Shown: positions 1 through 64,000 of the stretch, piece by piece
How positions within the stretch are numbered: position 1 is the stretch's first letter
How the letters are laid out: each line of letters begins with the position of its first letter
Source of the DNA: Escherichia coli
GTDB taxonomy: Bacteria; Pseudomonadota; Gammaproteobacteria; Enterobacterales; Enterobacteriaceae
DNA: 64,000 nt
Strand: one strand, 5' to 3'
Assembly (NCBI RefSeq): GCF_002854065.1
Contig: NZ_CP024147.1
Made by a program: the position numbers and the translations under genes
The notes under the pieces: generated by a model
Told to the model about the DNA's origin: nothing
Database searches by the model: none
What the model saw: the letters and a program-made list of their open reading frames with translations, nothing else

Positions 1-746
1 GGGAAGCGCATTGGCTGGGCATCCACCACTCGCTGGATCTCCACGGTTTCCAGCACTTCGAGCAGTGTCGGACCGCTGTACCACGGCATACTTTCACTTT
101 GCGAAGCCACGTTGTCACCTTCCAGTGCGGAGAGCGGCACAAAGCGGATATCCAGATTACCCGGCAGCTGCCCGGCAAAGGTCAGATAATCTTCACGAAT
201 ACGGGTGAACGTCTCTTCACTGTAATCCACCAGATCCATTTTGTTGATCGCCACGACCAGATGTTTGATCCCCAACAGTGTGGAGATAAAACTGTGACGA
301 CGGGTTTGATCGAGCACGCCTTTACGGGCATCGATCAGTAAGATCGCCAGTTCACATGTCGATGCGCCAGTCGCCATATTGCGGGTGTACTGCTCGTGCC
401 CTGGGGTGTCGGCGATAATAAATTTACGCTTCTCGGTAGAGAAATAACGGTAAGCCACGTCAATGGTGATGCCCTGTTCGCGCTCAGCTTGCAGGCCGTC
501 CACTAGCAGTGCCAGATCCAGCTTTTCGCCCTGGGTGCCGTGACGCTTACTGTCGTTATGCAGCGATGAGAGCTGATCTTCGTAGATTTGGCGGGTATCG
601 TGCAGCAGGCGACCAATCAGGGTACTTTTGCCGTCATCGACGCTACCACAGGTCAGAAAACGCAGCAGGCTTTTATGTTGTTGCGCAATCATCCAGGCTT
701 CGACGCCGCCTTCATTGGCGATTTGTTGTGCAAGTGCGGTGTTCAT
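1..746 (-). CDS. cysN: Sulfate adenylyltransferase subunit 1 (CysN), N-terminal part; gene runs off the window start
   Basis: Reverse translation from ATG at 744-746 gives [12 protein letters not shown]...; GTPase motifs; 1 nt after cysD stop. Confidence 0.93.
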
Positions 747-747
747 C

Positions 748-1656
748 TTAAAAATACCCCTGACGTTTTTTCAGCTCCATAGACCCCGCCTGGTCGCGAT
801 CAATCACGCGGCCCTGACGTTCACTGGTGGTGGAAACCAGCATCTCTTCGATGATCTCCGGCAGTGTTTGTGCATTTGACTCCACCGCACCGGTCAGCGG
901 CCAGCAGCCCAGCGTACGGAAACGCACCATCCGTTTTTTGATCACTTCGCCCGGTTGCAGGTCGATACGGTTGTCATCAATCATCATCAACATACCGTCG
1001 CGTTCCAGAACCGGACGTTCCGCAGCGAGATACAGCGGCACAATGTCGATATTTTCCAGCCAGATGTATTGCCAGATATCCTGCTCGGTCCAGTTAGAGA
1101 GCGGGAAGACGCGGATGCTTTCGCCTTTGTTAATTTGCCCGTTGTAGTTGTGCCACAGCTCCGGGCGCTGATTTTTCGGATCCCAGCGATGGAAGCGGTC
1201 ACGGAAAGAGTAGATTCGCTCTTTAGCGCGGGATTTCTCTTCGTCACGGCGCGCACCACCGAAGGCGGCATCAAAACCGTATTTATTCAGCGCCTGTTTC
1301 AGGCCTTCAGTTTTCATAATATCGGTATGTTTCGCGCTGCCGTGCACGAATGGATTAATCCCCATCGCCACGCCTTCCGGGTTTTTATGCACCAGCAGCT
1401 CGCAGCCGTAGGCTTTCGCCGTACGATCGCGGAACTCATACATCTCGCGGAATTTCCAGCCGGTATCGACATGCAGCAACGGGAAAGGCAGCGTACCTGG
1501 ATAAAACGCCTTGCGCGCCAGATGCAGCATGACGCTGGAATCTTTACCGATAGAGTAGAGCATCACCGGATTTGAGAATTCTGCCGCCACCTCGCGAATA
1601 ATGTGGATACTTTCCGCCTCCAGTTGCCGCAGGTGAGTAAGTCGTTTTTGATCCAT
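748..1656 (-). CDS. cysD: Sulfate adenylyltransferase subunit 2 (CysD), 302 aa
   Basis: ORF translation recognised as CysD (PAPS-reductase-like fold); stop TAA 748-750 abuts cysN start. Confidence 0.95.
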
Positions 1657-1907
1657 AACCGTTCCTTTGCAATACCGCTATTTTCTTGCCATCAGATGTT
1701 TCGACTATAGGGAGCGTAAGAGAACGAATGAAATTACCAATTAGAATGAGTAGTTCCTTAACGGAATAACGATTTGGCAAAGCTAATATCAAAAAGTGCT
1801 TAAGGCACCGGATTTCGGGCGTTTAGGAAGATTTGAAATTGTTTTAGCGCAGCGGCAGTTTCATACTATGGCGGTAAAAAAATTTGCATGGTATTTAAGG
1901 ACTCACT

Positions 1908-2945
1908 ATGTTTTCCGCATTGCGCCACCGTACCGCTGCCCTGGCGCTCGGCGTATGCTTTATTCTCCCCGTACACGCCTCGTCACCTAAACCTGGCGAT
2001 TTTGCTAATACCCAGGCACGACATATTGCTACTTTCTTTCCGGGACGCATGACCGGAACTCCTGCAGAAATGTTATCTGCCGATTATATTCGCCAACAGT
2101 TTCAGCAAATGGGTTATCGCAGTGATATTCGGACATTTAATAGTCGGTATATTTATACCGCCCGCGATAATCGCAAGAGCTGGCATAACGTGACGGGAAG
2201 TACGGTGATTGCCGCTCATGAAGGCAAAGCGCCGCAGCAGATCATCATTATGGCGCATCTGGATACTTACGCCCCGCTGAGCGATGCTGACGCCGATGCC
2301 AATCTCGGCGGGCTGACGTTACAAGGAATGGATGATAACGCCGCAGGTTTAGGTGTCATGCTGGAATTGGCAGAACGCCTGAAAAATACGCCTACCGAGT
2401 ATGGTATTCGATTTGTGGCGACCAGCGGCGAAGAGGAAGGGAAATTAGGCGCTGAGAATTTACTCAAGCGGATGAGTGACACCGAAAAGAAAAATACGCT
2501 GCTGGTGATTAATCTCGATAACTTAATTGTTGGCGATAAATTGTATTTCAACAGCGGTGTAAAAACCCCTGAAGCAGTAAGGAAATTAACGCGCGACAGG
2601 GCGCTGGCAATTGCGCGTAGTCATGGAATTGCCGCAACGACCAATCCGGGTTTGAATAAAAATTATCCGAAAGGCACTGGGTGTTGTAATGACGCAGAAA
2701 TATTCGACAAAGCGGGCATTGCTGTACTTTCGGTGGAAGCGACTAACTGGAATCTTGGGAATAAGGATGGTTATCAGCAACGCGCAAAAACAGCCGCATT
2801 CCCTGCGGGAAATAGCTGGCATGACGTAAGACTGGATAATCAACAGCATATTGATAAGGCACTTCCAGGAAGAATAGAACGTCGCTGCCGTGACGTTATG
2901 CGGATAATGCTACCACTGGTGAAGGAGCTGGCGAAGGCGTCTTGA
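1908..2945 (+). CDS. iap: Alkaline phosphatase isozyme conversion aminopeptidase (Iap), 345 aa
   Basis: ORF translation MFSALRHRTAALALGVCFILPVHASS...; signal peptide; M28-type peptidase. Confidence 0.92.
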   Translation: MFSALRHRTAALALGVCFILPVHASSPKPGDFANTQARHIATFFPGRMTGTPAEMLSADYIRQQFQQMGYRSDIRTFNSRYIYTARDNRKSWHNVTGSTVIAAHEGKAPQQIIIMAHLDTYAPLSDADADANLGGLTLQGMDDNAAGLGVMLELAERLKNTPTEYGIRFVATSGEEEGKLGAENLLKRMSDTEKKNTLLVINLDNLIVGDKLYFNSGVKTPEAVRKLTRDRALAIARSHGIAATTNPGLNKNYPKGTGCCNDAEIFDKAGIAVLSVEATNWNLGNKDGYQQRAKTAAFPAGNSWHDVRLDNQQHIDKALPGRIERRCRDVMRIMLPLVKELAKAS

Positions 2946-3070
2946 TGGGTTTGAAATGATGACTCCCGTGCCTGCAGGAAATCAATGCCACCTGAAACAG
3001 AGAATAAAAAAGGGTGCAGGAGGCCAAACCATCACAATTCAATACGCGGGGTTTTACCCCCGCGTGGTGG

Positions 3071-3223
3071 CTACTTCTTCGATTCGTAAGCGAGAACTGC
3101 CTTAAACTCCATACCACGCTCTCTGATACTCAACTCACATAACGAGTCGCCTACCATGAGCGTGAATCCCAGTACTGTACAACACAGTACTATGATTGCC
3201 ACAAGGGCATATTTTGTTAGCAT
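3071..3223 (-). CDS. hokX: Hok/Gef-family membrane toxin (type I toxin-antitoxin), 50 aa
   Basis: [50 protein letters not shown]; hydrophobic helix plus SLCE...AYES motif typical of Hok; GGAGG Shine-Dalgarno (rc of 3229-3233) 6 nt upstream of ATG 3221-3223. Confidence 0.75.
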
Positions 3224-3330
3224 GTCTTGCCTCCCTGCAAAGAAGAGACTAACATCCGAATTGCTACGTTCGAACGCGAGCCTCAGGTTGATAGAAATAT
3301 CGCCTGGGGCTTTTGTCCATCTGGAACCTC
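3224..3330 (+). ncRNA. sokX: Putative Sok-type antisense RNA opposite the hok mRNA leader (coordinates approximate)
   Basis: Expected from hok/sok locus architecture; exact ends not determinable from sequence alone. Confidence 0.2.
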
Positions 3331-3430
3331 GCGAATGCTTAACGCCAGACAGCCTCAAGCACCCGACGCCATTCTATACCTGATAATTCTTCCAGCGGCG
3401 TTCACGTTTAAAATCAGGAATGCTGCTCGC

Positions 3431-3469
3431 AAAATAAAAACGCCCCCATCATTTCTGACAGAGGCGTTT
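3431..3469 (-). terminator. Intrinsic terminator downstream of cysH (end of cysJIH operon)
   Basis: On minus strand: stem AAACGCC...GGCGUUU followed by U-rich run (A-run 3431-3439 on plus strand). Confidence 0.6.
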
Positions 3470-3486
3470 AATTTATCCGGCAATAT

Positions 3487-4221
3487 TTACCCTTCGTGTA
3501 ACCCACATTCCCTTTTTAAGCCAAAGAAACGCGTTTCTTCTTCCGCCATGCCGGGTTCCCATTTACGGGTTGTATGGGTATCGCCCACCGATAAATATCC
3601 TTCGTCCCATAATGGGTGATATTTCAGGCCATGTTTTTGCAGGTACTGATAAATAGTTCGGTTATCCCAGTCGATAATCGGCAGCACTTTAAATACGCCA
3701 CGCTGAATTGCCAGCACCGGTAAATTGGCGCGGCTGCCGGATTGTTCACGGCGCAGGCCAGCAAACCAGGTTTGCGCATTCAGTTCTTTTAGCGCCCGGT
3801 TCATCGGTTCGACTTTGTTGATGTCATTGTACTTTTCAATGCCTTCAACGCCCTGTTCCCACAGTTTTCCGTAGCGTGCTTCCTGCCAGGCTGCGCTTTC
3901 GGTAGCACGGTACACTTTCAGGTTGAGCTTGAGTTTGTCCGTTAACTCGTCAATAAAGCGGTAGGTTTCCGGGAACAAGTAACCGGTATCGGTGAGGATC
4001 ACTGGAATATCCGGGCGAATCTGATTCACCAGATGCAGGCTCACCGCCGCCTGAATGCCGAAGCTGGAAGAAAGCACATATTCACCGGGCAGATTATCCA
4101 GCGCCCAGGCTACGCGGCCTTCAGCGTCCAGTTTTTCCAGTTGGGCGTTAGTTTCCGCCAGCGCCAGAATGCGATCTACCTTCGGCAGTTCGTTCAGGGC
4201 GTTTAGATCGAGTTTGGACAT
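3487..4221 (-). CDS. cysH: Phosphoadenosine phosphosulfate (PAPS) reductase CysH, 244 aa
   Basis: Translation from [14 protein letters not shown]...; C-terminal ECGLH motif; ORF-track upstream extension judged non-coding. Confidence 0.93.
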
Positions 4222-4239
4222 AGATTCCTCACTGTTTGC

Positions 4240-4282
4240 CTTGCCTGATGCGACGCTCACGCGTCTTATCAGGCCTACAAGA
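4240..4282. repeat. REP (repetitive extragenic palindromic) element between cysI and cysH
   Basis: GCCTGATGCGACGCT...GCGTCTTATCAGGCCTACA palindromic unit. Confidence 0.7.
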
Positions 4283-4294
4283 CCGGGCTGATGG

Positions 4295-6007
4295 TTAATC
4301 CCACAAATCGCGCGCCGGATCGAGCACCGGGCGAATGATGCCCGCACGCACCGTAAAGTCGCCGAAGCCTTCACCCGCTTCGCGCTCTTTCGCCCAGCGC
4401 CCTATCAGTTCATCAAGCGACGCCAGGATTTCCGGCTCGGTGATGTTTTCTTTATACATCCGTGGGATACGTGTCCCAATGCGGTTGCCGCCAAGATGCA
4501 GGTTGTAGCGACCCGGCGCTTTACCCACCAGGCCCACTTCCGCCAGCATCGCGCGACCACAACCGTTCGGGCAGCCTGTTACACGCATCACGATATGCTC
4601 ATCGCTGACACCATGTTTCGCCATTAAATTATCGATGTTGTCGATAAAAGACGGCAGGAAACGCTCCGCTTCCGCCATCGCCAGCGGGCAAGTCGGGAAT
4701 GACACGCAGGCCATTGAGTTTTCACGCTGCGGCGTGACGGCATTCATTAACCCGCTCTCTTTGGCGATCCTCTCGATCTTCGCTTTCTCACTTTCCGGCA
4801 CACCGGCGATGATCAGATTCTGGTTCGCCGTAATGCGGAAATCACCTTTGTGGATCTTTGCGATCTCCAGCAGGCCGGTTTTCAGCGGACGCCCCGGATA
4901 ATCAAGGATGCGACCATTTTCGATAAACAGCGTCAGGTGCCAGTTATCATCAATGCCCTTAACCCAGCCAATACGATCTCCGCGTCCGGTAAACTCATAC
5001 GGGCGAATCGGCTCGAATTTGATCCCCGCGCGACGTTCCACTTCCGCTTTAAATGTCTCAACACCCACGCGCTCCAGCGTGTATTTGGTTTTGGCATTTT
5101 TACGATCGGTACGGTTACCCCAATCGCGCTGAGTCGTCACGACGGCTTCCGCCACCGCCAGGGTATGCTCCAGCGGCAGATAACCAAACTCGCTCGCCGT
5201 GCGGGCGTAGGTTTTCTTATTACCGTGTTCGATGGAAAGCCCGCCGCCCACCAGCAGGTTAAAGCCTACCAGCTTGCCGTTTTCGGCGATTGCCACGAAG
5301 TTCATGTCGTTGGCGTGCAGATCGATATCGTTCTGTGGCGGGATCACTACCGTGGTTTTGAATTTACGCGGCAGGTAGGTCTGGCCGAGGATCGGTTCTT
5401 CATCAGTGGTGGCGACTTTTTCCTGATCGAGCCAGATCTCCGCATACGCGCGGGTACGCGGCAGCAGATGTTCCGAGATTTTCTTCGCCCACTCGTACGC
5501 TTCTGCGTGCAGCTGCGACTCGTAAGGGTTCGAGGTGCAGAGTACGTTACGGTTCATGTCGTTAGCGGTCGCCAGCGCATCAAGACCGACCGAGTGCAGC
5601 ATCTGGTGCACCGGTTTGACGTTCTTTTTCAGAATGCCGTGGAACTGGAATGTCTGGCGGTTGGTCAGGCGAATGCTGCCATAGATGGTGTTTTCACCGG
5701 CAAATTTATCGATCGCCTGCCACTGTTTGGTGGTGATAACTCCACCCGGCAGACGGCAGCGCAACAGCATCGCATGGCGCGGCTCCAGCTTCTGTTCAGC
5801 ACGTTCGGCGCGGATGTCGCGGTCATCCTGCTGATACATGCCGTGGAAGCGGATCAGCAGGAAGTTGTCGCCCTTAAAGCCGCCGGTCAGACCGTCGTTT
5901 AAATCTTCCGCAATGGTGCCGCGCAGGTAGTTGCTTTCAAGCTTCATGCGCTCGGCGTCTGTCAGTTTTCCTTCGACCACTAAAGGCCCTGGATGTTTTT
6001 CGCTCAT
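4295..6007 (-). CDS. cysI: Sulfite reductase hemoprotein beta subunit CysI, 570 aa
   Basis: ORF translation; siroheme/4Fe-4S Cys cluster CPNGC near C-terminus. Confidence 0.95.
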
Positions 6008-7806
6008 TAGTAGACATCTCGCTGATAACGGCGCTCTACGCGCAGCTCACTTAAAAATTCATCCGCCGCTTCGGTGTCCATACCACCAAATTCGGCAATC
6101 ACTTCCAGAAGTGCCTGCTCAACGTCTTTCGCCATGCGATTAGCGTCGCCGCAGACATAAATGTGGGCACCGTCATTGATCCAGCGCCACAGCTCCGCGC
6201 CCTGTTCGCGTAGTTTGTCTTGTACGTAAACTTTTTCTTTTTGATCGCGCGACCAGGCGAGATCGATACGTGTCAGCACACCCTCTTTGACGTAGCGCTG
6301 CCACTCCACCTGGTAGAGGAAATCTTCCGTAAAATGCGGGTTGCCAAAGAACAGCCAGTTTTTACCCGGTGCTTCATCGGCAGCACGTTGCTGCATAAAG
6401 GCGCGGAACGGCGCGATACCGGTGCCTGGGCCAATCATAATCACCGGGGTTTCTGGATTGGCTGGTAGGCGGAAGTTATCGTTATGTTCGATAAATACGC
6501 GGAGTTCGCCCTCTTCTTCCACGCGGTCCGCAAGGAAGCTGGAGGCCCCCCCGGCACGGGCGCGGCCTTCCACGTCGTAACGCACCACACCAACGGTGAC
6601 GTGTACTTCGTTCTCGACTTCCGCCTGCGAGGAGGCAATGGAATAGAGACGCGGCGTCAGCGGGCGCAGCAGATTAATTAGCGCTTCGGCATCAAGCTGT
6701 GCCGGGGAGAAACGCACCATGTCAACAATCGGCGTCGTCGCGGCGTAATGCTGTAACTTCGCTTTATCGCCCACCAGCGGCAGCAGTGTTTCACTGCGGG
6801 TAAGCGTGGCATAATTCTCAACAATGTTGGCGGTGTTGACGGTCAGTTCGAAGTGCCACTGTAGCGCTTCGTTCAGAGGCAACGTTTTGCCCTCGACGGT
6901 GACAGGTTCATCGCCTTTCAGCCACAGCAGTTCGACAAGTTCTTTCACCAGTGCCGGATCGTTCTGATACCAGACACCCAGCGCGTCACCCGGCTGGTAA
7001 CGCAGGCCCGAGTCACCTAAGTCAATTTCGATATGGCGAACGTCTTTTTCAGAGTTACGCCCGGTAATTTTCTGGTTAACCGAAAGGCTCGCTACCAGCG
7101 GCGCGTCTTTGCTGTACGGGCTGGTGTGGATTTCATTTACCACGCCAGTAGCGACGGATTGCGAAGGTGCCGCGACAGGCGCACGCGATTTAAGCGCATC
7201 AACCACGCGGGCGCGCCACTCGCTGGCAGCAGCCTGGTATTCAACGTCGGCGTCGACACGGTCGAGCAGGCGTTCACCGCCCAGTTCCGCCAGCTTGCTG
7301 TCGAAATCTTTCCCGGACTGGCAGAAAAATTCATAAGAACTATCGCCGAGGCTAAACACGGCAAAAGCGGTATTTTCCAGCTTCGGCGCTTTTTTGGAGA
7401 ACAGGAACTTATGCAGCGCGACGGCTTCTTCCGGCGGTTCCCCTTCTCCTTGCGTTGACGTCACCACGATAAGCAGTTTTTCGCTGGCGATTTGTTTGAA
7501 TTTATAGTCGCCCGCGTTCACCAGCTTAACGTTCAGTTTTGCCGTCAATAAATCATCGCGTAATGCTTCAGCAACCCGGCGCGCATTGCCGGTTTGCGAA
7601 GCAGAGATAATAGTTATACCCGGCATTTCTGCGGCTGGCGCTGGCGTCGCTGCAAGCGCAGCAGGCTGCTGATTGAGCACGCCCCAGAAATAGCCAGAAA
7701 CCCAGGCAAGCTGGGGGGGAGTTAAATCGGTCGTGGCCGCCTGAAGGCGTGCCAGTTGCTCCGGGTTCAACGGAAGCAACGCGGAAGGTGGGACCTGTGT
7801 CGTCAT
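6007..7806 (-). CDS. cysJ: Sulfite reductase flavoprotein alpha subunit CysJ, 599 aa
   Basis: ORF translation; flavodoxin-like and FAD/NADPH reductase domains; 1-nt overlap with cysI start. Confidence 0.95.
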
Positions 7807-8120
7807 GCGTCGTTATGTTCCAGTAAGCAAAGCTGTTTCTGCGCCCTGTCAGCGCCCATAAAACAGAAGAGAAGGTAAGGTTAACGGGGTGAACGGTGTG
7901 GATTAAAGACGGGATAGCGATAACTAATAACCAAATCGACTAACCTGTTTTAGCAATAGTCTTTAACAACAAAATAGATTAACCAACCTATTGAAAAAAA
8001 ATGAATTTAGCCAATCATTAAGATAAATCAGCGATTTTGCGCAACAAAGTCGTTTTAGATAATGCGAAAAAAGAGCCTTTCCGGTACTCTACGGCGGTTT
8101 TATCGTCCTGTAGAGAAATT

Positions 8121-8486
8121 ATGATGTCCACCACGTTATTTAAAGATTTCACCTTCGAAGCCGCTCACCGCTTACCACACGTCCCGGAAGGGCATAAATG
8201 TGGTCGCCTGCACGGGCATTCCTTTATGGTGCGACTGGAAATTACCGGGGAAGTCGATCCGCATACGGGCTGGATTATCGATTTCGCTGAACTAAAAGCG
8301 GCGTTTAAGCCAACTTATGAGCGCCTCGATCACCATTATCTCAATGATATTCCAGGTCTGGAAAACCCAACTAGCGAAGTTTTAGCAAAATGGATTTGGG
8401 ATCAGGTTAAACCCGTTGTGCCGCTGTTAAGTGCGGTGATGGTAAAAGAAACCTGCACCGCTGGTTGTATCTATCGCGGCGAATGA
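8121..8486 (+). CDS. queD: 6-carboxy-5,6,7,8-tetrahydropterin synthase QueD, 121 aa
   Basis: Translation from [33 protein letters not shown]...; start chosen at 8121 rather than ORF-track 8037. Confidence 0.9.
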
Positions 8487-8563
8487 TAAGAGTGTGGCGG
8501 CGGTCAATTTCCCTTAAGTAACGCTATGTTAGGGTGTTGTGTTCAGGATATCTGGGGCATGAC

Positions 8564-9835
8564 ATGGAAGACGACTGCGACATTATTATTATTGGTGCCG
8601 GTATTGCAGGCACCGCTTGCGCGTTACGCTGCGCGCGAGCGGGTTTATCCGTTTTGTTACTGGAACGCGCTGAAATCCCCGGCAGCAAAAATCTTTCCGG
8701 CGGGCGGTTATATACCCATGCACTCGCGGAACTCCTCCCTCAATTTCATCTGACCGCGCCTCTTGAACGACGCATCACTCACGAAAGCCTTTCCCTGTTA
8801 ACGCCGGATGGCGCAACGACGTTTTCCAGCTTACAGCCCGGCGGTGAATCCTGGAGTGTATTACGTGCACGGTTCGATCCGTGGCTGGTTGCCGAAGCCG
8901 AAAAAGAAGGTGTCGAATGCATCCCTGGTGCGACGGTGGATGCACTGTATGAAGAAAACGGCAGGGTGTGTGGTGTCATTTGTGGTGACGATATTCTCCG
9001 CGCCCGTTATGTGGTGCTGGCAGAAGGTGCCAACAGCGTCCTGGCTGAACGTCACGGGTTAGTGACTCGTCCTGCTGGCGAAGCGATGGCGTTGGGGATC
9101 AAAGAAGTGCTGTCGCTGGAAACATCCGCTATTGAAGAACGTTTTCATCTGGAGAATAACGAAGGCGCAGCGTTGCTGTTCAGCGGCGGAATCTGTGATG
9201 ACTTACCCGGCGGCGCATTTCTTTATACTAATCAACAAACGCTCTCGTTAGGGATTGTTTGCCCACTCTCTTCCCTTACGCAAAGTCGTGTTCCGGCAAG
9301 CGAGCTGCTTGCTCGCTTTAAAACGCATCCGGCAGTGCGCCCGCTTATCAAAAACACGGAATCACTGGAGTATGGTGCGCATCTGGTGCCAGAAGGTGGC
9401 TTGCACAGTATGCCGGTACAATACGCCGGTAACGGCTGGCTGCTGGTGGGCGATGCGTTGCGCAGTTGCGTCAATACCGGAATTTCTGTGCGCGGCATGG
9501 ATACGGCGCTAACTGGCGCGCAGGCGGCGGCACAAACACTGATAAGCGCCTGCCAGCACCGCGAGCCGCAAAATCTGTTTCCGCTTTATCATCACAACGT
9601 AGAGCGCAGCCTACTGTGGGATGTTCTACAGCGTTATCAGCATGTTCCGGCGCTTTTGCAACGCCCGGGATGGTACCGTACGTGGCCTGCGTTAATGCAG
9701 GATATTTCCCGCGATTTATGGGATCAGGGTGATAAACCTGTTCCACCGCTGCGCCAGTTACTCTGGCGTCATTTACGTCGTCATGGCTTGTGGAATCTGG
9801 CGGGCGATGTTATCAGGAGTGTTCGATGTCTGTAG
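8564..9835 (+). CDS. ygcN: FixC-like FAD-dependent oxidoreductase (ETF-quinone oxidoreductase family)
   Basis: DIIIIGAGIAG Rossmann motif at N-terminus; start chosen at MEDDCD. Confidence 0.88.
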   Translation: MEDDCDIIIIGAGIAGTACALRCARAGLSVLLLERAEIPGSKNLSGGRLYTHALAELLPQFHLTAPLERRITHESLSLLTPDGATTFSSLQPGGESWSVLRARFDPWLVAEAEKEGVECIPGATVDALYEENGRVCGVICGDDILRARYVVLAEGANSVLAERHGLVTRPAGEAMALGIKEVLSLETSAIEERFHLENNEGAALLFSGGICDDLPGGAFLYTNQQTLSLGIVCPLSSLTQSRVPASELLARFKTHPAVRPLIKNTESLEYGAHLVPEGGLHSMPVQYAGNGWLLVGDALRSCVNTGISVRGMDTALTGAQAAAQTLISACQHREPQNLFPLYHHNVERSLLWDVLQRYQHVPALLQRPGWYRTWPALMQDISRDLWDQGDKPVPPLRQLLWRHLRRHGLWNLAGDVIRSVRCL

Positions 9836-10086
9836 CCCGTAATCTCTGGCGCGCTGCTGATGCGCCGCATATTGTTCCGGCTGACTCCGTTGAGCGCCAG
9901 ACGGCAGAACGATTAATTAACGCCTGCCCGGCAGGTCTTTTTGCGCTCACGCCGGAAGGCGACTTGCGTGTTGATTATCGCGGTTGCCTTGAGTGTGGCA
10001 CCTGCCGTTTGCTGTGCGACGAATCAACACTACAACAGTGGCGCTATCCACCTTCCGGATTCGGCATCACCTACCGCTTTGGATAA
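9826..10086 (+). CDS. ygcO: FixX-like ferredoxin, 86 aa
   Basis: CLECGTCRLLC cysteine motif; 10-nt overlap with ygcN. Confidence 0.85.
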   Translation: MSVARNLWRAADAPHIVPADSVERQTAERLINACPAGLFALTPEGDLRVDYRGCLECGTCRLLCDESTLQQWRYPPSGFGITYRFG

Positions 10087-10102
10087 ATAATAAGGATAAT
10101 TT

Positions 10103-10678
10103 ATGCCCCTCTTACACCTGCTCCGCCAGAATCCGGTGATTGCTGCCGTTAAAGATAATGCCAGCCTGCAACTGGCAATCCATTCTGAATGCCAATTTAT
10201 TTCCGTGTTGTACGGCAATATCTGCACCATCAGTAATATCGTTAAAAAGATTAAGAACGCCGGGAAATATGCTTTTATTCATGTTGATTTGCTGGAAGGC
10301 GCGTCAAATAAAGAAGTCGTGATTCAGTTTTTGAAACTGGTGACCGAGGCGGACGGCATTATCAGTACCAAAGCCTCAATGTTGAAAGCGGCAAGAGCGG
10401 AAGGTTTTTTCTGTATTCATCGCCTGTTTATTGTTGATTCAATTTCGTTTCACAACATTGATAAGCAAGTTGCGCAATCGAATCCGGATTGTATTGAGAT
10501 CCTGCCAGGCTGTATGCCCAAAGTGCTGGGCTGGGTGACGGAAAAAATCCGCCAACCGCTGATTGCTGGCGGGCTGGTATGCGATGAAGAAGATGCGCGT
10601 AATGCGATTAACGCGGGTGTCGTGGCGCTTTCCACCACGAATACCGGAGTCTGGACGTTAGCGAAAAAATTGCTTTGA
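10103..10678 (+). CDS. ygcP: GlpP-family putative antiterminator regulatory protein, 191 aa
   Basis: ORF translation with HVDLLEG...ILPG...IAGGL motifs resembling the B. subtilis GlpP family. Confidence 0.85.
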   Translation: MPLLHLLRQNPVIAAVKDNASLQLAIHSECQFISVLYGNICTISNIVKKIKNAGKYAFIHVDLLEGASNKEVVIQFLKLVTEADGIISTKASMLKAARAEGFFCIHRLFIVDSISFHNIDKQVAQSNPDCIEILPGCMPKVLGWVTEKIRQPLIAGGLVCDEEDARNAINAGVVALSTTNTGVWTLAKKLL

Positions 10679-10722
10679 CGGGATAATCGTAACCAATTGA
10701 ATTTGGTTTGATTTGTAGGCCG

Positions 10723-10783
10723 CACGCCACATCCGACATTCAGCGCCTGATGCGACGCTTAACACGTCTTATCAGGCCTACAG
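10723..10783. repeat. REP element pair downstream of ygcP
   Basis: TGTAGGCCGCACGCC... and ...GCCTGATGCGACGCTTAACACGTCTTATCAGGCCTACA. Confidence 0.7.
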
Positions 10784-10825
10784 GTCCCCAGTCCAGAACC
10801 GTAGGCAGGATCATCCGGCAACACG

Positions 10826-11686
10826 TTATTGGCAATCTGCGTGAATGTTTGTCACCAGTGCCTCCAGCACCACTTTCCAGTCATCAACCACGCCAACATC
10901 TGCCTGTGAAAATACCGCTGCGCTGGCGTCATGATTAATCGCCACCACAAACTTGCTATTGCGTACGCCCGCCATTAACGCTGCTGCGCCAGAAGCGCCA
11001 ACAACAATACACACCTCAGGTGCCAGCAGATGTCCGGAAATACCAATCACTTTTTCAGCATCAACGCCACCGTTCATCACTCGCGCCCGACTGTAGCCCA
11101 CTTCGGCTCCCAGCTTTTCTGCCAGCATAGCGATTTCCTGGTTATCTGCCTCTCCGCCCTGCCCCACCACCAACACCCGTCTGGCCTCAGCTAATGGGTC
11201 GCGGGTAACATTTTTCAGGTTCTCTATACTAACCAGCCAGTCCGGAAGCGCACCTGGGACTATGTTCAGTTGCTGCATACCAGAGGGCAAAGTGGCATTT
11301 TTATCTGCTCCCGCCTGGCGCGCCAGGGAAAGACATAGCGGGCGTTTTTCTGTTTGCAGCGTCGCCGTTAGCGCATTTCCCCAGTGGGATTTGCGCACGC
11401 TTACGATTGGAATCTCTAACGAAGTCACCTGGCAGATGCTTGCACCATGTAAACGCCAGGCCAGCCGAGTCGACAGTTCATCGCCAAACGTTCCCGGCGG
11501 AAAGAGAACAACGTTCGCAGGCGTTCGCTGCCACTGTTCCACCAGCGCATCCAGCACCTGTTCCACCACTACGGGCTGTGGTTCTATTTGCCAGTGCGCC
11601 AGGGTACAACCGCTGAAATCCTGCGCCGCCAGCCAGCCCGCTAATGCGGCATTCTCCTGATTTATTGTCACAATTGCGATATTCAT
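10826..11686 (-). CDS. ygcQ: Electron transfer flavoprotein alpha-subunit homologue
   Basis: ORF translation with ETF-alpha FAD-binding C-terminal region; start chosen at MNIAIV. Confidence 0.88.
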   Translation of the reverse strand: MNIAIVTINQENAALAGWLAAQDFSGCTLAHWQIEPQPVVVEQVLDALVEQWQRTPANVVLFPPGTFGDELSTRLAWRLHGASICQVTSLEIPIVSVRKSHWGNALTATLQTEKRPLCLSLARQAGADKNATLPSGMQQLNIVPGALPDWLVSIENLKNVTRDPLAEARRVLVVGQGGEADNQEIAMLAEKLGAEVGYSRARVMNGGVDAEKVIGISGHLLAPEVCIVVGASGAAALMAGVRNSKFVVAINHDASAAVFSQADVGVVDDWKVVLEALVTNIHADCQ

Positions 11687-12462
11687 GGCTGCATCCTTTG
11701 GCGTAAATAGTCCTGCCATAGCTTTTGCGCTTTTTCTGCTACCGTTTGCCCATCAATCAGCGTCGCTCCGCGTCGTTGCTCTGCTCTTGCCAGTTGCAGA
11801 CACTGCATCGCTGGCAATTCGGCAGCAACAGTTTTACGGATAATTTCCGCTTTCCCCGCAGCCATTCGCTGGCGCATTCCCGGTACTGGCAAGGCCACTT
11901 CACCGCACTGACGCACGGCAATCACCGCAGGCAAGCGAATCCGACAACAGCGCAGCCCATGTTCAGTACGCTGTTCGAGGGTGATAAACGGCGCGTCGAG
12001 AGTGAAACGCTCCACCTGGGTGAAGCATGGCCAGCCCAGCATTTCCGCCAGCAAAAATGGCGTTTGCCCATTCTGCCCTTCGCTGCTTTGGCAGCCGGTA
12101 ATTATCAGATCCAGCGGATTCTGACGCTGCCATTCGGCAATATGGCGAGCGACAAATTCCGACGCAAAGCGCAGATCTGCCGCCGTCTCCAGCAATACAG
12201 CTTCCTCAAACCCAAGAGCCATGAGATAGAGCAGCCAGTGTAACGCCCGTTCATCCCCCATGCTCAACGCGGTTAAAGACATCGGCGTACCGTTTTTTCT
12301 CTGCGCCAACAGCAGCGCGGCGGCAGCCTGTTCATCAGCACCGAGTAAACTTCGCAGTAGCGAAACATCCGGTCCGCTATTACCCTGAGCCGCCGCCTGC
12401 CACTCTTTTTCCGCCAGCATTCCGGCATCCGGTTCGGCTTTAAACGCTAACAGAATGTTCAT
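11683..12462 (-). CDS. ygcR: Electron transfer flavoprotein beta-subunit homologue
   Basis: ORF translation; 4-nt overlap with ygcQ start. Confidence 0.88.
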   Translation of the reverse strand: MNILLAFKAEPDAGMLAEKEWQAAAQGNSGPDVSLLRSLLGADEQAAAALLLAQRKNGTPMSLTALSMGDERALHWLLYLMALGFEEAVLLETAADLRFASEFVARHIAEWQRQNPLDLIITGCQSSEGQNGQTPFLLAEMLGWPCFTQVERFTLDAPFITLEQRTEHGLRCCRIRLPAVIAVRQCGEVALPVPGMRQRMAAGKAEIIRKTVAAELPAMQCLQLARAEQRRGATLIDGQTVAEKAQKLWQDYLRQRMQP

Positions 12463-13777
12463 TCGCACCTCCTACATTTCCCGCCGCCACCAGCGGGAGG
12501 GCTTTGGTTTCTGGTGCCCATAGCCAGGTCACAACAAAACCAACCAACAACACTGCCGCCAGGAGCAATAAGGTGACTTGCATTCCCCACTGCGCCAGCA
12601 CCCACGGCAGCAGGCCAGTACTTACCGCCGCCCCCAACCGACTCATGGCGGTGGCAAAACCGACACCCAGCGAGCGAATGTCAGTAGGAAAACTTTCCGC
12701 AGGCAAAATGCCCACCAGATTACTGACTGCCGAAATGGTGGTGCTGAAGAGAACAAAAAGCAGTAGCGTTAATGAACTGCCGGAAGGCAAACAGGCCATC
12801 ACTACCAGCGTTGCCGCCAGCAGCAAAAAACTTCCCAGCAAAAACTTGCGATGTGCCAGCAGGTGCGTCAGAACTAATCCCAGCAGCGCGCCCACAATTA
12901 ACAACGCATTAAGCATCAGGCTGGCAGTCAGCGCATCTTCCAGTCCAATAGTCTGGGCGATAGTTGGCAGCCAGGTATAAATCACAAACCATGGGATTAC
13001 GAGGCAGACAAAGAAGACGCTGTTAAACGCCGTGCGCCGCCAGTAGCGCAAAGAGAACAAGGTTTTGATGTGTTTATGGGTCGCCGTTGCCACTTCATCG
13101 CCCAGTAAAACATGGGGACCAAAATAGCGATGCACGATAGCGTGAGCTTCTGCAAAACGCCCCTGGCGCAGTAGCCAGCGTGGCGATTCTGGCGTTCCCC
13201 AGCGTAATAACGTAATCAACAACGCGGGCAGAGCTGCCGATGCCAGCAGCCAGCGCCAGGCCTCCGGGTTTTCGGAAATAAAGTGATGTCCGGCAATACT
13301 TGCCAACACATAGCCTACGGTCCACACCACGCTGAATGCGCCCAGCAAAATACCGCGATGGCGGCGCGGGGAAAATTCAGCCAGCAAGGTGTGACCTACT
13401 GAGTAATCGCCTCCCAGACCAATGCCGATCAAAATGCGCAGCCCAATAAGATGCTCTGGCGTGGTGGCAAAAAATTGCAAGAACGAAGCGAGCGTAATCA
13501 GCAAAAAGCTGAAGGTGAAGATTTTTTGCCGACCAATATGGTCGGAGATCCACCCAAGAACCAGGCTGCCAAGAAACAAACCAAGGAGCGCCGAGCCGCC
13601 GATCATTCCCGCCATAAACGGCGTCAGTTGCATGGCGGGCGTAAGTTGAATAATGGCGTAACCAATGACGCCGAGAACATAACCGTCGGTCAGGTGTGCG
13701 CCGAAAGTGAGCGCAGCAATTCGACAGTGAAAACGGTTAAGCGGTAAATCATCCATTCGCACCGGTGAAGTGTTCAT
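12440..13777 (-). CDS. ygcS: MFS-family transporter (sugar-porter-like)
   Basis: Multi-TM ORF; start chosen at MNTSPVRMDD; overlaps ygcR start. Confidence 0.85.
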   Translation of the reverse strand: MNTSPVRMDDLPLNRFHCRIAALTFGAHLTDGYVLGVIGYAIIQLTPAMQLTPFMAGMIGGSALLGLFLGSLVLGWISDHIGRQKIFTFSFLLITLASFLQFFATTPEHLIGLRILIGIGLGGDYSVGHTLLAEFSPRRHRGILLGAFSVVWTVGYVLASIAGHHFISENPEAWRWLLASAALPALLITLLRWGTPESPRWLLRQGRFAEAHAIVHRYFGPHVLLGDEVATATHKHIKTLFSLRYWRRTAFNSVFFVCLVIPWFVIYTWLPTIAQTIGLEDALTASLMLNALLIVGALLGLVLTHLLAHRKFLLGSFLLLAATLVVMACLPSGSSLTLLLFVLFSTTISAVSNLVGILPAESFPTDIRSLGVGFATAMSRLGAAVSTGLLPWVLAQWGMQVTLLLLAAVLLVGFVVTWLWAPETKALPLVAAGNVGGANEHSVSV

Positions 13778-13870
13778 CTTTACCCCTTCATTGTCCGGTA
13801 ATAAGAACGGCTTCTCGCCTGAGAAGCCGAAAAGGCAACGCCCCATCATCGCAGAACGCTGCCTGACACA

Positions 13871-15325
13871 TTATTTTTCAATCGGATAGATAGTACCCGT
13901 ATTCATAATGCCGTTAGGATCGAACTGCTTTTTCAGCCCTTCCAGCAACGCCCACGCGCTGCCGTGTTCCAGCTTGCTCCAGTGAACGCGATGTTTACCG
14001 ATACCGTGGTGGTGCACCATCGAACCACCGAGGCGAATGGTTTCTTCGCAAATGATTTTGTTGAGCGGATTGTGGTACTTGTCGATTTCCTCTTCCGGCT
14101 TACAGTTGACAACGTTGTAGTCGTAGACGAAGTACATGTTGGTGCCGTTCTGATAGCTATGAGAGGAGTGACCGCCCAGCATAGTGATGTCGTCGGCGTG
14201 CGGGAACTCGGTACGAATACGGTTAATAACGCTTTCGTAGATTTCGTGGATGCAGCTCCAGCAGCCGGACACTTCGGTAGTAAAGCCCATGTTGCCGGTT
14301 TTGAGGATCTGCACACGTTCGGCAGCCACTTTATCCGGTCCCCAGTTCAGGTTGTTAAACCAGGTTTCGATCAGCTTGCTGTCCACGCGTTGGCATTGCG
14401 GGTAGCGGGCAACGATTTCCGCAATCCCTTCGCCCGTCGCCTTCGCAATGCGAGGGTTACCTTCAGCCATAAAGATCAGCACGCATTTTCCGTCGGCAAA
14501 ATGGGTGAAGTGTTGGGTGCCATCTTCAGCGTCATACAAACGAGCGATCGACGGACGATACCCTTCCACCATGATTTCACGCAGGATGTTGAAGCCGGTT
14601 TTCATGTCTTCCAGGATATAGCCGTAGAAGAGGTTGTTTTCCGGGGTGAATTTAAAGATTTTCACTGTTACTTCAGTGATATAGCACAATGCACCTTCGT
14701 TGCCGATGATGATGTGACGAATGTCCGGGCCAGCCGCGCGGCGTGGCACGTTTTTAATGCGTGTGACGGTGCCATCAGCCAATACTGCTTCCAGACCAAC
14801 GACCATATCTTCGATTGCGCCGTAGAGTGTGGAGAACTGCCCGATACTGCGGGTTGCTACCAGGCCGCCCATCTGCGCCAGCGGCTTTGACTGCGGAGAA
14901 TGCCCCGTGGTGTAACCTTTTTCACGCAACGCGTTTTCCAGCACTTCCAGGGGAACGCCACATTGCGCCGTCGCCTGCATATTCTCAATATCAATATTAA
15001 TGATTTGATTCATGGCGGAGCCGTCGAGCACCACCGAGTTTTCTACAACAGTTTCCAGCCCACCTTCGGTGGCGGAAGCACCGGTACGCGGCACACCGTT
15101 AATTTTGTGCGCATTCATAAAATTCAGCACACGGGATATTTGCTCTGTGGAACCGAGTTTTACGACCGCTGCCGGAATCGGCAAAGTATAAATGCCATGA
15201 ATATCCGGAAATTTACGAAAACGGTCAATACTGTTCTTCTTTAATACTGTTTCATCGGTAATTACGCGATCTGCACCAACAATTTCCTTTAGCTGGTCGA
15301 CAATCGCTGCGCGAGATAAAGACAT
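13871..15325 (-). CDS. ygcU: FAD-linked oxidase (GlcD / alkyl-DHAP-synthase-like), 484 aa
   Basis: ORF translation with PCMH-type FAD-binding domain features. Confidence 0.9.
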   Translation of the reverse strand: MSLSRAAIVDQLKEIVGADRVITDETVLKKNSIDRFRKFPDIHGIYTLPIPAAVVKLGSTEQISRVLNFMNAHKINGVPRTGASATEGGLETVVENSVVLDGSAMNQIINIDIENMQATAQCGVPLEVLENALREKGYTTGHSPQSKPLAQMGGLVATRSIGQFSTLYGAIEDMVVGLEAVLADGTVTRIKNVPRRAAGPDIRHIIIGNEGALCYITEVTVKIFKFTPENNLFYGYILEDMKTGFNILREIMVEGYRPSIARLYDAEDGTQHFTHFADGKCVLIFMAEGNPRIAKATGEGIAEIVARYPQCQRVDSKLIETWFNNLNWGPDKVAAERVQILKTGNMGFTTEVSGCWSCIHEIYESVINRIRTEFPHADDITMLGGHSSHSYQNGTNMYFVYDYNVVNCKPEEEIDKYHNPLNKIICEETIRLGGSMVHHHGIGKHRVHWSKLEHGSAWALLEGLKKQFDPNGIMNTGTIYPIEK

Positions 15326-15394
15326 AGTAATTCCTTCCTGATAATAAAAATGGAATAATCATTAATAAGAGAAAACAGAAACCACCGTTATGGG

Positions 15395-16180
15395 TTAGCG
15401 CACTAAATAACCGCCATCAACTACTAATAAATGCCCGTTGACATAATTCGATGCCGGACTTGCGAGGAATACGGCTGCGCCCATTAAATCCTGAGTATCG
15501 CCCCAACGGTTTGCCGGAATATGATCAAGAACGCGCTGATTGGTTTCTGGATTACTACGTGTCGCCAGCGTAATATCTGTTGCATAATAGCCAGGGGCGA
15601 TACCATTTACCTGAATATTATATTGACCTAGTTCATCACAATAAGCTTTGGTGAACCCGGCAAGAGCATGTTTAGTGGCAGAATATGCAGGTGACCATTG
15701 TCCACCTAAGTAAGAGAATAATGAACAGATATTAATTATTTTACCGCTTTTCTGCGGGATCATAATTTTTGCCGCTTCATAGCTTAACTCGAATGCGGCG
15801 GTCAGGTTCACATCAATCATCGGGTCCCAGTCGGCACGACCGAAGTCCAGCACCTTATTCAGCTTACAAATACCGGCATTGTTAACCAGAATATCGACGG
15901 TACCGAAACGTTCGCAACAGGCGGCGATTATCTTCTGCGGCGCGCCTTCTGCGGTGATATCCACCTGCATGAAGTCCACCTCAACACCCTGTTTTTCAAT
16001 CATTTCCTTTGTTTCGCCGTTATCTTTGACGAAGCTAGGAATAAAGACATTTGCGCCTGCTTTGGCCAACGCCATGGCAAATGCCTGGCCTAAACCGCTA
16101 TTCCCGCCGGTAACAATTGCGGTTTTACCTTTCAGGGAGAAAAAATCCATTGAGAACGCATTGAGAGATTCGATTGACAT
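15395..16180 (-). CDS. ygcW: Short-chain dehydrogenase/reductase, 261 aa
   Basis: TGGNSGLGQAFA Rossmann motif; start at MSIESL with GGAG Shine-Dalgarno. Confidence 0.88.
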   Translation of the reverse strand: MSIESLNAFSMDFFSLKGKTAIVTGGNSGLGQAFAMALAKAGANVFIPSFVKDNGETKEMIEKQGVEVDFMQVDITAEGAPQKIIAACCERFGTVDILVNNAGICKLNKVLDFGRADWDPMIDVNLTAAFELSYEAAKIMIPQKSGKIINICSLFSYLGGQWSPAYSATKHALAGFTKAYCDELGQYNIQVNGIAPGYYATDITLATRSNPETNQRVLDHIPANRWGDTQDLMGAAVFLASPASNYVNGHLLVVDGGYLVR

Positions 16181-16204
16181 AGTTAGCTCCAATTTCCGTA
16201 AGGC

Positions 16205-16252
16205 AAAAAAAAAAGAAAGGTAACTTCCCCCGCGAGAGGGAAGTTACCTTTC
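16205..16252 (-). terminator. Intrinsic-terminator-like hairpin in the ygcW leader
   Basis: Perfect 15-bp stem GAAAGGTAACTTCCC / GGGAAGTTACCTTTC, 8-nt loop, then U10 on minus-strand RNA, ending 24 nt before the ygcW ATG. Confidence 0.55.
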
Positions 16253-16427
16253 TCATTATCTCTGGTAACTGGAGATAATTTTTAGCATAAGGGCATAACT
16301 GCTAATGTGATCGTAATCACAGTGTGATATTCGCATTATCAAATAGTTTTAAAAAGCAGAAGCGTGATTACTCTCACACAACACCTCTGCTTTCCATGTT
16401 ATTTCTTATTGCAATTACTAGAGACCT

Positions 16428-16476
16428 GAGAAAAGTAATCCACCTGAAAGGGCGGCTTACTTTTCTCTTTTTTTTG
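16428..16476 (+). terminator. Terminator-like hairpin in the yqcE leader
   Basis: 11-bp stem GAGAAAAGTAA / TTACTTTTCTC followed by T8-9, ending 24 nt before the yqcE ATG. Confidence 0.4.
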
Positions 16477-16499
16477 TCTATTACAAATGGGAATACGAT

Positions 16500-17777
16500 A
16501 TGCAACACAACTCATATCGCCGTTGGATAACCCTCGCGATAATTAGTTTTAGCGGCGGCGTTAGTTTCGACCTGGCTTATTTACGTTATATTTATCAAAT
16601 TCCCATGGCGAAATTTATGGGATTCAGCAATACCGAGATAGGCTTAATAATGAGTACCTTTGGTATTGCTGCTATTATTCTTTATGCCCCCAGCGGCGTT
16701 ATTGCCGATAAATTTTCACACCGCAAAATGATTACTTCCGCGATGATCATTACCGGATTACTGGGTCTGTTAATGGCAACGTATCCACCGCTGTGGGTAA
16801 TGCTCTGTATTCAGGTCGCCTTTGCGATAACAACGATTTTAATGCTGTGGTCGGTGTCGATTAAAGCCGCATCGTTGCTTGGCGATCATAGCGAGCAAGG
16901 GAAAATTATGGGCTGGATGGAAGGGCTGCGCGGCGTCGGTGTAATGTCGCTGGCGGTGTTTACCATGTGGGTCTTTTCTCGCTTTGCACCGGATGACAGC
17001 GCCAGCCTGAAAACGGTCATTATCATCTACAGTGTGGTTTACATCTTGTTGGGGCTTCTGTGCTGGTTTTTTGTTAGCGATAACAACAACCTGCGCAGTG
17101 CCAATAACGAAGAAAAACAGTCATTCCAGCTTAGCGATATCCTGGCCGTTTTGCGTATCAGTACCACCTGGTATTGCAGCATGGTGATTTTTGGTGTCTT
17201 CACCATCTACGCCATTCTGAGTTACTCCACCAACTATCTGACCGAAATGTACGGCATGTCGCTGGTGGCGGCGAGCTACATGGGGATTGTGATCAACAAA
17301 ATCTTCCGCGCGCTGTGCGGCCCACTTGGCGGCATAATCACCACCTACAGCAAAGTGAAATCCCCTACCCGCGTGATCCAAATCCTTTCCGTACTCGGCC
17401 TGCTGGCGTTAACTGCCCTGCTCGTCACGAACTCTAACCCGCAATCGGTCGCGATGGGGATTGGCCTGATTTTACTGCTGGGATTCACCTGTTACGCCTC
17501 ACGCGGGCTGTACTGGGCCTGCCCTGGCGAAGCGAGAACACCGTCTTACATTATGGGCACCACGGTAGGTATTTGCTCGGTGATTGGATTCCTGCCGGAT
17601 GTCTTCGTTTACCCAATTATCGGCCACTGGCAAGACACCCTGCCCGCAGCAGAAGCCTACCGCAATATGTGGCTGATGGGCATGGCGGCGCTTGCCATGG
17701 TGATTGTCTTTACCTTTTTGCTGTTCCAAAAAATTCGTACTGCTGATAGCGCCCCCGCAATGGCTAGCAGCAAGTAA
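16500..17777 (+). CDS. yqcE: MFS-family transporter, 425 aa
   Basis: ORF translation, multi-TM. Confidence 0.9.
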   Translation: MQHNSYRRWITLAIISFSGGVSFDLAYLRYIYQIPMAKFMGFSNTEIGLIMSTFGIAAIILYAPSGVIADKFSHRKMITSAMIITGLLGLLMATYPPLWVMLCIQVAFAITTILMLWSVSIKAASLLGDHSEQGKIMGWMEGLRGVGVMSLAVFTMWVFSRFAPDDSASLKTVIIIYSVVYILLGLLCWFFVSDNNNLRSANNEEKQSFQLSDILAVLRISTTWYCSMVIFGVFTIYAILSYSTNYLTEMYGMSLVAASYMGIVINKIFRALCGPLGGIITTYSKVKSPTRVIQILSVLGLLALTALLVTNSNPQSVAMGIGLILLLGFTCYASRGLYWACPGEARTPSYIMGTTVGICSVIGFLPDVFVYPIIGHWQDTLPAAEAYRNMWLMGMAALAMVIVFTFLLFQKIRTADSAPAMASSK

Positions 17778-17803
17778 GCCAGGAAAATTACAGGAGAAAA
17801 ATC

Positions 17804-19282
17804 ATGTCGAAGAAATACATCATAGGGATTGATGGCGGAAGTCAGAGCACAAAAGTGGTGATGTACGATCTGGAAGGTAACGTGGTTTGCGAAGGCAAAG
17901 GTTTATTGCAGCCGATGCACACGCCAGATGCCGATACCGCAGAACATCCTGACGACGATTTATGGGCATCATTATGTTTTGCCGGTCACGATTTGATGAG
18001 TCAGTTTGCCGGGAATAAAGAAGATATTGTCGGTATTGGTCTGGGATCCATCCGTTGCTGCCGTGCGTTATTGAAAGCCGATGGCACGCCTGCTGCGCCG
18101 TTGATTAGCTGGCAGGATGCACGCGTAACGCGTCCCTACGAACACACTAATCCTGACGTGGCCTATGTCACCTCTTTTTCGGGTTATCTGACGCATCGCT
18201 TAACCGGCGAGTTTAAAGACAATATCGCCAACTATTTTGGTCAGTGGCCGGTGGATTATAAGACCTGGGCATGGAGTGAAGATGCTGCGGTAATGGATAA
18301 GTTTAATATCCCCCGTCATATGCTGTTTGATGTGCAAATGCCTGGCACCGTCCTCGGACATATCACACCACAAGCCGCACTGGCGACACATTTCCCGGCA
18401 GGACTGCCGGTTGTTTGTACCACCAGTGATAAACCGGTAGAAGCTCTGGGGGCCGGATTACTGGATGATGAAACGGCGGTAATTTCTCTTGGCACCTACA
18501 TCGCGCTGATGATGAACGGCAAAGCACTGCCGAAAGATCCGGTGGCGTACTGGCCGATTATGTCTTCTATTCCGCAAACATTGCTGTATGAAGGTTACGG
18601 TATCCGTAAAGGCATGTGGACGGTGAGCTGGCTGCGCGACATGCTAGGCGAGTCGTTAATTCAGGATGCCAGGGCGCAGGATCTTTCACCGGAAGATTTA
18701 CTCAACAAAAAAGCTTCTTGTGTGCCGCCAGACTGTAATGGTCTGATGACGGTGCTGGACTGGCTGACCAATCCGTGGGAACCGTACAAACGCGGGATTA
18801 TGATCGGCTTTGATTCCAGCATGGATTACGCATGGATATATCGTTCGATACTGGAAAGCGTGGCGCTGACGCTGAAGAACAATTACGACAATATGTGTAA
18901 TGAAATGAATCACTTTGCGAAGCATGTGATCATTACTGGCGGCGGTTCGAACAGCGATCTGTTTATGCAGATTTTTGCCGACGTGTTCAACCTTCCGGCA
19001 CGACGTAACGCCATTAACGGTTGTGCAAGTCTGGGGGCAGCGATTAATACCGCGGTAGGTCTGGGGCTATACCCGGATTACGCAACGGCTGTCGATAAAA
19101 TGGTTCGCGTGAAAGATATCTTTATACCGATTGAGAGCAATGCCAAACGCTACGACGCGATGAATAAAGGCATTTTCAAAGACCTAACCAAACATACTGA
19201 TGTGATTCTGAAAAAATCGTATGAAGTGATGCATGGGGAATTGGGAAATGCGGATTCGATCCAGAGCTGGTCGAATGCGTAA
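17804..19282 (+). CDS. ygcE: FGGY-family carbohydrate kinase, 492 aa
   Basis: ORF translation; N-terminal IGIDGGSQSTK sugar-kinase motif. Confidence 0.9.
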   Translation: MSKKYIIGIDGGSQSTKVVMYDLEGNVVCEGKGLLQPMHTPDADTAEHPDDDLWASLCFAGHDLMSQFAGNKEDIVGIGLGSIRCCRALLKADGTPAAPLISWQDARVTRPYEHTNPDVAYVTSFSGYLTHRLTGEFKDNIANYFGQWPVDYKTWAWSEDAAVMDKFNIPRHMLFDVQMPGTVLGHITPQAALATHFPAGLPVVCTTSDKPVEALGAGLLDDETAVISLGTYIALMMNGKALPKDPVAYWPIMSSIPQTLLYEGYGIRKGMWTVSWLRDMLGESLIQDARAQDLSPEDLLNKKASCVPPDCNGLMTVLDWLTNPWEPYKRGIMIGFDSSMDYAWIYRSILESVALTLKNNYDNMCNEMNHFAKHVIITGGGSNSDLFMQIFADVFNLPARRNAINGCASLGAAINTAVGLGLYPDYATAVDKMVRVKDIFIPIESNAKRYDAMNKGIFKDLTKHTDVILKKSYEVMHGELGNADSIQSWSNA

Positions 19283-19328
19283 GTGAGGAAGGCCGGGCGG
19301 GAAACAGCACGGCCTGAACATACCTGAA

Positions 19329-19357
19329 TGGTTATCCCCGCTGACGCGGGGAACTCT
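19329..19357 (-). CRISPR. Solitary degenerate type I-E CRISPR repeat; AT-rich leader-like sequence follows at about 19358-19500
   Basis: rc of TGGTTATCCCCGCTGACGCGGGGAACTC is GAGTTCCCCGCGTCAGCGGGGATAACCA, versus I-E consensus GAGTTCCCCGCGCCAGCGGGGATAAACCG: 2 mismatches and 1 deletion; no second repeat found. Confidence 0.6.
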
Positions 19358-19694
19358 CTAAACATAACCTATTATTAATTAATGATTTTTTAAGCCAGTC
19401 ACAATCTACCAACTTTACAGTATCACACAAACAACACATCCATCATGTTAAAGAGCACTTAACCCATTGATTAAAAAGGTAAATATTTAAAATAACTCTA
19501 TACAAACTAAAATCTACCAAACTTTACCGCAATAATTTTCACTCCAGCGAAAAATTAACGCCACAGAATTTGTAGAGAATGATAATGATTAGTTCAGGAT
19601 GGGCAAAATGGAGGTTTTTCAGAGACGACAAAGAATATAAATGAGTAGAAGTCTTTACAGGTTCCACCCATTTATAACGCTTATAAATGTTTAA

Positions 19695-20366
19695 TCAGGC
19701 AATATTTAAATATTTATGGGTTTGCATCGACAAACGCCAATTACGCGCAATGCAGGTTTCAATGCACAAACGTGTGGCATCATCCTTTTGGCTAATCGGC
19801 TGCAGTGCAATGACTCGCGGTTTATCATCGGTCAGCGTCGCCAAAAGTTCATCCAGTGCTTCAATATCACGTACGCGTCCCACTGGATGCTTGATTTCGT
19901 TGGCTCGCTCCAGTGCCTGTGACAACACTTCATAGCCGCCGCGCATGTTCAGCTTTGGCGATACGGTAACCCAGGTATTCGGTGTACAGCGTACTTCATG
20001 AGTACCACTGGTTTCGATCTGGCAGCTAAAACCGTTCTTTTCGAGCAGGTCAGTCAGTGGTAGCAAATCATGAATGCAAGGCTCACCACCCGTAATCACC
20101 ACATGCCGCGCGGTGTATCCCTGGCGACCAATGACAGCCAGCAAGTCTTCACTGCTCGCCGCCCCCCACTTATCACTCTCTTTGGTCTTCGCCAGAATGC
20201 TGAAAAGGGAGACTTCCCGATCCTCAAGCTTTTCCCAGGTGTGTTTGGTGTCGCACCAGGCACAGCCAACCGGGCATCCCTGTAAACGAATAAAAATGGC
20301 GGGGACGCCGGTAAAGTAACCCTCACCTTGCAGGGTCTGGAACATCTCGTTAATCGGGTACTGCAT
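19695..20366 (-). CDS. queE: 7-carboxy-7-deazaguanine synthase QueE (radical SAM), 223 aa
   Basis: ORF translation; CPVGCAWCDT radical-SAM-like cysteine motif. Confidence 0.93.
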   Translation of the reverse strand: MQYPINEMFQTLQGEGYFTGVPAIFIRLQGCPVGCAWCDTKHTWEKLEDREVSLFSILAKTKESDKWGAASSEDLLAVIGRQGYTARHVVITGGEPCIHDLLPLTDLLEKNGFSCQIETSGTHEVRCTPNTWVTVSPKLNMRGGYEVLSQALERANEIKHPVGRVRDIEALDELLATLTDDKPRVIALQPISQKDDATRLCIETCIARNWRLSMQTHKYLNIA

Positions 20367-20520
20367 AGCATTCTCTGTGAAGTGGATAATTGTTAATTAT
20401 TGCAGATCCTGCCGCAACAATCATGTCTTATTAACATTCTGTTACAGGCAGGTTTAAGGCAAAAAGTGCATTAGATCATAAAGAATAAAATGAAGCGGCG
20501 TATTATGTTTTAAGGAATTA

Positions 20521-20692
20521 ATGAAAAAGGATTTAAACATGCTCAGGATATTCATCGTAATTATATTTATTTTCAATTTATCAGGCTGTGGATATAACGA
20601 TATTCAAACCTATGATGAGCAGGTTAACGCCTCCTGGTCTGAGGTATTAAATCAATATCAACGTCGCGCCGATCTTATTCCTAATCTTGTCG
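20521..20692 (+). pseudogene. lemA: LemA-family lipoprotein gene truncated after about 57 codons by IS1
   Basis: MKKDLNMLRIFIVIIFIFNLSGCGYNDIQTYDEQVNASWSEVLNQYQRRADLIPNLV then IS1 end; lipobox LSGC. Confidence 0.7.
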
Positions 20693-20747
20693 GGTGATGC
20701 TGCCAACTTACTGATTTAGTGTATGATGGTGTTTTTGAGGTGCTCCA

Positions 20748-21023
20748 GTGGCTTCTGTTTCTATCAGCTGTCCCTCCTGTTCAGCTACTGACGGGGTGGT
20801 GCGTAACGGCAAAAGCACTGCCGGACATCAGCGCTATCTCTGCTCTCACTGCCGTAAAACATGGCAACTGCAGTTCACTTACACCGCTTCTCAACCCGGT
20901 ACGCACCAGAAAATCATTGATATGGCCATGAATGGCGTTGGATGCCGGGCAACCGCCCGCATTATGGGCGTTGGCCTCAACACGATTTTCCGCCATTTAA
21001 AAAACTCAGGCCGCAGTCGGTAA
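20748..21023 (+). CDS. insA: IS1 InsA, 91 aa
   Basis: [43 protein letters not shown]... Confidence 0.95.
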
Positions 21024-21445
21024 CCTCGCGCATACAGCCGGGCAGTGACGTCATCGTCTGCGCGGAAATGGACGAACAGTGGGGATACGTCGGGGCTAAA
21101 TCGCGCCAGCGCTGGCTGTTTTACGCGTATGACAGGCTCCGGAAGACGGTTGTTGCGCACGTATTCGGTGAACGCACTATGGCGACGCTGGGGCGTCTTA
21201 TGAGCCTGCTGTCACCCTTTGACGTGGTGATATGGATGACGGATGGCTGGCCGCTGTATGAATCCCGCCTGAAGGGAAAGCTGCACGTAATCAGCAAGCG
21301 ATATACGCAGCGAATTGAGCGGCATAACCTGAATCTGAGGCAGCACCTGGCACGGCTGGGACGGAAGTCGCTGTCGTTCTCAAAATCGGTGGAGCTGCAT
21401 GACAAAGTCATCGGGCATTATCTGAACATAAAACACTATCAATAA
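20942..21445 (+). CDS. insB: IS1 InsB frame (expressed as InsAB' by -1 frameshift at the TTTAAAAAAC motif)
   Basis: 167-aa InsB translation; slippery A-run near 21000. Confidence 0.9.
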
Positions 21446-21462
21446 GTTGGAGTCATTACCTG

Positions 21463-21846
21463 ATGCTGGCCCCAAAAAATAAAAACGCTAAAGTGAAAAA
21501 ACAAAAGAAGACTCCGCAGGTTCGTGAATCAGGACGAAATTCATTGTTTGTCGTGATGCTGATAATTATTGTGGGATGGTGCCTGGTGTTCGCCAGTATT
21601 AAAGATATTGCATTCATCTCAACAATTATTGGGTTAATTGATCATTTTATCGGTCCAATAACCATTGCTGGCATCGTTCTGCTGATCATTGTGGCCAAAT
21701 TTACTGGCAATCTTAAGCTGGGATCAGGAGAAAAAAGCAACAGGAAAACGGGGAATCGTAATGCTCACTCTCGCTCTTCGTCGAGAAATTCTTTCCGCGG
21801 TGGTGGCGGTTCTTCAGGAGGCGGCGGTTCATCCGGCCGTTGGTGA
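21463..21846 (+). pseudogene. 3' remnant of a TPM-domain (YgcG-like) membrane protein gene; TPM domain missing
   Basis: Two TM segments and a Gly/Ser-rich tail GGGGSSGGGGSSGRW paralleling the ygcG C-terminus; begins directly at the IS1 end. Confidence 0.5.
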
Positions 21847-22745
21847 TCGTAATGCGCTTAATCTTTATTCTATTCACTTTGTGGTGTCTTCCTGGGCTTG
21901 CCCAGCAAATTGCTGTGCCAGAACTGCGCCAACAGGTGACCGATATTACTGGTACGTTAAGCACTTCTGAACAACAATCACTGACACAGCAACTGCAGGA
22001 TATTACACATAAAACACGGGCGCAGGTCGCTGTATTAGTAGTGCCGTCTACCGGAGACGATTCCATTGAACAATATGCTACAAGGGTTTTTGATAGCTGG
22101 AAACTGGGAGATAAGCAGAGAAACGATGGTATTTTACTTCTGGTTGCCTGGGAGGATCATGCTGTTCGTATTGAGGTTGGCTACGGGCTGGAAGGGGTGG
22201 TTACCAACCTGCAAGCGGCGAAGATTATCAGGGATATATTGATCCCTGCCTTCAAAAGTGATGACCTGATGGGTGGATTAACACTGGCAAGCGAAAATAT
22301 CGGCGCACTTCTGTTGAATGGTGAATTACCGGAAGACAGGGGGGATTATTACAGTATCAATCCCCCTATTCCATTATCGCTTGCTGTAATTATATTGCTG
22401 GCGGTACTTTCATATTTTATTGTTTTTACCGATCCGTCGAATTTACCCTGGATCACTCTCACTGGCGCCATTTACGGGATGGTATTCCTCTATGTTGCCG
22501 AGCCAGGACCATGGACCAATTTAATCGTTGCCTGCGGTATGTTAACGCCTTTTGCGATCGTACCACTGGTTATTTTTTGGCTTATCGTCAATAAAAAGCT
22601 ACGCGCCAAATACAAAAAACTCAGTAAAGAAAGAGCTACAAGAAAAGGTTCTTCTTCATCCTCTTCCGGTGGAGGCTCAAGTGGCGGCGGATTTAGCGGC
22701 GGGGGCGGTTCTTCTGGAGGTGGCGGCGCATCCGGCCGCTGGTAA
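21840..22745 (+). CDS. ygcG: TPM-domain membrane protein YgcG (start uncertain, 21840 or 21852)
   Basis: ORF translation; signal peptide, TPM domain, TM helices, Gly/Ser-rich tail ending SGRW. Confidence 0.85.
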   Translation: MVIVMRLIFILFTLWCLPGLAQQIAVPELRQQVTDITGTLSTSEQQSLTQQLQDITHKTRAQVAVLVVPSTGDDSIEQYATRVFDSWKLGDKQRNDGILLLVAWEDHAVRIEVGYGLEGVVTNLQAAKIIRDILIPAFKSDDLMGGLTLASENIGALLLNGELPEDRGDYYSINPPIPLSLAVIILLAVLSYFIVFTDPSNLPWITLTGAIYGMVFLYVAEPGPWTNLIVACGMLTPFAIVPLVIFWLIVNKKLRAKYKKLSKERATRKGSSSSSSGGGSSGGGFSGGGGSSGGGGASGRW

Positions 22746-22804
22746 CTCAACCATAAAAAATGCCAGCCCGGAGGCTGGCATTTTTAAATCAGATAAAGTC
22801 AGTC

Positions 22805-24118
<1,314 letters not shown>

Positions 24119-24190
24119 TCACTAGTTAAACTGAAACTCCAGACAAACAACGCGTACCCAGGGTACGCGTTGCCGTTCTAACTTTTTTAC

Positions 24191-25843
<1,653 letters not shown>

Positions 25844-26055
25844 TTAGGTTGAAAAGACGATGGAATAACCAGGACGGGAAAGCAGTATACCCGAACATGA
25901 CCTGTGCCACAAACTTTCATTATCCCTCCTCTTCGCCAGCGCACTATTGAAATCAGGAGTGAGAAAATAGCCCCTTTGGGGTAAATGTTTTTGACGCAAA
26001 TCAAGCGCTTGTCATTTAAAAAATGACACAAATGGCGCTTGACCGCGTAATTCCC

Positions 26056-26847
26056 TTAGAGATCAATTTCCTGCCGTTTTACCTGTTGCCAGACTTCTTC
26101 CATTGTTTCGAGGTCAACACCTGTCATTTCCAGTCCACGCGCGGCAACAATACGCTCCACTTCGCGAAAACGACGCTCGAATTTTTCGTTCGCTTTTTGC
26201 AATGCGATTTCCGCTTTTGTCCCTAAATGACGAGCCAGATTGACCGTGGCAAACAGCAGGTCCCCCATTTCCTCCTCCAGTTTAGCCTGGTCGACAACAG
26301 CCTGCCGCGCTTCGTACATCACCTCGTCGATCTCTTCGTAGACTTTATCGACTACCGGACCAAGCGTCGTCCAATCGAAGCCAACGTTGGCGCAACGTTT
26401 CTGGATTTTTTGCGCACGCATTAAAGCCGGTAAACTACGAGGAATATCGTCCAGCGCCGAATGCTGCGCTTTCTGCGCGCGCTCTCCGGTTTTGATTTGC
26501 TCCCAACGGGCAAGCACTTCACTACTGTTTTCGGCAGAACTGTCAGCAAAAACATGCGGATGGCGACGCTCTAATTTATCGCTAATCGCAGCGCAAATAT
26601 CATTAAAGTCAAAGCGCCCTTCTTCCTGAGCCATTTGTGCGTAAAACACCACCTGGAACAGCAGATCGCCGAGTTCACCGCGCAGATCGTCAAAATCTTC
26701 ACGGGCGATGGCGTCCAGCACTTCGTAGGTTTCTTCAAGGGTGTAAGGCGCAATGGTGGCAAATGTCTGCTCTTTATCCCACGGGCAGCCGTTTTCCGGG
26801 TCGCGCAGGCGCTGCATAATAGTGAGCAAACGGTCGATTTGATTCAT
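26056..26847 (-). CDS. mazG: Nucleoside triphosphate pyrophosphohydrolase MazG, 263 aa
   Basis: ORF translation; tandem MazG-type NTP-PPase domains. Confidence 0.93.
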   Translation of the reverse strand: MNQIDRLLTIMQRLRDPENGCPWDKEQTFATIAPYTLEETYEVLDAIAREDFDDLRGELGDLLFQVVFYAQMAQEEGRFDFNDICAAISDKLERRHPHVFADSSAENSSEVLARWEQIKTGERAQKAQHSALDDIPRSLPALMRAQKIQKRCANVGFDWTTLGPVVDKVYEEIDEVMYEARQAVVDQAKLEEEMGDLLFATVNLARHLGTKAEIALQKANEKFERRFREVERIVAARGLEMTGVDLETMEEVWQQVKRQEIDL

Positions 26848-26917
26848 TAGAATGTCCTGAAAATTGCAGGTCCGTCAGGTGGAAACCTGTGACCAGAATA
26901 GAAGTGAGTTAGTAACA

Positions 26918-27253
26918 CTACCCAATCAGTACGTTAATTTTGGCTTTAATGAGTTGTAATTCCTCTGGGGCAACTGTTCCTTTCTTCGTTGCTCCTCTTG
27001 CCCGCCAGGCGATACTTTTTACCTGATCAGCTAACGCTACGCCATCACGTTCCTGACCGGATAAAACAACTTCGAACGGATATCCTTTTGATTGCGTTGT
27101 ACAAGGAACACACAGACACATACCTGTTTTGTTGTTGTACATGAACGGACTCAGGACAACAGCCGGACGATGTCCGGCTTGCTCGCTACCTTTTGTCGGG
27201 TCAAAATCAACCCAAATCAGATCGCCCATATCGGGTACGTATCGGCTTACCAT
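26918..27253 (-). CDS. mazF: MazF endoribonuclease toxin, 111 aa
   Basis: [36 protein letters not shown]... Confidence 0.95.
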   Translation of the reverse strand: MVSRYVPDMGDLIWVDFDPTKGSEQAGHRPAVVLSPFMYNNKTGMCLCVPCTTQSKGYPFEVVLSGQERDGVALADQVKSIAWRARGATKKGTVAPEELQLIKAKINVLIG

Positions 27254-27501
27254 TACCAGACTTCCTTATCTTTCGGCTCTCCCCAGTCGATATTCTCGTG
27301 GAGGTTTTCCGGCGTGATGTCGTTGACCAGTTCAGCAAGCGTAAATACGGGCTCTTTACGCACTGGCTCAATAATTAATTTGCCATCCACCAGGTCAATC
27401 TTCACTTCATCATCAATATTCAGATTGAGCGCCTGCATTAACGTAGCCGGGATCCGCACCGCCGGTGAATTTCCCCAACGCTTTACGCTACTGTGGATCA
27501 T
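27253..27501 (-). CDS. mazE: MazE antitoxin, 82 aa
   Basis: [33 protein letters not shown]...; stop overlaps mazF start. Confidence 0.95.
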
Positions 27502-27519
27502 AACCCTTTCCTCAAACCG

Positions 27520-27570
27520 CTATCATATGTAGATACAGTATATATCAATCTACATTGTAGATACGAGCAA
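27520..27570 (-). promoter_or_regulatory. mazEF promoter/operator region with repeated TGTAGATAC-type palindromic motifs
   Basis: ...ATGTAGATACAGTATATATCAATCTACATTGTAGATAC... directly upstream of mazE. Confidence 0.5.
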
Positions 27571-27578
27571 ATTTCTGC

Positions 27579-29813
27579 CTAACTCCCGTGCAACCGACGC
27601 GCGTCGATAACATCCGGCACCTGGTTGAGTTTACCCAGCACGCGACCCAGCACCTGCAGGTTGTAAATCTCAATGGTCATGTCGATGGTCGCCAGTTGCT
27701 GTTTGGTGTCGCTACGGCTGGCAACGCCAAGTACGTTCACCTTCTCGTTGGCGAGAATGGTCGTGATATCACGTAACAACCCACTACGATCATTAGCCAC
27801 CACGCGGACCACCAGCGAATATCCGGCGGAGTAGCTCTCGCCCCATACCGCGTCAACAATGCGTTCTGGCGCATGGGAGCGCAGTTCCGCCAGTTGTTCG
27901 CAATCGGCGCGGTGTACTGAAATACCGCGTCCCTGGGTAATGAAGCCGACAATCTCATCTCCAGGAATCGGCTGGCAGCAGCGCGCGATGTGGTGCATCA
28001 GGTTACCAACACCTTCAACCACCACACGACCGTTATCTTTACTGCGGTTTTGCGGCGTGTAGCTTTTTTGCTGAAGCTGTTTCAGCGCGGCGGCGTCCTG
28101 CTCTTCGGCACTCGGCTTATTAAATTGCGATTGCAGGAAGTTCACCATCTGATTGAGACGGATATCCCCGCCACCAATCGCCGCCAGCAACTCGTCGACA
28201 TCATTGAAGTTGTAACGCGGCAGCAGATGTTTTTCTGCTTCTTTCAGGCTGATCCCCAGATGTTCCAGCTCGTCGTCAAGGATTTGCCGCCCAGCCAGAA
28301 TGTTTTTGTCACGGTCCTGTTTACGGAACCAGGCGTGAATTTTCGAACGCCCACGGCTGGTTGTGACGTAACCGAGGTTTGGGTTTAACCAGTCACGGCT
28401 GGGGTTCGGCTGTTTCTGGGTGATAATTTCAATCTGGTCGCCCATCTGCAGCTGGTAGGTGAACGGCACAATGCGCCCGCCAATTTTTGCCCCGATGCAG
28501 CGGTGTCCGACATCACTGTGGATGTGGTAAGCGAAGTCCAGCGGCGTTGATCCCGCAGGCAAATCAACGACATCACCTTTCGGCGTAAAGACATACACCC
28601 GGTCGTCAAACACCTGACTACGTACTTCGTCGAGCATTTCGCCGGAATCAGCCATCTCTTCCTGCCACGCAATCAGTTTACGCAGCCAGGCAATCCGGTC
28701 TTCATGTCCCGAACGTGCGCCGCCAGCTGCCGCGCCCTCTTTATATTTCCAGTGCGCAGCAACACCCAACTCTGCATCTTCATGCATCTGTTTGGTGCGG
28801 ATTTGGATCTCAACGGTTTTTCCACCCGGCCCCAGAACCACGGTATGAATAGACTGATAACCGTTTGGTTTCGGGTTAGCGACGTAATCGTCAAACTCAT
28901 CCGGCAGGTGGCGATAGTGAGTGTGCACTATCCCCAGTGCGGCATAACAATCCTGTAAACGCTCGGCGACAATACGTACCGCACGCACATCAAACAGCTC
29001 ATCGAAGGCGAGGTTCTTTTTCTGCATTTTGCGCCAGATGCTGTAGATGTGTTTCGGACGACCATACACTTCAGCTTTAACGCCTTCAGCTTTCATCTCA
29101 GCGCGCAGATGGCCGACAAACTCTTCGATATAGTGTTCGCGGTCGAGACGGCGTTCATGCAACAGTTTTGCGATGCGTTTGTATTCGGTCGGGTGGAGAT
29201 AACGGAAGCAGTAATCTTCCAGCTCCCATTTCAGTTGCCCAATCCCAAGACGGTTTGCCAACGGCGCGTAGATATTGGTGCACTCTTTTGCCGCCAGTAC
29301 GCGTTCATCTTCCGGCGCATCTTTTACTTCACGCAGATGAGCAATACGCTCCGCCAGTTTGATGACCACGCAGCGAAAATCATCGACCATCGCCAATAAC
29401 ATCCGGCGAACGTTATCGACCTGTTCGGAGGAAACAGAATCAGTGTGCGTCGCTTTCAGCTGGCGGATCGCCGCCATATCACGCACGCCGTGAATAAGGT
29501 TAACGACCGACTTACCGACGCTCTCACGCAGCACATCTTCGCTGACTACGTTGGCATCCGCCAGAGGGAAAAGCAGCGCCGCCCGCAGCGTGTCAATGTC
29601 CATACTTAATGTCGAGAGGATCTCCACCATCTCAACACCACGCCACAATAACAGACTGGCATCCGGATGCCCCTGCGTCTGTTGCAGACAATACGCCCAG
29701 GTTTCGGCTAAGCACTCACACGACTTCTGGCTGGTAATACCCAGACTTGCGATCCATTTTTCCGGATCAAATTCACCAGCCTTATTGATATGTGCACTTC
29801 TTACCGCAACCAT
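27579..29813 (-). CDS. relA: GTP pyrophosphokinase ((p)ppGpp synthetase I) RelA, 744 aa
   Basis: ORF translation; RelA/SpoT synthetase, TGS and ACT regions. Confidence 0.96.
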   Translation of the reverse strand: MVAVRSAHINKAGEFDPEKWIASLGITSQKSCECLAETWAYCLQQTQGHPDASLLLWRGVEMVEILSTLSMDIDTLRAALLFPLADANVVSEDVLRESVGKSVVNLIHGVRDMAAIRQLKATHTDSVSSEQVDNVRRMLLAMVDDFRCVVIKLAERIAHLREVKDAPEDERVLAAKECTNIYAPLANRLGIGQLKWELEDYCFRYLHPTEYKRIAKLLHERRLDREHYIEEFVGHLRAEMKAEGVKAEVYGRPKHIYSIWRKMQKKNLAFDELFDVRAVRIVAERLQDCYAALGIVHTHYRHLPDEFDDYVANPKPNGYQSIHTVVLGPGGKTVEIQIRTKQMHEDAELGVAAHWKYKEGAAAGGARSGHEDRIAWLRKLIAWQEEMADSGEMLDEVRSQVFDDRVYVFTPKGDVVDLPAGSTPLDFAYHIHSDVGHRCIGAKIGGRIVPFTYQLQMGDQIEIITQKQPNPSRDWLNPNLGYVTTSRGRSKIHAWFRKQDRDKNILAGRQILDDELEHLGISLKEAEKHLLPRYNFNDVDELLAAIGGGDIRLNQMVNFLQSQFNKPSAEEQDAAALKQLQQKSYTPQNRSKDNGRVVVEGVGNLMHHIARCCQPIPGDEIVGFITQGRGISVHRADCEQLAELRSHAPERIVDAVWGESYSAGYSLVVRVVANDRSGLLRDITTILANEKVNVLGVASRSDTKQQLATIDMTIEIYNLQVLGRVLGKLNQVPDVIDARRLHGS

Positions 29814-29860
29814 CGTCCTCTCCTTTAGGGACCAGACCTACCGAAATCGGCAAATCGCAA

Positions 29861-31162
29861 CTATTTAACGCGCGAGAAAAGTACCATCGATTCCAGATGT
29901 CCCGTGTGTGGGAACATATCCAGCATCGCCAGTCGCGCAATGGTATATCCTGCTTTTAATAACGCTTCGCTATCCCGAGCCAGCGTTGCAGGGTTACAGG
30001 ATACATAAACTATACGAATAGGTTCCAGTTTTATAATTTGCTGCATAACACCTGCGGCACCTGCTCGCGCCGGGTCCAGCAACACTTTATCGAAGCCGTT
30101 TTTCGCCCACGGCTGCTTTGTGACATCTTCTTCAAGATTTTCGTGATAAAACGTCACATTCTGTAAGCCATTAAGACGCGCATTCTGCTGGCCTTTTTCC
30201 ACCAGCGCCGGAACACCTTCTACACCGACCACACTGGCAGCTTGTGTCACCAATGGCAGTGTAAAGTTGCCCATACCGCAGAACAGATCCAGTACGCGAT
30301 CTTCAGGTTGCACATCCAGCCATTCCAACGCACGCGCTACCATTTTTTGGTTCACACCCGCATTGACCTGAATAAAATCGCGCGGGCTAAAAGTTAAGCG
30401 CAACCCGTTTGAGTCATACCAGGGCATCTCACCAGAGACGGTTTCGAGTATCTCACTATCGGGGGCGAGATACAGATCCAGGCCTTCAGAATGCGAAAAG
30501 CGTTCCAGTTTTTCGCGATCTGCCGAACTTAGCGGTGCGGTATGGCGCAAAATCATCAGCGTGCCGCTGGTTGCCTGTACCAGTTCAACATGACCAAGAT
30601 GGCGCATAGCTTGTAAGCTGCCCAGGCATGCCCTGACTTTGGGCAGCAATGCTTCAAGTTGGGGCACTAAAATGGGGCATTGTTTAACGTCGACAATGTC
30701 ACTGGAGCCCGCTTTGCGAAACCCCATCTGAAGTTGCTGTGTTTTCGGTAAGTAATTCAGACTTAAACGCGCGCGACGGCGATAGCCCCAGGGAACATCG
30801 GCGATCACTTCAGAGACTTCGTGTTTCATTAATCGGGCGAGTGCCGCACTTTTGCTTCGCTGCTGTAAATCCACGCTGGCGTGTTGTTGCTGACAGCCGC
30901 CGCATACGCCAAAATGAGGACAGCGTGGCGTTTCGCGTTCCGGGCTATCGCTTAACCGGCGTACGACTTTAGCGCGGGCATACTGTTTTTTATCTTCAGT
31001 AACAGTAACTTCCGCGTTTTCCTGCGGCAATAATCCGGGGATAAATAGCGTTTTGCCGTTATGTCGCGCCACGCCCTGACCAAAAGAGTCGAGGTCGTTG
31101 ACTGAAACGGTTATGATCTGACGCGTCGTCGTGCGTCGTTTTGCAGAGTAGAATTGCGCCAT
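29861..31162 (-). CDS. rlmD: 23S rRNA (uracil1939-C5)-methyltransferase RlmD (RumA), 433 aa
   Basis: ORF translation; TRAM domain, Cys cluster, SAM-methyltransferase fold. Confidence 0.93.
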
Positions 31163-31218
31163 TGGCGAGACTTTCTCAATTTAACAGTGTGACCTTAATT
31201 GTCCCATAACGGAACTCC

Positions 31219-33975
31219 ATGACCAACTACAGCCTGCGCGCACGCATGATGATTCTGATCCTGGCACCGACCGTCCTTATTGGTTTATTGCTGAGTATCT
31301 TTTTCGTCGTGCATCGCTATAACGACTTGCAGCGTCAACTGGAAGATGCCGGTGCCAGCATTATTGAGCCGCTTGCAGTTTCTACTGAATATGGCATGAG
31401 CCTGCAAAATCGCGAATCTATCGGTCAGTTAATAAGCGTACTGCATCGTCGCCATTCCGATATTGTTCGCGCGATTTCGGTTTATGATGAAAATAACCGA
31501 CTCTTTGTCACCTCCAATTTTCATCTTGATCCCTCATCAATGCAGCTCGGCAGCAACGTGCCGTTTCCTCGCCAGCTCACTGTCACTCGTGACGGCGATA
31601 TTATGATCCTCCGCACGCCGATTATTTCTGAGAGTTACTCCCCTGACGAATCGCCCAGTAGCGATGCCAAAAATAGTCAAAATATGTTGGGATATATTGC
31701 GCTTGAGCTGGATCTTAAATCGGTTCGCTTGCAGCAATATAAAGAGATCTTTATTTCCAGCGTGATGATGCTGTTTTGTATCGGTATTGCGCTTATTTTT
31801 GGCTGGCGCTTAATGCGCGATGTAACCGGTCCGATTCGCAACATGGTGAATACCGTAGACCGCATCCGTCGCGGGCAACTCGACAGCCGGGTGGAAGGAT
31901 TTATGCTTGGTGAGCTGGATATGCTCAAAAACGGTATCAACTCGATGGCAATGTCGCTGGCTGCTTATCACGAAGAGATGCAGCACAATATCGACCAGGC
32001 GACGTCCGATCTGCGTGAAACGCTGGAGCAGATGGAAATTCAGAACGTTGAGTTGGATCTGGCGAAAAAGCGCGCCCAGGAAGCGGCGCGTATTAAATCC
32101 GAGTTTCTGGCAAATATGTCACACGAGCTGCGTACACCACTGAATGGTGTTATTGGCTTTACCCGCCTGACGCTGAAAACAGAATTAACACCAACGCAGC
32201 GCGATCACCTGAATACGATTGAACGTTCGGCAAATAATTTGCTGGCAATAATTAATGATGTTCTCGACTTCTCAAAACTGGAAGCAGGTAAGCTGATTCT
32301 GGAAAGTATTCCATTCCCACTACGCAGCACGCTGGATGAAGTCGTTACCCTGCTGGCTCATTCTTCTCACGATAAAGGGCTGGAACTGACGCTCAATATT
32401 AAGAGCGACGTGCCTGATAACGTGATCGGCGACCCACTGCGATTACAGCAAATCATCACTAATCTGGTGGGGAATGCAATTAAATTCACCGAGAATGGCA
32501 ACATTGATATTCTGGTAGAAAAACGTGCGCTGAGTAATACCAAAGTGCAGATTGAAGTGCAGATTAGGGATACCGGCATTGGTATTCCTGAACGCGATCA
32601 ATCGCGCTTATTCCAGGCCTTCCGACAGGCTGATGCCAGTATTTCCCGCCGTCATGGTGGCACCGGGCTGGGGCTGGTGATTACACAAAAACTGGTTAAT
32701 GAAATGGGCGGCGATATTTCGTTCCATAGCCAGCCGAATCGCGGTTCAACTTTCTGGTTCCACATTAATCTCGATCTGAACCCGAACATTATTATCGAAG
32801 GGCCATCCACCCAGTGCCTCGCCGGTAAGCGCCTGGCCTATGTCGAACCAAACTCCGCAGCAGCGCAATGCACGCTGGATATTTTAAGTGAAACGCCGCT
32901 GGAAGTGGTTTATAGCCCAACGTTCTCCGCGCTGCCTCCCGCGCATTACGACATGATGTTGTTAGGCATCGCGGTGACCTTCCGCGAGCCGCTAACAATG
33001 CAACATGAGCGATTAGCGAAAGCGGTATCGATGACCGATTTCCTGATGCTGGCACTTCCTTGCCATGCACAAGTCAATGCTGAAAAACTCAAGCAAGATG
33101 GTATCGGCGCGTGTCTGCTGAAACCATTAACACCTACGCGCCTGTTGCCTGCCCTGACGGAATTTTGTCATCACAAACAAAACACGCTTTTGCCTGTAAC
33201 CGATGAAAGTAAGCTGGCAATGACAGTCATGGCGGTTGATGACAACCCCGCTAACCTGAAACTTATCGGCGCATTGCTGGAAGATATGGTGCAACATGTG
33301 GAACTTTGCGATAGCGGGCATCAGGCGGTTGAACGGGCGAAACAGATGCCGTTCGATTTGATCTTAATGGATATTCAAATGCCGGACATGGACGGCATTC
33401 GGGCCTGCGAACTCATCCACCAGCTCCCCCATCAGCAACAAACGCCGGTTATCGCGGTAACGGCGCATGCAATGGCCGGGCAAAAAGAGAAGCTGCTTGG
33501 CGCAGGGATGAGTGATTATCTGGCGAAACCGATTGAAGAAGAGCGATTGCATAATTTGCTGTTGCGCTACAAGCCTGGCAGCGGTATTTCCTCTCGCGTC
33601 GTGACGCCCGAAGTCAACGAAATTGTGGTGAACCCGAATGCGACCCTCGACTGGCAACTGGCACTACGCCAGGCAGCAGGAAAAACCGATCTGGCGCGCG
33701 ATATGCTGCAAATGTTACTCGATTTCCTGCCTGAAGTTCGCAACAAAGTTGAGGAACAGCTGGTTGGAGAAAACCCGGAAGGCCTGGTTGATTTGATTCA
33801 TAAACTGCATGGCAGTTGCGGCTATAGCGGTGTGCCGCGTATGAAGAATCTCTGCCAACTGATCGAACAACAGCTACGTAGCGGTACTAAAGAAGAAGAT
33901 TTGGAGCCGGAGCTGCTGGAACTGTTGGACGAGATGGATAATGTCGCGCGCGAAGCCAGCAAAATTCTCGGGTAA
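31219..33975 (+). CDS. barA: Hybrid sensor histidine kinase BarA, 918 aa
   Basis: ORF translation; HAMP, HisKA (HELRTPLN), ATPase, receiver and HPt domains. Confidence 0.96.
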
Positions 33976-34049
33976 CGGACGTCTTGTCGAGTAGCAATCG
34001 GCTTTTTATGACGCTGGTTTCAGATTGGTGACAAAGTGCCTGTGTTTAT

Positions 34050-34085
34050 GCCGGATGCGGCGTTAACGCCTTATCCGGCCTACAA
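34050..34085. repeat. REP element downstream of barA
   Basis: GCCGGATGCGGCGTTAACGCCTTATCCGGCCTACA. Confidence 0.7.
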
Positions 34086-34206
34086 AACCAATTAAATTCA
34101 ATGAATTAAAAAATGATGTAGACCTGATACATAGCACAACAGGCTATTTTGCGTTTAGCATCAGTCTCAAACCGGCTCCAGATAGAGCCGGTTTTGGTTT
34201 TCTGTC

Positions 34207-35547
34207 TTAACGCACCATGCACGGGCGCTTGTTATCGAACGTCCAGCCAGGAATCAGATACTGCATTCCCATCGCATCGTCACGCGCGCCAAGCCCGTGT
34301 TTCTGATACAGCTCATGGGCTTTCATCACTTGATCCATATCGATTTCTACACCCAGCCCCGGTTTTTCTGGCACCTGTACCAGCCCGCCTTTGATCTCAA
34401 ACGGTTCTTTGGTCAGGCGCTGATTACCTTCCTGCCAGATCCAGTGCGTATCAATAGCAGTAATTTTACCCGGTGCAGCGGCGGCAACATGGGTAAACAT
34501 CGCCAGGGAAATATCGAAGTGGTTGTTAGAGTGTGAACCCCAGGTCAGGCCAAATTCATGGCACATTTGCGCCACACGTACCGAACCTTGCATTGTCCAG
34601 AAATGCGGATCCGCCAGCGGGATATCAACGGATTGTAACGAGAGCGTATGGCCCATCTGCCGCCAGTCGGTGGCGATCATATTGGTTGCGGTTGGTAGAC
34701 CGGTCGCGCGACGGAACTCTGCCATCACTTCACGCCCGGAGAAACCTTGCTCCGCACCACACGGATCTTCTGCATAAGCCAGCGAACCTTTCAGGTATTT
34801 GCCGATTTTAATCGCTTCGTTCAGCGACCAGGCACCGTTAGGATCGAGCGTAATACGCGCCTGCGGGAAGCGTTGCGCCAGTGCCACAATAGACTCGGCC
34901 TCTTCTTCCCCGGCCAGTACACCGCCTTTCAGTTTGAAATCGTTGAAGCCATATTTTTCATACGCCGCTTCCGCCAGGCGCACCACCGCATCCGGCGTCA
35001 TCGCTTCTTCATGACGCAGGCGATACCAGTCGCATGAGTCATCCGGCTGGCTTTGATACGGCAGAGGTGTGGCTTTGCGATTACCGACGAAGAACAGATA
35101 ACCGAGCATTTCGACTTCGCTACGCTGTTGACCATCGCCCAGCAGGGATGCCACGTTAACCCCCAGATGCTGCCCCAGCAGATCCAGCATTGCCGCTTCT
35201 ATCCCGGTAACTACATGAATAGTGGTACGCAAATCAAATGTCTGCAAACCGCGCCCGCCGGCATCACGATCGGCAAAAGTATTACGCACCAGCGTCAGAA
35301 CGTTTTTGTATTCACCCAGCGTTTTACCCACTACCAGCGGAATTGCATCTTCCAGCGTTTTACGGATTTTCTCGCCGCCGGGAATTTCCCCTACGCCAGT
35401 GTGACCAGAATTATCTTTGATAATCACAATATTACGCGTGAAGAACGGTGCGTGTGCACCACTCAGATTCATCAGCATACTGTCATGGCCCGCCACCGGG
35501 ATGACCTGCATTTCAGTAACAACAGGCGTCGTAAATTGAGAACTCAT
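34207..35547 (-). CDS. gudD: Glucarate dehydratase, 446 aa
   Basis: Translation from [23 protein letters not shown]...; enolase-superfamily. Confidence 0.93.
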
Positions 35548-35567
35548 ATTTATGTCCTTTTTCAGAA

Positions 35568-36908
35568 TCAATGACGGCCGAAAACGGGACGTTTACGGTC
35601 AAAGGTCCAGCCGGGAATCAGGTACTGCATCGGGCCTGCGTCGTTACGCGCACCGCCAGGCAGACGTTTATAGGCCTCATGTGCCTTTTGTACCTGTTCC
35701 CAGTCCAGTTCCACGCCCAGACCGGGCGCATCAGGAACGGCAATTTTTCCGTTTTTAATCTCCAGCGGATTTTGGGTCAGGCGACAATCGCCCTCCTGCC
35801 AAATCCAGTGGGTATCGATAGCGGTAGGATTACCCGGTGCCGCCGCGCCCACATGGGTAAACATCGCCAGAGAGATATCGAAATGGTTGTTGGAATGGCA
35901 GCCCCAGGTCAGCCCCCAGTCGTCGCAAAGCTGCGCCACTCGGACTGCACCGGAAAGCGTCCAGAAGTGCGGATCGGCAAGTGGAATATCTACCGCATTG
36001 AGCATCACCGCATGACCCATTTCGCGCCAGTTGGTGGCGATCATATTAGTCGCGACGGGCAAGCCGGTCGCCCGCCGAAACTCCGCCATCACTTCACGTC
36101 CGGAGAAGCCCTGTTCTGCGCCGCATGGATCTTCGGCATAGGTAAGAACATCATTCAGTCCTTTGCACAGAGAAATGGCTTCATCAAGCAGCCATGCACC
36201 GTTGGGATCAACGGTAATCCGCGCATCCGGGAAGCGTTTCTTCAATGCACGAACAGTGTCGATTTCTTGCTCGCCAGGTAACACGCCGCCCTTAAGTTTG
36301 AAATCTTTAAAGCCGTAGCGATCCTGTGAGGCTTCCGCCAGACGCACAACGGCTTCGCTGTTCATCGCTTTCTGATGGCGCAACTGATACCACTCATGGT
36401 TGCCCGGCGTATTTTCCAGATAAGGAAGATCGGTTTTGGTCCGATCACCGATATAAAACAGATAACCGAGGACGGTAATAGCATCGCGTTGCTTGCCTGG
36501 CCCTAACAGTTCGCAGACCGGAACATTCAGCGCCTTACCTAGCAGGTCAAGCAAGGCGGCTTCCAGCGCCGCCACGGCGTTAACGCGCAATTCAAAGGTC
36601 CAGGCCCCTTTACCGAAGGTATCAAAATCGGCGGCCTGATTACCTTTATGCACCTGCTGAACCACTTTATTCAGGCGCGCAACTTCCTGGCCCAGCACCA
36701 TCGGAATAGCTTCGACCAGTGTTTGATAAATCACCTCTCCGCCCGGCGCTTCACCAATGCCGGTATGCCCGGCGTTATCGGTGAGTACCACGATATTGCG
36801 GGTGAAGTATGCGTTATGCGCACCACCAATATTGAGCAACATGCTGTCATGTCCGGCGACCGGAATGACTTTCATATCAGTAATAACAGGACTGGATTGT
36901 GTCGTCAT
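35568..36908 (-). CDS. gudX: Glucarate dehydratase-related protein (paralogue of GudD), 446 aa
   Basis: [31 protein letters not shown]...; clearly paralogous to adjacent gudD. Confidence 0.93.
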
Positions 36909-36909
36909 C

Positions 36910-38262
36910 TTATTGCCCCGCGACAGGTTTCAGCTCGATACGCTTGATATCGCCCACCAGCACCAGGTAGCTCAGTACCGCGATTAAGGCATGAACACCA
37001 ACATAAATCAGCGCCCCATTAAAGGAGCCAGTCGTGCCAACGATATAACCAATTGCGATTGGCGTGACGATGCCAGAAATGTTACCGAACATGTTGAACA
37101 GGCCACCGGAAAGACCGCTGATCTCTTTTGGCGCGGTATCTGCCATTACTGCCCAACCCAGCGCCCCAATGCCCTTACCGAAGAAGGCCAGCGCCATAAA
37201 GCCGATAATCATCCACTCAACGTTGACGTAGTTGCAGAACACCATCACCATCGACAGCAACATGCCCATTACGATCGGTGTTTTACGCGCAATGTTCAGC
37301 GATCCCGTGCGGCGCATCAGCCAGTCGGAAATAATCCCACCCAGCACACCACCGATAAAACCACAAACCGCCGGAACGGAAGCCACAAAGCCCGCTTTCA
37401 GAATCGACATCCCACGCGCCTGCACCAGATAAACCGGAAACCAGGTAATGAAAAAGTAAGTCAGGGCGTTGATACAGTACTGACCGATATAAACGCCGAT
37501 CATCATCCGTGACCCGAGCAGTTGTTTGATCTGCCCCCACTTCACGCTGAACGGCACTTTAACTTTGGTGTTTTGCTGATCCATATTGATCAGCGCGCCA
37601 CCCGCGGCGATGTACTCCAGCTCTTTCTGATTTACCCCCGGATGTTGATTTGGCTCGTGGATGACTTTCAACCAGATAAAGCTGATGACAATCCCCAGAC
37701 CGCCCATAAAGAAGAAGACGTGTGACCAGCCCACTTCATGCGTCAGCCAGCCCATAATCGGCGCGAAGATCACCGTTGCGAAGTATTGAGCGGAGTTAAA
37801 AATCGACACCGCCGTTCCCCTTTCCTGCGCCGGAAACCAGGCCGCAACAATGCGACTGTTGCCGGGGAAAGATGGCGCTTCAGCAAGCCCGACCAGGAAG
37901 CGCAGAGTAAACAGGGCAACGATAATGCCGAATCCACTAAAGATATCGACGAAGCCTTGCAGCAAGGTAAACATCGACCAGATAAAGATCGACCAGAAGT
38001 AGACGCGTTTTGAACCAAAACGATCCAGCAACCAACCACCAGGGATCTGCCCGATAACATAAGCCCATGAGAAGGCAGAGAACACATAGCCCATTCCCAC
38101 GGGATCAAGGCCGATATCTTTGGCCATTTCCGAACCGGCAATAGAAAGCGTAGCGCGGTCGCCGTAGTTGAAGGATGTGACGATAAACAACATCACCACT
38201 ATCCAGTAACGAGCATTCGTGCGTTTTTCCACACTGCTCGCAGCCTGACTTAAAGAACTCAT
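36910..38262 (-). CDS. gudP: MFS glucarate/galactarate transporter, 450 aa
   Basis: ORF translation, multi-TM. Confidence 0.92.
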
Positions 38263-38696
38263 TGTTGCACTCCTGAAAATTCGCGTTAACCACGCTCACT
38301 CTGGACTGCGACATCGCCAGGAAATCAGAGGTGACGTAGGGTGTTTTTTGCCGTTTTTATAGGTCGTTCGCCGAATACGGCGCGTGTTTATATCTGGCAA
38401 TAGCAGTATAAAAAGCGCGCCATAGCGGCTCACCGTGCAACAACACAACATTAATGCGTTCAATGAGGCCCGATTTTGGCATTAGCCCTGGACGGTGGAA
38501 TCCACTTCACGGAAATGAAAACAAGAACAAGAAAGGAAGGGTTAAAACGAAGAAATAAAGAAGAGTATGAAATGGATCGCTTGACTCCAGGCAAACGCCA
38601 GTAAAAATCCGCGCTATGAAGCAGTTTTTACTGGCATTTGCCTGAAAAGATTCGATTCAGCACCGCTAAAACGACATTTACCGCTCGCTGAACATA

Positions 38697-39146
38697 TCAG
38701 GACAACAGCGTGCCCCACTGTTCGACCCACGGATTTGATTCCGTTTCCGGTTCCGGGTTCTCACTGGCGTCAATCAACAGCATTTCGCCAACCCGCTGAG
38801 CGCTCTGTTCCTGCAACAAGGCATCGAACTGTTTGCCGCCATTGCAGAAATTCACATAACTACTGTCGCCGAGCGCAATCACGCCATAACGCAGATTCGG
38901 CTGGAAGCCCAGACTATCTTTGATTCCCTGAAAGAGCGGCACAATGCTATCAGGAAGGTCGCCCTGCCCGGTCGTGGACGTAACCACCAGAACATACTTA
39001 TCCTGATAGGGCAGCCAGTCGCTTAATTCAGGATCTTCAAATACCGTTGCTTTGTGGCCCTGTGTGGTCAGAATTGCTTCTGCTTCTTCCGCCACTAACA
39101 GCGAATTTCCGTACATGGTGCCGACAAAAATACCAATTTCCGCCAT
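38697..39146 (-). CDS. yqcA: Flavodoxin-like protein, 149 aa
   Basis: [26 protein letters not shown]... Confidence 0.9.
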
Positions 39147-39163
39147 ACCGTTTTCTCCCTGGA

Positions 39164-39946
39164 TTAGGAACTTATCTCTCCATCCTGACCCGATGGCGCA
39201 CTGAACTCAACCCTTTCATTTTCAGGAAGCAGACCGCGCCAGCCAAATTGTGATAACGCCTGCATCCAGGTGTCGTCCAGGCCCGCGTGAATAGTCAGCG
39301 GCTCGCCAGTAAAAGGATGCGTCAATGACAACTGACTGGCATGCAGCATTAACCGCTGAAGACCAAAATGCTCAGCACCGCTGCGATTCTGGCGTAAATC
39401 GCCATGTTTGCTATCGCCAATAATCGGATGACGCAAATGGGCAAGATGGCGACGGAGCTGGTGCTTGCGTCCGGTTTTCGGCTCCAGTTCCACCAGGCCG
39501 TAGCGCGTGGTCGGGTAACGTCCGGTCGCTACAGGCATTTCTACGGTCGCCAGACCGCGATAATGCGTCACTGCTGGCTGCGGGCCTTTATCTTCGCGGG
39601 CAAATTTATCAGCGATTTTGTCCAGTTCTTCCACCAGTGGATAATCCAGCACCGCTTCTTCCATCAACCAGCCGCGCACAATCGCATGGTAACGTTTCTG
39701 GATTTGGTGCTGTTCAAACTGTTGTGCCAGCAGCCGTCCGGCCTCGCTGGATAATCCCATCAACAACACACCAGAAGTGGGTCGGTCCAGACGATGAGCA
39801 GTAAAAACATGCTGGCCTATCTGGTCACGCACGGTTTGCATGACCACTACTTTCTCGTCGCGATCCAGCCAGCTGCGGTGAACCAGCCAGCCGGAGGGTT
39901 TATTTACCGCAACCAGCCATTCATCCTGATAGAGTATTTCCAGCAT
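39164..39946 (-). CDS. truC: tRNA pseudouridine(65) synthase TruC, 260 aa
   Basis: ORF translation; RluA-family motifs (HRLDRPTSG). Confidence 0.92.
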
Positions 39947-40275
39947 TAGCTCGCATCATCCGCAAAAAGAGCATCCAGTTTTTCCAACTCAGCCAGAATA
40001 AGCGCGCGTTGCGGATGGTCCGTCGCCAGCGCCATTTCATAATAGGGTGCAACAGCAAAAGCGCCCGGTAACGGCTGGTTGTTATCTAACAAATCGTGCA
40101 TTCGTGGGATCAGCACCCATTGCAACCACTCCAGTGGTTCCATGGTGTCCATAAAGAACGGTTGGGTACTGTTAAATTGATGCGGCTGGGGTTCATCGTT
40201 TCGCCAGTGCTGATGTTCACGCAGTAACGCTTCAAGCGCCTGCAACTGGAGACGAACGCGGTCATGAGTGGTCAT
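39946..40275 (-). CDS. yqcC: DUF446-family protein YqcC, 109 aa
   Basis: ORF translation; stop/start overlap with truC. Confidence 0.88.
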   Translation of the reverse strand: MTTHDRVRLQLQALEALLREHQHWRNDEPQPHQFNSTQPFFMDTMEPLEWLQWVLIPRMHDLLDNNQPLPGAFAVAPYYEMALATDHPQRALILAELEKLDALFADDAS

Positions 40276-40317
40276 AAAGCAACCTCAATAAGAAAAACTG
40301 CCGCGAAGGATAGCAGG

Positions 40318-40686
40318 AATAAAAAAAGGGAGCACTGTATTCACAGTGCTCCCGGTTCGTTTCGCAGCATTCCAGCTACATTTGTTGCTCCCTGCTCATC
40401 CTTGACAACTTTTCCTCTGGCCTTGCGGCCAATCGTTCATCCTGAACTATTGCTTCCTGCTCACACCACCCCGATGTGATACTTCATCCTGAAGTGTCCC
40501 TGGCCTTCCTGACCCACCGAATCATCCTGACCGGTTCTCATTCTCCATCCTGGAGGTGTCCTTTAACGCGTCCTGCGTCATCCTCTTCGCTTCATCCAGA
40601 AGCCTTTCCCTGAAACACCATCCTGGTGTGTCCTTCAGAAGTGTCATCATCCTGATGTTCACTTCGTTGTCTGACTCCCTGTCGAC
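40318..40686 (-). ncRNA. csrB: CsrB small RNA (CsrA-sequestering), about 369 nt
   Basis: Minus strand starts GUCGACAGGGAGUCAGACAACG..., carries well over a dozen CAGGA(U/A)G-type GGA motifs (seen as CATCCTG on plus strand), ends in hairpin plus U-run at 40321-40358. Confidence 0.92.
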
Positions 40687-40896
40687 GAAGATAGAATCGT
40701 CTTTTTCGCGAAGTCTTACAAGGCGCTTACAGACAATGCCTTAAGGAAAATTTCATATGAAAGTTAGGAATTAACAAGCAACATGTTGTTTTTAAATGAA
40801 AATAACGATTATTATCTTTTTAAGTATTCGCTTATTTCCTGGCGATCTCCTACAGAGTCTGTAAGAGATCTCTCACAACCAGATGGGGTATTTGGA

Positions 40897-41442
40897 TTAC
40901 AGAAGAGGCTTAAGTTGATTAAGGAATTCCGCAAGATTTGAGGCTAAATGCGTCCGTTTACGTGTTCCCAGCGTCTCTTTACACACTTCACCGGAGAGAT
41001 TACACACCGAGATGACCTCTAACTCTTCTTCCAGCGTCGCGATAAATAGCGTGGGTGGCAGTTTTAGCCTTTTCTGAGTCACCAGATGACCAATCAGATT
41101 TTCCTGCACCCGACGGAAGTCGTCTTCACTCCAGGTTTGCAGCAATGTCAGTTTGATATCGCCAAACTGCGCGTGCATATCCCCGGCAAACTGAGTCGTA
41201 TAAAAGGTATGAATTGTGGGTTGTATCACAATATCAAAAGCGCGTTCAACCGCGTTTACATTTTGTTCCCCGGTAAACGGCTGGGGTTGCCAGTATACGG
41301 CATCTTCAGTAGTTGAAATAATGCACGGTGAAGGAACGCCGTACAGTTCCTCACTTAACGGCCAGCTTTTATGCTCTTCATGCCACGCATCGCAGTAGCG
41401 TGCAGTAAAATCTTTCAGGGCTTGTGCGGTCAAATCGTCCAC
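40897..41442 (-). CDS. syd: SecY-interacting protein Syd, 181 aa
   Basis: [35 protein letters not shown]... Confidence 0.93.
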
Positions 41443-41509
41443 TAATTTCTCTCTTCACTTAAACCAGATACACTTGTCGTTTAGTTTATCTGGTTTATGA
41501 CGGTGAAAC

Positions 41510-42358
41510 ATGTCTTCTTATGCAAACCATCAGGCACTTGCGGGCCTGACTCTTGGAAAATCAACCGATTACCGGGATACCTATGACGCCAGCCTACTGC
41601 AAGGCGTTACACGCAGCCTGAATCGCGATCCGCTGGGTCTGAAAGCGGATAACCTGCCTTTTCACGGTGCGGACATCTGGACGCTGTATGAACTTTCCTG
41701 GCTGAATGCGAAAGGTTTGCCGCAGGTCGCTGTCGGTCATGTTGAACTTGATTACACCAGCGTAAATCTGATTGAGTCGAAGAGTTTTAAGCTTTATCTC
41801 AACAGTTTTAACCAGACGCGTTTTAATAACTGGGATGAGGTGCGCCAGACGCTGGAGCGCGACTTAAGCACTTGCGCTCAGGGTAAGGTTAGCGTGGCGT
41901 TATATCGTCTTGATGAACTGGAAGGCCAGCCGATAGGTCATTTCAATGGCACTTGCATTGATGACCAGGATATCACTATCGATAACTATGAATTCACTAC
42001 TGACTATCTGGAGAATGCCACCAGTGGTGAAAAAGTAGTGGAAGAGACGCTTGTCAGCCACCTGCTGAAATCAAACTGCCTGATCACCCATCAACCAGAT
42101 TGGGGTTCGATCCAAATTCAGTATCGTGGACGCCAAATTGACAGAGAAAAACTGCTGCGTTACCTGGTCTCTTTCCGCCATCACAACGAGTTCCACGAAC
42201 AGTGCGTGGAACGCATCTTTAATGACCTGTTACGCTTCTGCCAGCCAGAGAAATTGAGCGTTTACGCACGTTATACCCGTCGTGGCGGTCTGGACATTAA
42301 CCCGTGGCGCAGTAATAGCGATTTTGTCCCATCGACCACAAGACTGGTTCGGCAATAA
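41510..42358 (+). CDS. queF: NADPH-dependent 7-cyano-7-deazaguanine reductase QueF, 282 aa
   Basis: ORF translation; two-domain QueF. Confidence 0.93.
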
Positions 42359-42469
42359 ATTTTTTCTCAATTTTGCGTGCTGGATTCACGCAGAAGGTTG
42401 TGAAAGGTCATCAGGCAGGGCTATTGTAATCAAAGGGAATGACGATATTCGTCCCATAAGGAGTTTTTC

Positions 42470-43834
42470 TTGATTACACATATTAGCCCGCTTGGCTCCA
42501 TGGATATGTTGTCGCAGCTGGAAGTGGATATGCTTAAACGCACCGCCAGCAGCGACCTCTATCAATTGTTTCGCAACTGTTCACTTGCCGTACTGAACTC
42601 CGGTAGTTTGACCGATAACAGCAAAGAATTGCTGTCTCGTTTTGAAAATTTCGATATTAACGTCCTGCGCCGTGAACGCGGCGTAAAGCTGGAACTGATT
42701 AATCCCCCGGAAGAGGCTTTTGTCGATGGGCGAATTATTCGCGCTTTGCAGGCCAACTTGTTCGCGGTTCTGCGAGACATTCTCTTCGTTTACGGGCAAA
42801 TCCATAACACCGTTCGTTTTCCCAACCTGAATCTCGACAACTCCGTCCACATCACTAACCTGGTCTTTTCCATCTTGCGTAACGCTCGCGCGCTGCATGT
42901 GGGTGAAGCGCCAAATATGGTGGTCTGCTGGGGCGGTCACTCAATTAACGAAAATGAGTATTTGTATGCCCGTCGCGTCGGAAACCAGCTGGGCCTGCGT
43001 GAGCTGAATATCTGCACCGGCTGTGGTCCGGGAGCGATGGAAGCGCCGATGAAAGGTGCTGCGGTCGGACACGCGCAGCAGCGTTACAAAGACAGTCGTT
43101 TTATTGGTATGACAGAGCCGTCGATTATCGCCGCTGAACCGCCTAACCCGCTGGTCAACGAATTGATCATCATGCCAGATATCGAAAAACGTCTGGAAGC
43201 GTTTGTCCGTATCGCTCACGGTATCATTATCTTCCCTGGCGGTGTGGGTACGGCAGAAGAGTTGCTGTATTTGCTGGGAATTTTAATGAACCCGGCCAAC
43301 AAAGATCAGGTTTTACCATTGATCCTCACCGGCCCGAAAGAGAGCGCCGACTACTTCCGCGTACTGGACGAGTTTGTCGTGCATACGCTGGGTGAAAACG
43401 CGCGCCGCCATTACCGCATCATCATTGATGACGCCGCTGAAGTCGCTCGTCAGATGAAAAAATCGATGCCGCTGGTGAAAGAAAATCGCCGCGACACTGG
43501 TGACGCTTACAGCTTTAACTGGTCAATGCGCATTGCACCAGATTTGCAAATGCCGTTTGAGCCGTCTCACGAGAATATGGCTAATCTGAAGCTTTACCCG
43601 GATCAACCTGTTGAAGTGCTGGCTGCCGACCTGCGCCGTGCGTTCTCCGGTATTGTGGCGGGTAACGTAAAAGAAGTCGGTATTCGCGCCATTGAAGAGT
43701 TTGGTCCTTACAAAATCAACGGCGATAAAGAGATTATGCGTCGTATGGACGACCTGCTACAGGGTTTTGTTGCCCAGCATCGTATGAAGTTGCCAGGCTC
43801 AGCCTACATCCCTTGCTACGAAATCTGCACGTAA
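42470..43834 (+). CDS. ppnN: Nucleotide 5'-monophosphate nucleosidase PpnN (YgdH), 454 aa
   Basis: ORF translation; LOG-family core. Confidence 0.9.
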
Positions 43835-43844
43835 TCTCCCCTCC

Positions 43845-43879
43845 CCCGGTGACGTTTGTTGCCGGGTTTTCTCGTTTTT
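43845..43879 (+). terminator. Intrinsic terminator after ppnN
   Basis: CCCGGTGACGTTTGTTGCCGGG hairpin followed by TTTTCTCGTTTTT. Confidence 0.55.
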
Positions 43880-44390
43880 GGTCACTTACTCATCAACTCA
43901 TTTCATTTGTTATATGAATGTTTCTTACCACCCTCACGCGACAAATATCATCACAGTTAATATGTCATACAATTTATATTGCAACGCAAACGTTTCCCTA
44001 TTTTCATAAACCGTATTTTATCGCTATGAAAAAGAAATTATCGCCATGATTAACTAAAAGTATTGATTTTTTCAGTTCAACCTACATATATTGCGCGCCC
44101 CGGAAGAAGTCAGATGTCGTTTAATGGGCAAATATTGCCCTTAAATTCTATTTTACTTTTGATTTACAGAGTAAAGCGTTGGGATAATCTATCTTCCAAG
44201 TAGATTATTGTATTTGGGATCAAGATCACTGATAGATACATAACTTGTGTGTATCTTTCCGCCCTCAAATTATTACGGCGGTAAATGATTAAGCCATCGC
44301 CGATAGACAGATTTCATTTTTACGGTCAGGCACCTTCCCGGGCTGAACTGGCTAAAAGCTGAATTATTTGCATTCCTCCAGGAGAAATAG

Positions 44391-45680
44391 ATGGAAACGA
44401 CTCAAACCAGCACGATTGCGTCGAAAGACTCTCGTAGTGCCTGGCGCAAGACAGACACCATGTGGATGCTGGGCCTTTACGGCACGGCAATCGGCGCGGG
44501 CGTGCTGTTCCTGCCAATCAACGCCGGTGTTGGCGGTATGATCCCGCTGATCATCATGGCTATCCTTGCGTTCCCGATGACGTTTTTTGCTCACCGCGGC
44601 CTGACTCGCTTCGTACTGTCTGGTAAAAACCCGGGCGAAGACATCACCGAGGTTGTAGAAGAACACTTTGGTATTGGCGCAGGTAAACTGATTACCCTGC
44701 TCTACTTCTTCGCTATCTACCCGATCCTGCTGGTTTATAGCGTGGCAATCACCAATACAGTTGAAAGCTTCATGTCTCACCAGCTGGGTATGACACCACC
44801 GCCGCGTGCGATTCTGTCGCTGATCCTGATCGTGGGTATGATGACCATCGTTCGCTTTGGTGAACAGATGATCGTTAAAGCGATGAGTATTCTGGTATTC
44901 CCGTTTGTTGGCGTACTGATGCTGCTGGCTCTGTACCTGATCCCGCAGTGGAACGGCGCAGCACTGGAAACGCTGTCTCTGGACACTGCATCTGCAACCG
45001 GAAACGGTCTGTGGATGACCCTGTGGCTGGCAATTCCGGTAATGGTGTTCTCGTTCAACCACTCTCCGATTATCTCTTCTTTCGCCGTTGCGAAGCGTGA
45101 AGAGTACGGCGATATGGCAGAACAGAAATGCTCGAAGATCCTGGCATTCGCACACATCATGATGGTGCTGACCGTAATGTTCTTCGTCTTCAGCTGTGTA
45201 CTGAGCCTGACTCCGGCAGACCTGGCTGCGGCTAAAGAGCAGAACATCTCGATTCTGTCTTACCTGGCTAACCACTTTAACGCACCGGTTATCGCGTGGA
45301 TGGCTCCGATTATCGCGATTATCGCTATCACCAAATCCTTCCTCGGCCACTACCTGGGCGCACGTGAAGGCTTCAACGGTATGGTGATTAAATCTCTGCG
45401 TGGTAAAGGTAAGTCTATCGAAATCAACAAGCTGAACCGTATCACTGCGCTGTTCATGCTGGTAACGACCTGGATTGTTGCCACCCTGAACCCGAGCATC
45501 CTGGGTATGATTGAAACCCTGGGCGGCCCAATCATCGCGATGATCCTGTTCCTGATGCCGATGTACGCAATTCAGAAAGTACCGGCAATGCGTAAGTACA
45601 GCGGTCACATCAGCAACGTATTCGTTGTCGTGATGGGTCTGATTGCAATCTCCGCAATCTTCTACTCTCTGTTCAGCTAA
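44391..45680 (+). CDS. sdaC: Serine:H+ symporter SdaC, 429 aa
   Basis: ORF translation; HAAAP-family multi-TM. Confidence 0.95.
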
Positions 45681-45737
45681 GTCCTTTCGCGCCGCTTTCG
45701 GGCGGCGCTTCCTCCGTTTTAACGCGATGTATTTCCT

Positions 45738-47105
45738 ATGATTAGCGTATTCGATATTTTCAAAATCGGCATTGGCCCTTCCAGTTCTCATACCGTTGGA
45801 CCAATGAAAGCGGGTAAACAATTTACCGACGATTTGATTGCCCGTAACCTGCTTAAAGACGTGACCCGCGTGGTGGTTGACGTGTACGGCTCGCTCTCTC
45901 TGACTGGTAAAGGCCACCACACTGATATCGCCATTATTATGGGCCTGGCGGGTAACCTGCCGGATACCGTGGATATCGATTCCATCCCTGGTTTTATTCA
46001 GGATGTGAATACTCATGGTCGCCTGATGCTGGCAAACGGTCAGCATGAAGTGGAGTTCCCGGTTGATCAGTGCATGAACTTCCATGCCGACAACCTTTCT
46101 CTGCATGAAAACGGTATGCGCATTACCGCGCTGGCGGGTGATAAAGTCGTTTACAGTCAGACTTACTACTCTATTGGCGGTGGCTTTATCGTTGATGAAG
46201 AGCATTTTGGCCAGCAGGATAGCGCACCGGTTGAAGTTCCTTATCCGTACAGTTCAGCAGCCGATCTGCAAAAACATTGTCAGGAAACCGGGCTGTCACT
46301 CTCTGGCCTGATGATGAAAAACGAGCTGGCGCTGCACAGCAAAGAAGAGCTGGAACAGCACCTAGCGAACGTCTGGGAAGTCATGCGCGGCGGTATTGAG
46401 CGCGGTATTTCCACCGAAGGCGTGTTGCCTGGCAAACTGCGCGTACCACGCCGTGCTGCGGCACTACGCCGGATGCTGGTCAGCCAGGATAAAACCACCA
46501 CTGACCCGATGGCGGTTGTTGACTGGATCAACATGTTTGCACTGGCAGTGAACGAAGAGAACGCCGCTGGCGGTCGCGTGGTGACTGCGCCGACTAACGG
46601 TGCGTGCGGGATTATCCCGGCTGTGCTGGCGTACTACGATAAGTTTATCCGCGAAGTGAACGCTAACTCACTGGCTCGTTACCTGCTGGTAGCCAGCGCC
46701 ATTGGTTCTCTTTATAAGATGAACGCGTCGATTTCTGGTGCTGAAGTGGGTTGCCAGGGTGAAGTTGGCGTGGCGTGCTCAATGGCGGCGGCTGGTCTGG
46801 CAGAACTATTAGGCGCAAGCCCGGCGCAGGTGTGCATCGCGGCGGAAATCGCCATGGAGCACAACCTCGGTCTGACGTGTGACCCGGTCGCCGGACAGGT
46901 ACAGGTGCCATGCATCGAGCGTAACGCCATTGCGGCAGTAAAAGCGGTGAACGCCGCACGTATGGCGCTGCGCCGTACCAGCGAGCCGCGCGTCTGCCTC
47001 GATAAAGTTATCGAAACCATGTACGAAACAGGTAAAGATATGAACGCCAAGTACCGCGAAACCTCTCGCGGCGGCCTGGCAATGAAGATCGTTGCCTGCG
47101 ATTAA
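45738..47105 (+). CDS. sdaB: L-serine dehydratase 2 (SdaB), 455 aa
   Basis: MISVFDIFKIGIGPSSSHTVGPMKAGKQF... Confidence 0.95.
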   Translation: MISVFDIFKIGIGPSSSHTVGPMKAGKQFTDDLIARNLLKDVTRVVVDVYGSLSLTGKGHHTDIAIIMGLAGNLPDTVDIDSIPGFIQDVNTHGRLMLANGQHEVEFPVDQCMNFHADNLSLHENGMRITALAGDKVVYSQTYYSIGGGFIVDEEHFGQQDSAPVEVPYPYSSAADLQKHCQETGLSLSGLMMKNELALHSKEELEQHLANVWEVMRGGIERGISTEGVLPGKLRVPRRAAALRRMLVSQDKTTTDPMAVVDWINMFALAVNEENAAGGRVVTAPTNGACGIIPAVLAYYDKFIREVNANSLARYLLVASAIGSLYKMNASISGAEVGCQGEVGVACSMAAAGLAELLGASPAQVCIAAEIAMEHNLGLTCDPVAGQVQVPCIERNAIAAVKAVNAARMALRRTSEPRVCLDKVIETMYETGKDMNAKYRETSRGGLAMKIVACD

Positions 47106-47972
<867 letters not shown>

Positions 47973-47975
47973 CGG

Positions 47976-48012
47976 CGAGCCGGATACGCCGCAAACGTCG
48001 TATCCGGCATTA
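47976..48012. repeat. REP-like palindromic element between xni and fucO
   Basis: GAGCCGGATACGCCGCAAACGTCGTATCCGGC. Confidence 0.55.
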
Positions 48013-48026
48013 TCACATCAGCGCAT

Positions 48027-49175
48027 TTACCAGGCGGTATGGTAAAGCTCTACAATATCCTCAAGCGTTGCTTCACGCGGGTTGCCACCGGTACAAACAT
48101 CATCCAGTGCCGCCTGAGCCAGTGCCGGAATGTCTTCCTTGCGTACACCAACATCACGCAAATGTGGCGGAATACCGACATCACGGTTGAGAGCAAACAC
48201 CGCTTCAACAGCGGCATTACGCGCCTCTTCCAGGCTCATACCTTCCACTTTCACGCCCATAACGCGCGCGATATCGCGGTACTTCTCACCGGTAAAGTCA
48301 GCGTTATAACGCATAACATGCGGTAGCAGGATGGCGTTCGCAACACCGTGTGGAGTGTTGTAAAACGCGCCCAGTGGATGTGCCATACCATGCACCAACC
48401 CTAACCCAACATTCGAGAAGCCCATACCCGCAACATACTGCCCGAGCGCCATTTCTTCTCCGGCATCCTTATCACCAGCAACCGATCCTCGCAGCGCCCC
48501 AGCAATGATTTCAATCGCTTTAATGTGCAGTGCATCGGTTAGCGCCCACGCGCCACGGGTAATATACCCCTCAATAGCATGAGTGAGCGCATCGACACCC
48601 GTCGCAGCTTTCAGCGCTGGAGGCATACCATCCATCATGTCAGCGTCAATAAACGCCACCTGCGGGATATCATGCGGATCAACGCAAACAAACTTGCGCC
48701 GTTTTTCTTCGTCAGTGATCACGTAGTTAATGGTCACTTCTGCCGCAGTGCCTGCTGTGGTGGGGATTGCCAGAATCGGTACACTGGGTTTATTGGTCGG
48801 GGAAAGTCCTTCCAGGCTACGCACATCGGCAAACTCCGGGTTGTTGCTGATAATGCCAATCGCTTTACAAGTATCCTGTGGAGAACCACCACCAATAGCG
48901 ATCAGGTAATCCGCGCCGCTATTCTGGAATACACCGAGCCCTTCTTTGACGACAGTAATTGTTGGGTTGGGCACTACGCCGTCGTAAATCGCCCATGCCA
49001 GCCCTGCAGCATCCATCTTATCGGTCACTTTCGCCACCACGCCGCATTGCACCAGCGTTTTATCGGTGACGATCAGCGCCTTCTGATAACCACGGCGTTT
49101 CACCTCATCGGTTAAAGCCCCTACAGCACCCCGACCAAACCATGCCGTTTCGTTCAGAATCATTCTGTTAGCCAT
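48027..49175 (-). CDS. fucO: L-1,2-propanediol oxidoreductase (lactaldehyde reductase) FucO, 382 aa
   Basis: ORF translation; iron-containing alcohol dehydrogenase family. Confidence 0.94.
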   Translation of the reverse strand: MANRMILNETAWFGRGAVGALTDEVKRRGYQKALIVTDKTLVQCGVVAKVTDKMDAAGLAWAIYDGVVPNPTITVVKEGLGVFQNSGADYLIAIGGGSPQDTCKAIGIISNNPEFADVRSLEGLSPTNKPSVPILAIPTTAGTAAEVTINYVITDEEKRRKFVCVDPHDIPQVAFIDADMMDGMPPALKAATGVDALTHAIEGYITRGAWALTDALHIKAIEIIAGALRGSVAGDKDAGEEMALGQYVAGMGFSNVGLGLVHGMAHPLGAFYNTPHGVANAILLPHVMRYNADFTGEKYRDIARVMGVKVEGMSLEEARNAAVEAVFALNRDVGIPPHLRDVGVRKEDIPALAQAALDDVCTGGNPREATLEDIVELYHTAW

Positions 49176-49202
49176 CATCCTTCTCCTTGTTGCTTTACGA
49201 AA

Positions 49203-49850
49203 TTACTCTTCAATCCGTAACCCATAGGTTTTGAATTTCTCCAGCACTACGGCAATCTCTTCATCGCTCAGCACTGGCACCGGGTCCGTAATCGCCAGGG
49301 TCGTCAGGTAAAGTTGCGCCAGCACTTCAACTTCATGCGCCAGCCATAACGCTTTTTCCAGATTCACCTCACAAGCGATAAGCCCATGATGTTGTAACAA
49401 AGTTGCCTTACGATTTTTGAGAGCCAGCGCAACATGTTCAGAAAGTTCGCGTGTTCCAAAGGTCGCATAAGGCGCGCAAGGAATAGAATTACCGCCAGCC
49501 GCCGCAATCATGTAGTGAATAGCGGGGATCGGTCGATTAAGAATGGAAACTGCTGTGCAATGAACGGCATGATTGTGAACAACCGCGTTGGCATCCGGTC
49601 TGCTTTGATAGGCCGCCATATGGAAACGCCATTCGCTTGAGGGGAGCTTTCCTTCCTCATGTTTACCGTTGCCATCAATAAAGACAATATGCGACTCCGT
49701 CAGTTTTTCATATGGAATGCCTGTAGGCGTAATCAGCATCCCATCCTGATAACGTACACTGACGTTCCCCGCTGTCCCCTGGTTCAGTCCCAGGCGGGTC
49801 ATTTCCAGGCAAGTGTCAATAATCTGACGAGCAAGTTTATTTCGTTCCAT
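49203..49850 (-). CDS. fucA: L-fuculose-phosphate aldolase FucA, 215 aa
   Basis: ORF translation; class II aldolase. Confidence 0.94.
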   Translation of the reverse strand: MERNKLARQIIDTCLEMTRLGLNQGTAGNVSVRYQDGMLITPTGIPYEKLTESHIVFIDGNGKHEEGKLPSSEWRFHMAAYQSRPDANAVVHNHAVHCTAVSILNRPIPAIHYMIAAAGGNSIPCAPYATFGTRELSEHVALALKNRKATLLQHHGLIACEVNLEKALWLAHEVEVLAQLYLTTLAITDPVPVLSDEEIAVVLEKFKTYGLRIEE

Positions 49851-50396
49851 TAGCTACCTCTCTCTGATTCAAAACAGGGCAATAATGTTGTTCCTTTCAC
49901 ACTATTGAATTAGCCGTTTAATTACCCACCATCTTCTTCCTGATTAACAAGAAAGAAATTCACAAGCTTATATTTTGTGACCTGGTTCAACTAATCACAG
50001 TAAATAACTGCAAGTTCTCTTTTTATAACCCCATTAAAAATGACCGCTCTTAAAAATATTTATCAAAACGGTCATTTTTCTATTCACCCAAGCCAGGAAT
50101 GCCCGTTTTCGGCATAAACAATTAATACGGTCATCTGGTTTGTGTTTTTTATGATTTATTTTCTGAAACGGGCATGAAATTTCGATTATTAAAGTGATGG
50201 TAGTCACATAAAGTCACCTTCCAGCTAATAAGTGTGACCGCCGTCATATTACAGAGCGTTTTTTATTTGAAAATGAATCCATGAGTTCATTTCAGACAGG
50301 CAAATATTCACTGATATGAAGCCCGAACTCGCTGGTTTTGCACTTTTGAAAACATAACCGATTACGTGCTTAAGCTTCTGAACCTAAGAGGATGCT

Positions 50397-51713
50397 ATGG
50401 GAAACACATCAATACAAACGCAGAGTTACCGTGCGGTAGATAAAGATGCAGGGCAAAGCAGAAGTTACATTATTCCATTCGCGCTGCTGTGCTCACTGTT
50501 TTTTCTTTGGGCGGTAGCCAATAACCTTAACGACATTTTATTACCTCAATTCCAGCAGGCTTTTACGCTGACAAATTTCCAGGCTGGCCTGATCCAATCG
50601 GCATTTTACTTTGGTTATTTCATTATCCCAATTCCTGCTGGGATATTGATGAAAAAACTCAGTTATAAAGCAGGAATTATTACCGGGTTATTTTTATATG
50701 CCTTGGGTGCTGCATTATTCTGGCCCGCGGCAGAAATAATGAACTACACCTTATTTTTAGTTGGCCTATTTATTATTGCAGCCGGATTAGGTTGTCTGGA
50801 AACTGCCGCAAACCCTTTTGTTACGGTATTAGGGCCGGAAAGCAGTGGTCACTTCCGCTTAAATCTTGCGCAAACATTTAACTCATTTGGCGCAATTATC
50901 GCGGTTGTCTTTGGGCAAAGTCTTATTTTGTCTAACGTGCCACATCAATCGCAAGACGTTCTCGATAAAATGTCTCCAGAGCAATTGAGTGCGTATAAAC
51001 ACAGCCTGGTATTATCGGTACAGACACCTTATATGATCATCGTGGCTATCGTGTTACTGGTCGCCCTGCTGATCATGCTGACGAAATTCCCGGCATTGCA
51101 GAGTGATAATCACAGTGACGCCAAACAAGGATCGTTCTCCGCATCGCTTTCTCGCCTGGCGCGTATTCGCCACTGGCGCTGGGCAGTATTAGCGCAATTC
51201 TGCTACGTTGGCGCACAAACGGCCTGCTGGAGCTATTTGATTCGCTACGCTGTAGAAGAAATTCCAGGTATGACTGCAGGCTTTGCCGCTAACTATTTAA
51301 CCGGAACCATGGTGTGCTTCTTTATTGGTCGTTTCACCGGTACCTGGCTCATCAGTCGCTTCGCACCACACAAAGTCCTGGCCGCCTACGCATTAATCGC
51401 TATGGCACTGTGCCTGATCTCAGCCTTCGCTGGCGGTCATGTGGGCTTAATAGCCCTGACTTTATGCAGCGCCTTTATGTCGATTCAGTACCCAACAATC
51501 TTCTCGCTGGGCATTAAGAATCTCGGCCAGGACACCAAATACGGTTCGTCCTTCATCGTTATGACCATCATTGGCGGCGGTATTGTCACTCCGGTCATGG
51601 GTTTTGTCAGTGACGCGGCGGGCAACATCCCCACTGCTGAACTGATCCCCGCACTCTGCTTCGCGGTCATCTTTATCTTTGCCCGTTTCCGTTCTCAAAC
51701 GGCAACTAACTGA
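50397..51713 (+). CDS. fucP: L-fucose:H+ symporter FucP, 438 aa
   Basis: ORF translation; MFS. Confidence 0.95.
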   Translation: MGNTSIQTQSYRAVDKDAGQSRSYIIPFALLCSLFFLWAVANNLNDILLPQFQQAFTLTNFQAGLIQSAFYFGYFIIPIPAGILMKKLSYKAGIITGLFLYALGAALFWPAAEIMNYTLFLVGLFIIAAGLGCLETAANPFVTVLGPESSGHFRLNLAQTFNSFGAIIAVVFGQSLILSNVPHQSQDVLDKMSPEQLSAYKHSLVLSVQTPYMIIVAIVLLVALLIMLTKFPALQSDNHSDAKQGSFSASLSRLARIRHWRWAVLAQFCYVGAQTACWSYLIRYAVEEIPGMTAGFAANYLTGTMVCFFIGRFTGTWLISRFAPHKVLAAYALIAMALCLISAFAGGHVGLIALTLCSAFMSIQYPTIFSLGIKNLGQDTKYGSSFIVMTIIGGGIVTPVMGFVSDAAGNIPTAELIPALCFAVIFIFARFRSQTATN

Positions 51714-51745
51714 ACATATTTTCCGAATAAAGTGAGGAATCTGTA

Positions 51746-53521
51746 ATGAAAAAAATCAGCTTACCGAAAATTGGTATCCGCCCGGTTATTGACGGTCGTC
51801 GCATGGGTGTTCGTGAGTCGCTTGAAGAACAAACAATGAATATGGCGAAAGCTACGGCCGCACTGCTGACCGAGAAACTGCGCCATGCCTGCGGAGCTGC
51901 CGTCGAGTGTGTCATTTCCGATACCTGTATCGCGGGTATGGCTGAAGCCGCTGCTTGCGAAGAAAAATTCAGCAGTCAGAATGTAGGCCTCACCATTACG
52001 GTAACGCCTTGCTGGTGCTATGGCAGTGAAACCATCGACATGGATCCAACCCGCCCGAAAGCCATTTGGGGCTTTAATGGCACTGAACGTCCCGGCGCTG
52101 TTTACCTGGCAGCGGCTCTGGCAGCTCACAGCCAGAAAGGCATCCCGGCATTCTCCATTTACGGTCATGACGTTCAGGATGCCGATGACACATCGATTCC
52201 TGCTGATGTTGAAGAAAAACTGCTGCGCTTTGCCCGCGCCGGTTTGGCCGTCGCCAGCATGAAAGGTAAAAGCTATCTGTCGCTGGGCGGCGTTTCGATG
52301 GGTATCGCCGGTTCTATTGTTGATCACAACTTCTTTGAATCCTGGCTGGGAATGAAAGTCCAGGCGGTGGATATGACCGAACTGCGTCGCCGTATCGATC
52401 AGAAGATTTACGACGAAGCCGAACTGGAAATGGCACTGGCCTGGGCTGATAAAAACTTCCGCTATGGCGAAGATGAAAATAACAAACAGTATCAACGCAA
52501 TGCCGAGCAAAGCCGCGCAGTTCTGCGCGAAAGTTTACTGATGGCGATGTGTATCCGCGACATGATGCAAGGCAACAGCAAACTGGCCGATATTGGTCGC
52601 GTGGAAGAATCACTTGGCTACAACGCCATCGCTGCGGGCTTCCAGGGACAACGCCACTGGACCGATCAATATCCCAATGGCGACACCGCCGAAGCGATCC
52701 TTAACAGTTCATTTGACTGGAATGGCGTGCGCGAACCCTTTGTCGTGGCGACCGAAAACGACAGTCTTAACGGCGTGGCAATGCTAATGGGTCACCAGCT
52801 CACCGGCACCGCTCAGGTATTTGCCGATGTGCGTACCTACTGGTCACCAGAAGCAATTGAGCGTGTAACGGGGCATAAACTCGATGGACTGGCAGAACAC
52901 GGCATCATCCATTTGATCAACTCAGGTTCTGCTGCGCTGGACGGTTCCTGTAAACAACGCGACAGCGAAGGTAACCCGACGATGAAGCCGCACTGGGAAA
53001 TCTCTCAGCAAGAGGCTGACGCTTGCCTCGCCGCTACCGAATGGTGCCCGGCGATCCACGAATACTTCCGTGGCGGCGGTTACTCTTCCCGCTTCCTTAC
53101 CGAAGGCGGCGTCCCGTTCACCATGACTCGTGTCAACATCATCAAAGGCCTGGGACCTGTACTGCAAATCGCGGAAGGCTGGAGCGTGGAATTGCCGAAG
53201 GATGTGCATGACATCCTCAACAAACGCACCAACTCAACCTGGCCAACCACCTGGTTTGCACCGCGCCTCACCGGTAAAGGGCCGTTTACGGATGTGTACT
53301 CGGTAATGGCGAACTGGGGCGCTAACCATGGGGTTCTGACCATCGGCCACGTTGGCGCAGACTTTATCACTCTCGCCTCCATGCTGCGTATCCCGGTATG
53401 TATGCACAACGTTGAAGAGACCAAAGTGTATCGTCCTTCTGCCTGGGCTGCGCACGGCATGGATATTGAAGGCCAGGATTACCGCGCTTGCCAGAACTAC
53501 GGGCCGTTGTACAAGCGTTAA
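51746..53521 (+). CDS. fucI: L-fucose isomerase FucI, 591 aa
   Basis: [29 protein letters not shown]... Confidence 0.96.
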
Positions 53522-53629
53522 TACATTACTCCCTGATGTTATGCCCGGTCGCTCCGGCTACCGGGCCTGAACAAGCAAGAGTGGTTAGCCGGATAAGCAA
53601 TGTTATCCGGCTATATTGCAGGAGCGATT

Positions 53630-55048
53630 ATGAAACAAGAAGTTATCCTGGTACTCGACTGTGGCGCGACCAATGTCAGGGCCATCGCGGTTAATCGGCA
53701 GGGAAAAATTGTTGCCCGCGCCTCAACGCCTAATGCCAGCGATATCGCGATGGAAAACAACACCTGGCACCAGTGGTCTTTAGACGCGATTTTGCAACGC
53801 TTTGCTGATTGCTGTCGGCAAATCAATAGTGAACTGACTGAATGCCACATCCGCGGTATCGCCGTCACCACCTTTGGTGTGGATGGCGCTCTGGTAGATA
53901 AGCAAGGCAATTTGCTCTATCCGATCATTAGCTGGAAATGTCCGCGAACAGCAGCGGTTATGGACAATATTGAACGGTTAATCTCCGCACAGCGGTTGCA
54001 GGCTATTTCTGGCGTCGGAGCCTTTAGTTTCAATACGTTATATAAGTTGGTGTGGTTGAAAGAAAATCATCCACAACTGCTGGAACGCGCGCACGCCTGG
54101 CTCTTTATTTCGTCGCTGATTAACCACCGTTTAACCGGCGAATTCACTACTGATATCACGATGGCCGGAACCAGCCAGATGCTGGATATCCAGCAACGCG
54201 ATTTCAGTCCGCAAATTTTACAAGCCACCGGTATTCCACGCCGACTCTTCCCTCGTCTGGTGGAAGCGGGTGAACAGATTGGTACGCTACAGAACAGCGC
54301 TGCAGCAATGCTCGGCTTACCCGTTGGCATACCGGTGATTTCCGCAGGTCACGATACCCAGTTCGCCCTTTTTGGCGCTGGTGCTGAACAAAATGAACCC
54401 GTGCTCTCTTCCGGTACATGGGAAATTTTAATGGTTCGCAGCGCCCAGGTTGATACTTCGCTGTTAAGTCAGTACGCCGGTTCCACCTGCGAACTGGATA
54501 GCCAGGCAGGGTTGTATAACCCAGGTATGCAATGGCTGGCATCCGGCGTGCTGGAATGGGTGAGAAAACTGTTCTGGACGGCTGAAACACCCTGGCAAAT
54601 GTTGATTGAAGAGGCTCGTCTGATCGCGCCTGGCGCGGATGGCGTAAAAATGCAGTGTGATTTATTGTCGTGTCAGAACGCTGGCTGGCAAGGAGTGACG
54701 CTTAATACCACGCGGGGGCATTTCTATCGCGCGGCGCTGGAAGGGTTAACCGCGCAATTACAGCGCAATCTACAGATGCTGGAAAAAATCGGCCACTTTA
54801 AAGCCTCTGAATTATTGTTAGTCGGTGGAGGAAGTCGCAACACATTGTGGAATCAGATTAAAGCCAATATGCTTGATATTCCGGTAAAAGTTCTCGACGA
54901 TGCCGAAACGACCGTCGCAGGAGCTGCGCTGTTCGGTTGGTATGGCGTAGGGGAATTTAACAGCCCGGAAGAAGCCCGTGCACAGATTCATTATCAGTAC
55001 CGTTATTTCTACCCGCAAACTGAACCTGAATTTATAGAGGAAGTGTGA
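53630..55048 (+). CDS. fucK: L-fuculokinase FucK, 472 aa
   Basis: Translation from [22 protein letters not shown]...; FGGY kinase. Confidence 0.93.
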
Positions 55049-55049
55049 A

Positions 55050-55472
55050 ATGCTGAAAACAATTTCGCCGTTAATTTCTCCCGAACTATTGAAAGTGCTG
55101 GCAGAGATGGGACATGGAGATGAAATTATTTTTTCCGATGCTCACTTTCCCGCCCATTCGATGGGACCGCAGGTAATCCGCGCTGATGGCCTGTTGGTGA
55201 GCGACTTGCTCCAGGCGATTATCCCGTTATTTGAACTGGACAGTTATGCACCACCGCTGGTGATGATGGCGGCGGTAGAAGGTGACACTCTCGATCCTGA
55301 AGTAGAACGACGTTACCGTAATGCGCTTTCACTACAAGCCCCGTGTCCTGACATCATCCGCATCAATCGTTTTGCGTTTTATGAACGGGCGCAAAAAGCC
55401 TTTGCGATCGTTATCACAGGCGAACGAGCGAAGTACGGGAATATTCTTTTAAAAAAAGGGGTAACACCGTAA
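55050..55472 (+). CDS. fucU: L-fucose mutarotase FucU, 140 aa
   Basis: ORF translation; RbsD/FucU family. Confidence 0.93.
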
Positions 55473-55529
55473 TCTCATACCGGTACGCCCGCATGACGCG
55501 GGCGGTTATCGAATGATGGGGTGAAAAAT

Positions 55530-56261
55530 ATGAAAGCGGCACGCCAGCAAGCGATAGTCGACCTGCTGCTGAACCATACCAGCCTGACCACGGAAGCTCT
55601 CTCTGAACAGCTAAAGGTCAGTAAAGAAACCATTCGTCGCGATCTCAATGAATTACAGACGCAGGGTAAAATTCTGCGCAATCATGGACGCGCTAAATAT
55701 ATCCACCGTCAAAATCAAGACAGTGGCGATCCCTTTCACATCAGGCTGAAAAGCCATTATGCGCATAAAGCAGATATCGCGCGCGAGGCGCTCGCGTGGA
55801 TTGAAGAAGGGATGGTGATAGCCTTAGACGCCAGTTCAACTTGCTGGTATCTGGCACGCCAGTTGCCTGACATCAACATTCAGGTCTTCACCAATAGCCA
55901 TCCGATTTGCCATGAACTCGGTAAACGCGAACGCATTCAACTGATCAGTTCCGGCGGCACACTTGAGCGCAAATATGGCTGTTACGTCAATCCCTCGCTG
56001 ATTTCCCAACTTAAATCGCTGGAAATCGATCTGTTTATTTTTTCTTGTGAAGGGATCGATAGCAGCGGCGCACTGTGGGACTCCAATGCCATCAACGCTG
56101 ATTACAAATCAATGCTATTAAAACGCGCCGCGCAATCGTTGTTATTGATTGATAAAAGTAAATTTAATCGTTCAGGGGAAGCCCGCATCGGGCATCTGGA
56201 TGAGGTAACGCACATTATTTCTGATGAGCGCCAGGTTGCAACTTCTTTGGTAACAGGCTGA
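55530..56261 (+). CDS. fucR: DeoR-family L-fucose operon activator FucR, 243 aa
   Basis: ORF translation; HTH plus sugar-phosphate-binding domain; start at MKAARQQ. Confidence 0.9.
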   Translation: MKAARQQAIVDLLLNHTSLTTEALSEQLKVSKETIRRDLNELQTQGKILRNHGRAKYIHRQNQDSGDPFHIRLKSHYAHKADIAREALAWIEEGMVIALDASSTCWYLARQLPDINIQVFTNSHPICHELGKRERIQLISSGGTLERKYGCYVNPSLISQLKSLEIDLFIFSCEGIDSSGALWDSNAINADYKSMLLKRAAQSLLLIDKSKFNRSGEARIGHLDEVTHIISDERQVATSLVTG

Positions 56262-56304
56262 CGGAAAGGGTAGCAGGCCGGAGACGACGCCCCGGCCTTG
56301 CCTG

Positions 56305-57405
56305 TTATCGCTCGTCGCGACGACCACCCACCGCAGCCCAGATACGGCGGACGTGCACCGTCACTTCTTCGCGATCGTGATACAACTGCCGCGCCTGAAT
56401 CTGAGCATTTATGCCATGTTCATCAAGCTGTGCCTGAATATACGCCAGATTGTGTGACACTTCTTCGTAGCGTTTTTTCATCGGCAGTTTGAGGTTGAAA
56501 ATGGTTTCACGACACCAGCCATTAACCAGCCACTGCGCCATCAATGCCGCAACTTTCGCCGGTTTTTCAACCATATCGCATACCATCCAGGAGATATTGC
56601 TGCGCGTCGGACGGAATTTGAAACCGTCTTCCCGCAGCCACGTCACCTGTCCGGTATCCATCAGACTTTGCGCCATCGGGCCGTTGTCGACGGAATAAAC
56701 CCACATGTTGCGCTTCACCAGTTGGTAGGTCCAGCCGCCAGGGCAAGCGCCTAAATCCACCGCCCACATCCCGTTCGCCAGGCGTTCATCCCACTCATCC
56801 GCAGGAATAAACACATGAAATGCCTCTTCCAGTTTGAGCGTGGAACGACTCGGCGCATCTGCCGGAAATTTCAGGCGCGGAATGCCCATATAGAACGGCG
56901 AATTATTGTTGCTGTATGAGTAACCGGTATAGCAGCAGCCTGGTGCAATAAAGAATACATGCACAACCGGACGCTTCGGCGTTTCATAGTTCGCCAGCAC
57001 CCCGGCATCGCGCAAGGCAGCGCGTAGCGGAACAGTGAATTTACGGCAGAATTTCAGCAACTCTTTGCTTTCGTTGGTATCGGCAACTTCAACACGCAGT
57101 TCACCGCCCTTCTCTACTACGCCCTGCAACATGCCGACAATGGGGGTAATACGATCTTCTGGCGGCAAATGCTGCAAGAGTTCCCCCACCACAAACCACT
57201 GGCGGGCAAAAATTAATGAACTGAACGGCAGCTCACGGATTAACTTATCGCCATCATCAGGTTGATAACATTCATAAATGACATAACCCGCATTCTCTTT
57301 CACGCGGGCAAAACCGAAAATCTCCCGCTGGCCGGCTTTATCGGTAATTTCTGCGGCGCACTCTTTTTCAAAGCCCGGACGGCACAGCAATACAACCTTA
57401 TTCAT
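56305..57405 (-). CDS. rlmM: 23S rRNA 2'-O-ribose C2498 methyltransferase RlmM, 366 aa
   Basis: ORF translation. Confidence 0.92.
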
Positions 57406-57793
57406 GACTTACGCCCTTGCGCTTTAAACGGATAGCACCAACTAACATTAACGCCCAGCCCGCAAGGAAGCTCACGCCGCCAACCGGAGTGACAAACGCC
57501 CACAAACGCAGATGGGACAGTGCCAGGCAATAAAGGCTGCCGCTGAACAGCACCGTGCCTAACGCGAGGAAAACGCTACTCCAGTAAAACCAGATACTGA
57601 TGCGACGCTGCATTGCCACCGCCAGACCTAAGATCGCCAGCGTATGAAACGCCTGGTATTCGAGGCCGGTCTGGATCCAGCCCATCTCAACGGCCCCCAT
57701 GGTTTTACTTAACACATGCGCGCCAAAAGCGCCCAGAGCCACAAAAATGAAGCCGCTAATGGCGGCGAAAATCAGCATAAAACGGCTGGTCAT
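57398..57793 (-). CDS. ygdD: DUF423-family inner membrane protein, 131 aa
   Basis: ORF translation, 4 TM; overlaps rlmM start. Confidence 0.88.
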
Positions 57794-57811
57794 GGTCGTA
57801 CCCTACGTAAA

Positions 57812-58729
57812 TTATTGTTCATAACGAAAGCGGAATTTTTCTTGTTCAGCAGCGGCTTTCGCCAGGATCCATTGGCGAAAGGCGGCTATTTTACCCAGTT
57901 CTGCCTGGCTGTCATGACAAACCAGATAAAAAGCGTTTTTACTGACCAGAACATCATTAAACGGGCAAACAAGACGTCCGGCTTCAATTTCAGATTGCGC
58001 CATCACGTTATTTGCCAGCGCCACTCCCTGCCCGTGGATAGCCGCTTGCAGCACCATGGCGCTATGGCTAAAAATTGGCCCTTGCTGAACGTTGATATGA
58101 TTTAACCCCAACTGTCGGGTATATGTCTGCCAGTCACGGCGTGACGCATCATGTAATAGCGTATGTTTAGCCAGATCTTCCGGGGTCTTCAAGGGTTTTT
58201 CGCCAGTCAGCAGTAGCGGCGAACACACCGGCAATAAATATTCGGCGTACAGTTTTTCCACCCGTAGCCCCGGCCAGTTGCCCCGACCATAAAATATCGC
58301 CACATCAACATCATCCGCCAGCTTATCTTCCTGACGATCAACCGCCTGGATTCGAACGTCAATTCCCGGATAAGCTGAATTAAAGCTGGAAAGTCGCGGA
58401 ACCAACCAATGAATGGCGAAACTGGGGAGTAAACTGACCGTCAACGCCCCCTTGGCGCTACGAGCCTGGAGTTTACGCGTCGCTTCGGTTAATTGCGAAA
58501 ATATCTCTTTGATATCGAGGAAATAGCTTTGCCCTTCCTCGGTCAGCAGGAGTGAACGATTACGGCGGCGGAACAGTTTTAGCCCCAAAAAATCCTCAAG
58601 AGACTTGATTTGATGACTTACTGCGGCCTGGGTCACAAAAAGCTCTTCTGCTGCGCGAGTGAAACTTAAATGGCGTGCTGCGGCATCAAAAACTCGTAAG
58701 GCATTTAGCGGTGGTAATCGTTTAGACAT
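57812..58729 (-). CDS. gcvA: LysR-family glycine cleavage system regulator GcvA, 305 aa
   Basis: MSKRLPPLNALRVFDAAARHLSFTRAAEELFVTQAAVSHQIK... Confidence 0.95.
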   Translation of the reverse strand: MSKRLPPLNALRVFDAAARHLSFTRAAEELFVTQAAVSHQIKSLEDFLGLKLFRRRNRSLLLTEEGQSYFLDIKEIFSQLTEATRKLQARSAKGALTVSLLPSFAIHWLVPRLSSFNSAYPGIDVRIQAVDRQEDKLADDVDVAIFYGRGNWPGLRVEKLYAEYLLPVCSPLLLTGEKPLKTPEDLAKHTLLHDASRRDWQTYTRQLGLNHINVQQGPIFSHSAMVLQAAIHGQGVALANNVMAQSEIEAGRLVCPFNDVLVSKNAFYLVCHDSQAELGKIAAFRQWILAKAAAEQEKFRFRYEQ

Positions 58730-58857
58730 GGCTTTTAAACTTTGATGTTAAATGAATTTAACAATTAGATCACAGTGTGTAACCTATTAGTTTTTTTAAT
58801 CTGAGCCATTATAAATTGTCCGTTGAGCTTCTACCAGCAAATACCTATAGTGGCGGC

Positions 58858-59063
58858 ACTTCCTGAGCCGGAACGAAAAGTTTTATCGGAATGCGTGTTC
58901 TGGTGAACTTTTGGCTTACGGTTGTGATGTTGTGTTGTTGTGTTTGCAATTGGTCTGCGATTCAGACCATGGTAGCAAAGCTACCTTTTTTCACTTCCTG
59001 TACATTTACCCTGTCTGTCCATAGTGATTAATGTAGCACCGCCTAATTGCGGTGCTTTTTTTT
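58858..59063 (+). ncRNA. gcvB: GcvB small RNA, about 206 nt
   Basis: ACTTCCTGAGCCGGAACGAAAAGTTTTATCGGAATGCGTGTTCTGGTGAACTTTTGG... with GU-rich TGTTGTGTTGTTGTGTTTG tract and terminator GCACCGCCTAATTGCGGTGC plus T8; divergent from gcvA. Confidence 0.92.
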
Positions 59064-59079
59064 ACCTTGCGATCGCGAA

Positions 59080-59307
59080 TTACTGATCCAGTTCGACCAT
59101 CTCTTTCACGTCAGTACGGTTGATCTGCTGTTTGTTGCCATTAGCGTCTTTATACGAAATCATACCGGTATCGTTATCAGTCTGTGGTTTGCCGTCAGAG
59201 ACGATGGTACGTCCGTCATTGGTGTGCATCACATAGTTCGAACCGGAACAGGCGCTCAGGGCAAAAGTCAGCATACAGGCAGAAATAATTGCGGCAGTCT
59301 TTTTCAT
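59080..59307 (-). CDS. ygdI: DUF903-family lipoprotein YgdI, 75 aa
   Basis: [24 protein letters not shown]...; lipobox LSAC. Confidence 0.88.
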
Positions 59308-59498
59308 CATCTTCTCCTTAAAGCGATTAATAAATCTTAATAGTATTGATTAACAGGCTAAAATTAACGCCTAACACTATTCAGCATATGTTACTGACGC
59401 GGCTTCGCCAGGATATCCAGATAATTCTGATGGTTAGCACTCTCCTTGTATCAAAGTGAATTTTGCGTCACGATCGGTGCATCAAGCCGAGGAGTACC

Positions 59499-60704
59499 AT
59501 GAACGTTTTTAATCCCGCGCAGTTTCGCGCCCAGTTTCCCGCTCTACAGGATGCGGGCGTCTATCTCGACAGCGCCGCGACCGCGCTTAAACCTGAAGCC
59601 GTGGTTGAAGCCACCCGACAGTTTTACAGTCTGAGCGCCGGAAACGTCCATCGCAGCCAGTTTGCCGAAGCCCAACGCCTGACCGCGCGTTATGAAGCTG
59701 CACGAGAGAAAGTGGCGCAATTACTGAATGCACCGGATGATAAAACTATCGTCTGGACGCGCGGCACCACTGAATCCATCAACATGGTGGCACAATGCTA
59801 TGCGCGTCCGCGTCTGCAACCGGGCGATGAGATTATTGTCAGCGTGGCAGAACACCACGCTAACCTCGTCCCCTGGCTGATGGTTGCCCAACAAACTGGA
59901 GCCAAAGTGGTGAAATTGCCGCTTAATGCGCAGCGACTGCCGGATGTCGATTTGTTGCCAGAACTGATTACTCCCCGTAGTCGGATTCTGGCGTTGGGTC
60001 AGATGTCGAACGTTACTGGCGGTTGCCCGGATCTGGCGCGAGCGATTACCTTTGCTCATTCAGCCGGGATGGTGGTGATGGTTGATGGTGCTCAGGGGGC
60101 GGTGCATTTCCCCGCGGATGTTCAGCAACTGGATATTGATTTCTATGCTTTTTCAGGTCACAAACTGTATGGCCCGACAGGTATCGGCGTGCTGTATGGC
60201 AAACCAGAACTGCTGGAAGCAATGTCACCCTGGCTGGGCGGCGGAAAAATGATTCACGAAGTGAGTTTTGACGGCTTCACGACTCAATCTGCGCCGTGGA
60301 AACTGGAAGCAGGAACGCCAAATGTGGCTGGTGTCATAGGATTAAGCGCGGCGCTGGAATGGCTGGCAGATTACGATATCAACCAGGCCGAAAGCTGGAG
60401 CCGTAGCCTGGCAACGCTTGCAGAAGAAGCGCTGGCGAAACGTCCAGGCTTTCGTTCATTCCGCTGCCAGGATTCCAGCCTGCTGGCCTTTGATTTTGCT
60501 GGCGTTCATCACAGCGATATGGTGACGCTGCTGGCGGAGTACGGTATTGCCCTGCGCGCCGGGCAGCATTGCGCTCAGCCGCTACTGGCAGAATTAGGCG
60601 TAACCGGCACACTGCGCGCCTCTTTTGCGCCATATAATACAAAGAGTGATGTGGATGCGCTGGTGAATGCCGTTGACCGCGCGCTGGAATTATTGGTGGA
60701 TTAA
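59499..60704 (+). CDS. csdA: Cysteine desulfurase / sulfinate desulfinase CsdA, 401 aa
   Basis: Translation from [20 protein letters not shown]...; PLP class-V aminotransferase fold. Confidence 0.93.
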
Positions 60705-61147
60705 TGACGAACCCGCAATTCGCCGGACACCCGTTCGGCACAACCGTAACCGCAGAAACGTTACGCAATACCTTCGCACCGTTGACGCAATGGGAAGATA
60801 AATATCGCCAGTTGATCATGCTGGGGAAACAGCTTCCGGCTTTGCCAGACGAGTTAAAAGCGCAGGCTAAAGAGATTGCCGGATGCGAAAACCGCGTCTG
60901 GCTGGGATATACCGTGGCTGAAAACGGTAAAATGCACTTCTTTGGCGACAGCGAAGGACGTATAGTGCGCGGCCTGCTGGCGGTGCTGTTGACTGCCGTT
61001 GAGGGGAAAACCGCCGCCGAATTGCAGGCACAGTCGCCGCTGGCATTGTTTGATGAACTGGGATTGCGTGCGCAACTTAGCGCCTCACGCAGCCAGGGGT
61101 TAAATGCGTTAAGCGAGGCGATTATCGCTGCGACGAAGCAGGTTTAA
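60704..61147 (+). CDS. csdE: Sulfur acceptor protein CsdE (SufE-like), 147 aa
   Basis: ORF translation; start overlaps csdA stop. Confidence 0.92.
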
Positions 61148-61197
61148 GCACAGAACCGGGTCGGATAAGACGTTTGCGTCGCATCCGACCTGATTGT

Positions 61198-62004
61198 TTA
61201 CCCCTGACGCGCCGCTTTCGCCATCATCTTCTTCAGCGCATGAGAAACCGCAACAAAACCAAAGGTGGCGGTCACCATCGTTGCCGCGCCAAATCCAGAT
61301 GCACAATCCATCCGCTTTGGTCCTTCCGCCGTGGCTTTCATCGCACACACCGTACCGTCTGACTGCGGATACACCAATGCTTCGGTAGAGAACACGCAAT
61401 CCACACCGAGCTTACCTTTACTGTTTTTCACTACGCCAAAATCGCTTTTCAGGCGCTCGCGCAACTTCGCCGCCAGCGGGTCCTGAATCGTTTTCGCCAG
61501 ATCGGTAACCTGAATCTGCGTCGGATCAATCTGCCCCCCCGCGCCACCGGTCGTGACCAGCGGGATTTTATTGCGCCGACAATAAGCAATCAGCGCCGCT
61601 TTGGGTCGTACACTATCAATGGCATCAATCACGTACGAATAACCGGCACTCATATATTGCGCTACGTTATCCGGCGTCACGAAATCATCCACCACCGTTA
61701 CACGGCACTCCGGGTTAATCTGGCGAATACGTTCCGCCATGACTTCCGCTTTTGCCAGCCCAACGTTATCGCGCAGGGCATGAATTTGTCGATTGGTATT
61801 GGTGACGCACACATCATCCATATCGATAAGCGTGATTGCGCCAATCCCCGTGCGCGCCAGCGCTTCCGCCGCCCAGGAACCGACACCGCCAATACCGACC
61901 ACACAAATATGCGCGTCAGCAAACAGTTGCAACGCTTTTTCACCATACAGACGCGCTGTGCCACCAAAACGCTGACGCCATGCATCACTAATTACCACAG
62001 ACAT
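61198..62004 (-). CDS. tcdA: tRNA threonylcarbamoyladenosine dehydratase TcdA (CsdL/YgdL), 268 aa
   Basis: ORF translation; E1-like ThiF/MoeB fold, GxGxxG. Confidence 0.92.
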   Translation of the reverse strand: MSVVISDAWRQRFGGTARLYGEKALQLFADAHICVVGIGGVGSWAAEALARTGIGAITLIDMDDVCVTNTNRQIHALRDNVGLAKAEVMAERIRQINPECRVTVVDDFVTPDNVAQYMSAGYSYVIDAIDSVRPKAALIAYCRRNKIPLVTTGGAGGQIDPTQIQVTDLAKTIQDPLAAKLRERLKSDFGVVKNSKGKLGVDCVFSTEALVYPQSDGTVCAMKATAEGPKRMDCASGFGAATMVTATFGFVAVSHALKKMMAKAARQG

Positions 62005-62056
62005 AGCACCTCAGAATTAAAAAGGGCGAGGTTACCCTTCACCCTAAACGCATAAA

Positions 62057-62156
62057 TGCCTGATGCGCTACGCTTATCAGGCCTACATAACTCCTGCAAT
62101 ATTTTGGATTTGCATGATTTGTAGGCCGGATAAGGCGTTCACGCCGCATCCGGCAT
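62057..62156. repeat. Pair of REP elements (BIME-like) between tcdA and mltA
   Basis: GCCTGATGCGCTACGCTTATCAGGCCTACA and TGTAGGCCGGATAAGGCGTTCACGCCGCATCCGGCA. Confidence 0.75.
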
Positions 62157-62242
62157 GAACAACACGCACTTAGTCAATAATCAGGATGTGAGGTTACCCC
62201 TCACCCTGTCATATCCGTAAAAACGGCATACAGAATATCACA

Positions 62243-63340
62243 TCAGCCGCTAAAGACGTTACCTGCGCCCGGGGCGGTTTTCAGCACCCAGACACGTCCA
62301 TAGTGGTTGTACCAACCTGCGCGGTGCCCGGCTTCCGGCCCGATCCCTTGATAGATATCGAAGTGTTGGCCTTTGATTGCGCCACCGACATCCAGCGCCA
62401 CCATCAGACGCAATTCGTACTGACCGTTAAATTTGCCGTTATTATCCAGCAGCGGCACTTCTGCCAGCAAGGTTGTACCTGGCGGGATAATTGAACGATC
62501 GGAGGCAACAGAAGCACGGCCAACCAGCGGCACCGCACTTGCCCCTTTCACCGGTGCAAAAGATTGCGGTTTAAAGAAAACGAAAGACGGGTTCTGTTCC
62601 AGAAGCTCGCGAACCTCGGCTTCACTGTGTGTTTCGCCCCAGTGACGAATCGCCTGCATCGACATATCTTCTTTTTTCACTTCGCCACGGTCGATCAGCA
62701 CCTTACCAATGCTGCGATAGGCATGACCGTTTTTCCCTGCATAGCTGAAAAAGTTAAGCGGACTGCCATCACCAAAGTCGATATACCCACTACCCTGCAC
62801 ATCCATAATGAAGTTATCCATCAGGGAGTTACTGTAAGCGAGAATATATTTATCACTCAATGCCCCCGCGTAGATCTCCGCACGAGACGGCAGACGACCA
62901 CGTTTTGGCGGCATACGGTAAATAGGATACTGGAACTCGCCCTGGCGGGTATGGCGCGCCTGAATTACCGGCGTGTAATAGCCTGTAAACTGCACGTTAC
63001 CATAGTTGTCGGCACCTTCCATCTGCCAGGCATCAATGCCGAACTGACGCATATTGCGGGTATCACCGCCTGCGCGCAGCCACTCTTGCACCGCGTTATA
63101 AACATTACTCTGGTTGCCATACAGACGCGGTGACGAATTACGGATATGGTTAATTTGCTCGGCAAAATCACCGGCGTTAATCGGCGCGCCAACGGCATCT
63201 GGCTGGTTCACCAGAGAGAAAGGCTGGGTAAATTTCCCGTCTTTATATTGCTGTCCGCGATCGGTTGGTTTGGAAGAGCAGGCGGCAAGCATTGCCACAA
63301 CCGTGCCCATAAGAAGGTACTTTACCCAACGTCCTTTCAT
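62243..63340 (-). CDS. mltA: Membrane-bound lytic murein transglycosylase A (MltA), 365 aa
   Basis: Translation from MKGRWVKYLLMGTVVAMLAACSS...; lipobox; ORF-track upstream extension not coding. Confidence 0.92.
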   Translation of the reverse strand: MKGRWVKYLLMGTVVAMLAACSSKPTDRGQQYKDGKFTQPFSLVNQPDAVGAPINAGDFAEQINHIRNSSPRLYGNQSNVYNAVQEWLRAGGDTRNMRQFGIDAWQMEGADNYGNVQFTGYYTPVIQARHTRQGEFQYPIYRMPPKRGRLPSRAEIYAGALSDKYILAYSNSLMDNFIMDVQGSGYIDFGDGSPLNFFSYAGKNGHAYRSIGKVLIDRGEVKKEDMSMQAIRHWGETHSEAEVRELLEQNPSFVFFKPQSFAPVKGASAVPLVGRASVASDRSIIPPGTTLLAEVPLLDNNGKFNGQYELRLMVALDVGGAIKGQHFDIYQGIGPEAGHRAGWYNHYGRVWVLKTAPGAGNVFSG

Positions 63341-63548
63341 TGTTCTCTTCTTCAGGTTAAAAAATAAGGCGCAACGAAGATAACAAACCACCGCGTTTAA
63401 TGAAATGAGCAGCCTCTCCCTGACGCAAATTTTGCACAAAAAATAGGCTTTAGTGATTTGTTTTTGTTCAAAATCATGCCAGATCCGTGATCGGGGTAAA
63501 AAAAAGGTTGCATGAAAACGCGAGCGGAGTATAGTGCGCATCCACGGA

Positions 63549-63625
<77 letters not shown>

Positions 63626-63658
63626 ATTAAAATTTGATGAAGTAAAGCAGTACGGTGA

Positions 63659-63735
<77 letters not shown>

Positions 63736-63769
63736 ATCAAAATTTGATGAAGTAAAAGCAGTACGGTGA

Positions 63770-63846
<77 letters not shown>

Positions 63847-63854
63847 ATTATTGA

Positions 63855-63877
63855 ACACCCTAACGGGTGTTTTTTTG
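63855..63877 (+). terminator. Intrinsic terminator of the tRNA-fMet operon
   Basis: ACACCCTAACGGGTGT hairpin followed by T7. Confidence 0.7.
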
Positions 63878-63910
63878 TTTCTGGTCTCCTATAAAAAAGC
63901 GCCATTCAGC

Positions 63911-64000
63911 GCCTTTTTATCATCCCCTTCTCGCCAGGGTCGCCCCATCGGCAAAATACGCTTTAATCCCTGCAAGAATAGACTCCGCAACTTCCTGCTG
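63911..64000 (-). CDS. amiC: N-acetylmuramoyl-L-alanine amidase AmiC, C-terminal end; gene continues past the window end
   Basis: Reverse translation ...QQEVAESILAGIKAYFADGATLARRG*; position after the tRNA-Met cluster. Confidence 0.6.

Follow-up and report, generated by a model that had tools for sequence, protein, structure and literature searches.

Palindromes upstream of mazE in an Escherichia coli relA-mazEF-mazG region match the published MazE operator

The DNA between relA and mazG in the 64,000-nucleotide stretch of Escherichia coli sequence analyzed here (the window) is almost certainly, judging from gene order, protein families, and operator sequence, mazEF, the canonical type II toxin-antitoxin module of the E. 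coli chromosome, together with its MazE operator, and nothing that we found contradicts this identification. The mazEF module was the first chromosomal toxin-antitoxin module to be described and is among the best studied. Because the palindromes in front of mazE are base for base the published MazE/MazEF operator and the module itself is ordinary and intact, the region contains nothing new, and an earlier sequence-only reading was right to call it well described, both module and operator having already been published.

The interval 26056-29813, which begins exactly at the mazG stop and ends exactly where relA starts, contains four open reading frames, all on the minus strand and free of frameshifts and internal stops (Table 1). 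mazE lies directly 5' of mazF, antitoxin before toxin, and at the TAATG of their junction the last A of the mazE stop TAA is also the first base of the mazF ATG, a 1-base overlap. This bears out the intact relA-mazE-mazF-mazG arrangement proposed in the sequence-only reading, including its overlap between an 82-residue MazE and a 111-residue MazF, and all four products match their families above the cut-offs. A second toxin-antitoxin-type locus, which that reading had also reported for the window, is indeed present as a Hok/Gef-type open reading frame at 3071-3223 on the minus strand. The relA-mazE intergenic region is 77 nt long, and ACA sites number 2 in the mazE coding sequence and 9 in that of mazF, in agreement with published counts (PMC5888573). 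Type I-E CRISPR repeats were absent from the 64-kb window.

Assignment of the four proteins is straightforward. RelA scores 1678 bits against its NCBIfam equivalog NF008124 (cut-off 728) vs 472 bits against the SpoT equivalog NF008303, which is under that family's cut-off of 947, and its Pfam domains appear in full-length order: HD_4 (the inactive HD), RelA_SpoT (the synthetase), TGS, RelA_AH_RIS, and ACT_4. MazE matches NCBIfam equivalog NF007312 (196 bits, cut-off 113) and Pfam PF04014 (52.9 bits, cut-off 24.7) and is identical to the chain in PDB 1mvf_D; its N-terminal DNA-binding domain is of the AbrB/MazE/SpoVT type, and its C-terminal tail, which binds MazF, is disordered. MazF matches NF007386 (equivalog, 227 bits, cut-off 120) and PF02452, the MazF/PemK fold family (84.8 bits, cut-off 23.1), and is identical to PDB 3nfc_A over 111 of 111 residues. 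MazG matches NF007113 (equivalog, 369 bits, cut-off 208) and TIGR00444 (418 bits), with Pfam PF03819 found in 2 stretches, that is, as tandem MazG domains. The module is 100% identical in E. coli CUWW06, where RefSeq names the genes relA, mazE, mazF, and mazG; collinearity with CUWW06 holds across the module, although over the whole window it fails upstream of ~21.4 kb through IS1-associated differences.

Table 1. Positions in the window of the genes, regulatory elements, and cassette discussed in the text
Feature	Sequence	Position	Strand	Remarks
relA, GTP diphosphokinase ((p)ppGpp synthetase I)		27579-29813	-	744 aa, stop TAG
mazE, antitoxin and autorepressor		27253-27501	-	82 aa
mazF, ACA-specific endoribonuclease toxin		26918-27253	-	111 aa
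mazG, nucleoside triphosphate pyrophosphohydrolase		26056-26847	-	263 aa
Fis-like 15-mer	GGCAGAAATTTGCTC	27565-27579	-	candidate; loose Fis pattern; directly after relA stop, upstream of palindromes
mazEF operator 'cab' (alternating palindrome)	CTCGTATCTACAATGTAGATTGATATATACTGTATCTACATATGATAGCG	27518-27567	-	50/50 match to published oligonucleotide
Operator site c	GTATCTACAATGTAGATTG	27546-27564	-	site from PMC4333400
Operator site a	TTGATATATACTGT	27535-27548	-	PMC4333400; ATATAT palindrome
Operator site b	ATATACTGTATCTACATAT	27525-27543	-	PMC4333400; second GTATCTACA copy
mazE ribosome-binding region	GAGGAAAGGG	27504-27513	-	read from sequence; ends 2 nt 5' of ATG
aMEF antisense RNA		27213-27612	+	coordinates transferred from K-12 annotation
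aMEF promoter region, inside mazF		27176-27207	+	promoter oligonucleotides of PMC8749433 Data Set S1
mazEF cassette, insertion/deletion unit		26882-27578	-	alignment with mazEF-less ST131 and GMF054

The operator is supported by the comparison with characterized mazEF promoters that the sequence-only reading had suggested: the DNA in front of mazE agrees at all 50 bases with the 'cab' oligonucleotide used for ITC with MazE by Zorzini et al. 2015 (PMC4333400), where 0 such matches are expected by chance. This region has been described as the 'alternating palindrome' operator of the P2 and P3 promoters, at which MazE is a repressor and MazE-MazF a stronger one (PMC4803016, PMC3879964), and ITC and EMSA data accompany a model in which MazE dimers occupy three sites within it (PMC4333400). 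Site c includes a perfect palindrome of 7+1+7 form, ATCTACA-A-TGTAGAT, along with a -10-like hexamer (TACAAT, 27559-27554), and site a, which is the DNA of the NMR/SAXS MazE-DNA model 2MRU (PMC4333400), contains another (TATACT, 27542-27537). Site b, reported to overlap the strong P2 promoter (PMC3879964), forms an 8-nt inverted repeat with the 3' half of site c. Of the 4407 E. coli genomes with this operator, ~4000 have it unchanged, and it is essentially invariant among the ~4400 cassette-bearing genomes.

Repeated and inverted TGTAGATAC-type motifs directly upstream of mazE, from which the operator was originally proposed, are found at 27527-27564 within the 38-mer ATGTAGATACAGTATATATCAATCTACATTGTAGATAC, the strand quoted at the time being the plus strand, antisense to mazE, 26-63 nt 5' of the mazE ATG. 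The operator assignment stands, but these repeats are not the whole of it, since the operator comprises the three sites c, a, and b, and site a is centered on an ATATAT between the repeats. Two exact copies of TGTAGATAC (27528-27536 and 27556-27564) are accompanied by an 8-nt perfect inverted repeat (27527-27534 with 27548-27555) and a 7-nt perfect inverted repeat (27548-27554 with 27556-27562). The two copies are the only exact ones in the 64-kb window, and with up to 1 mismatch allowed the motif occurs there 6 times against 6.75 expected, which is no enrichment. Among 5000 mononucleotide-shuffled versions of the 77-nt intergenic region, 45 had a direct repeat of 9 nt or longer, 160 had an inverted repeat of 8 nt or longer, and a single one had both. 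These three results (sole exact copies, no window-wide enrichment, and both kinds of repeat in 1 of 5000 shuffles) mark the palindromic feature as local, real, and non-random. The term 'alternating palindrome' for the mazEF operator reportedly comes from Marianovsky et al. 2001.

A Fis activator site has been placed upstream of the alternating palindrome (PMC4803016), and the Fis-like 15-mer in Table 1 is our candidate for it. Within 27495-27700 it alone matches a loosely defined Fis pattern, G-N13-C around an AT-rich center, and the strict pattern G-N2-Y-A-N5-T-R-N2-C has no match within the same interval. The 15-mer overlaps a -35-like hexamer, and at 27576 this genome has an A where K-12 has a C, changing GGCCGAAATTTGCTC to GGCAGAAATTTGCTC and TAGGCC to TAGGCA. 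Both the Fis-site assignment and the exact positions of the -10 and -35 hexamers are what we infer from these patterns; a sigma-70 consensus scan of the 4-kb region returned 3 promoter-like sites vs 3.3 in shuffles, and the hexamers are to be read as candidates only.

The region also encodes the antisense RNA aMEF, annotated in K-12 as ncRNA ameF (b4844, 2911051-2911450, plus strand) and functionally characterized elsewhere (PMC8749433). As transferred here, it covers, in antisense orientation, the 5' end of mazF, the whole of mazE, the operator, and the 3' end of relA. Its promoter has a -35-like TTGCTC (27179-27184) and a -10-like CAAAAT (27202-27207), and comparison of the wild-type and mut5 oligonucleotides (PMC8749433 Data Set S1) maps the mut5 knock-down substitutions to 27176, 27179, 27200, 27203, and 27206. 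At 27176 the base is G here vs A in K-12, and the promoter as found here is the 'Shig_asmazEF' oligonucleotide of PMC8749433.

If the module behaves as its published counterpart does, mazE and mazF would be co-transcribed from P2 and from the weaker P3, 13 nt downstream, both located in the 77-nt spacer. MazE dimers would occupy sites c, a, and b of the ~50-bp operator through their N-terminal AbrB-type domain, with the alternating palindrome consisting of GTATCTACA, twice in direct and once in inverted orientation, plus the central ATATAT palindrome. Since the operator overlaps promoter elements, this binding would repress transcription. MazF bound to the disordered MazE C-terminus is expected to strengthen DNA binding near a 1:1 ratio and in large excess to abolish it, and the operon would therefore report the MazE:MazF ratio. 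The targets of MazF may include its own mRNA through the ACA sites counted above, a Fis site upstream would activate mazEF transcription, and aMEF, starting inside mazF, may modulate the levels of mazE and mazEF transcripts. For the present strain, in vivo autorepression by MazE and MazE-MazF and ACA-specific cleavage by MazF are expected from published work on the same proteins and DNA (PMC4333400, PMC4803016, PMC5888573), and the physiological role of chromosomal mazEF, whether programmed death, stasis, or selfish element, is disputed (PMC7167474).

mazEF is variably present at this position, a presence/absence polymorphism that has already been described (PMC7167474). The relA-mazEF-mazG context occurs in ~4415 of 5425 complete E. 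coli genomes (~81%), and the remaining ~19%, ST131 among them, are without mazEF; the arrangement that the sequence-only reading called classical is therefore the one present here but not that of every E. coli. In alignment with ST131 and GMF054, which have 61 unrelated nucleotides in its place, the cassette amounts to ~697 bp and takes in the Fis-like site, the operator and promoters, mazE, mazF, and ~36 nt of 3' flank. On the left it is bounded by base 3 of the relA stop codon and on the right by a point ~34 nt 5' of the mazG ATG, the right border being uncertain by ~8 nt. Searches with the cassette gave no match among phages and only distant homologs (~65-69% identity) among plasmids, and they provide no evidence of a recent mobile source. 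One match to a 4.8-Mb 'plasmid' was set aside as a mislabeled record that is actually a chromosome.

Palindromes lying only 11-14 nt past the relA stop, with perfect inverted repeats of 7-8 nt, might be taken for an RNA or DNA hairpin whose main function is termination or attenuation of relA transcription, not for a protein operator, particularly as mazEF-less strains have a hairpin, GCTGGATA...TATCCAGC, at the equivalent position. We consider this highly improbable. The operator strand folds at -4.4 kcal/mol, no better than its shuffles (z = -0.57, with 55 of 200 at least as stable), which gives a hairpin or cruciform no thermodynamic support; the stems are AT-rich with no T-run after them, and a terminator scan returned nothing at the palindromes. 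Furthermore, relA and mazEF(G) have been described as one operon in which relA also has its own promoter (PMC7167474), and MazE binding to this very DNA as a duplex has been measured directly (PMC4333400). The same binding data weigh against the idea that the repeats are scars or recognition sites left by insertion of the cassette between relA and mazG and have no regulatory role, to which we give almost no credence. Although mazEF and its repeats do behave as one discrete indel of 697 bp, the repeats lie within it, beginning 14 nt inside the left border with no counterpart at the right border, and a distant plasmid homolog has, at the same position relative to its mazE, a repeated and inverted motif of a different sequence, as would be expected if operators co-evolve with their antitoxins.

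Another alternative accepts the MazE operator but supposes that the module is regulated differently in this lineage, the A at 27576 and the G at 27176 shifting the mazEF expression set-point or MazE:MazF ratio away from that of K-12. The former alters the Fis-like 15-mer and the -35-like hexamer at once, and the latter falls on one of the five positions mutated in the mut5 aMEF promoter. However, the published knock-down is that of the five substitutions and not of any single one (PMC8749433), the Fis-site and -35 assignments are themselves putative, and the operator sites and both the MazE and MazF proteins are unchanged relative to K-12. Both alleles are also common natural variants, the exact 89-nt spacer occurring in 405 of 4418 genomes and the aMEF promoter allele in 1261 of 4401, O157:H7 included. 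A shifted set-point is thus unlikely, but if it were real, regulatory results from K-12 could not be transferred unchanged to the many strains that share these alleles, O157:H7 again among them.

With the canonical mazEF reading, the region has little significance beyond correct annotation: it can be labeled with confidence, and its MazE, MazF, and operator are identical to those of the published biochemistry. There are only marginal points besides: where exactly the cassette begins and ends in comparison with mazEF-less E. coli, and the two common polymorphisms in the regulatory region.

The closest known system is the relA-mazE-mazF-mazG region of K-12 MG1655 (b2784-b2781; also chpAI/chpAK), which has the same order, strand, spacing, and 1-nt overlap, 100% identical RelA (b2784), MazE, and MazF, and an identical 50-bp cab operator. 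The two sequences are collinear at an offset of 25761 without gaps, with 67 SNPs over 4301 nt, nearly all of them synonymous. Of these, 44 are synonymous changes in relA that leave the protein unchanged, mazE has no nucleotide differences, mazF has three silent SNPs (one of them inside the aMEF promoter), and the sole difference in MazG is E121G; the relA-mazE spacer has only the SNP at 27576, outside the operator, and there is a small change just 5' of the mazG ATG. In mazEF-less E. coli, for example ST131 and UTI89 of phylogroup B2, by contrast, relA and mazG are bicistronic, with a homologous relA 3' end, homology over the last ~34 nt before mazG, and the same RelA protein accession, but 61 nt with a hairpin stand in place of the 697-bp cassette, and relA ends in TAA, not TAG. 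Among plasmid-borne MazEF/PemIK/Kis-Kid relatives, that of the Klebsiella IncF plasmid pDD02172-3 likewise has two genes, the first for an AbrB-type antitoxin and the second for a MazF toxin, and promoter-like hexamers upstream of them are surrounded by repeated and inverted motifs, as here; its MazF is 70% identical and its MazE only 40%, its operator motif is a different one (TGTTTAAACA / TGTTTACAC), and it has no relA or mazG context. The VapB2-operator complex of Rickettsia felis, from another organism and with a toxin of another family (VapC, PIN domain), shows an AbrB-type antitoxin on ATATATACT, whose central bases are those of site 'a' and are recognized through the same strand and hairpin (PMC4333400).

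Four intact open reading frames lie head to tail on the minus strand across 26056-29813, and they constitute the relA-mazE-mazF-mazG arrangement that the sequence-only reading had proposed with exactly these boundaries. All four proteins carry Pfam domains above the gathering scores and match their NCBIfam equivalogs far over the cut-offs (RelA 1678 bits, MazE 196, MazF 227 and MazG 369), and MazE and MazF are identical to PDB chains 1mvf_D and 3nfc_A, respectively. Neither mazE nor mazF contains a frameshift, and the overlap claimed for them is real, amounting to the single base with which mazE ends and mazF begins (TAATG). That all four genes are on the minus strand is a point absent from the sequence-only reading, and the operator sequence quoted there is the antisense strand. 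As is standard in E. coli, the module has pyrG and eno as neighbours at one end and rlmD and barA at the other.

Genes, published MazE sites and promoter-like hexamers of the module, in window coordinates
Feature	Position	Strand	Description
relA	27579-29813	-	744 aa, intact ORF
mazE	27253-27501	-	82 aa, intact ORF
mazF	26918-27253	-	111 aa, intact ORF
mazG	26056-26847	-	263 aa, intact ORF
site c	27564-27546	-	PMC4333400 site
site a	27548-27535	-	PMC4333400 site, ATATAT core
site b	27543-27525	-	PMC4333400 site
-10-like TACAAT	27559-27554		inside operator
-10-like TATACT	27542-27537		inside operator
-10-like TATGAT	27527-27522		inside operator

The repeated and inverted motifs reported upstream of mazE are also real. 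The quoted 38-mer occupies 27527-27564 of the plus strand, within which a repeat search found two exact copies of TGTAGATAC, 28 nt apart, as well as perfect inverted repeats of 8 nt (27527-27534/27548-27555) and 7 nt (27548-27554/27556-27562). Because both inverted repeats include the middle element, it can pair with the element on either side; this is precisely the geometry of the "alternating palindrome". Only 1 in 5000 shuffles of the 77-nt relA-mazE spacer combined a direct repeat of 9 nt or more with an inverted repeat of 8 nt or more. The 9-mer has no further exact copy in the 64-kb window, where near-matches occur at chance level.

That these motifs are known MazE/MazEF operator sites is borne out by an exact match of 27518-27567 (minus strand) to the first 50 bases of cab, the operator oligonucleotide that Zorzini et al. 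2015 (PMC4333400) examined with MazE by ITC, EMSA and NMR, along with sites c, a and b individually. In that work, the three sites bound MazE dimers independently with micromolar KD, MazF strengthened binding near equimolar ratios, and binding was lost at a high MazF:MazE ratio. As summarised in PMC4803016, Marianovsky et al. 2001 described two mazEF promoters, P2 and P3, 13 nt apart, with the alternating palindrome inside them and a Fis activator site further upstream; MazE represses, and MazE-MazF represses more strongly. Arm b of the operator overlaps P2 (PMC3879964). The operator is unchanged in about 4000 of the 4407 complete E. coli genomes that carry it. The operator strand folds no better than its shuffles, and a terminator or cruciform reading of the same DNA is without support.

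Three -10-like hexamers fall inside the operator, and a single Fis-like 15-mer, GGCAGAAATTTGCTC (27579-27565), lies in the stretch from the relA stop to the palindromes. These placements are inferred, and serve as leads rather than results. The promoter consensus scan as a whole gave matches at chance level.

The mazEF genes are absent from about 1010 of 5425 complete E. coli genomes, ST131 among them, in which relA and mazG are adjacent; this polymorphism has been described before (PMC7167474). In alignments, homology with mazEF-less genomes ends at the last base of the relA stop codon (TAA there, TAG in the window) and returns about 34 nt ahead of the mazG ATG, which delimits 26882-27578 as a unit of about 697 bp that carries mazE and mazF together with their operator and promoters, the Fis-like site and a short tail. 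In its place, mazEF-less genomes have a 61-nt stretch that contains a hairpin, GCTGGATA...TATCCAGC. In the ST131 relA-mazG spacer (L005:749-843), the hairpin of this filler reads GCTGGATATGGCGTCAGCCGTATCCAGC, at the cassette position, and may represent a putative relA terminator or a REP-like element. No phage match to the cassette was found, and its plasmid relatives are distant (65-69% nucleotide identity). The only near-identical "plasmid" match, H70 (NZ_OL790696.1), is a 4.8-Mb E. coli record, evidently a chromosome, and gives no evidence of plasmid carriage.

Elsewhere in the window, a Hok/Gef-type ORF of 50 aa (3071-3223, minus strand) lies between iap (1908-2945, plus strand) and cysH (ending at 3487) and is presumably the second toxin-antitoxin locus mentioned by the sequence-only reading. 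It scores under the NCBIfam cut-offs (HokA 53 versus 89 bits, Hok 39.5 versus 73), and RefSeq labels the identical locus of E. coli CUWW06 "Hok/Gef family protein". The iap-cysH gap (2946-3486) is only about 540 nt, and the whole 64-kb window is free of type I-E CRISPR repeats. In K-12 this interval holds the cas3-cas2 operon and the CRISPR-I array, a locus that thus appears to be absent from this strain. An IS1 copy is present at about 20675-21460; CUWW06, the closest genome, has an adjoining 1.9 kb (LemA/TPM-domain genes) and a second IS1, in an SDR oxidoreductase gene, both missing from the window (the latter at about 16027-16035). Three tandem tRNA-Met genes (63547-63850) adjoin amiC and mltA, as transferred from the annotation of CUWW06, to which 32001-64000 is 99.997% identical.

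CUWW06 and strain 100416 match the module at 100%, and most other complete genomes at 95-99%. K-12 MG1655 aligns without gaps over 4.3 kb with 67 SNPs; its RelA, MazE and MazF are identical to those of the window, as is its mazE nucleotide sequence, and MazG differs solely by E121G. Within relA, 29112-29367 (256 nt) departs from K-12 at 25 synonymous positions (about 10%, amino acids unchanged) against roughly 1% in the rest of the gene, and looks like a recombination patch. In the mazF-mazG spacer, five of the 25 nt at 26849-26873 differ from K-12, and just upstream of the mazG ATG, ACAATTCAATG of K-12 and ST131 is ACATTCTAATG in the window, equivalent to the loss of one nucleotide and the gain of another, with the SD-to-ATG distance unchanged. 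The ACA sites (2 in mazE, 9 in mazF) agree in number with PMC5888573.

Two common SNPs in regulatory DNA are the sole residual points. At 27576, three bases past the relA stop, the sense strand has C in K-12 and A in the window, inside the Fis-like 15-mer, changing a -35-like hexamer from TAGGCC to TAGGCA; the exact 89-nt spacer is common to 405 of 4418 genomes. The other concerns aMEF, the antisense RNA to mazEF (K-12 b4844), whose plus-strand position in the window is 27213-27612. When the mut5 and wild-type promoter oligonucleotides of PMC8749433 are compared, the five knock-down substitutions fall at 27176, 27179, 27200, 27203 and 27206; at the first of these (plus strand, inside mazF), G is the natural base of the window. 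Its aMEF promoter is identical to the "Shig_asmazEF" oligonucleotide of that study, and the G allele is found in 1261 of 4401 genomes, including O157:H7.

One of the distant plasmid relatives of the cassette, on the Klebsiella IncF plasmid pDD02172-3, has a MazF 70% but a MazE only 40% identical to the window's. Upstream of its mazE homologue (L007:400-470) is a different, operator-like motif (TGTTTAAACA/TGTTTACAC), repeated directly and inverted around a TTGACA hexamer, which fits a joint evolution of antitoxin and operator. The relA-mazEF-mazG module of the window, for which the earlier observation is confirmed and its interpretation supported, is the textbook, already-known system in a copy without anomaly.

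Follow-up and report, generated by a model that had tools for sequence, protein, structure and literature searches.

The paralogous genes gudX and gudD of the Escherichia coli gudP-gudX-gudD operon: a 20-nt spacer, an invariant active site, and a likely distinct role of GudX

Positions 34207-36908 of the window, i.e., of the whole analyzed stretch of 64,000 nucleotides, contain gudX and gudD, with which the gudP-gudX-gudD operon of E. coli ends; the operon is encoded on the minus strand (Table 1). The entire window is E. coli chromosome and extends from cysD/iap through the metZWV tRNA genes. The initial annotation had placed two open reading frames of 446 aa at these outer coordinates; both were found exactly there, both on the minus strand, and the two peptides it had quoted are contained in the respective proteins. 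The gene boundaries of gudD, gudX, and gudP in RefSeq, which holds the identical E. coli sequence, are the same as those found here. A query with the 4.4-kb gudP-gudX-gudD region found a match in all but one of 5426 complete E. coli genomes (5425), and two of these matches were 100% identical.

Table 1. Genes and sequence elements of the gudP-gudX-gudD operon and its flanks (positions of the window).
Feature	Coordinates	Strand	Basis
gudP, MFS glucarate/galactarate transporter, 450 aa, operon gene 1	36910..38262	-	ORF, TIGR00893 (538.6 bits), RefSeq
gudX (ygcY), glucarate dehydratase-related protein GlucDRP, 446 aa, ATG..TGA	35568..36908	-	ORF, RefSeq, PDB match
gudD, D-glucarate dehydratase, 446 aa, ATG..TAA	34207..35547	-	ORF, RefSeq, TIGR03247
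gudX-gudD spacer TTCTGAAAAAGGACATAAAT, 20 nt, non-coding	35548..35567	-	sequence reading
Shine-Dalgarno motif AAGGA, 7 nt before the gudD ATG (35547)	35555..35559	-	sequence reading
gudP-gudX junction TAA-G-ATG, 1-nt gap	36906..36912	-	sequence reading
10-bp G+C-rich hairpin between the convergent genes barA and gudD	34169..34194	.	pattern scan only
gudP upstream region with blocks conserved among Enterobacteriaceae	38296..38520	-	alignment of 11 species
Conserved block TTTCATTTCCGTGAAG upstream of gudP	38505-38520	-	alignment of 11 species
Conserved block AATGTTGTG-N5-TGCACGGTGAG upstream of gudP	38429-38452	-	alignment of 11 species
TATACT, -10-like element upstream of gudP	38405-38414	-	alignment of 11 species
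Leader hairpin upstream of gudP	38296-38334	-	alignment, hairpin pair counts

The operon is flanked by two regions with potential control elements. Downstream of gudD, the hairpin that separates it from barA has a T-tract on the plus strand and none on the gudD strand; it is terminator-like on the plus strand, and we infer from its sequence that it may function as such. The conserved region upstream of gudP presumably represents a CdaR-dependent operon promoter together with its leader. A promoter scan of the gud strand upstream of gudP revealed no sigma-70 consensus, which is expected for an activator-dependent promoter. In Salmonella, the promoter PgudTYD is under the control of CdaR (PMC11077982).

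The junction between gudX and gudD differs from its first description. The initial annotation had proposed that the gudX stop overlaps the gudD start by about 21 nt, and had concluded that the pair has been kept with translational coupling. The coding strand reads ...GGC CGT CAT TGA ttctgaaaaaggacataaat ATG AGT TCT, i.e., a spacer of 20 nt lies between the stop codon of gudX (35570..35568) and the start codon of gudD. The same value is obtained by subtraction, because 2 x 1341 nt taken from the 2702 nt of the pair gives +20. It seems that the size of the junction had been estimated about right and that its sign was wrong, a gap having been taken for an overlap. The only overlap arises from the mechanical ORF call, which starts gudD at TTG 35571 and thereby extends 4 nt into the end of gudX. 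This start was rejected. It would add an extension of eight codons that lacks a ribosome-binding site and that is not conserved, as only 14 of 38 other species have a spacer whose length is divisible by three, and 30 of the 38 carry an in-frame stop in the 60 nt that precede the gudD ATG. Furthermore, the ATG is the start used in RefSeq, and the GudD chains in the PDB, which are 446 residues long, line up residue by residue with the protein that begins at this ATG.

Each of the 39 species with a tandem arrangement has a positive spacer, with lengths of 8-87 nt and a median of 20 nt (+10 in Pantoea sp. Mb-10), and an SD-like motif of the AGGA type was found in 36 of 38 tandem loci in addition to that of the window itself. 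The RNA fold of the junction was examined for a structure that could mask the ribosome-binding site of gudD, and nothing unusual was found there (MFE -27.6 versus a shuffle mean of -27.8, z = 0.06). A translation of gudD by termination-reinitiation inside a gudX/gudD overlap is therefore extremely improbable, given the spacer, the AAGGA motif ahead of the ATG, the mostly present in-frame stops, and the ordinary RNA fold. The argument for translational coupling that had been built on the overlap falls, because the two genes do not overlap, and gudD has its own conserved ribosome-binding site. A loose coupling across the 20-nt spacer is possible; nothing specific points to it. When a coupled pair is defined by a downstream start that lies inside the upstream coding sequence or directly adjoins it (ATGA, TAATG, or a longer overlap), the tightly abutted junction of this operon is that between gudP and gudX, which fits the definition, while that between gudX and gudD does not. 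In other Enterobacteriaceae the gap between gudP and gudX is -4, -1, or +2 nt.

That the two dehydratase-like proteins are paralogs, as had been noticed at first sight, was confirmed by a pairwise comparison (63% identity, 282/448; 590 bits, E = 0). Both have the architecture of the enolase superfamily, with an N-terminal capping domain and a (beta/alpha)7-beta barrel. In the comparison with Pfam, GudX matched MR_MLE_C with 173 bits and MR_MLE_N with 35 bits, and GudD matched MR_MLE_C with 164 bits. The NCBIfam equivalog TIGR03247 describes glucarate dehydratase over the whole protein and has a curated cutoff of 828.7 bits; GudD scores above it (898.7 bits), whereas GudX scores below it (748.6 bits). 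This is the reason that GudX carries only the name "enolase C-terminal domain-like protein" in RefSeq.

GudD belongs to the same sequence family as PDB entry 1EC7. An AlphaFold model of GudX (pLDDT 83, pTM 0.88) could be superimposed on GlucD structures with a TM value of 0.93 (Foldseek). The pair of GlucD and GlucDRP was a target of the Enzyme Function Initiative, and structures were released in 2012-2013: according to their titles, 4GYP (2012) is a heterotetrameric complex of GlucD and GlucDRP from E. coli K-12 MG1655, and 4IL0 (2013) is GlucDRP alone from the same strain. A literature search for an open paper on the function of GudX, or for a description of the GudD/GudX heterotetramer, yielded none. 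Hubbard et al. are said to have cloned and purified YgcY/GlucDRP in 1998, and the kinetics proposed in the initial annotation were reportedly largely done at that time. GudD was reported to dehydrate D-glucarate and L-idarate efficiently to 5-keto-4-deoxyglucarate, while GlucDRP was reportedly strongly impaired in the dehydration as well as the epimerization of both compounds, and its substrate is said to have been listed as unknown. The existence of the gudX/gudD pair, its naming, its structure, and the status of GudX as a protein with an unknown real substrate were all already known.

The distribution of the two genes was analyzed in a scan of 100,044 species-representative genomes, which yielded 80 loci. 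The order gudP-gudX-gudD is kept in Enterobacteriaceae, Erwiniaceae, Pectobacteriaceae, Yersiniaceae, and Budviciaceae, and also in Orbaceae, Pasteurellaceae, and one MAG. Only one gene, which is of the GudD type, is present in Pseudomonas, Bradyrhizobium, Bacillus, Paenibacillus, and others. These lone proteins are 70-77% identical to GudD of E. coli and only about 65% to GudX. A neighbor-joining tree revealed a clean bipartition of 44 GudX-type and 78 GudD-type proteins. This bipartition, together with the lone GudD-type relatives, indicates that the duplication is old and that GudX is the diverged copy. In 39 of the 44 cases the GudX-type gene is located directly upstream of gudD on the same strand. 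As judged from the tree and the gene neighborhoods, GudX thus represents a separate clade that has been passed on jointly with gudD in Enterobacterales, Orbaceae, and Pasteurellaceae. A few loci deviate from this arrangement. In a strain of Pantoea stewartii, gudX and gudD have collapsed into a single chimeric gene. In Halomonas eurihalina, a GudX-type gene is flanked by two kdgD genes, and in Paludibacterium yongneupense, the order is glycerate kinase-gudP-gudX; both loci are devoid of a gudD gene within 5 kb.

The dS between the two E. coli paralogs is saturated (1.9), which shows that the duplicate has survived for a very long time. Purifying selection on gudX is as strong as on gudD, with pairwise dN/dS values versus 13 relatives of 0.017-0.049 for gudX and 0.011-0.049 for gudD. 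The GudX orthologs are slightly more diverged than the GudD orthologs in 33 of 38 species, with mean identities to the E. coli proteins of 86.3% versus 88.6% (Wilcoxon P = 7e-7). A stretch of 97% identity between the two paralogs (residues 259-288) raised the possibility of gene conversion. This was rejected, because the third-codon-position identity is 0.38 in this stretch and 0.51 overall (among identical codons of gudX versus gudD).

For the analysis of the active site 18 positions were chosen, i.e., N27, H32, T103, Y150, F152, K205, K207, D235, N237, E260, N289, D313, H339, S340, N341, D366, H368, and R422. Four of them, N27, H32, T103, and R422, hold the distal carboxylate of glucarate, and R422 comes from the neighboring subunit. 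We take the positions beyond K205, K207, N237, and H339 to be active-site residues on the basis of the structures of Gulick et al. All 18 positions were found to be invariant in 44 of 44 GudX proteins and in at least 77 of 78 GudD proteins. The KxK motif (K205, K207), the His339-Asp313 dyad, and the Mg2+ ligands D235/E260/N289 are present in both proteins of the window and without exception in the 44 GudX-type and the 78 GudD-type proteins. K205, K207, N237, and H339 are the residues of the Catalytic Site Atlas for 1ECQ (PMC4922564).

The differences between the two clades are located elsewhere. Nineteen positions are fixed differently between GudX and GudD, and 13 of the 19 are clustered in residues 28-114 (binomial P = 5e-6), namely, L28I, S29G, P34A, G78A, R88H, a Gly-Asn insertion (two positions), R94F, Q102W, D105E, I110V, H111N, and T114A. 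In the same segment GudX has a deletion of two residues. The remaining six are Q140K, T286V, D294N, S322A, S338C, which is next to the catalytic His339, and G418P, which is near R422. The protein of the window carries the signature of the GudX clade (IGAHFWENAVNACP), which in GudX numbering comprises I28, G29, H87, the G89-N90 insertion, F95, W103, E106, N110, A113, N293, A321, C337, and P417. In the structural model, residues 21-30 and 91-110 of GudX are flexible segments of low confidence, which is consistent with a putative function of both as lids of the active site. In the enolase superfamily, specificity is set by the capping loops.

Taken together, the dN/dS values, the invariant active site, and the presence in 5425 of 5426 genomes make a distinct role of GudX likely, and GudX is most probably a functional and non-redundant partner of GudD. 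The initial annotation had suggested a distinct role of the second enzyme; this idea withstands the analysis with respect to non-redundancy (dN/dS 0.017-0.049, 18/18 sites), but not with respect to its argument from overlap and coupling. Our preferred explanation, which we regard as reasonably probable, is that GudX is a subunit of a mixed GudD/GudX tetramer, that it acts in the same hexarate pathway, and that it has a complete but re-tuned active site. GudX and GudD would be made together from one operon mRNA, GudX would join GudD in mixed tetramers serving the hexarate pathway, and it would bring along an active site that is complete and re-tuned by the changed lid loops. It would be neither a second independent glucarate dehydratase nor a dead scaffold. 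It counts against the explanation that a purely structural partner would not need a fully invariant active site of its own. The crystallization of GudX with GudD as a heterotetramer (4GYP) agrees with this explanation, but it is no proof that such a complex forms or matters in vivo. Two results from Salmonella link GudX to the pathway: in S. Paratyphi A, gudT, ygcY, and gudD have been degraded together, and in S. Typhi, an apparently intact ygcY fails to rescue a defective GudD on glucarate (PMC11077982). The latter evidence is indirect, because YgcY of S. Typhi might itself be impaired.

Two other explanations were weighed against the mixed tetramer. GudX could be a stand-alone enolase-superfamily dehydratase or epimerase for another acid sugar, i.e., a stereoisomer of hexarate or a related diacid, which feeds the same 5-keto-4-deoxyglucarate pathway, and the heterotetramer would then be an incidental mixing of very similar subunits. 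This is a tenable second choice, to which we give a clearly smaller chance. The strong purifying selection and the invariance of the checked catalytic, metal, and ligand positions in 44 of 44 proteins speak for it, as do the clustering of the clade-specific changes in the capping loops that set specificity and the score of GudX below the glucarate dehydratase cutoff. The solo GudX-type genes, which lie beside kdgD in Halomonas or beside glycerate kinase and gudP in Paludibacterium and lack a gudD neighbor within 5 kb, fit better to an independently active enzyme. However, the residues N27, H32, T103, and R422 for the distal carboxylate are unchanged, and thus any new substrate must be very similar to glucarate. 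In addition, no substrate of GudX has been reported, although it was a target of the Enzyme Function Initiative with structures from 2012-2013, and in 39 of 44 cases the gene lies next to gudD, a stricter linkage than a shared pathway alone would need. A related proposal, to which we attach a similarly modest probability, is that the GudX clade acts on a different glucarate-like diacid, either as a competent enzyme or as a catalytic subunit within the mixed tetramer, and is not a weak glucarate dehydratase. In that case, the 13 fixed changes in the lid loops (20s and 90-114) would determine its specificity or gating.

At the other extreme, GudX might be a redundant or decaying duplicate of GudD that lacks a role of its own. 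Its low activity on glucarate and idarate, reportedly found by Hubbard et al. in 1998, would be in line with this, and so would its routine omission from descriptions of the pathway and the Pantoea stewartii strain with a single chimeric gene. But the selection data (dN/dS of about 0.02-0.05, equal to that of gudD) effectively refute it. Three orders of Gammaproteobacteria have retained the clade, its active site does not vary, 5425 of the 5426 complete genomes of E. coli contain the locus, and a saturated dS of the paralogs speaks for very long survival, so that redundancy or decay is highly improbable.

GudX is missing from pathway diagrams though it is conserved as strongly as gudD, and a gene that has kept its place beside gudD over hundreds of millions of years, and whose active site is intact, represents a small but real gap in a textbook pathway. 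The gap concerning the reaction of GudX has been recognized since 1998. The observation with which the initial annotation began adds nothing new to this, and the overlap, its single specific claim about structure, was wrong; the residual question is the old one, namely, what GlucDRP does. The use of glucarate and galactarate via the gud/gar genes aids the expansion of E. coli and Salmonella in a gut that is inflamed or has been treated with antibiotics (PMC11775122, PMC3877842, PMC11077982). If GudX acted on a different diacid, the gudPXD operon would catabolize a wider set of oxidized sugars in the inflamed gut than is usually drawn.

Comparison with characterized proteins places GudX of the window within a known group. 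It is about 99% identical to GlucDRP of E. coli K-12 (4IL0; chains C/D of 4GYP) and therefore is the same protein. The four differences between the two (E58D, E66D, D142E, and L165V) represent strain-level variation, and the position in the operon is the same. With GlucD/GudD (E. coli, 1EC7-1ECQ; P. putida, 1BQG) GudX shares the fold, the length, and 63% of the residues, and the KxK motif, the His-Asp dyad, the metal ligands, and the substrate-contacting residues are identical. In contrast to GlucD/GudD, it has the 19 fixed clade-specific differences, which are mostly located in the 20s and 90-114 capping loops. Two of these differences have already been addressed by others: 3PWG (S29G/P34A) and 3PWI (P34A) are engineered loop mutants of E. 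coli GlucD and not natural proteins, and the mutated positions correspond to two GudD-to-GudX substitutions found here, which shows that the difference in the 20s loop has been probed before. A counterpart from another family is the GlucDRP-type protein of Actinobacillus succinogenes (3N6H/3N6J/3PFR), which bears the signature of the GudX clade, including LPxGAR, and matches GudX with 792 bits; GudD of E. coli matches GudX with only 647 bits. As a member from the Pasteurellaceae that is 72-75% identical to GudX, it shows that the GudX clade is old.

A single nucleotide separates the gudP stop codon from the gudX start codon (TAA-G-ATG, window 36906..36912, minus strand), and at this junction other Enterobacteriaceae (loci L002-L044) show an overlap of 4 nt or 1 nt, or else a 2-nt gap. 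From this spacing, it is gudX, not gudD, that looks translationally coupled to its upstream neighbor. Upstream of gudP, comparison of 11 Enterobacteriaceae defined several conserved blocks (window 38296..38520, minus strand; see the table). The -10-like element lies about 14 nt downstream of the AATGTTGTG-N5-TGCACGGTGAG block, and the stem of the leader hairpin comprises 9 bp, a few of which are preserved by double changes. These blocks may correspond to the CdaR site and promoter, together with a leader element in the mRNA.

Coordinates of conserved blocks upstream of gudP and of further features of the window
Feature	Position	Strand	Remark
Block TTTCATTTCCGTGAAG	38505-38520	-	conserved in 11 Enterobacteriaceae
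Block AATGTTGTG-N5-TGCACGGTGAG	38429-38452	-	conserved in 11 Enterobacteriaceae
-10-like element TATACT	38405-38414	-	conserved in 11 Enterobacteriaceae
Leader hairpin TCAyTCTGA...TCAGArTGA	38296-38334	-	conserved in 11 Enterobacteriaceae
iap	1908..2945
sok RNA of hok/sok-type locus	3208..3364
CsrB	40318..40677	-	384 bits
GcvB	58858..59063	+	199 bits
ES036/CssrF sRNA	62079..62121	-
tRNA-Met (CAT)	63549..63846	+	three identical genes in tandem

Pantoea stewartii subsp. stewartii CCUG 26359 (locus L033, 4991..6338) contains one chimeric gene in place of the gudX/gudD pair. Its N-terminal approximately 290 residues are of the GudX type and its C-terminus is of the GudD type (signature IGAHFWENAV|DSSG), and compared to its Pantoea relatives 1367 nt are deleted, which is one repeat unit. 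Unequal crossing-over of the two tandem paralogs, gudX and gudD, gave rise to this gene. GudX-clade genes without a gudD inside 5 kb were found in Halomonas eurihalina (L041, 5001..6338), where kdgD, encoding 5-dehydro-4-deoxyglucarate dehydratase, immediately precedes the gene and a second kdgD follows 3.3 kb downstream, and in Paludibacterium yongneupense (L030, 5001..6332), with the gene order glycerate kinase-gudP-gudX-type. Lucifera butyrica has two GudD-type genes in tandem with a 10-nt gap downstream of a gudP homolog (L062, 3511..6326). The two copies exhibit 68% and 76% identity to E. coli GudD, some lid positions are changed in the upstream copy (LCPRRHNN versus LSPRRQDH), and this tandem apparently arose independently.

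The GudX and GudD proteins of 'Escherichia coli strain SCPM-O-B-8794' (L028, 3613..7702) are 99% identical to those of the window, and the dS values of the two genes are about 0.39-0.44. This greatly exceeds the typical divergence within E. coli and points either to a divergent lineage of Escherichia or to an allele that has undergone recombination.

In the window, iap is directly followed by a hok/sok-type locus and then by cysH (1908..3487), a position at which K-12 carries its type I-E CRISPR-Cas locus. Neither a repeat array nor cas genes are present between iap and cysH, and thus this strain appears to lack that locus. The sites at about 20690..21460 and at 16027..16035 show IS1-related differences from CUWW06, a comparison strain with an identical gud region. 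In the window, an IS1 copy is located within a LemA-family (ygcG-like) gene, and about 1.9 kb adjoining it are absent compared to CUWW06 (its locus L082, 19533-21460). In CUWW06, another IS1, which is lacking in the window, splits an SDR oxidoreductase gene. CsrB, GcvB, ES036/CssrF, and the tRNA-Met genes are already known RNA genes.

Engineered E. coli mutants of the D-glucarate dehydratase GlucD (GudD) are represented by the PDB entries 3PWG (S29G/P34A) and 3PWI (P34A). The exchanges S29G and P34A are exactly two of the clade-specific substitutions from GudD to GudX that the alignment revealed.

Follow-up and report, generated by a model that had tools for sequence, protein, structure and literature searches.

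On the minus strand of the 64-kb stretch of Escherichia coli chromosome analysed here, which we refer to as the window, the genes syd, csrB, yqcC, truC and yqcA are followed by a 434-bp spacer and then by gudP, gudX and gudD. The spacer separates the flavodoxin gene yqcA (38697..39146, minus strand) from gudP (36910-38262, minus strand), and 52 nt past the yqcA stop codon, on the gene (minus) strand, it contains a core hairpin at 38588..38644, downstream of yqcA and upstream of gudP as a preliminary description of this DNA had placed it. Adding 2,883,838 to a window position gives the corresponding K-12 coordinate, which puts the hairpin at 2,922,426-2,922,482 in K-12 MG1655, where its sequence is identical. 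The arms of the inverted repeat, CAGGCAAACGCCAGTAAAAA (38588-38607) and TTTTTACTGGCATTTGCCTG (38625-38644), are exactly as first described and flank a 17-nt spacer that forms the apical region. Of their 20 positions 19 are Watson-Crick; the lone mismatch, C:A in the plus strand, reads as G:U in minus-strand RNA. In the minimum free energy fold, three added weak pairs (UUU with GAG) lengthen the gene-strand stem to 38585..38647, and the total stem length on the minus-strand RNA comes to 23-27 bp. By the fold and the ortholog alignment, the apical region (38608..38624, minus strand) has an 8-nt loop closed by an inner stem of 4 bp (CUGC/GCGG) with a single bulged A. A feature absent from the preliminary description is a U5 run within the 3' arm (38603..38607, minus strand), which is paired with an A5 run at 38625-38629.

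This 20-bp inverted repeat is real and far above chance. As minus-strand RNA the hairpin folds with -36.8 kcal/mol (z = -9.0) and as plus-strand RNA with -30.2 kcal/mol (z = -7.9), and in neither case did any of 200 shuffled sequences fold equally well; the wider minus-strand segment 38565-38667 reaches -46.3 kcal/mol (z = -6.3). The arm sequence occurs at two places only in the window, against 0.03 expected, and the repeat is the longest of all inverted repeats in the 64 kb. At megablast sensitivity, the spacer with its element is found at one place per genome and is matched in 5425 of 5426 complete E. coli genomes. The E. coli variants that we sampled, drawn from the classes of lowest identity, all keep the stem unchanged, and their differences are confined to the 5' flank and the apical region, the latter being the sole site of stem-proximal polymorphism. 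The spacer matches amount to 5427 places, one of which lies on a plasmid record instead of a chromosome. Strain 2014C-4135 (NZ_CP027310.1) diverges completely after ...GGAGTCAAG, immediately past the hairpin, and in NZ_CP095856.1 the spacer match is limited to the yqcA-proximal third; judged from their sequences, these two cases suggest an insertion or deletion breakpoint adjoining the hairpin. Elsewhere in the window we noted a perfect 16-nt inverted pair with an 8-nt loop (16214-16253), a REP-like palindrome (34047-34082) and a 22-nt A/T-rich palindrome (50036-50079).

RefSeq carries no feature at the hairpin, neither in K-12 nor in the listed records taken in even steps across the 5425 matching genomes. 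A permissive Rfam scan of the E. coli spacer and a gathering-threshold scan of six orthologous loci returned chance miRNA and snoRNA matches and CsrB only, and a literature search retrieved nothing that pairs yqcA with gudP and nothing relevant for yqcA. Two plus-strand candidates were also rejected, namely a 42-aa open reading frame that ends in the 5' arm, which is not conserved, and a promoter TTGACT-16-AAAAAT at 38581-38608, whose -10 element is not conserved in other genera.

No U-run stands 3' of the hairpin on either strand (minus, GAGUCAAGCG; plus, AAAAGAUUCG), and a consensus scan for terminators found no terminator-like site at the E. coli hairpin. The earlier statement that the repeat is not a canonical terminator is therefore correct for E. 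coli, but it overlooks canonical terminator orthologs in other genera. We compared 80 enterobacterial yqcA loci, most of which have gudP after yqcA, and found a homologous element in Escherichia, several Citrobacter, Salmonella, Superficieibacter and Raoultella-like genomes. Conservation across gudP upstream regions, which the preliminary description had named as a check, is partial: of 65 species loci, about 23 keep the element, about 7 have it in degenerate form and the others lack it. Of the enterobacterial yqcA-gudP spacers, about two thirds are without it. Outside Escherichia it is a canonical terminator with an A-tract, a 5-7 bp G+C-rich stem, a short loop and T5-7 (for example AAAAGCCTTTCATTTGAAAGGGTTTTTAC). 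The scan returned a terminator-like site on each strand of Citrobacter L008 and, in Raoultella L076, on the gene strand; in both, a U-rich tract follows the G+C-rich stem-loop within 0-2 nt.

In the alignment between genera the T-run is nearly invariant, and the pairs that UGCCAGU forms with ACUGGCG, just outside the A/T runs, are kept. One outer pair covaries (AU 7, CG 4, UA 3, UG 1). Pairing is maintained in 77% of cells, compared with 30-51% after sliding the partners by 1-3 columns, and between 4 and 6 of 500 shuffles match the observed paired fraction, both-sides changes or covariation score. Covariation across the whole structure is modest, and the inner stem together with one outer pair supplies much of it. 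The five distal pairs CAGGC/GCCUG that give the 20-bp repeat are confined to Escherichia, where the inner G+C-rich stem has decayed; this lengthening of the outer stem buried the U-tract in it. Gene-strand RNA is the stabler fold in 14 of 18 homologs, including 6 of 6 Escherichia, because non-Watson-Crick positions become G:U on the gene strand. The comparison of loci shows that the E. coli hairpin is descended from a canonical, partly bidirectional intrinsic terminator, its apical region being the decayed remnant of the G+C-rich terminator stem and its U5 run a relic U-tract.

Published maps of RNA 3' ends bear on what the hairpin does. PMC10667835 re-analysed SEnd-seq libraries from the wild type and from pnp, rnb and rnr deletion strains, with a single library per mutant. 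Its Table S3 ('RNase II ends in WT') lists a minus-strand end at 2,922,422, labelled 'gudP<->yqcA', whose share of ends falls from 0.49 in the wild type to 0 in the rnb deletion (FDR 4e-4, one library each), and, under 'PNPase ends in WT', an end at 2,922,423 whose share falls from 0.107 in the wild type to 0 in the pnp deletion (FDR 0.03, one library each). Table S4 ('transcripts partially degraded by exoRNases') pairs 2,922,422 with 2,922,417 at a distance of 5 nt, in a row that we assigned to the RNase II sheet from its column layout. Table S7 gives operon 368 as 2,922,421-2,925,313 on the minus strand, with syd, csrB, yqcC, truC and finally yqcA, after which the unit ends at the hairpin. 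csrB itself (40318-40686, minus strand) lies two genes upstream, and the operon table treats syd-csrB-yqcC-truC-yqcA as one complex unit with the hairpin at its end.

Converted to window coordinates, the mature 3' ends in Tables S3, S4 and S7 fall at 38583..38585 on the minus strand (K-12 2,922,421-2,922,423) and the end in the rnb mutant at 38579 (K-12 2,922,417). Measured from the 20-bp core, the wild-type ends are 3-4 nt further on, and from the extended stem 0-1 nt; the RNA therefore terminates ...GCCUGGAG(U). All of these mapped ends lie in non-U sequence past the full stem, unlike those of a canonical terminator, which are found in the U-tract. They have instead the features of an exonuclease stop: a stable stem-loop (-36.8 to -46.3 kcal/mol) directly 5' of the mature end, and an end that is lost or becomes 5 nt longer in mutants of 3'-to-5' exonucleases, as the published tables report from one library each. 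The curated Term-seq 3' ends of PMC7815308 (Adams et al.) include none in the spacer under three conditions, which may reflect low expression, and the TERMITe supplements have no entry for the site. The hairpin is thus already implicit in published high-throughput tables, where it has neither annotation nor individual description.

Transcription beyond the hairpin is sensitive to inhibition of Rho. Supplementary file 2 of PMC7815308 counts 114 reads upstream and 23 downstream in the untreated sample and 112 and 90 after bicyclomycin (Rho score 3.98, p = 9e-8), so that the downstream/upstream ratio rises from 0.20 to 0.80 in 800-nt counting windows, a score that merges read-through from yqcA with effects of bicyclomycin on transcripts that start inside the spacer. 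The termination region is reported at 38280 on the minus strand (K-12 2,922,118); given the 800-nt windows, this places Rho-dependent termination somewhere in the spacer and at no single base. Directly 3' of the hairpin on the transcript, the segment 38489..38592 (minus strand) is C-rich, G-poor and rich in YC dimers and constitutes a candidate region for Rho loading (rut). Along it, 78-nt windows contain 16-18 YC dimers and have a C/G ratio of 2.1-2.3, which reaches or exceeds the 99th percentile of the window. Rho-dependent read-through with a rut-like C>G tract downstream, at the 800-nt resolution of the published counts, is a further feature of exonuclease-stop sites.

Together, these data make it likely that the hairpin is the 3'-terminal stem-loop of (syd-csrB-)yqcC-truC-yqcA transcripts and stops 3'-to-5' exonucleases after termination that occurs mainly downstream and depends on Rho. 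RNA polymerase would pass the hairpin, which has no U-tract after it and whose old U-tract is buried in the stem; Rho would load on the C-rich, G-poor RNA right downstream and terminate transcription before gudP; PNPase and RNase II would then digest the untranslated tail in the 3'-to-5' direction up to the 23-27-bp stem; and a defined, protected 3' end would remain, with the gudP regulatory region spared read-through. By stopping the exonucleases, the hairpin would both set and protect the mature 3' end of the operon. The stem, the position of the 3' end, its dependence on exonucleases, the bicyclomycin-sensitive read-through and the base composition form the direct basis of this reading; we infer the order of events and the importance of protection for the stability of yqcA mRNA. 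A role at the 3' end of a gene-strand mRNA would also account for selection on pairing in the gene-strand RNA. Of the two ideas in the preliminary description, an RNA stability element and an operator of the glucarate regulon, the first has fared well, with a published 3' end at the foot of the stem that depends on RNase II and PNPase, a better fold on the gene strand and some covariation; the second has not, for reasons given below.

The main rival to an exonuclease stop is direct termination by the hairpin as a non-canonical intrinsic terminator that has no U-tract, with release at about 38579 and trimming of 5 nt by RNase II. The rnb-mutant end, 6-9 nt past the stem, is compatible with such hairpin-dependent termination, this being the typical distance from hairpin to release, and the ancestor of the element was itself a true terminator. 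The tail GAGUCAAGC, however, is not U-rich and the scan found no terminator-like site there, the stem is by established knowledge far longer than is usual for terminators, the downstream/upstream read ratio climbs to as much as 0.80 once Rho is inhibited, and the end at 2,922,423 disappears in the pnp mutant. We consider this alternative unlikely.

Somewhat less probable still is that the hairpin forms the end of a conserved regulatory module of about 160-190 nt between yqcA and gudP, acting as a 3'-UTR-derived regulatory RNA or as a sib-like sensor of read-through. In most genera the proposed parts are a CCCTCCC...GGGAGGG hairpin, a hairpin with a GCCAG loop, the segment CUGAAUCGWGUUAGC, the invariant GGCAWWUGCC box and a terminator that lengthens upon read-through. 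If it were true, the module would couple truC-yqcA transcription, or read-through from the csrB operon, to the glucarate genes, and the E. coli version would be a remodelled one. A separate strong hairpin stands right after the yqcA stop codon in most non-Escherichia genera, and E. coli is without it. In twelve of the loci, among them Citrobacter L008 and Raoultella L076, we observed that the first ~190 nt after the yqcA stop form a conserved non-coding stretch containing the covarying CCCTCCC..GGGAGGG hairpin, the second hairpin with its GCCAG loop, AACGAC, a -10-like A...T pattern and ACTGAATCGWGTTAGC; most of this stretch has been lost in E. coli. The stretch matches no Rfam family and contains no open reading frame conserved among genera. 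What RNAalifold retained from 14 non-Escherichia sequences was the first hairpin plus a GGC/GCC stem of 3 bp, and nothing else.

Three further readings are each very improbable. The first has the hairpin terminate a small regulatory RNA, whether an independent one or one derived from the yqcA 3' UTR, with the seed CUGAAUCG(W)GUUAGC. It draws on the ~160-190 nt of conserved non-coding sequence between yqcA and the canonical terminator in other genera, with its conserved single-stranded segments, its -10-like A...T pattern and the lack of a conserved open reading frame, but there is no Rfam match in E. coli or six other genera, the SEnd-seq tables give neither a 5' end nor a processing site just upstream, the E. 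coli 3' end as mapped, ...CCUGGAG(U), has no U-tail, E. coli has no -10-like element, and RNAalifold across genera supports the first hairpin only, besides the 3-bp stem.

The second, a retroregulator of the lambda sib type, is hardly credible either. It would have read-through of the inner terminator produce an extended duplex, whose cleavage by RNase III destabilises the yqcA message. The architecture matches, since transcription of complementary flanking sequence lengthens the terminator hairpin; covariation is seen in the outer pairs; and a near-perfect duplex of 23-27 bp is, by established knowledge, long enough for RNase III. About half of the wild-type ends, however, lie at the foot of an intact stem and not within the stem, which argues against efficient cleavage by RNase III.

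The third is the idea, put forward in the preliminary description, that the palindrome is a DNA operator at which a dimeric regulator, CdaR or another, controls gudPXD. A palindromic site upstream of gudP does invite it. The 5' arm contains a GGCAWWTGCC box that does not vary between genera and persists in Kosakonia and Phytobacter, in which the hairpin has decayed; a similar box, GGCTAATGCCA, is conserved closer to gudP at 38477-38487; and the promoter fragment of a CdaR biosensor (PMC4551912) includes the hairpin, an observation which, precisely because the fragment contains it, is uninformative on whether the hairpin is needed. The arm, however, is absent, with up to 3 mismatches allowed, from 10 kb around garP-garD and from 6 kb around cdaR, in agreement with visual inspection, and the element is missing from about two thirds of the spacers, which leaves a role as an operator of the glucarate regulon unsupported. 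The gudP-proximal block TGCACRGTGAG, by contrast, occurs in 65 of 65 loci, against about 23 for the hairpin element. Covariation at one stem position preserves pairing over sequence, the mismatch is tolerated as G:U on the transcribed strand only, the hairpin lies ~190-245 bp upstream of the likely gudP promoter, and GCAWWTGC, with 8 occurrences against 11.5 expected, shows no enrichment in the window. We judge an operator to be a very poor prospect, and our literature search returned no CdaR footprint, ChIP or SELEX data. A CdaR motif built on three copies of GGCWAATGCCA in the spacer and two of GCAWWTGC in the garP-garD spacer was rejected as evidence for an operator on the same grounds, the 8-mer being unenriched and the full arm absent from the gar and cdaR regions; the recurrence itself is kept as a lead.

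Several observations on the sequence around the gudP promoter stand apart from these readings. The near-palindromic 10-bp box GGCAWWTGCC (38633-38642, minus; 38590-38599, plus), to which the box at 38478-38487 (minus) is similar, is invariant in 14 of 14 aligned non-Escherichia sequences; it is explained by neither the RNA model nor the operator model. A probable gudP promoter, GTGAGC-17-TATACT on the minus strand, has its -10 element at 38406-38411 and its -35 element at about 38429-38434, and the same arrangement is the sole promoter-like match in Citrobacter L008. The conserved blocks upstream of this promoter, TTTTCATTTCCGTGAAG and CAATGTTGTGTTGTTGCACGGTGAG, are candidate CdaR sites. The minus-strand block 38566-38581 (GTCAAGCGAnnnnnTTTCACAC; in E. 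coli AGCGATCCATTTCATA), which comes directly after the hairpin and is conserved across genera, may be a distal CRP site for gudP: of the 10 positions in the CRP consensus TGTGA-N6-TCACA it has 8-9. It overlaps the 3' ends mapped in the RNA.

Identification of the hairpin as an exonuclease stop would supply a concrete, annotatable 3' boundary for the yqcC-truC-yqcA unit that is unmarked in RefSeq, and would account for the insulation of the glucarate operon from upstream transcription. It would also provide a tidy case in which a canonical intrinsic terminator was remodelled in one lineage into a long exonuclease-blocking stem combined with Rho-dependent termination. Because the widely used CdaR glucarate biosensor fragment (PMC4551912) has the hairpin, transcription coming into it from upstream would encounter this element. 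As such, the hairpin is an ordinary kind of mRNA 3'-end element and opens no new question in the field.

Among known systems, REP/BIME stabilisers of mRNA 3' ends are likewise intergenic hairpins able to block 3'-to-5' exonucleases. We rejected a REP/BIME element because the hairpin is single copy in each genome; its arm is moreover unique in the window and has no similarity to the REP consensus. The lambda sib/tI retroregulator also has a terminator hairpin that becomes a longer duplex upon read-through, but the dominant 3' end here is an intact stem. Bidirectional intrinsic terminators share their anatomy with the orthologs at the same position in Citrobacter, Salmonella, Superficieibacter and Raoultella, and E. 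coli keeps the A5 and U5 runs. In E. coli, however, the stem beside the U-tract consists of only 4 weak pairs and the mapped ends lie outside the U-tract, and the flanking genes are co-directional with no convergent partner evident. The best match is with the stem-loops that stop exonucleases at Rho-terminated ends, described by Dar and Sorek 2018 (PMC6061677) and listed as '3' exoRNase stop' sites in PMC10667835. They share with the E. coli element a hairpin directly upstream of the end, dependence on PNPase and RNase II, bicyclomycin-sensitive read-through and a C-rich tract after the hairpin. What sets the E. coli stem apart from them is its unusual length of 23-27 bp and its visible derivation from a terminator, with the U-tract inside the stem.

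Follow-up and report, generated by a model that had tools for sequence, protein, structure and literature searches.

Organization of the csrB locus

The window, by which we mean the whole 64,000-nucleotide stretch of Escherichia coli DNA that was analysed, contains a 369-nt non-coding RNA gene on its minus strand, flanked by the open reading frames for Syd and YqcC, and this is an intact and typical orthologous csrB of the E. coli chromosome, a gene that is already known (Table 1). Read on the minus strand, the gene opens with GTCGACAGGGAGTCAG and closes with a stem-loop followed by TTTTTTTATT. An Rfam 15 scan of the whole window places the CsrB family (RF00018) at 40318–40677, covering model positions 1–356 of 356, with a score of 384 bits (E 1e-111) that is five times the gathering score of 71. 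The gene aligns without gaps to K-12 MG1655 b4408 (2924156–2924524), which is annotated as 'small regulatory RNA CsrB', and there are only three mismatches (99.2% identity). The original prediction of a csrB small RNA at this place, for which a covariance-model scan had been proposed as the check, thus stands with a full-length match, and the predicted length of 369 nt, the minus strand and the position between yqcC and syd are borne out by the K-12 alignment and by the flanking reading frames.

Table 1. Features of the csrB locus and of the remainder of the window. Positions are those of the window, and RNA positions are numbered along CsrB.
Feature	Position	Strand	Details
Rfam 'sok antitoxin' (RF01794) match	3208–3364	−	105 bits
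barA, sensor kinase, 918 aa	31219–33975	+	NF008318, 1624 bits; 6.3 kb from csrB
truC, downstream of csrB	39164–39946		
yqcC, 109-aa ORF, downstream of csrB	39946–40275	−	Place annotated yqcC in K-12 and RefSeq
csrB, 369-nt non-coding RNA gene	40318–40686	−	+1 = 40686, 3′ end = 40318
Intrinsic terminator	40321–40353	−	Terminator scan; 11-bp stem (7 G-C pairs) and 4-nt loop at 40328–40353, U7 at 40321–40327
GGA site 22, buried in terminator stem	40350–40352	−	
Unstructured segment GAAACGAACC	40354–40363	−	RNA nt 324–333; A327 = 40360, A331 = 40356
21 GGA motifs, presumed CsrA binding sites	40371–40678	−	RNA nt 9–316
GGA site 11, in stem of hairpin 10	40544–40546	−	
Core promoter (inferred)	40693–40721	−	−35 TTGTAA 40716–40721, 17-bp spacer, −10 GATTCT 40693–40698
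IHF-like element AAACAACATGTTG	40779–40791	−	−105 to −93; one core mismatch (T>A, 40789) to WATCARNNNNTTR
Putative UvrY~P upstream activating site	40846–40877	−	18-bp inverted repeat TGTGAGAGATCTCTTACA 40860–40877, 5 bp, then TGTAGGAGA 40846–40854
Syd, 181-aa ORF, upstream of csrB	40897–41442	−	NF003439, 287 bits
Short ES036/CssrF match	62079–62121	−	Rfam, 46.5 bits
GcvB sRNA	58858–59063	+	Rfam, 199 bits
Three tandem tRNA genes	63549–63843	+	Rfam; identical scores, ~110 bp spacing

The gene order syd – csrB – yqcC – truC is kept as in K-12, with queF beyond syd, and the offset to K-12 is 2,883,838 for the csrB position. GcvB and the three tRNA genes fit what we take to be their K-12 coordinates at this same offset. 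Strains CUWW06 and 100416 match the 25 kb surrounding csrB at 100% identity, and the presence of csrB here merely confirms an ordinary E. coli chromosome, collinear with K-12 over ~2.884–2.948 Mb. Elsewhere in the window, the RF01794 match points to a candidate chromosomal locus of the hok/sok type.

A megablast search of 5426 complete E. coli genomes matched csrB in 5425 of them at 95–100% identity, with a median of one copy per genome. One genome of the 5426 is without any csrB match, and one match lies on a plasmid-typed record. A PLSDB search gave no evidence of a plasmid-borne, mobile csrB: all seven matches are non-mobilizable, in records of either 4.8–5.4 Mb or 0.57–0.73 Mb, and these 'plasmid' records are probably mislabelled chromosomes or chromosome fragments. 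Records of E. coli in RefSeq that were annotated with PGAP leave csrB unannotated ('none' in every listed record), whereas the K-12 reference annotates it.

CsrB and CsrC, which have GGA hairpins in common, are placed by Rfam in a single clan (CL00106), and this resemblance would allow the RNA to be another Csr/Rsm sponge of the clan, either CsrC-like or a divergent paralogue, instead of the csrB orthologue. However, competition within the clan leaves CsrB as the top family at full length, and the assignment to csrB agrees with the length, with the 22 GGA sites, with the flanking syd and yqcC, with the identity to b4408 and with the single copy per genome. We therefore give another clan member almost no credence and treat the gene as the csrB orthologue throughout.

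The GGA motif array

CsrB contains 22 GGA, 14 AGGA, 9 CAGGA, 9 GGATG and 6 CAGGATG motifs; the GGA count is the same as in K-12 csrB, and the dense array of GGA and CAGGAUG-like motifs that had been predicted is present. The counts of the four longer motifs were reached by none of 2000 dinucleotide-preserving shuffles, and the bare GGA count of 22 was reached by 14 of the 2000. When 369-nt windows are slid along both strands of the 64 kb, csrB is the single outlier both for GGA (22, with the next best at 14) and for AGGA (14, with the next best at 6 and a mean of about 0.9). Published work credits CsrB with 22 potential CsrA sites, spaced on average ~12 nt apart, and describes CsrA dimers as bridging sites that are not adjacent (PMC3856055).

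The predicted minimum free energy (MFE) structure of csrB has a value of −119.9 kcal/mol (z = −4.46), and none of 100 shuffled sequences was equally stable. Ten of the 22 GGA motifs lie in hairpin loops of 3–5 nt in this structure, and nine are in other, largely unpaired stretches; the remainder are site 11, which is in the stem of a neighbouring hairpin, site 22 in the terminator stem, and site 3, which is about half paired. The mean unpaired probability is at least 0.68 for 19 of the 22 sites, and roughly 18–20 of them are predicted by the folding model to be accessible.

Conservation of the hairpins

Homologs from other species were retrieved by a conserved 16-mer and sorted from chance matches by blastn. 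The 16-mer scan of contigs returned 120 loci, of which ~45 are csrB-like, and the others have no csrB match at E≤1e-5. Twenty-seven full-length sequences were aligned with MAFFT, with a mean column identity of 79%. They represent about ten genera of the Enterobacteriaceae, along with several MAGs and unclassified members of the family; sequences from Pantoea, Erwinia, Hafnia and Edwardsiella, which could be aligned only in part, were not used for covariation. The structure tested has 71 pairs, made up of the Rfam consensus hairpins and three local MFE hairpins mapped onto the alignment.

Standard pairing is found in 93.6% of the 1876 pair cells, and this falls to 34–52% when the 3′ partners are slid by 1–3 columns. 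Compensatory changes, with both sides of the pair altered, are seen at 25 of the 71 pairs, compared with 5–13 in the slid versions, and none of 500 shuffles reached the observed measures of pairing and covariation. An independent run of RNAalifold on the same alignment recovered most of the hairpins, with 21 covarying pairs. The GGA motifs are also well kept: at 12 of the 22 sites the GGA occupies identical alignment columns across all 27 homologs, and for 21 of the 22 a GGA lies no more than a few columns away in 24 or more of the 27. Hairpin covariation and the conservation of GGA columns together indicate that the stems have drifted with compensation and that the loop GGAs have been retained, a pattern that one would expect of a CsrA sponge.

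Three other features of the alignment were noted. One is the segment at RNA nt 272–301 (GGAAAAGUUGUCA.GGAUGAGCAGGGAGCA), which is almost invariant among the 27 homologs. A second is a long-range helix proposed by RNAalifold, GACAG/UUGUC, in which RNA nt 4–8 would pair with 279–283 (window 40679–40683 with 40404–40408) and close the whole GGA array. It is absent from the Rfam consensus, and covariation cannot test it because both sides are invariant in the 27 homologs. A third is an extension of hairpin 1 in the RNAalifold structure (RNA nt 22–27 with 43–48), which has 8–10 double changes and is likewise absent from the Rfam consensus.

The same alignment bears on the possibility that the region is a small-protein gene. 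Open reading frames of 45–71 codons are present on both strands, and AGGA is similar to the core of the Shine-Dalgarno sequence, such that the AGGA motifs could be read as ribosome-binding sites serving, for example, a 46-codon GTG-initiated frame on the csrB strand at 40522–40662. This frame is the longest in the sense direction, but its start codon is lost in 14 of the 27 homologs, and outside Escherichia and Citrobacter stops or frameshifts interrupt it. Moreover, 167 of 201 pairwise indels (83%) are not multiples of three, and substitutions in csrB preserve base pairing instead. The reading frame is thus not conserved among the 27 homologs, and we reject the coding explanation, whose probability we consider negligible, in favour of a non-coding csrB.

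Terminator and RNase E segment

An intrinsic terminator had also been predicted and was located at the 3′ end of the gene, where the stem runs directly into a tract of seven U residues (Table 1). All ten pairs of the Rfam terminator stem are 100% paired in the 27 homologs, two of them with compensatory changes. Immediately 5′ of it is the unstructured segment GAAACGAACC. In published work the RNase E 'necessary cleavage site' is an unstructured segment just 5′ of the terminator that is cut mainly at A327 and A331; CsrA on adjacent GGA sites blocks this cleavage, and CsrD overcomes the block (PMC5027483). Both A327 and A331 show little or no variation among the 27 homologs.

Promoter and upstream region

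A sigma-70 consensus scan of 40000–41200 did not identify a strong promoter, because the hexamers TTGTAA and GATTCT match the sigma-70 consensus weakly, at only 7 of 12 positions. The core promoter in Table 1 was positioned by reference to the published +1 and to hexamers that are conserved, and its assignment is accordingly a putative one; comparison of 21 upstream regions shows conservation of TTGTAAGA (at −35) and of GATTCTA (at −12 to −6). The weak match fits what would be expected of an activator-dependent promoter.

Further upstream is an exact match to the 18-bp inverted repeat TGTGAGAGATCTCTTACA, for which 0.01 occurrences are expected by chance. Its centre is at −183/−182 relative to 40686, and the UvrY~P site of E. 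coli csrB has been reported with the same position and sequence, with a conserved TGTAGGAGA 5 bp downstream (PMC4682653). The choice of 40686 as the start site is supported by the inverted repeat, since it stands at the published distance. Of the 21 upstream regions, 18 have the exact 18-mer, which begins between −190 and −193, and Trabulsiella, Cedecea and Mangrovibacter have near-matches to it at the same aligned position.

Between the inverted repeat and the core promoter is an IHF-like element, AAACAACATGTTG, with a single core mismatch to WATCARNNNNTTR. The corresponding K-12 element, AATCAAAATGTTG, is an exact consensus match, whereas a scan for the exact IHF consensus upstream of csrB in the window found nothing. 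A putative IHF site has been described between two UvrY crosslink sites, and csrB reaches its optimal expression only with IHF (PMC4682653). The element in the window would correspond to that putative site.

Alleles and strain variation

The three differences from K-12 within the RNA are of separate kinds. First, a C>A change at nt 52 converts CAGGAC to AAGGAC with the GGA kept. Second, an A>U change at nt 307 alters a linker base and could add a U·G pair below the hairpin with site 21. Third, a G>A change at nt 340 (40347) converts a G·U pair of the terminator to A-U. The promoter region has five substitutions relative to K-12, and all of these are at −125 to −81 (40811, 40789, 40785, 40778 and 40767).

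The number of GGA motifs had been suggested to vary between strains, and we did not find this to be so: all of the 11 distinct E. coli alleles that were read (the window, K-12 and nine others, the latter with 1–5 substitutions relative to the window) have 22. Twelve csrB positions are polymorphic among the E. coli alleles read, and only one of these touches a GGA (G189A), where the motif is shifted by one base. The count is likewise 22 in Escherichia sp. E1V33, in E. albertii and in five Citrobacter, and it ranges from 20 to 27 in other genera. That the number stays at 22 in the sampled Escherichia and Citrobacter despite sequence drift argues for selection on the number of sites.

One instance of a disrupted gene was seen in E. 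coli MARGA_3 (NZ_CM170101.1, 1649–3278), in which csrB is split after nt 94 by a gap of 1258 bp that holds an annotated IS3-family transposase, and nt 92–94 are duplicated at the disruption. About 22 genomes have an interrupted syd–yqcC intergenic region, compared with two that are interrupted in the csrB body. Natural loss of csrB is through insertion-sequence disruption and not through erosion of motifs, and it is the IHF region of the promoter and these rare disruptions, not the binding sites, that account for most of the natural variation.

The sequence differences raise the question of whether this csrB has an altered level or half-life, through the −103 T>A change in the IHF core, the four nearby promoter SNPs, the C52A change by GGA site 3, or the rare U307. 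The five promoter differences all fall together in an AT-rich stretch, the presumed place of DNA bending by IHF, and optimal csrB expression needs IHF (PMC4682653); furthermore, the exact RNA allele of the window, with U307, is rare (34 of 5425 genomes), and U307 adjoins the RNase E cleavage segment. However, IHF sites are degenerate, and the −103 A (40789) is common to O157:H7, E. coli B, EcPF7 and AF56 and is also found in Kosakonia and Pluralibacter. As judged from its distribution in these sequences, −103 A is a common, natural and tolerated state. The window allele also keeps every GGA, every stem and every cleavage residue. An altered level or half-life is therefore unlikely, although if it were true then the set-point of the Csr network would vary from one E. 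coli lineage to another.

A model for CsrB regulation

Within the Csr global regulatory network CsrB holds a central place, and it is a textbook example of an RNA that acts as a protein sponge. Every sequence-testable defining feature of the CsrB family and of its E. coli orthologue was found at the locus, and we found no evidence that contradicts the csrB assignment. We put the probability at about 98% that the joint account is correct, in which an intact, orthologous csrB is combined with a mechanism of sequestration, promoter activation and decay that is drawn from the literature.

Under this account, the sensor kinase BarA, whose gene is also in the window, would phosphorylate UvrY, and UvrY~P would bind the inverted repeat ~183 bp upstream of the csrB start. 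Helped by IHF-mediated bending, UvrY~P would then activate the weak sigma-70 promoter, with transcription starting at 40686. The 369-nt transcript is predicted to fold into short hairpins and linkers that show about 18–20 accessible GGA motifs, and CsrA dimers would bind these in pairs, such that each CsrB could keep many CsrA dimers off their mRNA targets. Titration by CsrB would ease the control that CsrA exerts over glycogen metabolism, biofilm, motility and similar functions. We infer the binding and sequestration of CsrA by the csrB of the window from its near-identity to the characterised K-12 RNA.

Removal of CsrB would follow from RNase E cutting the single-stranded GAAACGAACC (at nt 327/331) before the terminator. 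CsrA bound at neighbouring GGA sites would block this cut, and CsrD would overcome the block. Activation by UvrY and IHF, as well as decay through CsrD and RNase E, are taken from the literature on the near-identical K-12 RNA and presumably apply to the RNA described here.

Comparison with known systems

The closest comparison is with csrB of K-12, and the two genes agree in length (369 nt), strand and neighbours. Both have 22 GGA motifs in matching places, and they share the terminator, the RNase E segment and a UvrY inverted repeat centred on −183/−182. The gene in the window departs from that of K-12 by the three RNA substitutions (C52A, A307U and G340A) and by the five promoter substitutions at −125 to −81. 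More distant comparisons are with CsrC of E. coli (RF00084) and with RsmX, RsmY and RsmZ of Pseudomonas. It is established that these RNAs likewise have GGA motifs in hairpin loops and sequester CsrA or RsmA, and that they have promoters dependent on BarA/UvrY (GacS/GacA) with an upstream palindrome (PMC4682653). However, CsrC and RsmX/Y/Z are shorter than csrB, have fewer sites, and are at other loci.

Follow-up and report, generated by a model that had tools for sequence, protein, structure and literature searches.

The ppnN-sdaC spacer of Escherichia coli as a probable control region of sdaCB, with a CRP-dependent promoter and an mRNA leader under ArcZ control

The spacer between ppnN and sdaC in Escherichia coli is very probably the transcriptional and post-transcriptional control region of sdaCB, the genes for an L-serine/H+ symporter and L-serine deaminase II, with a CRP promoter starting transcription at about position 44265 of the window, the stretch of 64,000 nucleotides analyzed here. 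Read from 5' to 3', the proposed arrangement would begin with the ppnN terminator, continue with a variable stretch holding two YieP sites, and reach a PurR operator, where a conserved module of about 400 bp with almost no indels would begin on its upstream side. Next would come a weak sigma-70-like promoter in a distal position, then about 160 bp of regulatory DNA with Lrp and other conserved islands, and finally a CRP-dependent promoter of class II, with CRP at -42.5, the -10 element TATCTT and a start near 44265. The transcript would carry a leader of 126 nt, in which ArcZ, an sRNA that depends on Hfq, would block the Shine-Dalgarno sequence.

Between the end of the ppnN stop codon, at 43834, and the sdaC ATG, at 44391, lie 556 bp of intergenic DNA (43835-44390), close to the gap of about 550 bp given in an earlier note on this DNA. 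The description of the region as AT-rich also holds, with a G+C content of 37.8% against 50.9% over the window, and of 32-43% in sub-blocks of the spacer. In the MG1655 annotation ppnN (b2795) and sdaC-sdaB flank the spacer with no feature between them. Window coordinates equal U00096.3 coordinates minus 2,883,838, and relative to K-12 MG1655 the spacer differs by four SNPs and no indels. Of 5426 complete E. coli genomes searched with it, 5425 contain the spacer, at 95-100% identity and with a median of one location each. The multiple copies per genome that characterize REP, BIME, ERIC or MITE elements were thus not seen in these 5425 genomes, and a repeat or mobile-element origin is ruled out for this single-copy sequence. 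For comparison across the family, one scan of representative genomes yielded 80 Enterobacteriaceae loci with an SdaC identity of 87-100%; ppnN lies upstream of sdaC in 76 of them, and the spacer measures 436-648 bp.

At the upstream end a pattern scan detected an intrinsic-terminator-like hairpin of ppnN, CCCGGTGACGTTTGTTGCCGGG followed by TTTTCTCGTT (43845-43875, plus strand), whose hairpin part (43845-43866) precedes a T-run and begins 11 nt past the stop codon. The stretch described in the earlier note opened at 43880, 45 bp beyond the ppnN stop and just 3' of this hairpin. Further upstream, at a distance of about 3 kb, the small RNA gene csrB occupies 40318-40686 on the minus strand (coordinates from the MG1655 annotation).

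The location of the main promoter is best approached from a mapped start in a relative. In S. Typhimurium SL1344, dRNA-seq identified one primary sdaC start with a 123-nt UTR and the sequence TGAGATCGGGATCACTGATAGATTCATCACTTAAATGTATCTTTCCGCCCG from -50 to +1. This 51-mer aligns gap-free to 44215-44265 of the window, 42 of its 51 positions being identical; transcription in E. coli probably starts at the same place, about 44264/44265. This start would close a near-invariant block, TGTATCTTTCCGCC (44250-44265, plus strand), that also holds the -10 element (TATCTT at 44252-57) and a GC-rich discriminator, and that recurs with 0-2 mismatches in 69 of 77 sequences.

Upstream of this core lies a CRP site (44212-44233, unstranded) with the core TGGGATCAAGATCACT at 44215-44230 and its centre at 44222.5, which is -42.5 relative to 44265, the start transferred from Salmonella. 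The core departs from TGTGA-N6-TCACA at two positions, and the flanking ATC/GAT bases fit the extended consensus. Matches at this mismatch level are found 26 times in the window where 26 are expected by chance, and the weight of the site comes from ChIP-seq, conservation and geometry, not from the consensus match. CRP ChIP-seq in ETEC H10407 shows an sdaC peak with two proposed sites, AGTGATCTTGATCTCA and AGTTATGTATCTATCA, whose reverse complements correspond to window positions 44215-30, with one SNP, and 44230-45; the sequence TGAGATCAAGATCACT under this peak is the CRP site of the window. At 44217, in the left half-site, the window carries a G/A SNP relative to K-12 (TGGGA vs TGAGA), both versions being non-consensus there. 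In most species of the set of 76, the CRP-like match with the best score, TGnGATC-NN-GATCACT, lies exactly 35 nt upstream of the -10 block, and 76 of 77 sequences contain the GATCACT half paired with that block. The class II geometry of the site is kept by nearly all of the 76 Enterobacteriaceae. The literature adds that sdaC is induced by added cAMP and describes the gene as Crp-regulated. Taken together, a class II CRP-dependent promoter starting near 44265 is most likely the main cAMP-dependent promoter of sdaC.

This promoter resembles class II CRP-dependent sigma-70 promoters of the galP1 and melAB type in that CRP lies over the -35 position, next to a recognizable -10 and without a good -35, and in that in vivo CRP occupancy (ETEC ChIP-seq) and cAMP-responsive expression are both reported in the literature. 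It differs in the details: the CRP site departs from consensus at the same two positions (TGnGA ... TCACT) in all genera, and its centre lies at -42.5, given a start mapped in Salmonella, rather than at the textbook -41.5. Also unlike these types, sdaC has another 230 bp of upstream DNA, conserved and constant in length, that carry PurR, Lrp and YieP inputs. Elsewhere in the window, a perfect CRP consensus, TGTGATCGTAATCACA (16306-16321), matches the ygcW/yqcE entry of the ETEC CRP ChIP-seq table, and a one-mismatch site, TGCGATCGTTATCACA (55403-55418), matches its fucU/fucR entry.

The earlier note had drawn attention to two palindromes, both of which are present as quoted. Palindrome 1, GGGCAAATATTGCCC at 44126-44140, has a 6-bp stem and a 3-nt loop (GGGCAA-ATA-TTGCCC). 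Palindrome 2 is made of GATAGATACA (44231-44240) and TGTGTATCT (44248-44256), with the perfect arms AGATACA and TGTATCT separated by 9 nt. Further perfect inverted repeats of 6-8 bp occur at 44001-44032, 44152-44175 and 44184-44208. Counting nested stems of at least 6 bp gives 10 in the spacer versus 3.4 +/- 2.5 in 500 dinucleotide shuffles (P ~0.02), and a single 7-bp stem is seen in about half of the shuffles. The spacer is mildly enriched in small palindromes, and neither of the two quoted ones individually exceeds chance.

Their conservation is equally informative. Among 76 distinct sequences palindrome 1 is fully complementary in two, which are from Escherichia, and most other genera carry TAGCCTTCGCGCC at its position. 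Over 44122-44146 most non-Escherichia genera share the pattern AATG-n-TAGCCTTCGCGCC-n-TAAAT, the GC-rich core being replaced by GGCAAATATTGCCC in Escherichia. Palindrome 2 (44231-44256, unstranded) has its left arm in the -35/spacer region, overlapping the CRP-like sequence TGATAGATACATAACT, and its right arm in the -10 element; the left arm varies (ACATTCA, AGATTCA and others) around an invariant right arm (TATCTT), and full 7/7 complementarity is found in 4 of 76 distinct sequences. Since this repeat stops short of the mapped start, the main transcript does not contain it as an RNA hairpin. From these comparisons palindrome 1 appears to be a lineage-specific replacement and palindrome 2 a by-product of the -10 element next to a variable spacer. 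The two quoted palindromes are not conserved elements and not the functional units of the region.

One could read these palindromes as operators for dimeric factors, for instance as the target of a repressor that binds AGATACA-N9-TGTATCT over the proximal -35/-10 region. A repressor would be well placed there, small palindromes show the mild enrichment described above, and the left arm overlaps what the ETEC ChIP-seq table proposes as the second CRP-like sequence. That second sequence, TGATAGATACATAACT (44230-45), is however weak, with three of five matches per half and a centre near -27, which is not an activating position. An operator is also hard to reconcile with a left arm free to vary beside a right arm that is fixed as the -10, and neither palindrome has a known factor; we judge this explanation very unlikely. 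A sigma-54 promoter at TGGGCAAATATTGCC was rejected on separate grounds: the GG-GC spacing is 10 nt in E. coli where 11 is needed, and the second G is not kept in other genera (TGC, TGA, TGG).

The class II promoter at 44265 has a competitor further upstream. A consensus scan recovers a distal sigma-70-like promoter consisting of TTGATT, an 18-nt spacer and TATATT (44063-44092, plus strand; -10 at 44087-92), which matches the sigma-70 consensus at 9 of 12 positions and has a predicted start near 44099. If sdaC were mainly transcribed from there, its leader would be about 290 nt long and the palindromes at 44126-40, 44184-44208 and 44234-56 would fold as regulatory RNA hairpins. The only primary start that has been mapped, in Salmonella, is 165 bp downstream. 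The distal -35 is poorly conserved in other genera, and the promoter is better formed in Escherichia than elsewhere. A folded 312-nt leader from the putative distal start is somewhat more stable than shuffles (z = -1.72), a weak excess that 6 of 100 shuffles equal. Set against this, RNAalifold found 0 pairs in 44099-44264 and in 43980-44100, no covariation was found for 44099-44264 across 76 sequences, and the palindromes invoked are perfect in Escherichia alone (palindrome 1) or in 4 of 76 sequences (palindrome 2). A 2024 follow-up study (PMC10882989) treats the distal -10 as 'the sdaC promoter' and says that none is experimentally verified; the RegulonDB start cited for it traces back to a computational prediction (Huerta & Collado-Vides 2003).

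A genetic point for the distal promoter comes from experimental evolution of a cya strain, in which insertions were recovered at 2,927,924 (+A) and 2,927,928 (+ATT) (PMC8546631 supplement). These promoter-up suppressors correspond to window positions 44086 (+A) and 44090 (+ATT) and fall exactly within the distal TATATT. With the CRP-dependent promoter placed about 165 bp downstream, they are better read as a gain of distal promoter function: the insertions would create or strengthen a CRP-independent distal promoter rather than alter the native CRP-dependent one. The YieP and PurR sites do lie at more usual distances from the distal start at 44099 than from the proximal one. On balance we consider it unlikely that the distal promoter is the main source of sdaC transcripts, and retain the CRP-dependent promoter near 44265 in this role.

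The same stretch contains a small reading frame that could be taken for a leader peptide coupling sdaC expression to translation in an attenuation-like manner. In E. coli an ATG at 44114, preceded by a purine-rich stretch, opens a frame of 29 codons that runs to a stop at 44203. Almost every other genus has stops within this frame, and one E. coli strain has a stop at codon 3; the frame also precedes the mapped start, and a pattern scan detected no terminator after it. The lack of conservation effectively refutes a leader peptide or uORF at 44114-44203, and its likelihood is close to nil.

Proteins are known to bind in the upstream half of the spacer. In an IPOD-HR study two YieP sites were described, and scrambling both lowered reporter expression to the same extent as deleting yieP (PMC8282354). 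From the sequences in the Methods of that paper, site 1, ATTTGTTATATGAAT, is located at 43905-43919 and site 2, ATATGTCATACAATT, at 43960-43974 (both unstranded), the latter at an IPOD-HR/ChIP-exo occupancy peak. They lie 290-360 bp upstream of 44265, and the position of site 1 is not kept outside Escherichia. A further A/G SNP relative to K-12, at 43978, lies immediately 3' of site 2. The same study reports that sdaC expression is high in glucose-rich medium, where cAMP-CRP is low, and that it depends on YieP (PMC8282354). This suggests that a second, CRP-independent promoter contributes to expression, and the distal promoter may explain the YieP-dependent part in such medium.

The PurR operator, ACGCAAACGTTTCCCT (43984-43999, unstranded), matches the 16-bp consensus ACGCAAACGTTTTCNT at 15 of 16 positions, with the central CG and a perfect ACGCAAAC half-site, where 0.23 matches with up to two mismatches are expected per window. 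It is not a new site, since Table 1 of the PurR ChIP-chip study by Cho et al. already lists the identical motif, written on the other strand as AGGGAAACGTTTGCGT, for sdaC-sdaB (Cho et al. 2011, PMC3159470). The bound region reported there is 2,925,514-2,926,070 (U00096.2), and occupancy rises from a log2 value of 0.83 without adenine to 2.08 with adenine (PMC3159470). In its match, its half-site and its adenine-enhanced occupancy the site resembles the operators of the purine regulon, a 16-bp palindrome of the LacI/GalR family. Classical operators of this kind either lie over the promoter or form a roadblock downstream of it, whereas that of sdaC is far upstream of both starts, about 273 bp from the proximal and about 107 bp from the predicted distal one.

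The operator is also 10 bp from a YieP site under the rich-medium occupancy peak, and the bait of the YieP pulldown, window positions 43952-44137, includes it as well (PMC8282354). The lysate in that experiment was exposed first to a purR-promoter bait (PMC8282354), a step that may have stripped PurR from it ahead of the sdaC bait.

Comparison among the 76 Enterobacteriaceae shows how these sites relate to the promoter. The best-conserved part of the spacer is 44198-44290, and gap-free stacking of the sequences on the GATCACT anchor aligns conserved columns back to the PurR box. From the PurR core AAnCGnTT to the CRP anchor the distance is 232.5-234.5 bp in 57 of 76 species and exactly 233.5 in 45, despite the poor conservation of the intervening sequence. 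The flanking intervals are less constant: 272-503 bp separate the ppnN stop from the CRP anchor, and 145-172 bp the anchor from the ATG. As the PurR-CRP spacing is fixed while its flanks vary, the conserved module starts at the PurR operator. The YieP sites fall in the variable part of the spacer, outside this module. In the literature searched we found no description of this near-indel-free spacing of about 233 bp.

Within the module, conserved islands stand out: TTTTTACAG at 44066-75, TAACAG at 44164-69 and AAGTGGATTATTGCA at 44198-44212. The last belongs to a conserved block, AAGT(A/G)GATTATTG(T/C)ATT (44198-44214, unstranded; -67 to -51), directly 5' of the CRP site. With three mismatches this block is the sole match to the Lrp consensus in the spacer, and we tentatively assign it to Lrp. 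Lrp ChIP enrichment has been reported for sdaC, and the YieP paper refers to an Lrp site in EcoCyc that lies some 200 bp downstream of the YieP peak (PMC8282354). Two copies of TTTTTA(A)CAG (44066-44075 and 44161-44170) occur in most genera about 94 bp apart, or roughly nine helical turns; the second roughly coincides with the Lrp site mentioned from EcoCyc. Motif scans for CRP and Lrp, proposed in the earlier note as a check, had an uneven outcome: the former yielded the ChIP-backed CRP site with its two mismatches, and Lrp consensus matches over the window stayed at chance level (82 versus 80.6 expected).

The fixed spacing, together with the lack of RNA structure, points to a protein-DNA architecture upstream of the promoter, and the islands between the two promoters would accordingly be protein-binding DNA rather than structured RNA. 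Multi-site Lrp promoters of the ilvIH, serA and gltBDF type offer a parallel: sdaC shares with them a long, AT-rich, fixed-length upstream region with partly conserved islands as well as Lrp ChIP enrichment, its individual Lrp sites being at chance level by consensus scan. The several regulator sites suspected in the earlier note can thus be named as inputs from YieP, PurR, CRP, Lrp and, at the mRNA level, ArcZ, most of them already published.

Downstream of the start, the sdaC 5' UTR would extend over about 126 nt (44265-44390, plus strand), again with the start transferred from Salmonella dRNA-seq. The suggestion of a long 5' UTR survives to this extent: a leader of about 126 nt is indicated, not one of 300-500 nt, and most of the 556 bp is upstream promoter DNA, given the Salmonella-mapped start at about 44265. 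The combination of a start close to the ATG with a lack of conserved elements, which the earlier note had named as speaking against its view, is not what was found. As for RNA structure, an Rfam 15 covariance-model scan of 43000-45000 at E up to 10 gave no match within 43835-44390, the folding of a 146-nt UTR showed no excess stability over shuffles (z = +0.29), and RNAalifold returned no consensus structure for the complete UTR. Within the 5' UTR the sequence ATTATTACGG at 44269-44278 is repeated directly, as ATTTTTACGG, 47 nt further on (44316-44325). A related AT-rich motif, TTAC(C/G)G, is found again in other genera, and conservation is high for GAATTTCATATTAC at about +44 to +58.

Close to the 5' end, evidence for a local hairpin is mixed. 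In E. coli the possible stem CGGCGGU / AUCGCCG encloses a 13-nt loop (44276-44302, plus strand), and at +10 to +40 nearly every species has a possible stem of 4-9 bp around a conserved A-rich loop (approximately GAAAAUUAUAAAAAAA). The stems differ between genera (CGGCGGU/AUCGCCG, UUACGG/CCGUAA, AUUGCGGU/GCCGCAAU, GCGUUGG/CCAGCGC and UAGUGAUGG/CCGUCACUG), and examples in other loci are found at positions 2388-2413 of L012 and 2384-2415 of L074. When 3' halves are exchanged between species the stems become shorter, and none of 2000 permutations reaches the observed value. A covariance model built from 16 sequences was used to realign 60 loci; on this alignment 75.5% of cells are paired, compared with 26-49% when partners are slid, and double changes occur in seven of nine pairs. 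The mean folding z of -1.3 also favours the stem. Against it, RNAalifold applied to the model-fitted alignment found no pairs, different clades pair in different registers, stems in Salmonella are weak, and the E. coli copy did not match the covariance model. We put this marginal, register-shifting hairpin with its A-rich loop (+10 to +40) forward as possible and do not count it among the findings. No description of it in the sdaC mRNA was found in the literature searched. Such a stem-loop could serve as an Hfq distal-face landing site supporting ArcZ control, or as an mRNA stability element.

The 3' end of the leader is better defined. The Shine-Dalgarno sequence (AGGAG, 44380-84) is embedded in the ArcZ pairing site CCAGGAGAAAU (44378-44388, plus strand; -13 to -3), and ArcZ represses sdaC via a published pairing at -13 to -2. 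The MG1655 ArcZ seed UUUCCCUGG pairs with CCAGGAGAAA at 44378-88, and TTCCTCCAGGAGA is near-invariant across genera; the duplex energy is indistinguishable from that of shuffles (118 of 500). This corresponds to Hfq-dependent sRNA repression at the ribosome-binding site as in ArcZ-STM3216, where the seed likewise covers the Shine-Dalgarno sequence, and there is no difference from the published case.

The region itself is already known, and with each major input (CRP, Lrp, PurR, YieP and ArcZ) published there is little in it that is new as a discovery. What may be useful is that the mapped start, CRP ChIP-seq and conservation over 76 species together put the CRP promoter about 165 bp downstream of the -10 considered in the 2024 study. 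Beyond this, the constant PurR-CRP spacing suggests a phased, Lrp-type wrapping that would join purine, leucine/serine and cAMP signals at one promoter. The joint reading, in which such a phased nucleoprotein assembly is combined with the 5'-proximal stem-loop as a functional element, is tentative and in our estimate has clearly less than an even chance of being right.

Follow-up and report, generated by a model that had tools for sequence, protein, structure and literature searches.

A 206-nt segment on the plus strand of an E. coli DNA stretch of 64 kb (the window, read directly over 57500-59600), positions 58858-59063, is almost certainly gcvB, the gene of a trans-acting, Hfq-dependent sRNA under the control of GcvA, acting through the R1 and R3 seeds and sponged by SroC. 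A preliminary description had proposed a plus-strand GcvB sRNA of 206 nt, to be checked by a covariance-model scan and by comparison with annotated gcvB, and both checks bear it out. When the whole window is scanned with Rfam 15 at gathering thresholds, the GcvB family (RF00022) is matched at exactly 58858-59063, over the full model (1-204 of 204), scoring 199 bits where 42 is the gathering score (E = 1.1e-46). Pairwise alignment with gcvB of K-12 MG1655 (b4443, NC_000913.3 2942696-2942901), an ncRNA with the curated annotation 'small regulatory RNA GcvB', shows the same base at all 206 RNA positions. The K-12 neighbors, rlmM-ygdD-gcvA on one side and ygdI-csdA-csdE on the other, are those found in the window on both sides. 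The assignment of 58858 as +1 is independently checked because it reproduces the published numbering: the R3 point mutants described for E. coli are G156C, G160C and C162G (PMC9299463), and GcvB nt 156, 160 and 162 counted from 58858 are G, G and C. Both ends of the gene had thus been placed to the exact base from the sequence alone. The identity of gcvB, its anatomy with promoter and terminator geometry and accessible seeds, its synteny and its conservation are direct observations and are described below.

The locus is nearly universal in the species. Of 5426 complete E. coli genomes, 5425 contain a 401-bp query around it, and in 5378 the identity is at least 99%. Compared with K-12 MG1655, these 401 bp carry only three differences, all in the gcvA-proximal spacer and none in the RNA (T for A at 58734, G for C at 58775 and G for A at 58777, within the poorly conserved gcvA leader). 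These three spacer substitutions, which are nothing specific for decay, together with an insertion-disrupted gcvB allele in one E. coli strain (TUM1509), are what could be cited for an inactive copy, a decayed pseudogene that is unexpressed in this strain. The probability of such decay is negligible, because the RNA and its control region are fully identical to the functional allele of K-12 (206 of 206 RNA positions, with the promoter, IR1, IR2 and -10 elements discussed below unchanged). In addition, the substitutions fall in the non-conserved gcvA leader, gcvA itself is intact, and the window is matched with 100% identity across 58700-59100 by at least one other genome, that of E. coli strain XJ34. 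The gcvB locus here is the well-studied E. coli gene, already known; since every base agrees with the K-12 reference copy, there is nothing new at it. In the laboratory strain TUM1509 (NZ_CP195093.1, ∼3283-4700), gcvB is disrupted by an insertion sequence, with an ISVsa5 IS4-like transposase gene between gcvA and ygdI, and the match to the window ends at query position 283, corresponding to about GcvB nt 125, inside the stem of the internal terminator t1.

The 206-nt RNA has a minimum free energy (MFE) of -62.1 kcal/mol (z = -3.63), and none of 200 dinucleotide shuffles folds as well. The first stem-loop, SL1 (58864-58918, plus strand, as are all RNA elements described here), appears in both the MFE and the centroid fold and is supported by covariation across genera. 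It is followed by R1 (GGTTGTGATGTTGTGTTGTTGTGTTTG, 58919-58946, GcvB nt 62-89), a G/U-rich single-stranded region known as the main GcvB seed (PMC9299463). R1 is the GU-rich tract that the preliminary description had pointed out: 27 of its 28 bases are G or T, its 19-nt pure G/T run at 58928-58946 exceeds every other run of this kind on the plus strand of the whole window, and the region is unpaired in the centroid fold and in the consensus fold. An A/C-only run of 24 nt (CACAACAAAACCAACCAACAACAC) is present on the plus strand at 12530-12553; it is G/U-only on the minus strand, and is longer than the R1 run. Downstream of R1, SL2 (58951-58969, UGGUCUG-CGAUU-CAGACCA) is present in the Rfam consensus structure and in the MFE fold.

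The terminator scan then identifies two terminators. The internal one, published as t1 (PMC1557403), corresponds to SL3 and occupies 58971-58991, with a hairpin at 58971-58985 (GGTAGC-AAA-GCTACC) followed by T6; termination at this site would yield a short form of ∼130-134 nt. Yersinia pestis is reported to have two GcvB species, of ∼130 nt and 206 nt (PMC1557403). Beyond t1 lie the conserved region R2 (CACUUCCUGUACAU, 58992-59005, GcvB nt 135-148), a conserved seed used for cycA (PMC9299463), and the R3 seed core (UGUCUGUCC, 59012-59020, GcvB nt 155-163), which is contained in SL4; R3/SL4 also serves as a pairing site for the SroC sponge (PMC9299463). Because R2 and R3 both lie past t1, they are present only in transcripts that read through it. 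The second terminator, t2 or SL5 (59035-59063), confirms the terminator noted in the preliminary description, and consists of a hairpin at 59035-59056 (AGCACCGC-CTAATT-GCGGTGCT, with eight pairs, six of them G-C) and a U8 tail. The U run ends at 59063, which is also the Rfam and the K-12 3′ end, and this U-tailed 3′ end is the expected Hfq-binding end.

The gene downstream of t2, ygdI, encodes a YgdI/YgdR lipoprotein (59080-59310, minus strand; NF033216, 113 bits), and is convergent with gcvB, with its stop codon 16 bp from the gcvB 3′ end. The mechanically called ygdI ORF (MMKK...) begins one codon upstream of the annotated K-12 start. A role of t2 as a canonical bidirectional terminator that also serves ygdI was considered and is not supported: read on the minus strand, the hairpin runs into ACAUUAAUCAC rather than a U run, and the terminator scan calls no minus-strand terminator at t2.

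On the other side of gcvB, the divergent orientation of gcvA is as the preliminary description had it. The 305-aa ORF at 57812-58729 (minus strand) encodes GcvA, the LysR-type activator of gcvB and gcvTHP, matching the NCBIfam model NF008352 'transcriptional regulator GcvA' with 512.8 bits (cutoff 288), and gcvA is annotated at the matching place in the K-12 and PGAP records. The spacer, 58730-58857, measures exactly the 128 bp given earlier. The accompanying proposal that both promoters must be held in this spacer also stands, and can be sharpened: the core promoters of both genes, as well as the GcvA sites, are placed within the conserved, gcvB-proximal ∼76 bp.

For gcvB, a promoter scan finds a sigma-70 promoter at 58823-58851 (plus strand), with the -35 element TTGAGC at 58823-58828 and the -10 element TATAGT at 58846-58851 separated by 17 bp. 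Nine of the 12 hexamer positions match the consensus, the -10 element stops 6 nt before +1, and, across 10 sequences from six genera, the -10 and the bases between it and +1 show no or almost no variation. The gcvA and gcvB promoters are known to overlap, with a GcvA footprint of 48 bp and two GcvA inverted repeats, ATTAG-N5-CTAAT, the centers of which, counted from the gcvB start, are at -65 and -43 (PMC5002191). A pattern match with one mismatch gives the predicted GcvA repeat IR1 (ATTAG-N5-TTAAT, ATTAGTTTTTTTAAT, 58786-58800), the center of which (58793, or -65) agrees with the published position and which is almost invariant across genera. When up to two mismatches are allowed, ATTAG-N5-CTAAT has 15 matches in the whole window against 21 expected, and hence has no window-wide significance; with a motif this degenerate, the argument for IR1 rests on its position and conservation. 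A weaker, putative GcvA half-site region, IR2 (ATTATAAATTGTCCG, 58808-58822), is placed by the published center at -43 (PMC5002191); it is nearly invariant across genera and overlaps the gcvA -10 element. The first six bases of IR2, ATTATA on the plus strand (-50 to -45), read TATAAT on the minus strand (58813-58808), and are invariant in 10 of 10 aligned spacers.

The start of the gcvA transcript was reportedly located by Wilson and Stauffer in 1994, 72 nt upstream of the ATG. With such a 72-nt leader, the gcvA start is presumably near 58801, just downstream of the minus-strand TATAAT (58813-58808), and we take this hexamer to be the gcvA -10. The limits of the GcvA footprint are likewise taken to be 58782-58829, consistent with its published size of 48 bp and with the published inverted-repeat centers. 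On this reading, ∼57 bp separate the gcvA start from that of gcvB, and the core promoters are interdigitated. The gcvA 5′ leader would extend over ∼72 nt (58730-58801, minus strand), its upper end following from the same assignment, and is of low conservation. In the alignment of 10 spacers from six genera, 54 of 76 columns are invariant in 58782-58857, compared with 4 of 52 in 58730-58781. This conservation contrast supports a layout in which the regulatory DNA would be the gcvB-proximal ∼76 bp, while the other ∼52 bp would belong to the gcvA leader. The assignment of the gcvA -10 and start is also consistent with the statement that the two promoters overlap (PMC5002191).

Homologues were sampled by scanning the R2 14-mer CACTTCCTGTACAT over one-genome-per-species contigs amounting to 298 Gb. 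The scan returned at least 120 loci; by estimate ∼2000 chance matches are expected, the pattern being too short for 298 Gb. Sixteen loci were picked from the matches listed, on the basis of the organism's name and of how rich in G/T the sequence upstream of the motif was, and were run through Rfam, which recognized GcvB (RF00022) in 10 of them, with 154-199 bits. The other 104 among the loci listed, outside the Rfam scan, are presumed to be chance matches. Among the matches listed, the 14-mer occurs on five contigs of one Candidatus Enterovibrio escacola genome; the one locus from it that was scanned with Rfam gave no GcvB match, and the copies suggest that a mobile element or multi-copy repeat carries the motif by chance. 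The ten homologues are from Escherichia albertii, Citrobacter werkmanii, Enterobacter (four loci), Superficieibacter electus, Yersinia artesiana and Photorhabdus (two loci), a small, Enterobacterales-biased sample that is selected on R2 and reaches only relatives with exact R2. The invariance of R2 within it is circular, being partly there by construction, because the R2 14-mer was the search pattern.

The arrangement around the RNA is the same throughout this sample. A tblastn search with the GcvA of the window places gcvA divergent and upstream in 8 of 8 loci with enough flank, with a spacer of 122-130 bp, and ygdI is convergent downstream in eight loci. In the alignment of the 11 RNA sequences, the mean column identity is 87%, and a 42-nt block extending from before R2 through R3 is invariant in 11 of 11, although the search pattern fixed only 14 of these 42 nt. 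The R3 core, outside the search pattern, is invariant in all 11 sequences, and R1 is conserved across the six genera, except that it is 7 nt shorter in Yersinia and Photorhabdus. GcvB of these two genera is otherwise like that of the window in its divergent gcvA, spacer of ∼122-130 bp, SL1, G/U-rich R1, internal hairpin with a U run, invariant R2-R3 and terminal hairpin, and differs, apart from the shorter R1, in compensatory changes in the upper SL1 and in a shifted register of SL2. Salmonella, outside the homologue sample, has a GcvB that differs from that of E. coli by 10 nt (PMC9299463).

Consensus folding of the alignment with RNAalifold recovers SL1, t1, SL4 and t2, with R1 remaining unpaired. 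SL2 is not called by RNAalifold because its hairpin is in a shifted register in Yersinia and Photorhabdus. Over the consensus structure 95.7% of cells pair, a share that falls to 34-43% if the partners are shifted by 1-3 columns. Changes on both sides are seen in seven pairs, a number reached by 6 of 500 shuffles, and six of the seven pairs are in SL1, where they belong to the inner helix, which has 90.8% of its cells paired. The t1 stem is conserved with one compensatory pair, and seven of the eight t2 pairs never vary across genera. The helices other than SL1 are essentially invariant, and covariation therefore neither supports nor contradicts them.

The same alignment bears on whether the transcript could instead be the mRNA of a small protein. 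A 46-aa ORF (58891-59031, plus strand), with its ATG at GcvB nt 34, exists mechanically, and the closest enteric relatives retain it, with lengths of 43-46 aa. However, Yersinia is without this ORF (none of at least 20 aa), Photorhabdus has unrelated short ORFs with other starts in its place, Enterobacter sp. Ag1 has it shortened to 29 aa, and in Enterobacter sp. Bisph1 it is without a stop. The ORF has no NCBIfam match, its ATG sits in the loop region of SL1, and conservation peaks in the seeds and terminators rather than following codon positions. Coding is rejected on these grounds (an ORF that is not conserved, has no family match and starts in the SL1 loop), and we give it practically no chance of being correct.

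The 5′ end of this RNA has one further feature. The first eight nucleotides of GcvB (ACUUCCUG, 58858-58865) are an exact second copy of the R2 core (58993-59000), the octamer ACTTCCTG being found on the plus strand at both sites. At the 5′ end, the first six bases, ACUUCC, are unpaired and are kept in all six genera sampled. A search of the literature for the octamer together with GcvB found nothing in searchable text, a negative of little weight, as sequences shown only in figures lie outside its coverage. It is improbable that the 5′ motif is functional in its own right, rather than kept by promoter-proximal or initial-transcribed-sequence constraint; its role in that case may be, e.g., that of a further seed or of a determinant of 5′-end-dependent handling by RNase E/Hfq.

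The elements found in the window can be assembled into a mechanism, drawn largely from published work. GcvA, encoded divergently, would bind the conserved inverted repeats that precede the -35 element of gcvB, and at high glycine would activate the sigma-70 promoter of gcvB and repress its own, overlapping promoter. Activation of gcvB by GcvA is established (PMC1557403); it occurs at high glycine and is opposed by GcvR (PMC1557403, PMC9299463). In the strain studied here the cis elements are seen, and activation by GcvA and glycine and repression by GcvR would follow by analogy with the K-12 literature. Transcription would start at 58858 and end either at t1 (∼nt 134) or at t2 (nt 206), all three seeds being carried by full-length GcvB only. 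R1 would pair with C/A-rich sequences in or near ribosome-binding sites and so block translation initiation on mRNAs of biosynthetic enzymes and of transporters for amino acids and peptides (dppA, oppA, argT, gltI and over 50 more); further targets would be reached through R3 and, rarely, R2. GcvB is known to act with Hfq and to pair through R1 with most targets, of which more than 50 are direct, with R3 serving phoP, lrp and others and R2 serving cycA (PMC9299463). Hfq-dependent repression of dppA, oppA and other transporter mRNAs can be expected here from the 100% identity with the characterized allele. The SroC sponge would pair with SL1 and R3 and direct GcvB to decay by RNase E, in keeping with the pairing with SL1 and SL4/R3 and the RNase E-dependent decay described previously (PMC9299463). 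The GcvA and glycine regulation, the Hfq dependence and the target regulon would in this way be transferred from what has been published for the K-12 allele, which is identical.

The gcvA-gcvB pair resembles other LysR/sRNA pairs such as oxyR-oxyS, in which a LysR-type activator is also divergent from its sRNA, with back-to-back promoters and inverted-repeat sites in the spacer (PMC5002191). It differs in regulator, sRNA family and regulon, with glycine rather than peroxide as the signal, and GcvA has two inverted repeats, not three.

Several other RNA features are present in the window. On the minus strand, 40318-40677 holds a full-length CsrB sRNA, which matches RF00018 along the entire model (1-356 of 356) and scores 384 bits where 71 is the gathering score; it has a terminator and numerous GGA hairpin motifs. 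A match to the sok antitoxin RNA family at 3208-3364 (minus strand; RF01794, 105.3 bits against 59) implies a probable chromosomal type I toxin-antitoxin locus of the hok/sok type near the window start. The ES036 (CssrF) sRNA family is matched at 62079-62121 (minus strand; RF02751, 46.5 bits against 37.6), and also at the syntenic position in E. albertii (39.2 bits). Three tandem tRNA-Met genes (CAT), each with 61.4 bits in Rfam and ∼110 bp apart, are found at 63549-63846 (plus strand), a position that we take to be that of the metZ-metW-metV initiator tRNA cluster of K-12.

The annotation of gcvB differs among E. coli records. In the PGAP-annotated RefSeq records inspected, the gcvB sequence is present with no feature between gcvA and ygdI, and among the E. 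coli records inspected only the curated K-12 record lists the gcvB ncRNA. The missing gcvB in the PGAP records is an annotation gap and no biological difference. As these records carry no feature between gcvA and ygdI, gcvB is invisible to pipelines that rely on such annotations, which would see this sRNA gene as empty intergenic DNA.
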